IMG/VR virus record: IMGVR_UViG_3300021255_000083 | Location: 32,001-96,000 of that record | From: a virus | Lineage: Duplodnaviria; Caudoviricetes | Reading direction: 5' to 3' (one strand) | DNA: 64,000 bases | Shown: positions 1-64,000 of the stretch, piece after piece | Layout of the letters: each line of letters starts with the position of its first letter | How positions within the stretch are numbered: the stretch's first letter is position 1 | Translations under genes and position numbers: made by a program | Notes under the pieces: model-generated | Database searches by the model: none | What the model was told of the DNA's origin: nothing | Seen by the model: only the letters and a program-made list of their open reading frames with translations

Positions 1-452
1 TATTTTTTAAGTGCTTCAACAAATCCATTCTCTGAAACATCTTCTAAACCCTTTAATATATCAATATTAGTTATTAAATTATCTAGAGTTAAATTATAAT
101 ATTCAAATTCCTCATCATCATCCATACCAATATCACACTCTGGACATACTTCAAATTCAACTTCTTCAGTTTCATTATAATCATATGGTTCTTGTCTATA
201 ACTATCCCAAGCATCCACATTATAAGTAACATCTTTTGTCAATGTTTTAATGCTATCTATGGGAAACACAGAATGACAGTTATCACAAACTGCCAAGTCT
301 GTAAATTCTAAATCCCACTTACAATTACATAAATCAGGAATATTATTAATAGTTAAATCATTTGATGTTAAATCATCATTTTTACCATATTTACTTTTAT
401 TATGTAATGCCTCTGTTATAGCATTTACATAAGCATCATATATATTAAACAT
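1..452 (-). CDS. Hypothetical protein with CxxC pairs; 3' end runs off the window
   Basis: ATG at 452 after a GGAGG RBS; open frame MFNIYDAYVNAITEALHNK...VCDNCHSVFP...VCPECD; not in the ORF track because it is truncated. Confidence 0.7.
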   Translation of the reverse strand, partial: MFNIYDAYVNAITEALHNKSKYGKNDDLTSNDLTINNIPDLCNCKWDLEFTDLAVCDNCHSVFPIDSIKTLTKDVTYNVDAWDSYRQEPYDYNETEEVEFEVCPECDIGMDDDEEFEYYNLTLDNLITNIDILKGLEDVSENGFVEALKK

Positions 453-463
453 AGGTATTCCTC

Positions 464-3112
464 CTATACCGTTTTTATTCTATCTTCAATAGATTGAAAT
501 TTCTCCAAACTATCTCCAGTTAATTCTACATTACCCGACATAAATGCTTTTAATGGTTTTTCGGGGTCATTTATTGTGATAACTACTTTACCTCCAGCTG
601 TACCTAACTGTATTGTACTTGTACTATCTCCATTATCAAATGTAACATCTACATCTAATCCTAAATCAGATAATGCTGTAAATAAATCTTGTGTTCTTAA
701 TACTATTTTACCAGCATTACTTTCACTATCAAATCCATCTGATTGCAAAATATCTTTTATAGTATTAGCACTTTTATTATTTACCTCTTCTAATCTTCTT
801 TGATAATTTTCTGTTATTTTATTTTTACGTACCTTTTCATATGTACCACCATAATTACCATTTATAAACCATAAGTATATACTCAATTCATCTAAATTAG
901 CCTTTAGTTGTATATTTAGATGTGATACTACATCTTTTATAGCTTTTCTCGTATCATCTTTTGATATATTTTCAAATTCTATAAAATTATGTAACTCATC
1001 CATTAATTCTTCTATTGTTGTATCTTTATTTATTTTTCTTCTAAACCCGTGACTATCAAATGCACTATAAAAATTATCAGTTATAGCTTCAATTACTTTA
1101 TCTTTTGTACGCTTATTAAAATTTGCTTTTCTATTTTTAAATGCTTCTATTTGTTTTTTCCTTCTTTCTACTTTTTTACTTTCATCAAATACGTTTTTAT
1201 TTCTCCAATCACTTAGTCTGTCATCTTTTTCTAACTCATTTAAGTAATCTCTTAATTCTCTATAATTAGTTTCCTTAAAATCTTCTAGCCAATCATAATA
1301 AACATCCTCGTTATCACCGTTTAAATCTTTTAAAGGTCTATCAAAATTAAAATTATTGTATAACTTTAATTTATCTTCATTTGTACTCACATATAAATTT
1401 AACAAGCTATTTAATTCATCATATATAGATACATATTCGTGATTATCTGTACTTTCTACTTTTTTACTTTCATCTAAATCTTCATAATCATCATCTTTTT
1501 TATCTTTAATACGCTTATTAAAATTTACATTTTTACTCTCAGTAGCAAATTCCATATTAGGTGCTAATACATCAACACCAGTCTCATCAAATATCATTTG
1601 AGCTATACCATTTCTTGCATCTTCTATACCATCTTGTTTTATTGTAGCTGGATTAAATGTTTGTCTTAATTTATTTGATAAGTCTTGGTCTACAAAGCTT
1701 AATGTGTGTACTACTGCATTTAATTGAAATGGATATTTAGCTTTACCTACTAATGACCCTATATTTGCTATTTTATTAGCTTTTTGTTCTGGTGTTAATT
1801 CTGTTTTATCTTGTTTTGCTTCTGTTTTTAATTCTCTTAAAGCTTTGCCAAAACTTACAGCTTCAACCTGTTTTATCAAGCTCTCCTTAACATTTAAATT
1901 AATTGATTTACCACCTGTAACAGCTGTTATTGGTATACCTTTTCCATATTTTTTATTTTCATTTATCGGAATAGGCTCATCTAAATAATTTATACTTATA
2001 TCATCTACAGTATACTTACTCATAGAACCCTCATTCTCCATATATTCTTTAATGGCTGCTTCTTCCGACCAATCAGCTGTAAACATTAATGGGTCACAAT
2101 CAGGTAAACTAACTTCAAATGTATATACATCATTTTCACCATCATTATGCAAATCAAAATCTAACTTACCTAATACTGTTATAAAATTATCTGCCCAACT
2201 ATATGCACTTTCTGCATCATAATCTGCAAATAATTCATCTATAGCTTGTTCTATCGTATCATTATTTCCTACCATATTTAATATATTAGATGTTGTTAAA
2301 TCCATTGCAGAATTTAAATGATATGCTTTATCTGCCATATCAACTACAGTTATTGCATCTGATGGGAAATAAAAACCATCTAATTCTGTTTTATCTTCAC
2401 CCTCATCTAACAAATCTCTAAGGTCGTTAAATGCATTTTTAATTTCAGGTGTAATTGATTTTACTATTCTATCTCTATATTCCCTTTTTAATTCTGCTTG
2501 TTCCTTATTATATGTATCTACATCATAATCCTCAGTTTTTTTATCACCAAATATATGTTTAAAATTATCCATATCATCTAATGCATCTTTTTCACTAATT
2601 TCTAGTCCATTAGCATTATAATATTTATTATCAATCTTATATAAATCATATGGAGTTGCTTGTCCACCTACTATACCTTTACCAATATAATATTTTTGTT
2701 TATCATCATCTGATAAATTTATCATATTTTCAGTCTTTTTTGTTTTAGCTTCAACCTTTTTTGATTGTGGAAATTGAACAGAATTTTCATAGGCTTTAAT
2801 ATTATCTACAACAGGCTTTGGTTCAAATTTAGTTACCAAATTATCTCTAAAATCTAATCTAAATTCTGCTATTTGGTCATTCTTCCACAACTCAACAGCA
2901 TCAATTATATCAATGGCTCCATCACCAATTAAACTATTTACTTCTTTTTCAATTTTTTTAATTGTTTTTTCAGTAGGGTCGCCAAATTCATCTAGCTCAT
3001 AATAACTAGATGCTTCTTGATATGTTGGGTCTGTTTTTTGTGTAAACCATAAATCATCTCTATTTAATGTATCTAACACTAGTTCTATTATATTTATGTT
3101 TTCTTCATCCAT
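464..3112 (-). CDS. Large acidic protein, probable virion/internal head protein with repeated ESKKVE-like motifs
   Basis: 882-aa ORF, RBS AAGGAG, repeated (E/Q)SKKVE and KKTE motifs; function is inference. Confidence 0.5.
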   Translation of the reverse strand: MDEENINIIELVLDTLNRDDLWFTQKTDPTYQEASSYYELDEFGDPTEKTIKKIEKEVNSLIGDGAIDIIDAVELWKNDQIAEFRLDFRDNLVTKFEPKPVVDNIKAYENSVQFPQSKKVEAKTKKTENMINLSDDDKQKYYIGKGIVGGQATPYDLYKIDNKYYNANGLEISEKDALDDMDNFKHIFGDKKTEDYDVDTYNKEQAELKREYRDRIVKSITPEIKNAFNDLRDLLDEGEDKTELDGFYFPSDAITVVDMADKAYHLNSAMDLTTSNILNMVGNNDTIEQAIDELFADYDAESAYSWADNFITVLGKLDFDLHNDGENDVYTFEVSLPDCDPLMFTADWSEEAAIKEYMENEGSMSKYTVDDISINYLDEPIPINENKKYGKGIPITAVTGGKSINLNVKESLIKQVEAVSFGKALRELKTEAKQDKTELTPEQKANKIANIGSLVGKAKYPFQLNAVVHTLSFVDQDLSNKLRQTFNPATIKQDGIEDARNGIAQMIFDETGVDVLAPNMEFATESKNVNFNKRIKDKKDDDYEDLDESKKVESTDNHEYVSIYDELNSLLNLYVSTNEDKLKLYNNFNFDRPLKDLNGDNEDVYYDWLEDFKETNYRELRDYLNELEKDDRLSDWRNKNVFDESKKVERRKKQIEAFKNRKANFNKRTKDKVIEAITDNFYSAFDSHGFRRKINKDTTIEELMDELHNFIEFENISKDDTRKAIKDVVSHLNIQLKANLDELSIYLWFINGNYGGTYEKVRKNKITENYQRRLEEVNNKSANTIKDILQSDGFDSESNAGKIVLRTQDLFTALSDLGLDVDVTFDNGDSTSTIQLGTAGGKVVITINDPEKPLKAFMSGNVELTGDSLEKFQSIEDRIKTV

Positions 3113-3284
3113 TATGATACTCTCCTTTACATACTTTATTTACTCAATAATATTTTACTTATTCTAAAAGGAGATACTGACATTTCTGTTGGTATCTCCT
3201 TCACAAGGTATATGATAGAATTATTGAGTAGTGTTCCTACTCAATAATATTTTACGATACCTTTTTATATAAACATATAACAAT

Positions 3285-4886
3285 CTATACCTTAAAATAT
3301 TTTTCATCTTTACCATCTGACCAATAATAAGACCTTTCAGTTTTAGTATTCCATACTTCCACACTTGCAAAATTATTCTTATCTAATATACGTTTTGCTA
3401 CAGCAATTGCATTGTCTATATCATTCTCTGAATAATATTCATATATTTCTCCCATACCATTATCTCTATCATCTTCGGTTTCCCAATATTCCACTACAAC
3501 TGGTGCTTCTTCATCTTCATCTTCTGTTTTTATCTGTTTACTTTCTATTTTACCTCTTGTACTATTTTTATAATCTATGCCAGCTAACTGTTCTATCTTT
3601 AAATGTATTTCTTCCCATAAATCATCTGAACCATTTACTAACTCATCAACTATTTCTTTTATCTTAGCTTCATTATCTATAACATTTAATGCTTGTACTC
3701 CTACCGCATCATTAGGATTATCATCTATTAATGCTTGTAACCAGTATTTAACTTCTGTAGTAAATGCTTTTTCTAATTCTGTTGTTCCCTGTTCATACAT
3801 ATTATTTAATTTTTCTACATCTTCAACTTTCTTACTTTCTTCATTTTTCAATTTCCAGTTGCCACTCATACTTCTTAATTCCATTACCATACGTTGCTCT
3901 GGTGTTACTCCCATTTTACTATTTTCTCTATTAACAAATTCCTCAGTATCTTCAATATCATCAAAATCAGTCTCGTAATAACCATTCTCACCTTTTTTAA
4001 TTATTATTATTGACTTATCAGATGGTAGTAATCCATAACAAATATCAGGTAAATCTGAGTATTTCATATTTAATACTTTTTCTTTATCTATTGCTTCTAC
4101 TTTTTTACTTTCTGTTACTTTACCATATGTATCATCTATATAACTTTTTATATATTCTTCTAAGTTATCGTTCTTTAATGATATGTTTTCTAAATAGTCC
4201 CCATTTTTATAATCTTTCATAGATTTATATATAGTTACTATAGTTTCATTTTCATTATCATAATTTGGTTCATCTACTTCAGCTACGTAACCTTTATATT
4301 GTATAATATCTTGTTGGCTTAAACTTTCTGTTTTTTCATCATATTCTCCAGCATATATTTCATCTGCTTTTTTTGATATATAATTTATTAATTCTTTTCT
4401 ATTAATTTCAGGGTACTCTTGCATTATCGCATATGCTGTCTCTCGTTTATTAGTATCTTTATCTTGTTTATCTACTTTTCTAGCTGTTTGTATCATTTCA
4501 TATATTTCCATTTGTATATCTTCTAATTTAGCTTCTGTCTTTTTACTCTCTGTTTTAGGTTCACCAAAAGGTAAATCAATTAAATCCCAATTATCATCAT
4601 ATACTGAATGACCTATAAAACTTTGTTTAAAATATGCTTCACCTCTAGTCCCACACTTATCGCAAGTCCAACTACAATATGATACACTATCACCATTTTC
4701 ATTTTGACCACCATATTCAACTGGCTCATAATGTAAATGTGCGTTACATATTGGACACCAACCATCTTGATTATCAAAATATTTAATACCTTGATATTCT
4801 CTATCAGGTGTTACATCTTCTTCTATTTTAGTTCCATTTAGCATTGCCCTCATAGTTGCCTCTTGTAAATCTATATTCTTTTTCAT
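3285..4886 (-). CDS. Acidic modular protein with a zinc ribbon and repeated ESKK(V/T)E motifs; probable internal head protein
   Basis: 533-aa ORF; CPIC...CDKC; TESKKTE, TESKKVE, EESKKVE. Confidence 0.5.
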   Translation of the reverse strand: MKKNIDLQEATMRAMLNGTKIEEDVTPDREYQGIKYFDNQDGWCPICNAHLHYEPVEYGGQNENGDSVSYCSWTCDKCGTRGEAYFKQSFIGHSVYDDNWDLIDLPFGEPKTESKKTEAKLEDIQMEIYEMIQTARKVDKQDKDTNKRETAYAIMQEYPEINRKELINYISKKADEIYAGEYDEKTESLSQQDIIQYKGYVAEVDEPNYDNENETIVTIYKSMKDYKNGDYLENISLKNDNLEEYIKSYIDDTYGKVTESKKVEAIDKEKVLNMKYSDLPDICYGLLPSDKSIIIIKKGENGYYETDFDDIEDTEEFVNRENSKMGVTPEQRMVMELRSMSGNWKLKNEESKKVEDVEKLNNMYEQGTTELEKAFTTEVKYWLQALIDDNPNDAVGVQALNVIDNEAKIKEIVDELVNGSDDLWEEIHLKIEQLAGIDYKNSTRGKIESKQIKTEDEDEEAPVVVEYWETEDDRDNGMGEIYEYYSENDIDNAIAVAKRILDKNNFASVEVWNTKTERSYYWSDGKDEKYFKV

Positions 4887-4894
4887 AATTTTAC

Positions 4895-6022
4895 CTACCT
4901 TTCAAAATCATCCTTTTTTCGACTTAATTCTTCTTTTAGTCTATGATTTTCCACCAATACCTTTTCTATAGCACTATATTCAGCTTGTAATTTATTTATT
5001 GTTTCTAATATTTCAGCACGCCTATCTAATAGACACCTTACTACAGGGTCTTTTACTATTGCGTTTTTACTTTTATTTTCTTCCATCTCTATACCTACCT
5101 CATTTTATTAAAATTAACCTAATATTATTGTTGCATCCTCACTTGCTATACGCTCATCTAATTCATCGATAATACCCCACTCTGTTGGTACACCTTGGTT
5201 TATCATACTTTGAGTAATTTCTTCTGGTGTCTGAAACTCATACCATAAATAATGATAACCATTACCTTCATCATCATTTGAAATCATAATAACTCTATCA
5301 CCATTGCCCTTAGCTATTTGCTTATTACAAGCATCTGCTAGTTCTTTAACTGTTAAAGGTCTATTCATTTTTCTCACCTACCTATTCAGCTTATTTACCC
5401 AATCACACAACCACGCAGCTAATTTACCATTAACTGTTTTTGGATATTGTTTCATCATATAATTCAATTTTACTGTAAATTCCATATTTAAAAAATTATA
5501 ACCTACTACATATGTCTGGTCCTTACAAAAACCTAATTTTATCCATTGACCTCTATTTCCGAAATAAACCATTATATAATCATTACTTTGTCTCGCATTT
5601 CTTACTTTAGGCTCAATATCATTTATATTTATTCTATCTTTATGAGGTACAGTTATTATTTGTTTCATAACTTCACCTCCCTATTCTTCTACATTAACAT
5701 CTGTAATTACTATGATGCCCTCATCCATATCAACTATATCATAATTTATTACATATGTATTGTCATCATCATCTACTAATAATTCTTGTGTATCATCTAA
5801 ATCCATATTATATAAATCTGATGTCATTAAAAATACCTTATTATATCTTGCAAATAAACTTTGTAATAATGCATTTAGTTCTCCTACAGACATACTTTGT
5901 CCTATTCTATCTTGTAACATTTCTAATAAATCATCGGTATTTTCTTTTTCTGCATTAACTTCTTTATCATTTTCAATATCTTCTACATCTACATCCTCTA
6001 ACTCTTCATAATCATCTTGCAT
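4895..6022 (-). CDS. Four small hypothetical proteins (4895-5086, 5114-5377, 5378-5668, 5681-6022)
   Basis: Tightly packed ORFs with GGAGG/AGGT-type RBS; no recognisable motifs. Confidence 0.6.
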
Positions 6023-6091
6023 TGAGTACTACCCCCTTTATACTTTATACCGTACCTAGTAATATTTTACAATAATAAATATAACTAATTT

Positions 6092-8947
6092 TTAAAATAA
6101 AGAATTATGCCCTTCAGCATCTTTTTTATGAAATACTATACCCATTCTTTCAATATAATCTAATGCTCTAGAACTTTCATCAGCATCTATAACTATATCA
6201 GACATAGCACCTTTCCCGCTTAACATATTTCGTATTTCCTCATCATATGTATCGGCTATATATAAGTTTATAACTTGCACAGTATGCTTTTGACCTATTC
6301 TGTGACAATTATGTACTGGTAAATTACCGACCATATAACACTCATCATCTTCTACTGAAATGTCATATAATATCATATTATTGTGAACTTTAGTTGAATA
6401 TGTCTTTATATTCTTTATTTTACCCACACGTATATCCCTATCTTTTCTCGGGTTATCTATTCCAATTTGTGTAAACTCTATAATATATTCTCGTTTTGCT
6501 CCTTGTTCGTATAAAAATCTCGTTCTAAATGATGCCTTATAGCCAAGTCTATAACATAAATACCATATACCTGTTGCAATAGCAGGTGTTGTTGTAACAT
6601 AACTATAATGTGTACTTTGATTTATATTATCACACATTTGTGTATGCCCGTCACTACGCATCAAACCCTCTAAAAAACTGTGCATTAAAACAGAATTTAA
6701 ATTAAATACCCACATTGGTATATATTTCTCTTCCCCAATTCTGCCAAAATTCATTTCAATAAAACGGGCTAGTGGTTCACATCTAACATTTAATTGTCTA
6801 CCTAAATTACCATCTCTAGGTACATCTATATTCATTGTTGCATTTGTAATTGTATGTATATAAGATTGTATCCTATCTAAAGCCGTCTGTTTTGTAGTAC
6901 AATTACCACAAAAACCAATTCTTTTTAAATCACTTGTTATGAAGCCATCGCCTAAATAAAATCCTAACAAAAACATCAATTCCTCTGTAACAGGTATTTC
7001 TGTATAATACATATACGTATCAGATGTATCTTTTACTTTACCTTGTGAATTACGTGTTTTATAACTTGCTTCAATATAAGGTAACATATCAATAGTTTTA
7101 TCTTCACCAAAATCACTATCTACTGCTGGAATACTCCAAACACTATCACCTTTCTTCAAGTCTTTTGCCATTACCCAATCACCATTACTAGTCAATATCT
7201 TGTGGTCATCTGTACATTTTATAGCAAACTCCTCACCTAAACCAAATAACTCAATATTAACCATAGACCTACTATTCTCTACAGGTATCTGATGTGTATC
7301 AACAACTCTTTTTATATTACCATAGGGTGTATATACATAATCATTAATCTTAATATCTTGTATGTATTTTGGTCCCTTTGTAGTCATTACAATTGTATTA
7401 CGAGCAAAACATCTATCGCAACATTGGTCATAATTTGCTCTATTCCAAGGAGGAGATAAAAACACAACTATCTCTGTATTAACTAAAGTAAATCCAGCTC
7501 CCAGTGTAGCTTCTTGTGCAAATATACAACTAAATCCTTCTGTATTTTCGTGTTCATCTATAACTTCTTGCACTCTAGCTCCCATTCCACCTTTTATTAA
7601 CTTAGGATGATATTCCTTACAATATTCCAATCCTAACTCAAGAGCTTGTGTAAACGGGCAAAATACTAATACCTTTTGACCATTTATTTTTGCTTCTTCT
7701 AATATATCATTTAATCTATCAAACTTAGTACTTTTAAAATGTGTTGATGATACCAAATCAGTCGAAACAGTAATCTGTCTCATTCTTGTAATCATCGCTA
7801 CTGTATCGAATACAGGCTCTATTTTATCTAAATATCTTCCACCATAATCACCGTGCATTAAATCATCCATTACTTTCCATTCATCAGTAGAAAATTCTAA
7901 AACTTCATCCTTTAATAATTTTTCAGGTAAATCTAACAAATCTTTAGTTCTTCGTATACTACTTCTATATAATATATTATGTAATTCATCCATATTTTGA
8001 TATCCTACAGGTCTACCCCAGTCATCCTTAATAACAAACTTTTTATCAAATAACCATTTATTATAATTTATTAATCCTACAAAACTCATTGGACAATATA
8101 AATCTAATGGATTATTTACTAACAATGTACCTGTCATAGCAACTTTACTTGCTTTACTATTAAATGCCATTATACCTTTTGCAGTACTACTTGTTATAGA
8201 TTTTGATTTATGTACCTCATCTATAACTATCATACCAAGTTCTCCTGCTTCTATCAATTTATTAAAGTGATGTACAACTCCATCTTTAGCCTTTTTATCT
8301 TCATCATTTAACCTAATACGTTCTATATTCATAACCCAAAAAAATTCTTCAGGTACATTATCTATTTGTTGTTTCATCTCTTCTACAGTAGTTGATACTA
8401 CTTTACCCTTACTATTAACTCTAGTACCTAGCACCACCGCTCTTTCATCTTTACAAAATTTTTCAACTTCTCTTTGCCAGTTAAACTTTAAAGAATTAAC
8501 TCCACATATTATTAAACAATGTTTTAAACCCTGATGTAACTTTTTATATCTAGCTAATGTTATAATTTGTAATGTTTTTCCAAGCCCTTGTTCGTCTAAC
8601 AACAAAAAATTATGATGATTTAGCCCATATCGAACACCATCTAATTGGTAATCATATAGATTATATCCATTAAAATCCATACCATTTAATATATCATCAG
8701 AAGTCACAACTTTTGCTTTTGGTGGATTATTTATATAACATATTTGGGTATCATTATATAATTGTTTTATTTCTTCCCAACAACTAAATGGTACTTCCCA
8801 CTCTTTATTCTCTGGTAAATATTTTCTATTCCAATAATTCTTTATTCTATCAACATTCTGCTTAAAATCACCACCACTAAATCTTAAAAACAAACTATTA
8901 CTATCTAGTGATTGTGTTTCAGCCATACCAAATTCTATTATAACCAT
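6092..8947 (-). CDS. SNF2-family (SF2) helicase containing an intein
   Basis: LYDYQ Q-motif, DEQGLGKT Walker A, DEVH motif II, MTGT motif III; motif VI QCCDR|CHRIGQ is split by the intein. Confidence 0.92.
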   Translation of the reverse strand: MVIIEFGMAETQSLDSNSLFLRFSGGDFKQNVDRIKNYWNRKYLPENKEWEVPFSCWEEIKQLYNDTQICYINNPPKAKVVTSDDILNGMDFNGYNLYDYQLDGVRYGLNHHNFLLLDEQGLGKTLQIITLARYKKLHQGLKHCLIICGVNSLKFNWQREVEKFCKDERAVVLGTRVNSKGKVVSTTVEEMKQQIDNVPEEFFWVMNIERIRLNDEDKKAKDGVVHHFNKLIEAGELGMIVIDEVHKSKSITSSTAKGIMAFNSKASKVAMTGTLLVNNPLDLYCPMSFVGLINYNKWLFDKKFVIKDDWGRPVGYQNMDELHNILYRSSIRRTKDLLDLPEKLLKDEVLEFSTDEWKVMDDLMHGDYGGRYLDKIEPVFDTVAMITRMRQITVSTDLVSSTHFKSTKFDRLNDILEEAKINGQKVLVFCPFTQALELGLEYCKEYHPKLIKGGMGARVQEVIDEHENTEGFSCIFAQEATLGAGFTLVNTEIVVFLSPPWNRANYDQCCDRCFARNTIVMTTKGPKYIQDIKINDYVYTPYGNIKRVVDTHQIPVENSRSMVNIELFGLGEEFAIKCTDDHKILTSNGDWVMAKDLKKGDSVWSIPAVDSDFGEDKTIDMLPYIEASYKTRNSQGKVKDTSDTYMYYTEIPVTEELMFLLGFYLGDGFITSDLKRIGFCGNCTTKQTALDRIQSYIHTITNATMNIDVPRDGNLGRQLNVRCEPLARFIEMNFGRIGEEKYIPMWVFNLNSVLMHSFLEGLMRSDGHTQMCDNINQSTHYSYVTTTPAIATGIWYLCYRLGYKASFRTRFLYEQGAKREYIIEFTQIGIDNPRKDRDIRVGKIKNIKTYSTKVHNNMILYDISVEDDECYMVGNLPVHNCHRIGQKHTVQVINLYIADTYDEEIRNMLSGKGAMSDIVIDADESSRALDYIERMGIVFHKKDAEGHNSLF
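6308..7411 (-). mobile_element. Intein (368 aa) with LAGLIDADG homing endonuclease
   Basis: Begins CFARNTIVMT, has block B CTDDHKI and LAGLIDADG motifs FLLGFYLGDG and FLEGLMRSDG, ends VHN followed by +1 Cys. Confidence 0.93.
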
Positions 8948-8969
8948 AAACTTACCTCGTTTCGTGCAT

Positions 8970-8998
8970 ATTATATCATAATTTATAAAATATGTAAA
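8970..8998 (-). promoter_or_regulatory. Sigma-A-type promoter upstream of the helicase
   Basis: TTTACA-17 bp-TATAAT with TGn extended -10. Confidence 0.65.
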
Positions 8999-9030
8999 TA
9001 TATTTTTTACATTAATAAAAAGAGTTTATT

Positions 9031-10994
9031 TTAGTTAAACTCTTTTTCTCCATCTACTAACTTTGTTTCACCATCCACTAACTTTGTTATATGTGGAAGT
9101 TCTATTGGAGCCTTTGCATCTTTATTTTTCATCTTATCTAAAAGTTCTTGATACAATTTACTTGCCTTATCCTTACCATACCTTACAATAGTTCGACCTT
9201 TTCTAAAATGTCTCTTATCATAATAACTATACTCAAAATTATATATCTCTATCATATAAATCCACCTCTATTAATATTTTACACATTAGAAAAAGCTATA
9301 GATTATCTATAGCTTTTATTGCAATATATATTTATCTTTACTTATAAAATAATAAATCGTTTCCCCATTTTCCCATTCATCTTTATATGTTTTCATCAAC
9401 TTAACATCTATCATACTTTTTATATACTCATATGACTGCTTTTCTACTCTATTTTTTAAATATATTATTAAGCTATCTTTCACATACTTAGCAAACTTTC
9501 TCATTTCTGATGAATTTAATTTATCAGCATCATAAAACACTTTTTTAAATAAATCTTCCATTTCTATTCTTGCATCACGCCATTTAGCATTATCTGTAAT
9601 ATCATTTAAACAACAATAATAGTTATTAAACTTAAACCAATCAAAGAAATTTTCAAAATAGCTACCAAAATCATTATCATAAAACTTAACTCTGATAATC
9701 ATATTATTCACCACCCTCTAAAAAATTTATTTCCGCTTGTGATAATTGCTCTATAGCATCATTATAATAACTTATATATCTATCTCCACATACAGCCTCC
9801 TTCATTTTAGCATATAATTCTCTAGCATTATTGGAATTTTTATTTTCTAGAGCTTGTTTAATTTTAACAACCTGCACTTCAAAATACTTTTTAATATCAT
9901 TTTTACTTCTAGCATATAACTTATCATATTTTCGTATATCCATAATCCTACTAGATGTCTTTTCTTTATATCTACTATAATTATTTAAAAGTACAAGTAA
10001 TTTCTCAGTTAATTTATCTAATTCAACTCTATCTTCAGCATCTAAGTTATATCTTATTTTATTTAAAAATTTAATATCATTATGTGTAATATACTTTGGT
10101 TGTTTCATATAAACCACTCCTTTCTATGTATCTGACTTTTTATTTAACTCTTTTTGTTTCTTAATACAATCTTTTATGTTTGATGATTTATATACTATGT
10201 TCTTACAAGGTAATCCACCTATAGGTTTCATCTCAAAATATACTATATATTCATCATCCATTTGATAGGGTTCATATTTAGGTGAAAATCCGATTTTATA
10301 TCTAGCCATCTTCAACCACCTCTTTCATTAAATCTTCTTCAATCACCTTCCTATGGTCAACACCTAAAATTTGTTTAACTTCCTCTGGGTCAAATAAATA
10401 AAATATCTGTAATACATTACCATCAGCATAATTAGAATAATCTGCCTCAGCCACATCATAATATTTATTATTATATATTCTGTGATATATAGTATAATCT
10501 TTGTCTGCAAGATTTACTATTGAAAATCCATCACCTTTACCATACACAATAATTGTTTCAGCTTGTTCCTGTGTTATTCTTTTAAACTTCATAATAACCA
10601 CCCCCTATTTATCTTCTATTTTTATACTACCCTTAACAGCTTGTTCAACCACAACTTTTTGATATATCTTAGATGTAGGTTTAAAATTTTCATAAAACAA
10701 TTTTGTATCAATTACTGTTTTAGTATAATCCTTTTTAGTTATAACCTTTACTGATTTGTCCTCTAGTGTAGTTTTACCCTCATCTTGCATAGCTACTCTC
10801 AATGGTTCTAAACATTCTTTAATTGATTTATTTTGTTCATTTAATTGTGTTAATACATCTAAATATTCTGCTAACAATTTACTATCTTTAGCTTGAGCTT
10901 CAATCTCAGCCTTTTTCTGCTCTAATTTTACTTTGTCTCTTTCCTTTTTACTTAACTTTTTAAATAACTTTTCAGCTAATGTTAATTCTTTCAT
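9031..10994 (-). CDS. Cluster of six small hypothetical proteins (9031-9255, 9316-9714, 9704-10117, 10124-10315, 10302-10601, 10605-10994)
   Basis: Packed ORFs with RBS; 9031-9255 ends in a 21-bp tandem duplication (TKLVDGE x2). Confidence 0.6.
9290..9317. terminator. Intrinsic terminator (probably bidirectional)
   Basis: AAAAGCTATAGA-TTA-TCTATAGCTTTT inverted repeat flanked by A/T runs. Confidence 0.6.
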
Positions 10995-11010
10995 ATCATA
11001 TACCTCCTTA

Positions 11011-11505
11011 TTATAATAAATTATCTAGTTCATCACCAAATCTGCTTATAATATCATCTTTTTCATTTTCATAATCTTCTTTTTCAGTATCAGCTGCATC
11101 TTCATCTGGTTCCTCTAATTGCTCATAATCATCATAAATAGAATTTAATTCATCTAAAACTTCTGTAACTGTATCTGTTCTCTCTTCTACCAAACTACCA
11201 CTTGCTAATTGTTCTGGCATATTATCAAACTTACTCTGTAAATCATCTAATAAGTCTTCTACATTTGATATTGTTCCCTCCATATCTTGATACTTATACC
11301 AATCATCTTGTATATCGTATACTTGACCTGTATACTCAGAACTTTCCCATCTACTTCTAGGTGCGTTTAGAAAACACTCTGTATGCACTTTCCATTTAGA
11401 ATAATAATTCCACACATTTACATACTCCACACCCTTTTCTATTTTCTCTCCGCACACATCACAAGTATACTCTTTTCTTGATACTACTCTTTTATTCCTA
11501 GCCAT
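11011..11505 (-). CDS. Hypothetical early protein with CxxC...HxxC zinc finger (true start MARNK at 11505)
   Basis: GGAGG RBS before ATG 11505; the longer predicted ORF starts inside the promoter. Confidence 0.65.
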   Translation of the reverse strand: MARNKRVVSRKEYTCDVCGEKIEKGVEYVNVWNYYSKWKVHTECFLNAPRSRWESSEYTGQVYDIQDDWYKYQDMEGTISNVEDLLDDLQSKFDNMPEQLASGSLVEERTDTVTEVLDELNSIYDDYEQLEEPDEDAADTEKEDYENEKDDIISRFGDELDNLL

Positions 11506-11581
11506 ATGATTACCTCCCTCCGAAAAATGTTCTATTATCATTTCACAATTCCCATATGTTTTACATAATTCCCCTATTATC

Positions 11582-11610
11582 ATTATACCATATTTTTCGG
11601 TTTTTGTCAA
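11582..11610 (-). promoter_or_regulatory. Consensus sigma-A (early) promoter
   Basis: TTGACA-17 bp-TATAAT with TGn extension. Confidence 0.85.
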
Positions 11611-11690
11611 CCATTTTTACTTGTTTATAGGTGTTTTAAAAATAAGTAAATAATAAAATTTAATAAAAATATAGGGTATATATTAATACC

Positions 11691-12359
11691 CTATATTTTA
11701 ATTTCATAATCATACAAATCTCTAAATCTTATGCCTTTATCTGCATCATACATACCAACTTTAACAGCTTTATTTAATTTTTTATCCATTACCATAAATT
11801 TTATACCATCCCACATATGTTGTATAATATCAATGTAATACCTATCATTTGGTTTAAAGGTTTCAGTAAACCCCTCTATATATTTATCTAATGTATCATA
11901 ATCAATATCATCTGTATAATTAGAAAATTTTTTCCTCCTAACTGCATCCTCTGCTCTTCGTATATCGCTTTCAACGGAAGTTAATCTACTTTGTAATTTT
12001 TGTTTTTCCCTTTTTAAATTTTCTATTTCTGTATATATTATAGGATGTGTTTTTCTATAACTACCTCCTTTTTGATATTGTTCAAATTCATTTAGAAAAT
12101 TCTTTTTATCTTCTTCTGTATCAATATGCTTTCCCATACCATTAGCTAACCAAACATATCTTGGTCCAGCTTTATCCTTTAATTCTATATACACTAAACT
12201 AGTTGTAAATCTTTCTGCCCCATATCCATCAACTTGATACTCTATCATACAAGTTTTATTTTCAATATTACCTTTAAAACTCTTAGATATTATATTATAT
12301 TTACTCATATTATCTACCCTCCAATCTAAGTATAAATCTAATTCCATTTCGTATATCAC
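11691..12359 (-). CDS. Hypothetical protein (likely start MSKYN near 12308)
   Basis: ORF track; a GGAGG RBS precedes the internal ATG. Confidence 0.55.
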   Translation of the reverse strand: MIYEMELDLYLDWRVDNMSKYNIISKSFKGNIENKTCMIEYQVDGYGAERFTTSLVYIELKDKAGPRYVWLANGMGKHIDTEEDKKNFLNEFEQYQKGGSYRKTHPIIYTEIENLKREKQKLQSRLTSVESDIRRAEDAVRRKKFSNYTDDIDYDTLDKYIEGFTETFKPNDRYYIDIIQHMWDGIKFMVMDKKLNKAVKVGMYDADKGIRFRDLYDYEIKI

Positions 12360-12621
12360 CAGATTTAGTTTTAAACTTTCCGAATGTAGGCACGCATATT
12401 AAATTAACATCTGTAGATGCTAAAAAGTCTCTAGCCAGTACTATAGAGGTTACAGCCTTATTTATGGCTAACGGTCCAATGGCTTGTATTTCTACTAAAG
12501 CATCCTCACCATAGTCTGTATAATCCTTATTAAACTTTTTACTTATAGCTGTAGCTACTTTAGTTGGTATAGAAGTTGATGAAACAAGTACTACATAGTC
12601 TGCATCATTCACTCGCTTCAC
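12310..12621 (-). CDS. spoVS: Stage V sporulation protein S homolog
   Basis: VSSTSIPTKVATAI...VEIQAIGPLAINKAV...ARDFL...LICVPTF matches the SpoVS pattern. Confidence 0.85.
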   Translation of the reverse strand: MKRVNDADYVVLVSSTSIPTKVATAISKKFNKDYTDYGEDALVEIQAIGPLAINKAVTSIVLARDFLASTDVNLICVPTFGKFKTKSGDIRNGIRFILRLEGR

Positions 12622-12781
12622 CTTCTTTCATTTGTGTAATATTTTGTTCTAGCTGTAATTGTTTAGTTCTTTCTTTTAATTTTTCCTCTTCATATGTAAA
12701 ATGTAAAACAATATATAATATTACTACTAAAGCCACAGCACCTATAAAATAATTAGATAATTCAAACTTTCCAAATTTCAT
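12605..12781 (-). CDS. Small membrane protein (58 aa), below the ORF-track cutoff
   Basis: MKFGKFELSNYFIGAVALVVIIYIVLHFTYEEEK..., GGAGG RBS, one hydrophobic helix. Confidence 0.6.
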   Translation of the reverse strand: MKFGKFELSNYFIGAVALVVILYIVLHFTYEEEKLKERTKQLQLEQNITQMKEGEASE

Positions 12782-12782
12782 A

Positions 12783-14861
12783 CTATGCCTCCATAAACAT
12801 TGTTATTAACATATCTTTTGTAATACTTTCAATAGATAAATCATAATCAACTTTTTTCTCAACTTTTCTATATAATGTTTCACTACCAGTTTCTGTCTCA
12901 ACTACAACCTCTTCCATTATTTCAGTACAAGGTTTATCAGCTATAATACAACCTGCTTCAGTTAGTAATTCACGCAATGTTAATTGGGCTTTTGGATATT
13001 CTTCACCATAGCTTATAGCCATTTTCTTAACATCTTCTTTAAATCCTGCAATACTTGTATCAGTACTAAAATTATTAAATCTTAATACTACTTTATCCTC
13101 ATTTAATGTAACATATGCTATATCTATATCTGGTATAGTTTTATATTTTGGGTCATAATCAAATTTTGTACTTATTGATGTTATTATATCATTTGGATTT
13201 ATTGTATAATTTTTTGAAACATTTTCATCAGTAGTACTTGCTATAATAAACTCATATGGTACATCGTGATTATTTTGAGTATAGTTCTTTAACTTAATTA
13301 CAAATGTTACCTCTTTTAAACTTGATTTAATTAGTAAACACTCAGTTGCACCATCAGGTAATTGTGCATCCGTCATATCCCCACTATGTACTATATCATC
13401 ACTTCTATAAGATGCATTCCAACCTATATGTTCATTTTCACCTTCTGCGTGTAAATCTAAGTCAACTCTTTGTGTATCTAGGTTTTTCCAATGCACACCT
13501 ATAACCATATTATTATTTCTAGGTATAGTAATTGTTGTGCCAATAGGGAAATTACCCAAAAATTGTTTTTCAGATGTTGGTACTGTATATTCAACATTAT
13601 CTGGTAAATAAATTGTTTTATTTCCTATAATATTATGTACCCTATTATACAAGTGTTCTTCAATTATATTTTTTAAATATAATTGAGCCTTAAATTTATT
13701 ATTTGAACTTTTACCTGCGTGTTCGATATTTTCTAAATATGCCTTACCATTTCTAATTTTATACATCGCAGTATCTACATCATTTAACCTGTATCTTATA
13801 GAGTTTAATATTCTAACCTCTCTAAATACTGTTATAGTATCTAACTTAGACTTTATATCATTAAAAGATATAGTATCTTGTGTTAATCCTGCTGCATCTG
13901 CATTATACTTAAAATATCTATTATAATAAAATTCACCTTTTTCAGAATTCATATTATATATTGATGTAAGCCTATCTAATACATCAAATGGCATATGTTT
14001 ACGATTTGTTCTAGCTGATTTTTTAGCTCTATTAATTATATGATTTAATTCCTTGTCTATCTTTGTTTTAGGGTTATGTGACTTTATTGCTACAAAAAAC
14101 TCATTTTGACTTAAAAATATTTCACCTAGTTTTTTATAGCCATATGGTTTTTGTACATAAGATTTTAATAATCTTAGTGCTTCTTCCTTATCACAATCTG
14201 ATAATACACCCAACAATTCTTTACTTTTTATTAACATTGTACTTCCAGATAATTTATAAACTAAATATCTTAAAAAGTCCATATTATTTTTAGGTACAAT
14301 ACCATATTTATCATATAGAGCTATTTTAACCTCTTTATTATTAATCTCATCAAATTTTTCCTTATCTATATAATCAGATAACATCATTACATCTTCTACA
14401 GTTTGTTTAGATAAAGCTATTCCACTTTTTAGTAATTCTAATAATCTATTACCTAATTCTAACTCTGTTAATTTTACTATAGGTATTAATTTTACATCTT
14501 CATCTAAATCAGGTACTTCAAGTTTTTCGTGTGGTATATATACTAAATCTTGATTATATAAATCCATTGCTTCTAAACCATATGTTGTAAAATAATGTAT
14601 TAATTGCTGTGCAACTAATACTTCTATTGGTGTATCTATTACTGTTTGAAATGATTTATGAAATGTTTGGTTCCATTCTTCAGGTTTTATACCATATAAT
14701 TCTATAGCACTATTTAAAACATCTTCTGATACAGGGTCTTGTATTAATAAACCATTTTCAAGAGCTTTCTGATTTACACTACCTATAAACAAACTCTTGT
14801 CATCTGTATATGCTTTAAATAATCTTAACTCAGCCTTAATTTGTTCTATATTCATAAACAA
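12783..14861 (-). CDS. Large protein with a C-terminal TerD-like stress-response domain
   Basis: IGVHW...RVDLDLH...IGWNASYR...HSGDMTDA...GATE resembles TerD-type motifs. Confidence 0.55.
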   Translation of the reverse strand: MFMNIEQIKAELRLFKAYTDDKSLFIGSVNQKALENGLLIQDPVSEDVLNSAIELYGIKPEEWNQTFHKSFQTVIDTPIEVLVAQQLIHYFTTYGLEAMDLYNQDLVYIPHEKLEVPDLDEDVKLIPIVKLTELELGNRLLELLKSGIALSKQTVEDVMMLSDYIDKEKFDEINNKEVKIALYDKYGIVPKNNMDFLRYLVYKLSGSTMLIKSKELLGVLSDCDKEEALRLLKSYVQKPYGYKKLGEIFLSQNEFFVAIKSHNPKTKIDKELNHIINRAKKSARTNRKHMPFDVLDRLTSIYNMNSEKGEFYYNRYFKYNADAAGLTQDTISFNDIKSKLDTITVFREVRILNSIRYRLNDVDTAMYKIRNGKAYLENIEHAGKSSNNKFKAQLYLKNIIEEHLYNRVHNIIGNKTIYLPDNVEYTVPTSEKQFLGNFPIGTTITIPRNNNMVIGVHWKNLDTQRVDLDLHAEGENEHIGWNASYRSDDIVHSGDMTDAQLPDGATECLLIKSSLKEVTFVIKLKNYTQNNHDVPYEFIIASTTDENVSKNYTINPNDIITSISTKFDYDPKYKTIPDIDIAYVTLNEDKVVLRFNNFSTDTSIAGFKEDVKKMAISYGEEYPKAQLTLRELLTEAGCIIADKPCTEIMEEVVVETETGSETLYRKVEKKVDYDLSIESITKDMLITMFMEA

Positions 14862-15159
14862 CTTCCCCCTCTTTTAATTCATTTTCTATATCATATTTTC
14901 ATAAATATAATTAAGCTCATTATGTATTTCATCTAACTTTTGTTTTGTTCTATTTAATTTATCATTTAACGCAATTAATCTTACTGTCTGATATGTAAAA
15001 TATGCAGTTAAAATAAATATGATTACTATTATAATACACCAAAATAATTTTTTCATAGTTAAACTACTCCAATCTATAATATCTATTATATTATTATAAA
15101 ACACTGTGTCAAAAATGACATCATTTTATCCACTTTTATTACTAGTTATTTAATTAAAT

Positions 15160-15256
15160 AGCAAGTCGAGGAGTAAACTTTTAACTAGCACTACATAAGT
15201 AGTCTAGCTAAATAATGTATTTTTCCCAAAAGACAAGGAACTCCCTTTGACTTGCT
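15160..15256 (-). ncRNA. Y-RNA-like unit 4 (closing stem with an internal hairpin only)
   Basis: GCAAGTC-AAAG-GGAGT-TCCTT...ACTCC-TC-GACTTGC terminal bulged helix shared with the neighbouring units. Confidence 0.55.
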
Positions 15257-15265
15257 TTTATAATT

Positions 15266-15394
15266 AAGTGTCGAGCAGTAACATTTGTGCGGTCGCTCTA
15301 CCAGTTGAGCTACACTATCTTACGATAATGACAGGGCTCGAACCTGTAACAAACTGCTTGGCTTCTATGTTATAAGGAACTGCATTAGACACTT
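15266..15394 (-). ncRNA. YrlA-type Y RNA (permuted tRNA mimic), unit 3
   Basis: T arm ACAGG-TTCGAGC-CCTGT, acceptor CATTATC-GTAA-GATAGTG closed by a GNRA loop, D arm GCTC-AACTGGTA-GAGC, all inside the terminal bulged helix. Confidence 0.72.
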
Positions 15395-15405
15395 TTAAAT
15401 ATTGC

Positions 15406-15484
15406 ATATGGCGAGGTGTAATACTACTTTCAATCCAAATTTGAATGCTCTACTGAGCTAATTAAGGAACACCATTAGCCATAT
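15406..15484 (-). ncRNA. Y-RNA-like unit 2 carrying a D arm and an anticodon-like arm (TTG)
   Basis: Terminal helix ATATGGC...GGTGT-TCCTT...ACACC-TC-GCCATAT around TAGCTCAGTAGAGCA and TTCAA-ATTTGGA-TTGAA. Confidence 0.55.
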
Positions 15485-15501
15485 CATTTAATAAGTCATA
15501 T

Positions 15502-15648
15502 TATAGGCGAAGAGTAGTATAGTGCTCTAGCCAACTGAGCTACAAGTCATAGGCTTCCTCGTATGAGGGCTCTTATTGACTTGGTTGGACTTGAACCAAC
15601 GACCTCTCGATTACCAGTCGAAAATTTAAGGAACTCTATTTGCCTATA
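15502..15648 (-). ncRNA. Y-RNA-like unit 1 containing a complete circularly permuted tRNA-Thr(GGT)-like body
   Basis: Order: anticodon arm TCGA-CTGGTAA-TCGA, T arm GTTGG-TTCAAGT-CCAAC, acceptor 3' CAAGTCA, insert, acceptor 5' TGACTTG, D arm GCTC-AGTTGGCTA-GAGC. Confidence 0.68.
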
Positions 15649-15658
15649 TCCTTCTATT

Positions 15659-15671
15659 ATAATATACCTCA
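15659..15671 (-). promoter_or_regulatory. Phage-specific promoter motif TGAGGTATATTAT, just upstream of the Y-RNA array
   Basis: Same motif at 21673-21685, 41501-41513, 45733-45745, 52485-52497 and a near copy at 50523-50535, each just upstream of a gene start. Confidence 0.65.
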
Positions 15672-15708
15672 AATTAAATTAATTTTTGAACAAATTTTAG
15701 CAAAAAAA

Positions 15709-16410
15709 TTATTTTTTTGCCTCTGTTACTGTATATGTACCATATTTACCAAAACTTAATTCGGTTCTTCTAGCTAGTACTCCCACTGCTAAACCAGATG
15801 CACACATCATTGCTACTAGATTTTCAGCAGAAATTAGTGCTTCATTATAATCTAAATTTAATTTAGTTTCCCAATCATTAAATTTTGAGTATACAGAAAC
15901 AACCATTGCACCCCTTGCATTTTTATTAATTGTTGGTACACACTCCATATCTACTGACGAATATGTTATAGGTGCTTTATCACCCCTAATTATAAACCAA
16001 CTTCTTGGGTCAACTAAATTTTTAGTTAAACCACTTCTATATGCTCCTTTACATATACTTTCTTTAAACGCCTCACAAGGTATATAAAATAAAGCCTTTC
16101 CTGTTTCTTTTTCTTCGTGCATTAATCTAGCTAACTCACTTTTATAATAATCATCATCATAATTATCATTAAGTGTATCAGGTTTTTTAGTTACATCTAT
16201 CCAGTGCATACTGTCAATAAATCTTCTCATATCAGAAGATTTATACTTAACTTGCGGTAACCCATTATCCTTCCTTCTTAAATTATCAATTACTGCTGTA
16301 GGTCTACACTGCATAGCTAATGGTGCTAGCCCTTTAACTGTAACTTCTAAACTTTTCCATCTGTATGTAAATTGTACCTCTTTTGTATTATCGTCTTTTT
16401 TTGTAGCCAT
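15709..16410 (-). CDS. Cas7/RAMP-like protein (Vipr-like candidate effector), 233 aa
   Basis: AAGGAGG RBS before ATG 16410; N-terminal strand LEVTVKGLAPL, YIPCEAFKESI (cf. RAMP IPGSSxKG), C-terminal Gly-rich loop SGLAVGVLARRTELSFGKYGTY; adjacent to the periodic array. Confidence 0.62.
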   Translation of the reverse strand: MATKKDDNTKEVQFTYRWKSLEVTVKGLAPLAMQCRPTAVIDNLRRKDNGLPQVKYKSSDMRRFIDSMHWIDVTKKPDTLNDNYDDDYYKSELARLMHEEKETGKALFYIPCEAFKESICKGAYRSGLTKNLVDPRSWFIIRGDKAPITYSSVDMECVPTINKNARGAMVVSVYSKFNDWETKLNLDYNEALISAENLVAMMCASGLAVGVLARRTELSFGKYGTYTVTEAKK

Positions 16411-16564
16411 AACAACTACCTCCTTATAAAATATTTTTAGATACAATAAATTTTTCACTACTTACTAAATAGACCCACTTACAACATCTATTAGTTTATT
16501 TCATTACTTAATTTAATGCTCCATACAATATATTATGATTTAATATACTCTATGGGGCATTAAA

Positions 16565-17480
16565 CCCCTCATTAACAGACTATGCTGTTCTTCAACAAAC
16601 TTTAGAAAACCTCAAACAACAAGATTGCAAATGAATGCATCGCATTGTACGCCTCTTCACTTTAACACCTGCCTCCTACCAAAATACTATATAAGTATTT
16701 TCTAATATGAAATAATTTACACTAGAAGATACTTATTTGTATCTTCTAATAAAAATATAATCAACAAAAAATTATCCCAAAACACTGAAATTTATCTTAA
16801 TGAAAACAAAATCACCCAACAGTAACACCACCACCTACCTAGATATATTAATATCTCTTGCAAAATACCAACTTTTAATATTCTCCAAGAGGTACTAATC
16901 GTACCTCATTTACAGTTTGTCACAACGTTTTACTTTGCTGCACATTAATCCACGTCACAGTAAATTAACACCTACCACCTACCAAAATACCCTATAAGTA
17001 TTTTCTAATATGAAATAATTTATACTAGAAGATACTTAATAGTATCTTCTTCGTTTTTGTAAGTGGTTCACACATTATTATAAAAAGCAGTAACCCACAA
17101 AACTAAACACCAACTTTGATAACTTTAATGTATTGTAACACCTACCACCTACCAAGATATATAAAATATCTTCTACTATAAACCATTTCACATTAGAAGA
17201 TACTTATTTGTATCTTCTTTTAAATATATTAAACACTCAACACGACAGCACTAAAAATCAATCTAAAACACATAACACTACCGCACAATATATAAACACC
17301 ACCACCTACCTAGATATATTAATATCTCACACAATTTACAACTAATTATAAACTCTGTGAGGCACTAATGTACCTCATATTACCTACAATAAATTGAGAC
17401 ATAGAAATATACAAATAAGTAAGTTACAGAATTATACATCAAACTACACTAAAGAAATACAACACCGACCACCCCCACAA
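16565..17480 (-). repeat. Six-unit non-coding guide-like array: conserved handle, 5-nt-periodic variable tract, three-hairpin linker (VIPR-like)
   Basis: Handle GGTAGGWGGY(A)GGTGTT at 17295-17310, 17137-17153, 16967-16983, 16824-16839 and 16664-16680, with a variant at 17461-17477; each is followed by 11-19 pentamers NN+DDT. Confidence 0.85.
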
Positions 17481-17487
17481 AGTACAT

Positions 17488-18021
17488 TTAAATCTGTAAC
17501 CTATCTATTGCATCAAATATATCTTTCAACTCAATTATAGATATATACTTCTGTTGCCAGTATAATAAATCTTTATATGCATCTTTTTTAAGTTGTTCAT
17601 ATGTATCTTCATTACTTACAATTCTAAATGTTGAACTATATCCTTTAGCATTTGATAAATGTGTATAAGGTTGAAAGTTTACCTTATATGTTACAGGTTT
17701 GTCGTTATTATCCCTTGCTGTAATTGTAACAACTCTCAAATTATACACAATTTGATGTATTTGTTGTAGCCTGTACTTTTTACCTGCTATAGTATCATTC
17801 CATTCAAGACCCTTATATATTTCAGAACTTTTGTTATTTTCAGCATATAGATATATGTTTTCATCTTGTAAATTACCAAACTCAGCATTAATTTCAACAA
17901 ATTCACTAAACACTTTATTAGCATCTAATTTTATTCTGCTAGCCTTCACAAACTCACACTTAGTTACATTACCCTCACTAAGCTCTTTTATATCTAAATT
18001 ATATAGCATCTTTTCTTCCAT
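17488..18021 (-). CDS. Conserved phage hypothetical protein directly upstream of the array; candidate accessory protein
   Basis: 177 aa; LEWNDTIAGKKYRLQQIHQIVYNLRVV motif; stop codon about 10 bp from the first handle. Confidence 0.6.
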   Translation of the reverse strand: MEEKMLYNLDIKELSEGNVTKCEFVKASRIKLDANKVFSEFVEINAEFGNLQDENIYLYAENNKSSEIYKGLEWNDTIAGKKYRLQQIHQIVYNLRVVTITARDNNDKPVTYKVNFQPYTHLSNAKGYSSTFRIVSNEDTYEQLKKDAYKDLLYWQQKYISIIELKDIFDAIDRLQI

Positions 18022-18023
18022 AA

Positions 18024-18254
18024 CTACCTCTTATTTTCTCTAATTATCTTCCAAATATCATAGTCATATGATACTTTACTTTCAACTTCTGTAACAACAT
18101 TTTTCAAGCACAATGTAACATCTATTACATCTTTAGCTAACATTGAATATGTATGTTGTATATCTGTTACTAGATACTTTGTATCATATTTTTGTCCTTG
18201 TATAATATCTCCTATTTCTAATGGTATCCATATATTATATCCTGCTGTTTGCAT
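18024..18254 (-). CDS. Hypothetical protein
   Basis: ORF with GGAG RBS. Confidence 0.55.
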   Translation of the reverse strand: MQTAGYNIWIPLEIGDIIQGQKYDTKYLVTDIQHTYSMLAKDVIDVTLCLKNVVTEVESKVSYDYDIWKIIRENKR

Positions 18255-18263
18255 AGCAATCTC

Positions 18264-20075
18264 CTATTCCATATTAATTTTTAAACAAGCTAATTCTGTT
18301 ACATAAACACCCTTTAATCTTGCAAGCTCTTGCTTAGCAAAGTCCATAGCTATCTCTTGTTTTATAGTAACATAATCTTTATACCAAGGTCTAAACGCAC
18401 CATATCCTCCACCACTTAACTTACAAGATACTCTATATATATTAAACCCTGCTTTCACTTGGTCTTCTGTTAATTTCAAATTAGATTTTAATTTTTTTAA
18501 ATCTTTATTTATTCTTATAGTTTTATCGTGTAACTTTACTTTTTCATCCACTTCAAAATTATTTTCTATATCTGTATCAATTGTTTCAACCATATTTGTT
18601 ATTGGCTCTTCTTGTACTGGTGGGACATAATGTTTTACTACTGCTTTTTTATAATTAGAATTACGCATTATTGCCCAATCATATTTTTTAGTCATACCCA
18701 CATCTATTCTAGGTATATACTTTGGTTGAGCATTATCTACTATAGTTTGTTTTAATTTTTTAATACAACTACTTATTGGATTATTAGGATTTACACCATT
18801 TTTTAATGTATTTAATAATGGTTTCATTTGTCTTAATGCTGTACTATCAATTTCAATATATCTTCTAAAATCTCTTAACACATACATTTTATCTTGTAGG
18901 TATGTATCCCCATTTGATGCTAATTCATTTTCCATTTCGTGTACAATATCAAATTGATAATCATTAGCTATATTAAATTGTCTATCTCTTTTCTTTATTT
19001 GATTATCAACATTTTCCATTAAGTACTCAAGCATTTCCAACATATTTATATAATCATCTACAGTATAGTTGAATTCACTATCACACTTATTTTGTTTATA
19101 TTTGGCTTCCATCGTTTTTACAACTTCTTCTTTTATTGGAGCCAATCTTATTGGGTCACCATCTTCATCTAATTCATCTTCATTAAAGTGTGGTTTATTG
19201 ATTTTAACTTCTTCTACCTTAGGTACATACTCTTCTACCTTAGGTGCTTCCTCAATACTAACCTCAATTTTCGATGGTTTACCCCATCTATTACCAACTT
19301 TGTGTGGTATATTATGTCTTGCAATTATATTATTAAAATTAGATACTGTAATATTTTTATCAGGAAATAACTGAATAATCTCCTCTCTCAATTCAGCAAT
19401 AGTTTTTTCAGTACTAGCCAACCTTACCACCTCAGATATAATATCATCTGTGTATATCTGATTTGCTCTTACTACTTTTTGTTCACTAGATTTATTAGAA
19501 GTATGCATCTTGACAGTAATTGCATCAAGCTCTTGTTTACTCTTATCTCCTTTACACATATAATTACTACCATTTGACATTTTCCTACTAAATCCAAAAA
19601 CATCTATTAGAATTCTGTAGAATTCTTGTCTCGACATAACTCCATAATGTTTTATGCTACAATAGTTCATATACTGACTGTATAGTTCAGTTGTTTTTAT
19701 AGATACAAAGCTGACATCTAAATATTTTTTAGCATTTAAAAACTCTGTAATTAATCTCTCATTAGTTTTCTTTTCTTCCATAGGTACTTTTGTTGTGACT
19801 ACTTTAGTTTGTTTAAGGTTTTCAATTTTTTCTACATCTTTATTATTTCTTCTTCTAGCCCAATCATTATTTCTAGCTCTTTGTTTTTCTAACCTTTCTT
19901 TTTCCTCTTCTGGTAAATCTATATACTTGATATATGGTAAATTTTTTGTACTTGCCATTGTCTCTCTTCGAGCACACGAAATACATTTTTTAAAATTTTT
20001 ATATCTTTCTTCATCAATATAATTTATACCACAATCAGGACATAGAATATCTTGTTTATGTAAATTCATATTCAA
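18264..20075 (-). CDS. Multi-domain protein: N-terminal zinc ribbon and a D5/primase-type winged-helix-like segment
   Basis: CPDC...CISC; ELYSQYMNYC...SRQEFYRIL...GFSRKMSNG. Confidence 0.45.
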   Translation of the reverse strand: MNMNLHKQDILCPDCGINYIDEERYKNFKKCISCARRETMASTKNLPYIKYIDLPEEEKERLEKQRARNNDWARRRNNKDVEKIENLKQTKVVTTKVPMEEKKTNERLITEFLNAKKYLDVSFVSIKTTELYSQYMNYCSIKHYGVMSRQEFYRILIDVFGFSRKMSNGSNYMCKGDKSKQELDAITVKMHTSNKSSEQKVVRANQIYTDDIISEVVRLASTEKTIAELREEIIQLFPDKNITVSNFNNIIARHNIPHKVGNRWGKPSKIEVSIEEAPKVEEYVPKVEEVKINKPHFNEDELDEDGDPIRLAPIKEEVVKTMEAKYKQNKCDSEFNYTVDDYINMLEMLEYLMENVDNQIKKRDRQFNIANDYQFDIVHEMENELASNGDTYLQDKMYVLRDFRRYIEIDSTALRQMKPLLNTLKNGVNPNNPISSCIKKLKQTIVDNAQPKYIPRIDVGMTKKYDWAIMRNSNYKKAVVKHYVPPVQEEPITNMVETIDTDIENNFEVDEKVKLHDKTIRINKDLKKLKSNLKLTEDQVKAGFNIYRVSCKLSGGGYGAFRPWYKDYVTIKQEIAMDFAKQELARLKGVYVTELACLKINME

Positions 20076-20220
20076 GTTTAACTCCTCCTCTCATATTATT
20101 ACAATTTTATTACACAAACATCATATCATAATATTTAAAAAATGTAAATACATTTTTTAAACTTTTTAAAATTTTAAAGCCACCATAAATAGATTAATGG
20201 TGACCTTAAAATATTTAATA

Positions 20221-21654
20221 TTATTTGGTATTTTCAACAACACCACAATCATCAAATTGCAATGTATCAAGCATTACAGCTATCTTAGCTGTATTATCAA
20301 CTGTTTCCTTTAAACAACTGTATGCTAATTTAAGTGCATCTAAAGCATTTTCAGCAATATGTTTACTTTCATACACTAATTCAATAGCACTCTTGAACCA
20401 CTTACCTGTAACCTTAATATAATTAAATCGTATATTCCACACGTGTTTTACTATTTCAAATTCAGTAACTTCATATGGTTGTTCCTCAATACATTCATCA
20501 TCAACAGATGTACCAACTGATGTAAAAGTAATACCTTTATTATCTTCAAGTACAACTGTAGTATTTGAAGAACCATATGTTGCATCTATGTAATTAGGCA
20601 TATCATCTGTAGCATTATTATTAGTTACTGAAACATCTTGTGTAGCTTTTGATTTATGTGATTTTGGTCTTATTGCATCAAATTCTGGAATATTTTTAAT
20701 CCAATCTCTTACTGTATGTGCAGTCGCTTTATTTATATAACTAGGATATTTAGATGTAACATCTACCATAATAGATTTTATCATTTTGTTCCAAACTCTC
20801 CTATCCTCTGTTGCTGGATTTTCTTTAGTCAAATTTTCTTTGTGTGCTAATATAAATTGTCCAAAATACTTATCCATAAATAATCTAACCACATAATCTT
20901 GCATTTCTTTTGGATATCTCATACGCCTACCCTCACCTGTAGCTGTTATCATATTGTTCACCTCCATTTCATCAATATTTTTATTCTCAAGAAAACTTTC
21001 TTGACCATCTATTACTTTTACTTTCATATTACCCTCCACATATTTATTAATAAAATCTTGCACAATATCTACAGTCCAATAATACTCAGCTGTTGCTGGG
21101 TCAATAATGCACATTTCGTAAATATTTTCAGCCACGTATTTTTTATCATATTCTCTAGCTGACTTGCAAATTAATATAAAATTATCTATCAACCTTTGAG
21201 TAATAACATCATCAGTTAATTTAATTTTACCATTCCATTTATCAAATGAAATTTCCTCCACTTTTATCACCACTTTCTCTGGAACTATATTTCCAGTAAT
21301 CCCATCCCTGTATTGCATTAATGGTAACAGATAAATATTATACCCACAATACCTAGCTACAGTTGACAAACTATTAAAATAATCATTTTTAAATCCTTCA
21401 TAATCATTATAATAATTACTTGTTGATGATATCGATAATATATTATTCAATAATTGTTCTCTATAAGATAAACTTTCTTCATACTCACCTTCATCTTGTG
21501 TTCCATTATATATATGTTTTCTATGCCCTTGTTCAATAATATCAACAATAGTCATCCATAAATACTTTTTAGGTGAACTTCTAAAATGTATACCATTCAT
21601 TAAAAATAATCTATCTGTAAAACGTGTATAATCCATAAATTTCCCCCTATTCAA
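20221..21654 (-). CDS. Hypothetical protein
   Basis: 477-aa ORF downstream of a TGAGGTATATTAT motif. Confidence 0.6.
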   Translation of the reverse strand: MNRGKFMDYTRFTDRLFLMNGIHFRSSPKKYLWMTIVDIIEQGHRKHIYNGTQDEGEYEESLSYREQLLNNILSISSTSNYYNDYEGFKNDYFNSLSTVARYCGYNIYLLPLMQYRDGITGNIVPEKVVIKVEEISFDKWNGKIKLTDDVITQRLIDNFILICKSAREYDKKYVAENIYEMCIIDPATAEYYWTVDIVQDFINKYVEGNMKVKVIDGQESFLENKNIDEMEVNNMITATGEGRRMRYPKEMQDYVVRLFMDKYFGQFILAHKENLTKENPATEDRRVWNKMIKSIMVDVTSKYPSYINKATAHTVRDWIKNIPEFDAIRPKSHKSKATQDVSVTNNNATDDMPNYIDATYGSSNTTVVLEDNKGITFTSVGTSVDDECIEEQPYEVTEFEIVKHVWNIRFNYIKVTGKWFKSAIELVYESKHIAENALDALKLAYSCLKETVDNTAKIAVMLDTLQFDDCGVVENTK

Positions 21655-21740
21655 TTTCTATTTCCCTCTAATATAATATACCTCATTTATAATTAAAATT
21701 TTAATATAATCCAAACTGAAAATAAAATAGGTGTTACATT

Positions 21741-22674
21741 TTAAGTAACACCTATATCATCAACATCTAATAATATATAATTACAATTACAGTATAAAAT
21801 CTCATCAGCATCATCTTTATTATCAAAATGATACTTTATTATATCTCTAAATCTTTTATATAAGTTACTATCATCTTCCATCTCACTTTCAGTCAATTCA
21901 CCTATATCATAATCATATTGTTCAACTGATACATAACTAAAATACTTTTCTTCAAATTTAGATATTAATTTATCCTCTTTAATTGCTCTTTTTTCATTAT
22001 AAGGATTTTTACGTCTTACAACTAACCTTAATCTTGGGCTCCAATTATCTGGTCTTAAAATTAATATAGCATAATGCTCCTTCAATCTTTTTGATAATTT
22101 TCTACTGGCTCTTGTAGCTTTTGCTAATTTATACCAATCTTTAATTGCATATTTATAGTGACTTATCCATTCGGCAACAAAATCTTTAAAACATAAAAAG
22201 CTACTCTGTTCTTCCCAAATATGTTCAGCTTGAATACCAGAATACAGTACAGATTTAATATGGTGTTTTTTCATAAAAGCCAAAGCACCCTCCAATTTAT
22301 ATGTATTCCATTTTTCAATATTCTCATCATTTTCTATATATGCTTCTCTATATAAACCTATTACAAAACCACTTCGACTTGGCTTAAACTTATCTTCATC
22401 TCTTTCGTATTGAGTAAAAAATATTAGTTCAGATAAAGGACTTACGTTTAGACTATCTGCCCAAGTGTGTCCTATTCCATATTTTTCAATTTGATACTCT
22501 ATTGTATCAAATCTATTAGTATTCCACAAACCAAACTTAAATCCGAGGTATTTCCTTTATATGAAACCAACAAATACTGTCATTTTCCCCCTCAAATAAA
22601 AAATAACAATTACCCATCACAACATCTTTAATCGTATATCCCATATCTTGCATAACCTTTAAAATACTATTCAT
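21741..22674 (-). CDS. Hypothetical protein (310 aa) restored by one CGGA +1 recoding at 22542-22545
   Basis: ATG 22674 overlaps the upstream gene's stop; MNSILKV...KEIP-[CGGA=G]-FKFGLWNTNRF joins ORF 21741-22529. Confidence 0.75.
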
Positions 22675-23491
22675 TAATTCTTGATTGGTCAATTTGGTCA
22701 ACTTTGGATTGTTCATTATTAGCCTCCTCTGAAACTGATTTACGCAACTCTTCCTCTTCTTGTCTATGTTGTTTATATACTTCTATGAAACTTAATAAAC
22801 AATTCACATATGCAAAATCAGTTACTCTTAAATCTATCTCAAAACCAATTGGTTCATTTAATCCCATATAATACTCATCCTCATTACCATATAAAGTAAG
22901 TATATATGGCACATCTACACCAAATTCCTTCATTCTCTTCTTATCTATAGCTTCCACAAACCACAAATCCCTTATTGAAGGATTAAATACTATATCACCT
23001 GTTTTATATTCGATACCATTTACATCTTTAACCCCTGTTTCTTTATTTAACATAGCATTTTGTTTCCATCTTAATTTCAAATTTGTGATATTTTCATCTT
23101 CATCTGGTTCTGATAATTTATCAAATTCGGGTCTATTATATGGTATATTTATATTGAGAGCTCTAGCCACATCTAACTCAGTTGCACTATCGTTAATTAA
23201 TACATCTATTATAGTATCTACTTCTTGTTTTTGTCTATCTTTCGCTTTTTTCCAAGCTCTTTCATTGATATAATTATTAAACAACACCACACTACATAAC
23301 ACTAAATTAACTACACATACAATATTAGCTATTCTTATACCAAATAGTCCTAATGTAACACTAATTATCAAAAATAGTAACTGCATAGTTATAATAACAG
23401 TATTTAAATTAAATTGTCCTGACATATGTTGTTTGAATATAATATCACTCACTCTAAACTTTGTTTCAAATGCTAAAAAACTCTTATCCAT
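22667..23491 (-). CDS. Membrane-anchored hypothetical protein
   Basis: Two N-terminal hydrophobic helices; YopX-like TGVKDVNGIEYKTGDIV segment. Confidence 0.5.
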   Translation of the reverse strand: MDKSFLAFETKFRVSDIIFKQHMSGQFNLNTVIITMQLLFLIISVTLGLFGIRIANIVCVVNLVLCSVVLFNNYINERAWKKAKDRQKQEVDTIIDVLINDSATELDVARALNINIPYNRPEFDKLSEPDEDENITNLKLRWKQNAMLNKETGVKDVNGIEYKTGDIVFNPSIRDLWFVEAIDKKRMKEFGVDVPYILTLYGNEDEYYMGLNEPIGFEIDLRVTDFAYVNCLLSFIEVYKQHRQEEEELRKSVSEEANNEQSKVDQIDQSRINE

Positions 23492-23507
23492 ATTTTTTTA
23501 CTACCTC

Positions 23508-24308
23508 CTATATATTTTTTGGATGCCAACTAATTATATTGTAAAAATCATACAATTTTTCAAATATATCTATAATTGTCTCAACAATAGCTTCTTCACT
23601 AATACGTTTATCGTGTCTCGGAAAATGCATTAACATAGAGGAATAGCACCCATCTACATCATTCTTCTTCCACCAATCGATAAACTCTTCTGGGTCTCTT
23701 GCATCAAAATCAAATGTATTTTCTGGGTCAGCATATCCAAAATCTGGCACACTATTCTGTGCATCAATATTTGTATTCCATACAGACCACTTAAATCCAT
23801 AACCTTTTAAATTGTTAAGCTCTGATACTATTTGGTCTTTTAAATCATCTATTTTATCTTGCAAATAATTTCTGTCTACACTATCGTGAGGTACTGCAAA
23901 ATATATACCAGCTTCAAACCCAGTATAACTAACATTTATTTGCATACAAGTATATTTTTGAAACCCTAGAATATCACCAGACCTATCATCTCCATATCTA
24001 GGTAGCCCATAATTTAATTGCTCAAGCTCCGATTTACTTTTTCCATACCTAACACCTAACCAATTAACTCTGCCTTTATTCAACTCATTAGGTACTATCA
24101 TAGATGTCACATTTGATTTTTTATAGTGATTGTGTAAATTCCACCCTTTTTCTTTTATTATAGGTAAAATTTCTTCATTTAAATCAAGTAACTTTTGTCT
24201 AATTCTCCTACGCATATCCATTTCTGGTTTTAATGCTGACGTTTGTCTATCTTCTTTAAATACATCATATTCATCATCTGTAAAATAATAGTTTGTATTA
24301 TCTATCAT
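23508..24308 (-). CDS. Hypothetical protein
   Basis: 266-aa ORF with RBS. Confidence 0.6.
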   Translation of the reverse strand: MIDNTNYYFTDDEYDVFKEDRQTSALKPEMDMRRRIRQKLLDLNEEILPIIKEKGWNLHNHYKKSNVTSMIVPNELNKGRVNWLGVRYGKSKSELEQLNYGLPRYGDDRSGDILGFQKYTCMQINVSYTGFEAGIYFAVPHDSVDRNYLQDKIDDLKDQIVSELNNLKGYGFKWSVWNTNIDAQNSVPDFGYADPENTFDFDARDPEEFIDWWKKNDVDGCYSSMLMHFPRHDKRISEEAIVETIIDIFEKLYDFYNIISWHPKNI

Positions 24309-24526
24309 ATAAAATACCCCCTAAATAAAATCTGTTTGTAATAATCTGTATAAATTATGTCCTTCATCACAATAACCAACTCTAATTCTTAATCTATCAC
24401 TCCCACCATAATCTAATACAGCCACTGCTTCATCTGAACCTTCAGTTATAATTGTACAATTTTTGCAAGGTGGAAAATTACTATCGATAAATTGCATTAC
24501 TTTCTTTTTATTCATATGATACCTCC

Positions 24527-25081
24527 TTAACAACTATATGCTGATTTACTATATTTTGGTTTAATTTTATATTTTTCACAATAATTATAAATTGCATCTA
24601 ATATAAAACCTTTCGTTATATATCCTAAATTTCGTATTCTATTAATTTCTATAGGCGATTTACTGAAAAATCCATCCAAATTTGTTATACTAGCTCTATA
24701 TAAACTATTAATAGCTCGTTGTCTAGTTCCAGAACTATATTTAATTTCTATATCACGATTAACATCATCATAAAATATCTCAGGTAATGTTGGTGAATTA
24801 ATTTCCTCTCTATTAATAACATCTTCTTCTGGAACATAATCCATTCTATTATTAACTGCATTACTTTGATATATTATCTCGTTACCATCTAAATATTTAT
24901 GTCTAACCATATACCTTTCCATACTCTCTTCACTATAATCTCTAATCTCATTAAAATATCTTACATACACCTCGTGATGTGGAACTAATTTATTATCATA
25001 AGTGCTTTTTATCCAATCTCTTACAACCACACCTATTAAATTTTTCTCTACAACAACAATGTCGCCAAAACAAAACTTCAT
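24527..25081 (-). CDS. Protein with a C-terminal RNA polymerase alpha-CTD-like domain
   Basis: RAINSLYRASITNLDGFFSKSPIEINRIRNLG resembles the alpha-CTD R(S/A)xNxLxRAxI...RNLG motif. Confidence 0.6.
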   Translation of the reverse strand: MKFCFGDIVVVEKNLIGVVVRDWIKSTYDNKLVPHHEVYVRYFNEIRDYSEESMERYMVRHKYLDGNEIIYQSNAVNNRMDYVPEEDVINREEINSPTLPEIFYDDVNRDIEIKYSSGTRQRAINSLYRASITNLDGFFSKSPIEINRIRNLGYITKGFILDAIYNYCEKYKIKPKYSKSAYSC

Positions 25082-25584
25082 TAACTACCCACCTTCTTCA
25101 AATGTTTTTTGCCATTAATTGGACCTGTTCTATGTCCCCACTCACTTAATCTTTTCTTTGTCATTGGACTTCTTATGTAATCTGCTTTATAACCTTTTGT
25201 AAATCGTGTTGCTTCTCCAACTCGTTTAACTTGTTCATCCATATTATATTTAAACGCATAGTCCCTCATTTTTTGGTTATATTCATTTGTTGTCATCCTA
25301 ACATTTTTATCCAACCCAAATTGTAAACAATATTCTGATTTAGTAATATGATGCTTATAGTATATATGTTGTTGCAATTTAGTATATGCCTTATGACATA
25401 TGTGACAAATTGGCATACCATATTGTTGTGAATTAATATCTAATACATAGCTCAATTTACCAAACTCGACATCGTCAAATGTAGTATATTTATTATAAAC
25501 AAAATAGTGATAACAATTTTGACAATATCCACTATATCTATTTATTGTAGTATTTCCACAAAATTTACATCTAATTACTTTCAT
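25081..25584 (-). CDS. Zinc-finger protein with a MucR/Ros-like motif
   Basis: CKFC...CQNC and ICHICHKAYTKLQQHIYYKHHITKSEYCLQFGL. Confidence 0.6.
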   Translation of the reverse strand: MKVIRCKFCGNTTINRYSGYCQNCYHYFVYNKYTTFDDVEFGKLSYVLDINSQQYGMPICHICHKAYTKLQQHIYYKHHITKSEYCLQFGLDKNVRMTTNEYNQKMRDYAFKYNMDEQVKRVGEATRFTKGYKADYIRSPMTKKRLSEWGHRTGPINGKKHLKKVGS

Positions 25585-25707
25585 AGGATAATCTCCTTAT
25601 CAATCATATACAAAATATTATATCACAATATTTAAAAAATGTAAATAGTAAAAATTTAAAAAATATGAGTGACTTATGCCACTCATTTTCAAAATTATCT
25701 TAACTAA

Positions 25708-26190
25708 TCAATCAATTATATTGTCTACTACCTTAACACTATTTATTATTAAATCCTTTGTATTATTTATGGCTTTAATTAATACATCATCTGGTATAGT
25801 TATATCATAAACACTACCACTTCTAGCCAACCCAGCAACAGTACAATCAATTACCATCTCTAGAACATCAATCAAATTAACATCCTCTGGAACACTATCA
25901 TTTAAATGATGTCTTTCAGTCATATGTTTTTGCCACCAAGGTAATGATTTAAAATCTTCCCCCTGCTTACCAGATACAAAATCATTATAAAAATCATCTA
26001 TGTAATCTATCTTTGTATGGTCGTGCATTGCTACTTGTTCTTTTAATTTATCTGCTAGCATACAGCCAACATTTTGCACATCTAAAATATGACTTAATGT
26101 TTGGTCTAACAATTCTTCTTTAGATACATTACCTTTAGCACTTCGTGTATCAGCATTTGGTGATTTAATTATTCTTATTTTATCTTCCAT
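25708..26190 (-). CDS. HD-like metal-binding protein
   Basis: SHILDV...MHDHTK...HMTERHH...DVLEMVID. Confidence 0.5.
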   Translation of the reverse strand: MEDKIRIIKSPNADTRSAKGNVSKEELLDQTLSHILDVQNVGCMLADKLKEQVAMHDHTKIDYIDDFYNDFVSGKQGEDFKSLPWWQKHMTERHHLNDSVPEDVNLIDVLEMVIDCTVAGLARSGSVYDITIPDDVLIKAINNTKDLIINSVKVVDNIID

Positions 26191-26197
26191 TATATAA

Positions 26198-27468
26198 TTA
26201 CTCCCTTACTAAATCCATTACTGCATCTACATAATTTGCAGATATAATATTAATTGTATTATCCCCATACTTTTTATACTCCTCAGCATATGCTCGTAAT
26301 ACTTCATCCATAATATCTGCCAATTTTATAAATTTATCTTTATCCCATCCCTTTGTTGTCATTGCAGCTGTTCCTATTCTAATACCACTACTTTTTAATG
26401 GTGGTAACTCATCATTAGGTATTTGATTTTTATTTACAGTTATATGTATTGCATCTAAAACTTGTTCAGCTTGTTTACCTGTAATTCCAACAGAGCCAAA
26501 AACATCTAGTACAAACATATGATTTTCTGTGCCATTAGATATTATATGCCAACCATTTGATATAAACCTTTGAGCAAACACTTTAGAATTATGAACAACC
26601 TGTCTAGCATACTCTGCAAAATCTGGTTGTAAAGCTTCTTCAAAGCAAATACCCTTACCTGCTATAATATGCTCTAATGGACCTCCTTGTACTCCGAGGA
26701 AATACTGCACTATTTATCTTTTTAGTGAAGAAATCATCATTCCATAATATTAAACCTCCTCTAGGTCCTCTCAATGTTTTATGTGTTGTACTTGTCACTA
26801 CATCTGCCCATTTACAAGGATTAGGATGCACACCACCAGCTACCAATCCAGCTACGTGTGCCATATCAACAACAAAATAAGGTGGTTGATTATTACCTAT
26901 CATCTTATCTAATTTATATCTTTGTATTATACCATATACTACATCATAATGTATTATTTGTGAATATGAACTAGCACCAACTAATATCATTTGTGGATTA
27001 TATTCATACAACTTTTTCTCTAAATCATTATAATCTAATATACCATTATCATCGACACCATAACTTATTATATTATAATCTTGACCTGAAAATGACATTT
27101 TATGTCCGTGTGTTAAATGTCCTCCTGCACCTAAATCCATTCCTAATACAGTATCCCCGTGTTTTAATAATGCTCTATATACAGCTTGATTTGCCGATGA
27201 ACCACAATGTGGCTGTACATTAGCATAGTTACAATCAAATAACTTACATACATCCTCTATAGCTTTACTTTCTATCATATCTATATACTGACAACCACCA
27301 TAATAACGTTTACCTGAGTATCCGTTCTGCATACTTATTAGTTAATATACTTCCACACGCCTGTCTAATTCTATCACTACAGAAATTTTCACTTGCTATA
27401 AGTTCCACATTTTCATTTTGTCTTTTCTGTTCCATAGCTATAATCTCTTCATAACTATCTTTTATCAT
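26198..27468 (-). CDS. glyA: Serine hydroxymethyltransferase (422 aa) with two CGGA +1 recoding sites (27321-27324, 26693-26696)
   Basis: [14 protein letters not shown]-[CGGA][10 protein letters not shown], [26 protein letters not shown]-[CGGA]-VQGGP, SGIRIGT. Confidence 0.93.
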
Positions 27469-27482
27469 TATCTACCTCTCCT

Positions 27483-29462
27483 TTATTTATTTTTATATTC
27501 TTCATTTATAACATTAATGTAGTCTATAACACTATTTAAACATTTATTATCCCAAACAGTATCCTCATATGGATAAAAACAAAATTTACGCCAAGATGCA
27601 TACCATTTTATTTCTCCAATACATACCCCATTAAACTCGAAAATATAATATATAGGTGTTTTCCTTTTAGGTAACAACTGTTTTGTTATAAAAAAGTATT
27701 CACCTGTATAAACAATATTCTTAGTTATATCAGAAAACTTTGAACTTATCCAAGTTTTTTCATCTATTTGGAAAAACTCATCTTTCATACTAGTTCCTCC
27801 TTACCACAATTAGCTGGGTTCCAATAAGCGGAGCGATGAGCTCTTGCCATATCTATCAGCCAAATACCATTATACTCATCTAAATCATCCACATACATAA
27901 AGTCAATAGACCATACGCCTGACAAACAATTATCAAATTTTAATGTATTTATACTATCTTGTATTTGTTGTTTTATTTCTTCTAATTTAGAATTATGATT
28001 TGTAAATCTTCTTCCAAATTTATTGTGAAAATAATCAAATACTATTTCATCCGTCACAGTTGAAAATTTATTATAACAATAGCCATAATCCCAATAATCA
28101 ACCATATATTCTATACACTTAGTATCCATATTATAAAATACTCTTATTTCTTCTCTTAACGGCATACCATTATATATTGTTGGTGTTACACTATGGTCAT
28201 ATGGTATATACTCTCTAACTACCAACTCAGTATACCCCCCTGTATCAAGTAATGCAGATTGATACTCTATTTTCCAAAATTTCTCAGCTAGTTCATCTTT
28301 AGTTGTAACACAAGTGTCAAAATCAAACTTATTTGAAAAAGCACCATTTTTTATATTATACAATTTATTAGGTTTCATTTTATCCAAAGTTGGTTTTAAT
28401 ATATTATTAATAGAAATCCAATCTACTTTATTTATACTATCATCTTTACATATTATATTAGTATCTTCCCAAGTAAATACTTGATTAGATATTATATCTG
28501 CGTGTTTAAATTCTCCAAAATCTATTATATGTTTATACCAATTAGAAAAATTTTCTGGATATTCTCTATCTTCATTATACGAATTTTTACTAGCTGTCTC
28601 AAAAAATTCATCTGTGAATTTAACTTGTAATTTTTTCAAATACTCAACCACATCATCGGCATTAGAAGATTTTTCTTCAACTATATCTACCATATCATCA
28701 TTCAGTATACTAAAATCATTTAACATTTTTAATCTATATTCATCATCTGCATTATTATATATTTCAACTAACTGCTCATATGAACTAAGTCTTTCTCCAC
28801 TAGACTGTAACACACAATCACAACTACCATCAAAAACAACTGTATCTCCACCATCGTAAAATTTATATACAACTGGACAACCACATATAGAACATTCTCT
28901 AGGTGACCACTGTACTATATTATTATCTTTTACAGCTGTTTTTAAATCATTTACTGTAAGTTTTTTCATAATTCTATCATACCTTTCAATTTACAAAACT
29001 CGAAACTTCCATTCTCCCTTTAATTCTTCTTCAGTAAAATTATACTCCTTATTACAGTTAGAACACTTATACGTAAAATACATAGGATTTGTTGCTATTA
29101 CATATCCTGTATCAACTAGTGATATTTTACAATCATCGCATTTTGGCTCTTTAGCTATATAGTATTCTGGAAATAAAAAATGTTTTTCTATCATACTATT
29201 CACCAACTCCATATAATAAAGGTTTTTGGTCTGTATCATATAAAGTAAAAAGCATTCCTTGTTCAGATATATAGTACATTACACCTGTAATTTTATCATA
29301 CACAATTTTATATCGAACATCCTCAATTCTACTCTTCTCTATAACCTCAAATCTTCCAGTATCTACAGAATTTTGGCTTACACAATCTATAACACCATAT
29401 ATACATAAATCAATTATAATTACCAATATTATAACCATCACAGATTTTTTTAAATTTACCAT
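27483..29462 (-). CDS. Four hypothetical proteins (27483-27788; 27785-28969 with an ATP-grasp-like C-terminus; 28991-29239; 29196-29462)
   Basis: ORF track; VVREYI...EIRVFY...WSIDFM...WLIDM in 27785-28969 resembles ATP-grasp motifs. Confidence 0.5.
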
Positions 29463-29918
29463 CTAATTTCCCTCCAACAATTTTTTTGCAATACTACTTA
29501 TAACCTGTCCTGTAGTACGATTTCCAAATTGTTCTTTTGACTTCTTTATTACATATCCTAAAAATTTCTTATCTGTAATAGCTTCTCTTTCTATTACTGC
29601 TTTTACAGCTTCTTCAACTTCATACTCTGACATTGGCTGTGGTAAATAACGACTTAAACATAACATCTCTTTATTAGTTTGTTCTACTAAGTCTGTTCTA
29701 CCAGCTTTATTAAACTGCACCAAAGCATCTGCCCTTTTACTTTTTTCTTTTAATATAATATCTTCTATATCCCTATCTGTTAAATTACCCTTATCCTTTT
29801 TTGCTAACAATACATTTGCACGTATCTGCTGTATTGTATTTTTATCTATTGTATTTTTATTTTTCATAGCAATTTTTAAATCTTGCATTAATCTATCTTC
29901 CAAACCCATATTAGTCAC
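29463..29918 (-). CDS. GatB/YqeY-domain protein
   Basis: LMQDLKIAMKNK...KRADALVQFNKAGRTDL...YLPQPMSE. Confidence 0.85.
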   Translation of the reverse strand: MTNMGLEDRLMQDLKIAMKNKNTIDKNTIQQIRANVLLAKKDKGNLTDRDIEDIILKEKSKRADALVQFNKAGRTDLVEQTNKEMLCLSRYLPQPMSEYEVEEAVKAVIEREAITDKKFLGYVIKKSKEQFGNRTTGQVISSIAKKLLEGN

Positions 29919-31535
29919 CTCTCTTGTTTAGTATGCGTATCTGTATAATTGGCTCTAATGGATGTTCTCCATCAACAGTCATATTCACATCTATACCACT
30001 TAATATTTGCTTAATAACATCATTTCTTTTACCTTCAAGTATATACTCCAAGTTTTCCAAACACATTATTTTATATTCTGTAAATTCCTTATCAATCTGT
30101 TTTTCTATTGAGTTCTTTACATTATCCAATAAATTATTTAGAACTTCCTTATTATCCATATTAAACCTCTTTTCTTGCCATTTTATCTACATATGCTTTC
30201 AATTTTATAGACTGACTATTTAATTTATCTAATTTTTGCACAACTCTTGCATATTTATTAAGGGGCAGTTTTTTCCAACTTCTTAATATATACATACCTG
30301 TACTATATTCCTTTTCCCACTTAGTAAATTCTAAAAAGTGTGGTTCATAATATTCTTGCACCATTATTTTAAAATTTTTAGTTCTTAATATAGTTTTATA
30401 TACACTCATAATATTACCATAATCATTATGTGGTTTCAATAACTGCATTAAATTACCTCCATTATTTTGATAAAAACTCTTCCACACACACTAAAAATAT
30501 TCCATCAATTTTAGCTCTATATTTTTTATCATTATAATAGTCATCTACACTCTCTTTATATTGGTTTACATTCGACCTATAATATGTTGTGATAGCGTGT
30601 TTAGTTAATCTACCCATATTTTCAATTAATTTTGACTTTGTAAGAGCCGTTGGGTCTTTCATTTTTATATTACTAAACAGAAAGTTAAACGTATCTTTAT
30701 ACATATTTTCTATTTGTTCATTTGTATATTTAGGAACTAGTTCAGGAAACTGCACAGCAAACAACATAGGGTCATCTTTTCGTTTCTCTATAGATACAGG
30801 TAACAATTTCAATTTATTACATAAAGCCTTAATCTCATTAATAGCAGTATCTACTTCTACTGTAGGTCCTTTATCACACTCTATAGTAATTCCATCCAAT
30901 TTTCTAAACTCTGCAACCTGTTTTGATAGTGGTCCTATTGCATTAATTATTTCTTCTATATTTAAATAATTGTTCATATCTATATCCCTCCTCGATAACT
31001 TGCACAAAAGGTGCTGCAATCATTTACAACACCTTAAACTCTACTTATTATAATCTTCTTGCAAATACTCAGGAATTTCGTTTCCTCTATTATCTAACTT
31101 TGTATCTACTTGTTCTTTATTTACTATTTTAGATAATGCAGCTTTTTCTGCTTCAGATAAACCTTGTGATTTTGCAGATGAATTTTTTTGTGTTGTATTC
31201 TTCTTTTTATCAACTTCTTCTACCTTTGGTTTTTTACTAGTATTTTCCTTCTGACTAACTTTATTATCTGTTGCATCTGACTGTTCTTTAAATTTAGTAT
31301 ACTGATTATACAGTCCTGCGTGCATTCCACTTATTTGTTCTCTTTTTAATTTTAATTGGTCTAATTTTGCATTACCCTCATCAACCAATCTTAATCTTTC
31401 TTTTTGCAACTCATCTATCTTTGTTTGATACTCTTTACCAACTGCTTCAATCTCCTTACTAATATCATTATATTGTTGTTTATACTCTTCCATCTGTACT
31501 TTCATTGCATCAAGTATTTCATCACCACTTATCAT
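29911..31535 (-). CDS. Four hypothetical proteins (29911-30159, 30161-30487, 30462-31019, 31041-31535 coiled-coil)
   Basis: Packed ORFs with RBS. Confidence 0.55.
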
Positions 31536-31561
31536 AATAATCTACCTCCAATATTAATATT

Positions 31562-32179
31562 TTACATTATTTTTGCTAACCTGTTTTGTAACTCTGCAAT
31601 AATCTGCTTAACTAGCTGTTTAGGTATAAAATCAAGCATTCTCATATTAAGTTTACTATCCTGTGTTGTTTCCAAATATACAACATACACCATTTTAATA
31701 ACACTAGTAGATAAATCATAATCATCTGCTATATCTTCTAGTATATATAATATACTTTGATTTAAATCTGTTAGTTCATCATTTTCAACAAAATCTTGCT
31801 CTATATGAGCATTTTCATCAATTAAAACATCTGACAAACTTAAATCTTCTGTAACACAATTATCTTCCAAATTAAATAAAATATCTGGCTGTCGTTTCTG
31901 CTGTCTGTCAAAATCAATGAAATCTCTATTAATTATATTATACGCTAAAGTCGATAACCTATACTTATTTGGGTCCCATATAAGGCAAGCTTTCCATAAA
32001 CCCATTCTAGCAATTTGTAAAGCTTCATCAAAATCCCAATATTTAGTTTTATAATATTTTTGAGCAACTCTATTTGCTAAGTTTATATTATCATTAAACA
32101 ATTTTTTTATTCTCTCGGCTTCTTCAGGAGTTTTATGCTTTAATGATATTTTTTCATAATAAGTTAATTTATGTGGCAT
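31562..32179 (-). CDS. Sigma-70-family sigma factor (region 2; sporulation-sigma-like)
   Basis: NINLANRVAQKY...DEALQIARMGLWKACLIWDPNKYRLSTLAYNII. Confidence 0.75.
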   Translation of the reverse strand: MPHKLTYYEKISLKHKTPEEAERIKKLFNDNINLANRVAQKYYKTKYWDFDEALQIARMGLWKACLIWDPNKYRLSTLAYNIINRDFIDFDRQQKRQPDILFNLEDNCVTEDLSLSDVLIDENAHIEQDFVENDELTDLNQSILYILEDIADDYDLSTSVIKMVYVVYLETTQDSKLNMRMLDFIPKQLVKQIIAELQNRLAKIM

Positions 32180-32188
32180 ACTGACCTC

Positions 32189-33022
32189 CTATACATTTAA
32201 AAATCCAATACCCTCTAAATATGGTAACAACTCCTGATTTAGAAAATTATTATGTTGTTCACCATAAATTTTTAAAATTCTTCCAATCGATATTTTGCAT
32301 ACCTCACTATTATCATACTGTAAATTTAACCTATCACATAACCACTTGTCATCTTTGCACAATTCATATAATTTCTTTTTTTGTAAATCTGAGCTTGTAT
32401 TATATACATCAACAACCAAATCAGCTAATTCTATAATATTAGCTATAAAGTACCCTCCCAAAATTAAAATTCCTCTAATCTTAGAGCTCTTTATATTGCG
32501 TATATTTAATAATAAATTTGAAGTACTTAATTTATCTTCATACCTTAGGTCTTCTACCTCTGATAATAGAGCAACATCACCCTCATCTGGTTTTTCAAAG
32601 TTAGACATAGATACACTAGAAATATTAATTACCTCTTTTCTATTTATATCCCTTATAATTGTTTTACATTGGTCGTGTAAAGCTTTCTTCAATACTTTAA
32701 AATTATCATATTTATTTAATCTGATGACAGCCCAAATATATAAATCTAAAGCTATTTCATCTGGTCCATAGTACCAATAATAATTACTGTTACAAATAGT
32801 ACCTACTGCTTTATAGCACATACTTAATAAGTTTTCTGGAGTTATCCATTCTGGAAAAGATTTACCTAACTCCATATTATCATACTTATATCGTAAATCT
32901 TCTATGCTTAATTCGGAATTAGTTGTTGTAATAATACGTTCAGCTTCTTCCCTACTTAAATTATATTTTTCCATACACCTTACAACATTCGGTTCTATTG
33001 TCATCATAATATCTACCTCCAA
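32189..33022 (-). CDS. Hypothetical protein, possibly a second divergent sigma-like factor
   Basis: 277-aa ORF next to the sigma gene; weak region-2-like spacing only. Confidence 0.4.
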   Translation of the reverse strand: MEVDIMMTIEPNVVRCMEKYNLSREEAERIITTTNSELSIEDLRYKYDNMELGKSFPEWITPENLLSMCYKAVGTICNSNYYWYYGPDEIALDLYIWAVIRLNKYDNFKVLKKALHDQCKTIIRDINRKEVINISSVSMSNFEKPDEGDVALLSEVEDLRYEDKLSTSNLLLNIRNIKSSKIRGILILGGYFIANIIELADLVVDVYNTSSDLQKKKLYELCKDDKWLCDRLNLQYDNSEVCKISIGRILKIYGEQHNNFLNQELLPYLEGIGFLNV

Positions 33023-33208
33023 TAAAACTTATTAAATTCTGTTGTAAGTATATAAAAAAAATTTTAATTTGTAAAGGAAATTTTTTAATTTGTAAAAATC
33101 TACAAAACCCTTGATACGACTGAACTTAGAGATTTTGCTTTATGTAAATCAAACCCCCAAATATACTTCATTTAAATGTTTTAAAAAATTGAAATTTTTT
33201 TAAAATTT

Positions 33209-34168
33209 TTATATAACATTTATAATAAAATAATTTATAATATTTTGCTTTAAAATTCTACCACTTTTAACTAATTCGTCTATTTCAGCAACTTTAAACG
33301 CACTATCAAAATAATAATCAGCATCAAAAGGTAAATTAAATGTTCTAAGCAACTTAGCTCTTCCCCAAGGTAACCCATAATTATATGCTCTAGAGCTTCC
33401 ATCATACTCACCATATTTTTTAACTAGTCCACAAATTAAAAAGTCGTTGAACATTCTTGTTATACTATAAAAGAACATATCATATTCCTCATATTGTGTA
33501 ACAACATCGCACCAATATGCTAAAACTTTGTAATTACCTGTGACAACAGCATTCATAAAATCATCGCACTCAAAATCAACTTGGTGTACTAACAACTGAT
33601 TTTTAAGCATTAAATCTTCATAAGCTTGCTGTTGTGATATATTTAAAGCATCTGCATAATTTTTTATCTTATCTGCCTCCAACAATATATTATTATATAA
33701 ATTGTTACAATTTACTGCTAATTCATTTTTATAATTATCTGGTATATTCAAAACACTCTCAACAAACTCCTCTGCCACGTTTGTCTGTACTGCTGGAAAT
33801 TCTGTAACAAATGCATCAAAATTTTTATACAAACTAGATTTTATAAAATCAACATCATCATAAATAAAAACACAACAATACCACTCATTATTTATACTAT
33901 CTATAAATGATTTAATAACGCCTACATCTTGCTTTGCAAAGTCTGTATCATCATACACTAAAATTAATTGACGTATATTAAATAAAGATTTTACTGAAAT
34001 CATATCTTTTATATCTGTCCAACTATTTAAATATGTAACCTGCGAAAAATACGAACCAAGTTTTTCTATATAATGTTTCCTTATGCCAAAATCATCACCA
34101 TAAAACACATAAAACTTGTCTACTTCATCTTTTAATAAACTTGATTTCAAATCTTCTAGCTTTCTCAT
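33209..34168 (-). CDS. Clamp-loader delta-like subunit
   Basis: KFYVFYGDDFGIRKHYI, KSLF, LEADKI; third gene in the dnaX operon. Confidence 0.6.
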   Translation of the reverse strand: MRKLEDLKSSLLKDEVDKFYVFYGDDFGIRKHYIEKLGSYFSQVTYLNSWTDIKDMISVKSLFNIRQLILVYDDTDFAKQDVGVIKSFIDSINNEWYCCVFIYDDVDFIKSSLYKNFDAFVTEFPAVQTNVAEEFVESVLNIPDNYKNELAVNCNNLYNNILLEADKIKNYADALNISQQQAYEDLMLKNQLLVHQVDFECDDFMNAVVTGNYKVLAYWCDVVTQYEEYDMFFYSITRMFNDFLICGLVKKYGEYDGSSRAYNYGLPWGRAKLLRTFNLPFDADYYFDSAFKVAEIDELVKSGRILKQNIINYFIINVI

Positions 34169-34977
34169 AATTCACCGCCCAACAAATGTATTTGATAAAA
34201 TGTTCTATAAAGTAATAATTTTCTGTTCAGTGTATTATCGTGCAATAAACTTTCTTTACATTCTATCAATAGTCTAAGAACATTTTGATAAGAATATTTT
34301 AACTTTAGGTTTGTTTTAATATTGTATGATATCACATTTATCAGCATTTCAATAAATAAATAACTAGGGTCAATTCCATTATACTTATATTCAAACTTTT
34401 TCAACATAACTATAATTTTATCAACACTTATGTAGGATAATGCTTCATACGTTTCATATACATAATATAATAGCTGTTCTATAAATTCATATTCCTTATA
34501 ATACTCACATTTAGCTGGAGTATCTACACCTGCTCTAAATAATTTAACTGCAATATCATTATTATAATATTTACCAAAATACCTAACCATTTCATCTTCT
34601 TTGTATGAAGCCATAATTAACTTAATAGCTCTACTTTCTAAGGTATTCAACTGATTACTACCTGTAATAACTATTTTATTACCTACAGGAGTTTCCTCTG
34701 TGACTTTTAATAAAGCATTTTTAGCTTGAATTGAAGCTTTATCAAAATCCTTAAAATGATATAATATTTTTGAATTTGGTGTCATAACACTAATTAATTC
34801 ACGAACACTCGATACACTATTATTAACTAAAACATAACTATATCCGAATACACTACATATATATTTCACCAAATTAGTTTTACCTGTATGTAAATCACCT
34901 TGAATTATGACAAAGTTCGGAATATCTTCCCATCTACTAATTATTTCTAAATTTAATGTTTGACCTACTAATTGCAT
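34165..34977 (-). CDS. Clamp-loader delta-prime-like AAA+ subunit
   Basis: GDLHTGKT, AKNALLKVTEETP, TLESR. Confidence 0.75.
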   Translation of the reverse strand: MQLVGQTLNLEIISRWEDIPNFVIIQGDLHTGKTNLVKYICSVFGYSYVLVNNSVSSVRELISVMTPNSKILYHFKDFDKASIQAKNALLKVTEETPVGNKIVITGSNQLNTLESRAIKLIMASYKEDEMVRYFGKYYNNDIAVKLFRAGVDTPAKCEYYKEYEFIEQLLYYVYETYEALSYISVDKIIVMLKKFEYKYNGIDPSYLFIEMLINVISYNIKTNLKLKYSYQNVLRLLIECKESLLHDNTLNRKLLLYRTFYQIHLLGGEL

Positions 34978-36008
34978 TTTTCAATTATCCAACTTTCTAA
35001 AATAATTTTCATATCATCTGAACTGAAGTCTGTTTTAACCGCAAGAATACTTTTCAATAAATCCTTAATTTGTTGTGTAAATGACATTATTGTATTAAGC
35101 CAATTAATTGTATTATCTGACAATGTTGTGATTTCTGGAGTTTGTGTTATCATATATTTAACACAATTTTGTAAATACTCTGTCCATAGTTTTAAAAATA
35201 AATGAATATCTATACCAGACATATAAATATTATTAAAATATATTAAAGCATTACTACATTGTGAATTTAATATATAACATAAAAATTCTGACATCACATC
35301 TTCCGTAACACCACCACTTGTGACTTTTGTAACATTTTCTAATGTTAAATTATTACTATAGTCTAAACACTTTTCCAGAATTGTGATGCTATCACGCATA
35401 CCACCTTTAGCAAGACGTGCAATATAATTTAATGCACTATCTTCGTATACTATTGGATTTAAATCAGTTGAAGCTCTTTCATTATTTTCACACTCGACTA
35501 TATATTTTAATCTACCCGTAATTCCATTTACACTTATTCTAGCAAAATTAAATCTTTGCACACGAGATAAAACTGTTCCAATAACTTTTTGTGGGTCAGT
35601 TGTACAAAACAGAAATATAACATATTCTGGAGGTTCTTCAAGTATCTTTAACATAGCATTCCAAGCTTGTGTTGATAACATATGTACCTCATCTAATAAA
35701 AACACTTTGTATCTACCTTTATATGGTCTTATTTTACAATCCTCTATTATTGCTCGTACGTCATCTACACCATTATGACTTGCACAATCAAGTTCTATAG
35801 GTTCAGTTTCATAATTATTTATCATATGTGCTATAATACGGGCACTTGTTGTTTTTCCAGTACCAGCCGAACCACAAAATAAATATGCGTGTTTTAAATT
35901 ATTTGTCTTAACTTGATTTTCTAAAATTATCTTTATACTATCTTGCTCTACAATATCATCGAATTTTTGTGGACGATATTTAGTAGCTAGTGTTGTATTA
36001 TTACTCAT
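34968..36008 (-). CDS. dnaX: DNA polymerase III gamma/tau-like clamp-loader ATPase
   Basis: KYRPQKFDDIV, GSAGTGKTT, LDEVHML, NAMLKILEEPP, SRVQRF, GGMRD. Confidence 0.92.
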   Translation of the reverse strand: MSNNTTLATKYRPQKFDDIVEQDSIKIILENQVKTNNLKHAYLFCGSAGTGKTTSARIIAHMINNYETEPIELDCASHNGVDDVRAIIEDCKIRPYKGRYKVFLLDEVHMLSTQAWNAMLKILEEPPEYVIFLFCTTDPQKVIGTVLSRVQRFNFARISVNGITGRLKYIVECENNERASTDLNPIVYEDSALNYIARLAKGGMRDSITILEKCLDYSNNLTLENVTKVTSGGVTEDVMSEFLCYILNSQCSNALIYFNNIYMSGIDIHLFLKLWTEYLQNCVKYMITQTPEITTLSDNTINWLNTIMSFTQQIKDLLKSILAVKTDFSSDDMKIILESWIIEKCN

Positions 36009-36022
36009 TGTAACCCCCCAAT

Positions 36023-36348
36023 TTATTTTAATAAATCTATCAGTTGCATAAATACATCCTCTGTTATTATATAAAATCTTTCCTTACTATCCCCAAAATC
36101 AAAACAAAGTGCTCTATTATCCTTACCAGTAGCAAACTGTTCCTCTTTTAACTTTTCCAACCATTCTTTTTTAATTGAAAATGATTTTTTAGGCTCCATA
36201 CAAGTTTTAGCCTCGATTAGCCATTCTTGACCTATATATAAATCTCCGTTTATCAAATTTAGTTGCTCCGACTATTTGATGTACGTCTTGCACCTAATGT
36301 TTTTGCTATACACTTTTCTTGTGCTGTACTAACATCTCTAGTTGTCAT
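36023..36348 (-). CDS. PD-(D/E)XK Holliday junction resolvase-like protein (107 aa) with two CGGA sites (36267-36270, 36245-36248)
   Basis: MTTRDVSTAQEKCIAKTLGARRTSNS-[G]-ATKFDK-[G]-DLYIGQEWLIEAKT restores an NSGAT..KGD..IEAK motif. Confidence 0.8.
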
Positions 36349-36861
36349 CTCATTACCCCCAATACATTATATAATCAGCATTAATATAATATCTATCTCC
36401 ACCTTCATATGTAACTCCTATAACCTTACTTTCCTCTATAGCTTTATTTAGTTCTATATCTGTATGTACATTCATAACTTCAACATCTTCAAATTCCATA
36501 TCCATACATTTAATAAATTTAACTTTCATTATTATCTTCCTTTTTATTCCACACAATATTTAAGTACGGCATTACTTCTGGATTTGCCATATAAGCTCTA
36601 AACTCTGCCTCACCTAATCCACCTAAATCATCATTATCGTTTATTTCTATACCAACTATCTTCATACTACCTATATATGCTGTACCATATTTTTTAATTT
36701 CTGGGAGATTAGAGATGTGTTGAGTTAATACATCTCTAATTCTTCTATCTATTTCTATAAGGTCTTTATCTTCCTGTAATACCCATTCTATCATTTCAGC
36801 ATTAAATAAACCTTGGTCTTTCACTCGATATAATTCATACTTTATATACATAATACTACAC

Positions 36862-37972
36862 CTACCATAATCTAAATTCTCTTCTTGTTTTCTTTCTTCC
36901 AGTATTAAATAAATTTGTCAATATATTTTCTAAAACATTTACAACTATACTATTTCCTGCTTGTTTATAAAGTTGAGTATTGCTTGTTGGAACTAATGCA
37001 GCTTTTTCAAAATCTTCATCGTCAAATCCCATAAGTCGCCAACATTCTTTAGGAGTTAGTTTTCTAATTCTATAATTATCAATCAACACTTTAGGCATCC
37101 TATTACCACCATTGCAAGTATCCATAGTAGGAGAAAGACCACCACTATCATAAATTCTGCCTGCTTGAGGATTAGGTTCTCTAGCAGTTCCATACACCTG
37201 AGCCACCTGAACGCATTTAATAAAATTATCATCCATTCTACTACCTGCTCTAGTAGTTACAGACTTCGCAACAACGTTACCATCTGATACACCAAATCTA
37301 AAACCATTCCCTTTTTCTTTTTGTATCTGTTCATTCTTATAGAAGAAGTTAACCATCTTTTCACTTAAATAATATTTCTCCTCAACTTCATCTTCTAAAA
37401 CATCCTTTAATCTTAATTTCAATTCCATAGGTTCTGGAAAAACAAAATCCCAATTATCAATATCTTTCCTAATACTAACCGTATAAACTCTTTCCCTATG
37501 CTGAGGTACACCATAATCTTTCGCATCTAATACCTTATAATACGAATTATACCCTATCATACTCATAGTTTCTATATAATTATCGAAATTATGCTTATGT
37601 TTTTTACTTAATAAATTTTTAACATTCTCCCACAACACATATTTCGGTTTTAATTTTGAAACAATCCTCACTGTTTCATACATAAGTGAAGACCTTGTAC
37701 CAGAATTTTCATCTGCACCAGCTTGATTACCCGCTATGGATATATCTTGACAAGGCGAGCCGGTGCATAATAAAATCGACTTTTAAATCTTTATCCCACT
37801 TTGTAATATCTTGTGGAGTAAAATTAGTTCCATTTATAGCATTATAACTATCTACTGCATATTTATCTATTTCAACATAATCAACAACATTGTATGGTAT
37901 TCCCAATCTCTTGAATGCTTTAGTACAGGCACCTATACCTCCAAATAACTCTAAAAGTTTTATTGGCTCCAA
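36862..37972 (-). CDS. C5 cytosine DNA methyltransferase (369 aa), CGGC recoding at 37759-37762
   Basis: ELFGGIG motif I, H-[CGGC=G]-SPCQDIS motif IV, ENV motif VI, PQHRERVY, QAGNS motif X. Confidence 0.92.
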
Positions 37973-37977
37973 CTAAA

Positions 37978-39091
37978 TCACTCCTCTGCATTAGCAACTG
38001 TTTCATTTGCTTTGGCTAATGTATCCTCATCAACCAACTCTTCTATATCCTTGCCATCTACAACAGCATCGATTAAATCTAACCACTCTTTATGTTGCTC
38101 CAATTGTTCTTTTAAACTAACCTTACCTTGTATTTTTTTATCATTTAGTAACTCTCCTGTTGTTGGGTCTATAATATCATAAAATGCACCCCTCTGCAAT
38201 ATTACACCAACTTGTAATCCAACTTCAATATAATCACTCATTAAATCTGGACCTGTTACATACTTAATTGTATAATATCCAACACGCCTTGTACTTGGAA
38301 ACACTTTACTCTTTAATACAACAACATTTATTAAATTACCTGCTGGATTTTCAGCACTATTTGTTAACTCTTTGTTATTTTCGTCAATAAATTTTCCTTT
38401 TCTAAATTCCATTCTAACTGAACACATATGTTTAAATCCTCTACCTCCGAGGAGTTATAGTTCCACCAAACATTGAATTTAAATTGTCTCTAACTTGGTT
38501 TATACATATAATTGATACATTATCCTCTCTTAAATATCTTCCAGCTTTCAGACAAAAGTTTTGTAAAGATTGAGCCAAACCACCATAAATTTTTTCACCT
38601 ACACCTTTACTTTCCAATTGTTCTGGTATCATAGATGCAATACTATCAAGTACTACTAAACCTATTTCTCTACCCTCTAATAATTTTAATATAGTATTTA
38701 AAATATCTTGTGCTGATATACCTGCCATTTTTAATCTATAAATTCTAGTTGTATCTAAACCAAATTTAGATGACCAAGTATAATCAAATGTTCCCTCAAC
38801 ATCTATAAACACTATCTTTTTAGGCTCTTCTCCTGTTTCTTTCGCCATTTTATCAAATTTTATTTGAGCATTTTTCATTATATCTACTGCTGTCGATGTT
38901 TTACCAGAACCTTCAGGTCCACTAAATTCTACAATATGACCCATAGGAATACCTCCAAATGTCATATAATTTAATCTAGGACTTGAAAATGGTATTCTAT
39001 CATAATCATTTTTCTCAACACCAGTTTCTACAATATTACCACCATACGCACTATCAATATCTTTTAATATCTTATCTGTTATTGAAGCCAT
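37978..39091 (-). CDS. recA: RecA/UvsX recombinase (370 aa), CGGA recoding at 38446-38449
   Basis: GGIPMG, GPEGSGKTS, LDSIA, INQVR, ITP-[G]-GRGFKHMCSVRMEF. Confidence 0.9.
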
Positions 39092-39133
39092 ATTAACCTC
39101 CATTCTATTTATAATACATATTTATAACCTTCT

Positions 39134-39694
39134 TTAAAAATTAGTTTTGTTACCTATCTCTATACCTTGTACCCTAGTTGAATGTATACGTTTAACTGCA
39201 TTTAATACTTCAACTGCCATTGATATTTTTTGTTTTATAATTTTATATGCTCTATCATATATCACACTATCAAACTTTTCTGTCATTGTTGCTAATTCAG
39301 AAGCAGATTGTTTTTCACCCACAGTTCCTCTAGCAATTTTATATGCTTCATTATAACTTTCCTTATATATAAGACTTGCTAGGTCTGACTGCATACCTAC
39401 AACTTCTTGATTATCTGTAACATCATATAATAATACAGGTAGTTGCAATAATATATCTTCTATCTCTTGGTCAGTTAATATATCTGTATCATCCTTCAAC
39501 ATTTCTTTTATTTTAGTGACTACATCAGTTAGGTCACCGATATGCTCATCAACAATTCTAGCAATAGCATTCTCCATAGAAACACTGGGTCTACCAACTC
39601 TCTCCCTACTATCTTGAGCATTATAATTCATAATATTACTCCTCTCTATCTGGGTCTTTAAGCCAACTTTTATAAAATTTAACCCAATCCTCAA
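39134..39694 (-). CDS. Hypothetical helical protein, possibly a recombination mediator
   Basis: Lies between the resolvase and recA. Confidence 0.45.
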   Translation of the reverse strand: MRIGLNFIKVGLKTQIERSNIMNYNAQDSRERVGRPSVSMENAIARIVDEHIGDLTDVVTKIKEMLKDDTDILTDQEIEDILLQLPVLLYDVTDNQEVVGMQSDLASLIYKESYNEAYKIARGTVGEKQSASELATMTEKFDSVIYDRAYKIIKQKISMAVEVLNAVKRIHSTRVQGIEIGNKTNF

Positions 39695-39992
39695 ATTTAG
39701 CTGTTGCTAACCAAGGTTTTCTATTTTTTCTGTGAAATACCACAGGTATACGCTTCTCTTTCTTTGTCTCCAAATCTCTCTCAGCTTGCTCCATAGCTTT
39801 ATCTATATTTAAAGCTTCTACACGTTTTACCTCTATATGTATGCCATCTAATCCTTCACAATCAGCTAAAGATTGTTCTAATTTACCATTAGTCTGAGCA
39901 GTTCTATGTACACCACTCAGACCATATTTTTCACACTCGTGTGCAAACTCTAACTCACCCTTTTTACCCTTCTGTTTACTGTTAATACTCAT
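39636..39992 (-). CDS. Hjc-like PD-(D/E)XK Holliday junction resolvase
   Basis: SKQKGKKGELE...ADC...IHIEVKRVE...PVVFHRKNRKPW. Confidence 0.8.
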   Translation of the reverse strand: MSINSKQKGKKGELEFAHECEKYGLSGVHRTAQTNGKLEQSLADCEGLDGIHIEVKRVEALNIDKAMEQAERDLETKKEKRIPVVFHRKNRKPWLATAKFEDWVKFYKSWLKDPDREE

Positions 39993-40017
39993 TATTAATC
40001 ACCTCAATAATATTTTA

Positions 40018-41514
40018 TTAATCATAAACATATGCAACTAAACATTTATATTCACTAAATGCTAAGCATATACAAGGTGAATTTTCAGATGTATCAATTA
40101 ATAAATCTATAGTCTTATCTGATATTGTCTGTAATGTGCTATATAATTTTGTTGCAGGAAGATATATTGGAGTTGCAATACTTATATTATTAACATTTTC
40201 TACCATTATAGTATACTCAGCCTCACCACTCATAGAACCTATCTTCATAACATTTCCAACAATAGAAATAGCAATTTTATCTCTATCTCTTAAAGGATTT
40301 ATAAACTGAATTACAGGATTTAATGTATCTACCAAGACCTTTCTATCTACTTTTACTGTATTTGCAAATCCTTCAGATTTCCAATAATTTCTACATAAAT
40401 CTATAGGAAAGTCTATAGGAACATCTGCACTACCACATAATGTTATCCTCTCATCAGAACAAATTATACCTCCAACAACATTAGTAGCAGGATTGCTAAT
40501 AAATCCTATTCTAAACTTAGTTAAATCAAATGGTAATGTTGCAACTAAATCACAGAATTTTGATTTTAAGAAGAACTCTTTATCACCTAAACCTAACTTA
40601 TTATCTTGCATTAACATTAAAACCCTATCTGATGAAGCTATAATGTCACTAAAATAAGTTCCTTCTAATGCAACCATACCTAACTTATTCGCAAAATTTC
40701 TAACTGTTTTACTTACACTTAATGTTTGTAAAAAATCCTCATAATTAACCGGATGCATATCTGCATAAGCCATACTAAACGTTAATTCATTTACTATTGG
40801 TTGTTGTGTACTTAAATCAATCTTTTGTGGAAATTTGAATGTACCACTACCATTATCTCCATCTGTAACAATAGTTAATATATTATTTACATTATCATAA
40901 GATAATGTTACATTATTTGTTGATACAGAATTAATAAAACTACCAACCATTTTTATATCTAATGACATTTCTACTGGATTTTTAAAAATATATCTCTTAT
41001 CTATTATTTCAATATCTTCGTTGCCACTAGTAGCTCTTAGAATAATTCCATTTTCATTAAATAGAATATTAAGCACCTCAGAGCGAGGTTGTGTATTATT
41101 TGCAACTCCAACTTTTCTTGCTATATTAATCAATTCCTTCAATACTACTGTAGGTAATGTTACCTCACCATCAATTAAAATTGGTTGATTTGCTATAGTA
41201 ATCTGCTCAGGCTCAACATCAACAACTTCACTGTGCATATTTTGAGTAACACTGACACCTTGTTGTGGCATCTGAATTACTGTAGCTTCAGTGTTTGTTG
41301 CAGTTACCGTAGTTGTTACACTTGATTGTGTTGGTATAACAGGTGATTGCACAGCCTGTGTACCTCCAACAGTAAAAGGTGTTTGTGTAGGTGGTACAAC
41401 TTGTGTATTACCAAATACAGGTGGTGTAGCACCTCCCACGTTATTTCCTAAATTAATTGTTTGATTTTCATTATTTTCTATCATTTTAATTCCCTCCAAT
41501 ATAATATACCTCAT
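40018..41514 (-). CDS. Sliding clamp (beta-subunit-like) with a low-complexity N-terminal extension
   Basis: ILRATSGNE, ASSDRVL, three-domain length; co-occurs with the clamp loader. Confidence 0.6.
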   Translation of the reverse strand: MRYIILEGIKMIENNENQTINLGNNVGGATPPVFGNTQVVPPTQTPFTVGGTQAVQSPVIPTQSSVTTTVTATNTEATVIQMPQQGVSVTQNMHSEVVDVEPEQITIANQPILIDGEVTLPTVVLKELINIARKVGVANNTQPRSEVLNILFNENGIILRATSGNEDIEIIDKRYIFKNPVEMSLDIKMVGSFINSVSTNNVTLSYDNVNNILTIVTDGDNGSGTFKFPQKIDLSTQQPIVNELTFSMAYADMHPVNYEDFLQTLSVSKTVRNFANKLGMVALEGTYFSDIIASSDRVLMLMQDNKLGLGDKEFFLKSKFCDLVATLPFDLTKFRIGFISNPATNVVGGIICSDERITLCGSADVPIDFPIDLCRNYWKSEGFANTVKVDRKVLVDTLNPVIQFINPLRDRDKIAISIVGNVMKIGSMSGEAEYTIMVENVNNISIATPIYLPATKLYSTLQTISDKTIDLLIDTSENSPCICLAFSEYKCLVAYVYD

Positions 41515-41517
41515 TTT

Positions 41518-41847
41518 TTAAATTTTATCTTCTTCATATGTAACTATTTTTCCATCCATCGATTTTATATCAACTTTATAGCAAGGCACTATCTGTTCAC
41601 ATATCCAATTAGCCATAACCTCTTCTGTTGGATTGCATACTAAATCATTTAATTTATTATATGCACCTAATCTATCCTGTAAAAATAGTTCTATACTTTC
41701 ATAATCAGCAATTATACCTGTACTATCAACATTTCTATTTCTACAGTATACAGTTATTTCCCATATATCTGACACATCAGATGGTATATCATTTAATTCT
41801 ATACTATAAAACACGGATATTTTAAATGACTTTTTGCTATAATACAT
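41518..41847 (-). CDS. QueD/PTPS-like protein (degenerate)
   Basis: WEITVYCR...GIIADY...LNDLVCNPTEEVMANWI; the catalytic His motifs are not evident. Confidence 0.55.
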   Translation of the reverse strand: MYYSKKSFKISVFYSIELNDIPSDVSDIWEITVYCRNRNVDSTGIIADYESIELFLQDRLGAYNKLNDLVCNPTEEVMANWICEQIVPCYKVDIKSMDGKIVTYEEDKI

Positions 41848-41849
41848 CC

Positions 41850-42104
41850 TTAATTCCTCCCTTTATAATCTAAATCCTTACCATATAACTGTATATACAT
41901 TGGTCTTAATATTTTTATAGCTTGCCTACATTGAGCTCTTGTAAAATATTTAACGTGTGTTTCTTCAGGTTCTAATCCCATTCTATTTGCCAACACATTA
42001 TACATAGATGTTCTAGCTTTACCTCTATGACAACCTATACCCCAAATAGCATCCAAATATCTATGAACAGTATGCCTATAATGTTGTACATTCTTATAGC
42101 TCAT
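41850..42104 (-). CDS. DUF3268-like small protein
   Basis: RHTVHRYLDAIW...RTSMYNVLANRMGL...HVKYF. Confidence 0.5.
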   Translation of the reverse strand: MSYKNVQHYRHTVHRYLDAIWGIGCHRGKARTSMYNVLANRMGLEPEETHVKYFTRAQCRQAIKILRPMYIQLYGKDLDYKGRN

Positions 42105-42119
42105 ACCATCACCTTATCC

Positions 42120-42531
42120 TCAAAAATATGTAAATTCAGCATAATTATTTAATAAATTAACATCTGAAAAATCCAAAATTCTACCAATATACACATCTAT
42201 ATTACTCTTTAGTTCTTCTTTATAACAAGCAAATTCACCAAAACATACATCAGTATTAAATCCGAAACCAACTATTTTAAATTTATGACTATCTAATCTT
42301 TCAAGTTGTATAGAACCTCTAGTTGCTCCGTGGTACTCTGAAAGCTATCTGCAATAATTTGTTAGAAGAATATACACCTATATCGTTATATAAATATGTT
42401 TTATAAAATGTATAATTACTCTTACTATCTAAAATATATTTATCCATAAACTCAGTCACTTCACATACTAAGTCACCGTACTTATCACCATTACTCCATT
42501 TATATTTAACCTTAATAGGTGCATACTCCAT
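42120..42531 (-). CDS. Hypothetical protein (136 aa) restored by CGGA at 42327-42330
   Basis: FRVP-[G]-ATRGSIQLER... runs open to TGA at 42120, just before the next gene's RBS. Confidence 0.75.
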
Positions 42532-42538
42532 AACTAAT

Positions 42539-44911
42539 TTATGCCTCCTGTTTTAATTTTTCTTTATAGTAATCTTCACCATAATACTTACCTGTCTCCA
42601 TATAATCTTTATACTGCATTGCTGTTATTTCATTATCCTCAGTTGATACATCATCCCCATACCATACAAAGAAACACTCTACATCGCATTTCATTTGAAC
42701 TTTTATCTTGTCTGCACCTGATTGTATCATTAATTTTGACATTAGCTCAGCACATCTTTTACGATTTTCAAATGGACATTCTGCTATTATCTCATCGTGT
42801 ACAGGAAATAGCATCCTAAATCCTAATTTTTTTAATTCCTCATTTTGTCCTATCATTATCATAGCACGTTTTGACATATCTGCTGAACTTCCTTGTATAA
42901 CACTATTTAAACACTGTCTTAATGCTTCAGCAATAAAACTCTTATTATTTAAAATAGTTATACCATCTTTTTCAGCTTGCTCAATAATTTTCTTCTGTTT
43001 ATTAAAATTAGCTTTTTCTAATTGTGCATTATACATATCTATTATATCTTGTGGTACTTTTTTATTTATAACACTTTTTGCTGTAAATAATGGATTAAAG
43101 TCAACCTTCCTTTTATCGTTATATCTATAACTATATGGTTGGTCTTGAATGTGTTGTAAATATCTTCTACGACCCCAAGCTGTTGTTGTAAATCCATCTC
43201 TTTTAGCATTATTTTGTACCAGCTCTGTAAAATTTTTAATTGTTGGATATGATATATAAAAATCATCTATAATCTTCTGTGCTTCTTCAGTTGTACTATG
43301 TATTTGTTCTGCAACTGATGCTACACCTCTTCCGGTACATTATACCCAATAATATTGATTTAGTTGCACTTCTTCTTTTCTTCCCTTCCGGATTTGTCTT
43401 ATCTGTTTTCTTACCATTTTCATCTAAATAAAATTCCATACAATCAGCATATGGCATTTTATATATTTCTGATGCCATTGTTGCATATAAATCTTTACCT
43501 GTTGCATATGCTTCCTGCATTTTTGCATCATCAGCTAAACTTGCTAAACATCTTGGTTCCTGTTGACTGAAATCGGAACTCATCAATATATAACCGTGGT
43601 GTTGCACCAAATAATCTTCTTAGCTCTTTACCCTCACCTCTACTAGGAATTTGTTGTAGATTAGGGTCTGAGCTCGAAAATCTGCCAGTTGCAGCACCAT
43701 ACTGATTTAAGCTAGTGTGTATCTTATTATCAAATCCCTTATCAACTCTATCAGGTAGTGCGACTATAAATGCATCTATCAATTTTTGCATCGCTCTAAA
43801 CTCTAGTAAAGCTTTAGTTAAGTCTGTATTTATTTCTTGTAATTCAGCTCTACCAGTACCTCTTCCACCTTTTTTTAATTTATATCCTATAATATCATAA
43901 AATAAAATACTTAATTGAGATGGACTAGTTAATAATATCGGGTCATCTAATTTTTTATTAAAATGTTTTATTCTATATTCATCTATTTGCTCTTTATATT
44001 TATTTATTTCTGCATATACTTTCTTTTCAGCTTCTGCTAATCTTATTGAATATTTTTCTTTAAACTCATCACACATTGCCATATTCAAATTAACACCAGT
44101 ACGCTGCATATCCTCTAATATTGGTAGTAATGGCATTTCTATATTTTCCATTACATACTTAACACCCTCAAACTCAGGTTCATTTAGCTTTTTATATTGG
44201 TACTCAAATAATGCCAATGTCATAAAAGCATCTTTTGCACCATATACTGTAGCTGTTTCTAACGGAACATAATCAAATGTTATACCGTGAAATAAATTGT
44301 CAAATCTATTTACTCCTTCATCTTCTACTGCTACATATTTATTGTATTGAAATTTCAAAGAGTGTTCTTCATCTTGCCATAATAGCTGTGAGGCAAGCAT
44401 AGTGTCCCAATATGGGTCTGGCATTGGTCTCCCCATAAATGTCCTCATCACACTAAGGTCGAATTTAGCATTATGATATATATATTTAAATGTTCTTGTA
44501 TCTAATATTTTTTCAAATAGTTCTTTAAACTTAATTGATGACATCTGTATCCAATCAGGTAATATTATACCATCTACATATGATTTATGATTTAATGGTA
44601 CATATATGGCTTGTTTTCCGATTACATAAACAAACACCTACCAATGTATCTGTAAACGTATTCAACCCAGTTGTTTCCGTATCTATTGCCATATATGCAT
44701 TTTCAGGTGTCTCATCAAAGAAAGACTGCAAATCTTCAACATTGGTGACACACCTGCTCATTTTCTTATAATTACCTAATTTTTCATCAACTAATTTTTT
44801 AGCTGTTTCTATTAATGATTGTACAGTATCACCTTTTTTAAGTTTTATTTGACTACCCGATTTACTACTTTGTTTTTTTGATTTGTCACTTGGTAAATCA
44901 AATAAAGCCAT
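42539..44911 (-). CDS. polA: Family A DNA polymerase with 3'-5' exonuclease (789 aa), three CGGN recoding sites (44617-44620, 43593-43596, 43331-43334)
   Basis: DTETTG, HNAKFD, TGRFSSSDPNLQQIP, ATP-[G]-YILMSSDFSQQEPR (motif A), KSILLGIMY-[G]-RG (motif B), IQGSSAD, VHDE (motif C). Confidence 0.93.
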
Positions 44912-44927
44912 TTATAATACCTCCTCA

Positions 44928-64000: not shown

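What the first reader, a model, noticed from the sequence alone, without database searches (positions are those of the whole stretch)
15709..18021. Cas7/RAMP-like gene with a 5-nt-periodic guide array: candidate RNA-guided system using a non-contiguous code
Seen: about 900 bp of non-coding DNA between two genes holds six units. Each has a G-rich handle ending GGTGTT, then 11-19 pentamers in which the 5th base is almost always T, bases 3-4 rarely contain C and bases 1-2 vary freely (unit 17294-17235: TATAT ATTGT GCGGT AGTGT TATGT GTTTT AGATT GATTT TTAGT GCTGT CGTGT TGAGT), then a three-hairpin linker. The downstream protein has RAMP hallmarks (IPxxxxK, terminal Gly-rich loop). There are no cas1/cas2 genes and no CRISPR repeat-spacer layout. 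Inference: one subunit binds each pentamer and the NN pairs jointly specify a gapped target. From memory (not verified here) this parallels the reported phage VIPR systems with GGY/NN repeats, but here the constant triplet has drifted to an AT-rich DDT, a variant a GGY-based search would miss.
Basis: partly seen in the sequence, partly recalled or inferred. Interest (0 to 1): 0.9.

Follow-up and report, generated by a model that had tools for sequence, protein, structure and literature searches.

The report
Divergent VIPR guide-RNA system, jumbo phage
A 209-kb gut or rumen phage carries a real VIPR system, a CRISPR-related kind first described in 2026 (a lone Cas7-like protein plus six guide RNAs written in five-base steps); its guides spell replication genes of rival phages, and this branch keeps only one fixed letter per step, having lost the protein residues that normally hold the two G's.

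Summary
Observation confirmed. On the minus strand, 16411-17487 holds six units between a 177-aa gene and a 233-aa gene. Each unit has a G-rich handle, then 12-16 pentamers with T at one fixed phase (74/86, p~1e-18), then a structured linker.

The protein is a Vipr. The AF2 model (pLDDT 94.6) matches Cas7/Csm3/Cmr4, and a 99-sequence profile hits only the SUSP1 Vipr protein in the PDB (E 7e-16).

So this is a member of the published VIPR class, which this scan has already met 94 times on other DNA. Non-canonical repeats (YNNNG, WGT/NN) are already in print.

What is specific to this branch:
- All four residues that read the two G's in SUSP1 Vipr are replaced clade-wide (Q34, Y174, A213, R214). 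The pyrimidine-contacting Arg is kept, which matches a repeat reduced to xT-NNN.
- Two of the six window guides, read by the published period-3 rule, fall in frame on rival-phage genes: DUF2800 nuclease (27/30) and AAA_24 ATPase (22/24).
- Relatives' guides hit the integrase start, the SSB gene and neighbouring genes of the same phage families.
- The third variable base behaves like a codon's wobble base, so it may be read too.

Expression, RNP formation and DNA binding are not shown.

The parts
15709..16410 (-). vipr gene (233 aa, P0001): lone RAMP/Cas7-fold protein of the Vipr family
   Evidence: The AF2 model built with 99 sequences has pLDDT 94.6. Foldseek's top hits are Csm3, Cmr4 and type VII Cas7. 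VIA-align gives Z up to 10.5, and about 45 of 50 rows are CRISPR RAMPs. Profile A2 hits only SUSP1 Vipr (36pp_D) in the PDB, E 6.9e-16. It is the only copy in the genome.
16411..17487 (-). array of six vrRNA-like units. Each has a handle with 3-4 GG doublets, a tract of xT-NNN pentamers and a structured linker.
   Evidence: Sequence, handles, pentamer print-out, composition and units. The same architecture lies upstream of vipr in 16 related loci.
17383..17476 (-). unit 1: variant handle (GGGGGTGGTCGGTG) and a tract of about 16 pentamers (guide W1)
   Evidence: No target was found for it.
   Evidence: A near-identical guide sits in the 93%-identical relative L008. No target was found.
17059..17153 (-). 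unit 3: handle at 17153-17139 and a tract of about 13-16 pentamers (guide W3)
   Evidence: There was no exact target. One marginal local hit was rejected.
16909..16983 (-). unit 4: handle at 16983-16969 and a tract of 12 pentamers (guide W4). Its predicted target is an AAA_24 ATPase gene of AT-rich phages.
   Evidence: The period-3 pattern finds 21 IMG/VR contigs, all in frame on the motif NTDGNAKKVDT, with 22/24 NN matches. The best hits share 29 contiguous identical bases with the guide triplets. The gene matches Pfam AAA_24 at E 2e-31.
16746..16839 (-). unit 5: handle at 16839-16826 and a tract of about 16 pentamers (guide W5)
   Evidence: No target was found.
16591..16680 (-). unit 6: handle (GGTAGGAGGCAGGTG) at 16680-16666 and a tract of 15 pentamers (guide W6). 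Its predicted target is a DUF2800 / PD-(D/E)XK nuclease gene of temperate phages.
   Evidence: The period-3 pattern finds 3 viral and 7 metagenome contigs and one of three genome-contig hits (a Galactobacillus MAG; the other two, at NN 23-24/30, look like chance or distant homologues). They lie in frame on GTAAHALCEFKL, and all but one metagenome contig (25/30) match 27/30 NN. The gene matches Pfam DUF2800 at E 3e-149.
17311..17382 (-). linker after unit 1: a GC-rich hairpin, a long covarying hairpin with a conserved GAG/UUG G-G mismatch, and a short hairpin abutting the next handle. Linkers of the same type follow unit 4 (about 16840-16908) and unit 6 (about 16500-16590).
   Evidence: The linker alignment and RNAalifold give 12 of 18 pairs with compensatory changes. 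A second linker type, with AGAAGATAC hairpins, follows units 2, 3 and 5.
17488..18021 (-). upstream gene (177 aa, P0002): candidate vipr-accessory (vap) gene, function unknown
   Evidence: A homologous 160-178-aa ORF sits directly upstream of the array in the related loci. It matches phrog_15946, of unknown function. It has no Pfam or PADLOC hit. The Atlas places it only with hypothetical viral proteins.

Best explanation
The locus vap-like gene / six guide genes / vipr is a VIPR system of a complete 208.7-kb phage.

By homology with the solved SUSP1 complex, Vipr protomers would coat each guide RNA one pentamer at a time. They would hold the constant pyrimidine (here U) in a pocket and present the variable bases to double-stranded DNA. 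Five guide bases correspond to three target bases.

The guides spell, in the sense and mostly in the frame of the coding strand, conserved stretches of genes of rival, mostly temperate, phages of the same hosts. These are replication and recombination genes (DUF2800 nuclease, AAA_24 ATPase, PF10991 SSB) and the start of the integrase gene. The likely role is transcriptional silencing of competing or resident phages during infection.

This branch differs from the characterised systems. The residues that grip the two G's of GGY are all replaced and the repeat has shrunk to xT-NNN. A 5' handle of 3-4 GG doublets and a covarying 3' hairpin frame each guide.

Shown here: fold, family membership, architecture, residue changes, and in-frame target matches under a period-3 rule.
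Inferred: expression, filament assembly, DNA binding, silencing, and the biological role.
For: Fold. The AF2 model has pLDDT 94.6. Foldseek's top hits are Csm3, Cmr4 and Cas7, with 46 hits at E<=1e-3. VIA-align gives Z up to 10.5.

Family. The profile of the clade alone hits SUSP1 Vipr at E 3e-4. The 99-sequence profile hits it at E 6.9e-16 over residues 2-188 of 202, with no other PDB hit. 1263 representative relatives of 150-270 aa exist. The nearest outgroup proteins, which keep the canonical residues, carry xGY-NN arrays right after the gene.

Residues. SUSP1 H17, R138, D177 and W178 read G1 and G2, and R179 contacts Y3 (paper 10.64898/2026.04.26.720927). The aligned positions here are Q34, Y174, A213 and R214 in 20-21 of 21 clade members. 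Other relatives have H/N, R, E/D and W. R215 is kept in all.

RNA. T sits at a fixed phase in 91% of 543 pentamers from 42 unique tracts of the clade.

Targets.
- W6 matches DUF2800 at 27/30.
- W4 matches AAA_24 at 22/24 in 21 contigs.
- Guides of relatives match the ribosome site and start of an integrase gene (30/33 contiguous) and the SSB gene (29/36) of one provirus. That provirus also carries DUF2800 and PolA.
- Two more relatives' guides hit the AAA_24-bearing contigs.

Rule test. On 429 kb of target contigs, skip 0, 2 and 3 give 0 guides above the shuffled null, skip 1 gives 7, and the xT control gives 0.

Background. Four other real guide patterns of equal size gave 0 hits, so chance matches are rare. 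There are no self-targets, as in the paper.

Context. The genome is a virus record with terminal repeats, no Cas1 and one vipr.
Against: - Promoter and terminator scans are at chance level for promoters.
- Four of the six window guides have no identified target.
- The database targets of W6 have 37-58% GC and match the third base only 5-7 times in 15, so they may be homologues of the true target and not the target itself.
- The local rule comparison used contigs that were partly collected with period-3 patterns. Three or four of the hits are independent of that choice.
- The defining GGY motif and its four contact residues are absent, so binding geometry cannot simply be copied from SUSP1.
Confidence: 0.85

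Rival explanations
1. It is a VIPR system that follows exactly the published rule. Only the first two variable bases of each pentamer pair with the target, every third target base is skipped, and the third 'variable' base is just a decayed G1 with no role in recognition.
For: - The published rule alone finds the targets.
- The sampled W6 targets match 27/30 at NN but only 5-7/15 at the third base.
- L008 guide 3 matches 29/36 at NN and 4/18 at the third base.
- In the SUSP1 structure the third target base is flipped into a pocket.
- An earlier scan note on a YG-NNN variant concluded that relatives' guides read by the published rule.
Against: - In the integrase-guide family from seven phages, the base before T varies in 6 of 6 columns while the third variable base varies in 1 of 6.
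- Over all homologous guide pairs the third base differs in 19% of comparisons and the free base in 51%.
- Stop codons in the triplet frame number 22 against 31.3 +/- 3.4 when third bases are permuted (P 0.005).
- At every two-fold or single codon of three guide-target pairs the guide's third base is synonymous. The chance is about 3e-6 for two pairs, lower with W4.
- The best W4 targets are identical over 29 contiguous bases.
- The four GG-reading residues are gone.
Confidence: 0.45
2. It is a VIPR system with an extended code. All three variable bases of each pentamer pair with three consecutive target bases, so the target is read without gaps while the guide loops out two bases (xU) per step.
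For: The evidence is the same as that listed against the first rival. In addition, the three-base contiguous rule lifts 10 guides above the null against 7 for the two-base rule. The integrase guides match 25-30 contiguous bases although their triplets are out of the codon frame, so their third bases are not wobble positions.
Against: - There is no direct test.
- The first integrase hit was found with a contiguous 17-mer, which biases that case. Only the extension (13 of 16 further bases) is unbiased.
- Guide pairs are not independent.
- Third-base agreement could be inherited from the birth of a guide and not maintained by pairing.
- The sampled W6 targets would be poorly matched under this rule.
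Confidence: 0.4
3. The array is not a guide array. It could be a set of small structured RNAs or phased DNA-bending or protein-binding repeats that merely sit next to a RAMP-like gene.
For: Isolated T-periodic windows occur by chance elsewhere in this AT-rich genome. No expression data exist.
Against: - Six tracts are phased from a conserved handle.
- The same layout lies next to the same gene in 16 related loci, with the variable bases turning over.
- In-frame matches to phage genes appear only under the period-3 reading.
- The protein belongs to the Vipr family.
Confidence: 0.03
4. The system targets RNA, like type III CRISPR Cas7 backbones, and not DNA.
For: The closest solved folds are Csm3 and Cmr4, which are RNA-targeting backbones.
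Against: All identified guides have the same sense as the coding strand of their targets, so they cannot pair with the mRNA. The solved relative binds double-stranded DNA.
Confidence: 0.05

Closest known systems
Type II VIPR of Escherichia phage SUSP1 (Vipr + vap1 + vrRNAs; bioRxiv 10.64898/2026.04.26.720920, .720927, 2026.10.15.759431; PDB 36pp)
   Same: - A lone RAMP protein of about 200-230 aa, related in sequence (E 6.9e-16 by profile).
- A small partner gene.
- Several roughly 100-nt guide units in the flanking intergenic DNA, each made of 12-16 five-base steps plus a structured part.
- A phage genome with no cas1/cas2.
- Guide triplet steps that map to three target bases, mostly in the codon frame.
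- Targets that are genes of rival mobile elements, including a recombinase/integrase.
   Different: - The repeat keeps only U (xU-NNN) instead of GGY-NN.
- The four GG-contact residues are replaced (H17Q, R138Y, D177A, W178R).
- A conserved 5' handle of 3-4 GG doublets precedes the tract.
- The 3' element is a covarying hairpin set, with no evident pseudoknot.
- The array lies between the partner gene and vipr.
- The host phage is a 209-kb AT-rich gut/rumen phage.
- The third base may be read.
Non-canonical VIPR repeat variants already in print: NNNGG, YNNNG and NNNNG (10.64898/2026.04.26.720920, methods); GAC/NN, CAC/NN, WGT/NN and TGH/NN clusters (10.64898/2026.10.21.760802)
   Same: Five-base period next to a Vipr-like fold, with one or more positions of the constant triplet degenerate. 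YNNNG and WGT/NN are close to the pattern here.
   Different: Here the G2-equivalent base is also mostly lost (G 35%, T 36%, A 24%). Those papers give no targeting rule, contact-residue analysis or natural targets for such variants in the text I could read. Their tables were not available, so I cannot tell whether this clade is among their clusters.
Class 1 CRISPR Cas7 backbone subunits (Csm3, Cmr4, type VII Cas7)
   Same: RRM core, thumb hairpin and glycine-rich loop. One subunit per fixed number of guide bases, with periodic base flipping.
   Different: No CRISPR array, no Cas1/2, Cas5, Cas6, Cas10 or Cas11. The period is 5 instead of 6. The guides are genomically hard-wired units with their own handle.

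Membership tests
VIPR (Vipr + vrRNA) | Lone RAMP protein (RRM core, thumb, G-loop) homologous to Vipr | tested here: met
   The model has pLDDT 94.6. The profile hits SUSP1 Vipr at E 6.9e-16 with no other PDB hit.
VIPR (Vipr + vrRNA) | Tandem five-base repeats (about 9-16 per RNA) in the intergenic DNA flanking vipr | tested here: met
   Six tracts of 12-16 pentamers are phased from a handle, with T at a fixed phase in 74/86 (p 1.6e-18). The same holds in 16 related loci.
VIPR (Vipr + vrRNA) | Repeat consensus GGY/NN | tested here: not met
   Only the Y3-equivalent is kept (T 91%). The G2-equivalent is G 35/T 36/A 24% and the G1-equivalent is A 45/T 32/G 17%. The papers allow 'a related consensus'.
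VIPR (Vipr + vrRNA) | GG-reading residues of SUSP1 Vipr (H17, R138, D177, W178) and the Y3 contact R179 | tested here: not met
   The aligned residues are Q34, Y174, A213 and R214 in the whole clade. Only R179 is kept, as R215. This rests on profile alignment, not on a structure.
VIPR (Vipr + vrRNA) | Conserved structured part attached to the repeat tract | tested here: met
   The linker hairpin has 12 of 18 covarying pairs. Whether it is the 3' tail of one RNA or the 5' leader of the next is unknown.
VIPR (Vipr + vrRNA) | Targets follow a two-read, one-skip rule (period 3), mostly aligned so that the skipped base is the wobble position | tested here: met
   Relatives' guides are. Only the period-3 rules rise above the null. 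This is computational only.
VIPR (Vipr + vrRNA) | Viral genome, minimal locus with an accessory (vap) gene, no CRISPR array or adaptation genes | tested here: met
   The genome is a virus record with terminal repeats and no Cas1. A conserved upstream ORF is present. Its function and any likeness to vap1-6 were not established.
VIPR (Vipr + vrRNA) | vrRNAs are expressed and co-purify with Vipr; the complex binds and silences double-stranded DNA | not testable with these tools
CRISPR-Cas class 1 | CRISPR repeat-spacer array with cas1/cas2 and a multi-subunit effector | tested here: not met
   No Cas1 is in the genome, no 25-40-nt direct-repeat array in the region, and there is a single RAMP gene.
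Hammerhead-interspersed VIPR arrays (types I and V) | Self-cleaving ribozyme between guide units | tested here: inconclusive
   No Rfam ribozyme reaches E<=1 in 14800-18100. The conserved linker hairpin with a G-G mismatch has no known family.

The most novel reading that the evidence does not exclude
In this Vipr branch the loss of the GG-binding pocket has freed the first base of the former GGY. Each protomer would then present three guide bases, which would read three consecutive target bases. This is a 3-of-5 code that recognises an ungapped target, instead of the published 2-of-5 code that skips every third target base. It would come with a matched set of four protein substitutions that could be used to switch between the two codes.
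Probability: 0.35. Interest if true: 0.75.

Novelty: new variant of a known kind. Interest (0 to 1): 0.5.

Why it matters
VIPR is a months-old class whose appeal is a programmable, non-contiguous code for binding double-stranded DNA.

This locus gives a natural test of what sets that code. A whole branch has swapped all four residues that grip the two G's and kept the pyrimidine contact. Its RNAs have lost exactly those two G's and kept the pyrimidine.

If the freed base is read, the branch offers higher information per protomer (three bases instead of two) and a defined route to re-engineer specificity. If it is not read, the branch shows how little constant sequence a Vipr filament needs, which matters for search pipelines that look for GGY.

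The decoded targets are integrase, SSB, DUF2800 and AAA_24 genes of temperate and AT-rich phages. They extend the published picture of VIPR as a weapon between mobile elements to large gut/rumen phages.

Tried and rejected
- Single-sequence AF2 gave a useless model (pLDDT 38). It was replaced by the 99-sequence run.
- blastn of the locus against GenBank phages gave no match.
- The search for related loci in IMG/VR gave only one relative. Other loci came from exact-protein look-ups.
- Pfam and PADLOC gave nothing for either protein. PHROGs gave only families of unknown function.
- Rfam at E<=1 found nothing on the array and no ribozyme.
- The six window guides were searched in the phage's own genome under skips 0-3. 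All scores were at null level.
- Period-3 patterns of guides W1, W2, W3 and W5 in IMG/VR gave 0 hits each.
- A marginal local hit for W3 (33/48) lies in a stretch with stop codons and was rejected.
- Two of the three 17-mer hits for the integrase guide (L018, L019) do not extend and are taken as chance.
- Of the genome-contig hits for W6, the Rubrivivax (67% GC) and Eisenbergiella hits look like chance or distant homologues.
- The other window guides do not hit the full genomes of the W6 and integrase target phages.
- The promoter scan was at chance level. Two terminator-like hairpins sit inside the linkers, so transcript ends stay unknown.
- Folding one unit alone was uninformative (z -1.2).
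- A genome-wide scan showed that 5-nt T periodicity alone is not unique to the array.
- The protein Atlas for the partner gene gave only hypothetical viral clusters.
- Complex prediction was not used, because a pass or fail would not have changed the reading.
Full report
**What is there**

The window is bases 32001-96000 of a complete 208,728-bp virus record with direct terminal repeats. All features of the finding lie on the minus strand.

- A 177-aa ORF (18021-17488, P0002) comes first.
- It is followed by 1077 bp without an ORF (17487-16411).
- A 233-aa ORF follows (16410-15709, P0001), starting at an ATG behind AAGGAGG.

The non-coding stretch holds six units. Each begins with a G-rich handle of three or four GG doublets. 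Five read GGTAGG(T/A)GG..GTG and the first is a variant. The handle occurs nowhere else in the genome.

I counted pentamers from the base after the handle, so the phase is fixed by the handle and not fitted. The fifth base is T in 74 of 86 pentamers, against 40% T in the region (p 1.6e-18). The fourth base is mostly G or T, the third mostly T or A, and the first two are variable.

Isolated windows with 11-12 of 12 periodic T also occur by chance in T-rich coding DNA of this 29% GC genome. The evidence is therefore the six phased tracts, not periodicity as such.

Between units there are hairpins. In an alignment of 17 linkers from the window and its relatives, RNAalifold finds a stem in which 12 of 18 pairs are kept through changes on both sides. 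The stem has an invariant GAG/UUG pair of strands around a G-G mismatch. No Rfam family, ribozymes included, matches the array at E<=1.

**The protein**

Pfam and PADLOC find nothing, and PHROGs gives a family of unknown function. A word-indexed search found 46 relatives at 51-94% identity, mostly on contigs of about 200 kb. A profile of 25 of them found 1263 representative proteins of similar size at E<=1e-3.

Folded with 99 of these sequences, the protein gives a confident model (pLDDT 94.6, pTM 0.87); folded alone, it gave pLDDT 38.

- Foldseek's best 26 matches are all Cas7-type subunits: Csm3, Cmr4 and type VII Cas7.
- The independent VIA-align search gives Z up to 10.5, and about 45 of its 50 rows are CRISPR RAMPs.
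- The sequence profile hits exactly one thing in the PDB, 'SUSP1 Vipr protein' (36pp_D). The clade profile gives E 3e-4 and the 99-sequence profile gives E 6.9e-16 over residues 2-188 of 202.

**What is known**

A preprint of April 2026 describes Vipr, an accessory vap gene and vrRNAs made of 9-16 YNNGG repeats plus a structured tail. The NN bases pair with double-stranded DNA while every third target base is skipped, mostly the codon wobble base, and the targets lie in rival phages and satellites.

Its methods already list alternative repeats: NNNGG, YNNNG and NNNNG. The structure paper names the contacts. H17 and D177 read G1. R138 and W178 read G2. R179, with E71, M72, C173 and T175, forms the pyrimidine pocket. 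A third paper shows that SUSP1 silences a satellite's recombinase. A fourth (October 2026) reports 21 clusters with non-canonical repeats such as WGT/NN and TGH/NN next to Vipr-like folds.

This scan has 94 earlier VIPR-like findings in at least 82 genomes. The class is therefore known, and degenerate repeats as such are known.

**What is particular here**

(a) Residues. In the 99-sequence alignment the positions aligned to SUSP1 H17, R138, D177 and W178 are Q34, Y174, A213 and R214 in 20-21 of the 21 clade members. The other 78 relatives mostly have H/N, R (71 of 78), E/D and W. The position aligned to R179 is Arg in all.

(b) RNA. I collected 16 related loci. All have the same order: partner ORF, array, vipr. 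They have the same handle and tracts of 7-18 pentamers.

Over 543 pentamers from 42 unique tracts, written as x-T-N1-N2-N3, the composition is as follows:

| Position | Equivalent in GGY/NN | Composition |
|---|---|---|
| T | Y3 | T 91% |
| x | G2 | G 35, T 36, A 24, C 5% |
| N3 | G1 | A 45, T 32, G 17, C 5%, like N1 and N2 |

So the two G's are lost in the RNA and their four readers are lost in the protein, while the pyrimidine and its Arg are kept.

(c) Control. The nearest outgroup proteins keep the canonical residues. They have arrays of (G/x)G(T/C)NN pentamers directly after the gene.

**Targets**

None of the six window guides matches the phage's own genome under skips 0-3, as the paper also found for its guides. 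I then wrote N1N2 of ten consecutive pentamers as a period-3 pattern (20 specified bases) and scanned the public collections.

- W6 gave 3 viral, 7 metagenome and 3 genome contigs. Apart from two genome contigs that look like chance or distant homologues (NN 23-24/30), they lie in frame on one motif (GTAAHALCEFKL) of a DUF2800 / PD-(D/E)XK gene. Ten of the eleven match 27 of 30 N1N2 bases, including triplets outside the query; one metagenome contig matches 25 of 30.
- W4 gave 21 AT-rich viral contigs, all in frame on NTDGNAKKVDT of an AAA_24 ATPase gene, with 22/24 matches. In the best ones, 29 consecutive bases equal the guide's concatenated triplets.
- W1, W2, W3 and W5 gave no exact hit. 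This also shows that such patterns rarely match by chance.

Guides of relatives tell the same story.

- One guide family present in seven phages matches 25-30 contiguous bases at the ribosome site and start codon of the integrase gene of a complete 55-kb provirus.
- A guide of the 93%-identical relative L008 matches that provirus's PF10991 SSB gene at 29/36. The same provirus carries DUF2800 and PolA, and W6 aligns in frame at the homologous site at 21/30.
- Two further guides (from L006 and L008) hit genes on the AAA_24-bearing contigs at 26/30 and 30/36.

On the pooled 429 kb of target contigs, with 37 guides and shuffled-order nulls, the rules compare as follows:

| Rule | Guides above the null |
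|---|---|
| N1N2 with skip 0, 2 or 3 | 0 |
| N1N2 with skip 1 | 7 |
| N1N2N3 with no skip | 10 |
| xT control | 0 |

The contig set was partly collected with period-3 patterns, so only the three or four guides not used for collection are independent.

All guides have the sense of the coding strand. That fits DNA targets and not mRNA targets.

**Is the third base read?**

Several observations say that N3 is not a decayed, free position.

- In the seven-phage integrase family, x varies in 6 of 6 core columns and N3 in 1 of 6, although here N3 falls on a first codon position, not a wobble position.
- Over all homologous guide pairs N3 differs in 19% of comparisons and x in 51% (the pairs are not independent).
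- Read as codons, the guides have 22 stops against 31.3 +/- 3.4 when third bases are permuted within guides (P 0.005). Many of the remaining stops are terminal.
- At every two-fold or single codon of the W6, L008-3 and W4 alignments, the guide's third base is synonymous with the target protein. The chance is about 3e-6 for the first two.

Against this, the sampled W6 and SSB targets agree poorly at the third base. In SUSP1 the third target base is flipped out of the duplex. I have no cognate AT-rich target for most guides. I put the three-base reading at about 0.35-0.4 and the plain published rule at about 0.45. Both are versions of the main explanation.

**Mechanism proposed**

This is inferred from the SUSP1 structures. 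The array is transcribed with the genes and cut or terminated into units. The GG-doublet handle may set the register or nucleate assembly; this is unsupported. Vipr protomers bind one pentamer each, holding U through the conserved Arg pocket. The filament scans DNA and forms a gapped R-loop on sites that match the triplets. It silences replication, recombination and integration genes of resident or co-infecting phages.

The conserved partner ORF is a candidate vap of unknown function.

**Not done**

The supplementary tables of the VIPR papers are not held, so I cannot say whether this clade is already in their lists.

**Verdict**

This is a real VIPR system. It belongs to a divergent branch with a coherent protein-RNA change and decodable natural targets. 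The kind is known. The variant is informative but only partly new.

Noticed in passing
window 15292-15640 (minus strand), just downstream of vipr: tRNA-like pieces lie here. Rfam gives sub-threshold tRNA hits and two Y-RNA-like (YrlA) hits (E 1.7e-5 and 8.8e-5), and a T-arm-like and a D-arm-like stretch are visible in the sequence. ARAGORN calls no tRNA here. They may be permuted, split or intron-bearing tRNA-like genes.
   Followed up: no
window 17311-17382, about 16840-16908 and about 16500-16590 (minus); also linkers in L001, L003-L009, L012, L015, L016: A conserved structured element sits between guide units. It is a long hairpin with many compensatory changes and an invariant GAG/UUG pair of strands around a G-G mismatch. 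It has no Rfam family. It could be a processing or protein-binding site.
   Followed up: partly
window handles at 17310-17297, 17153-17139, 16983-16969, 16839-16826, 16680-16666: Every handle is three or four GG doublets spaced by 1-2 bases (GGTAGGTGGTGG, and GGTTGGTGGTTGG in relatives). That is the form of a two-tetrad G-quadruplex motif. It could also be a compressed run of canonical GGY units. Its role is unknown.
   Followed up: no
L008 (IMGVR_UViG_3300028805_000375) against window 16411-17487: The relative whose Vipr is 93% identical shares guide W2 almost exactly, but its other two guides differ from the window's guides. Guides therefore turn over faster than the protein.
   Followed up: partly
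window 17059-17231 and 16746-16908 (minus): linkers after units 2, 3 and 5: A second linker type lacks the covarying hairpin. It has instead two hairpins built from the same word (AGAAGATAC / GTATCTTCT), which could pair with each other in alternative ways.
   Followed up: no
G001 = IMGVR_UViG_3300029722_000175, 54023-54060: Guides from seven different phages of this clade converge on the ribosome site and start codon of this provirus's integrase gene. Their triplets are out of the codon frame, unlike most other guides.
   Followed up: partly
whole genome (earlier notes of this scan, not tested here): Other agents report that this phage reads in-frame CGGN as one glycine with a one-base frame step. 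The vipr and partner ORFs are continuous and need no such step.
   Followed up: no
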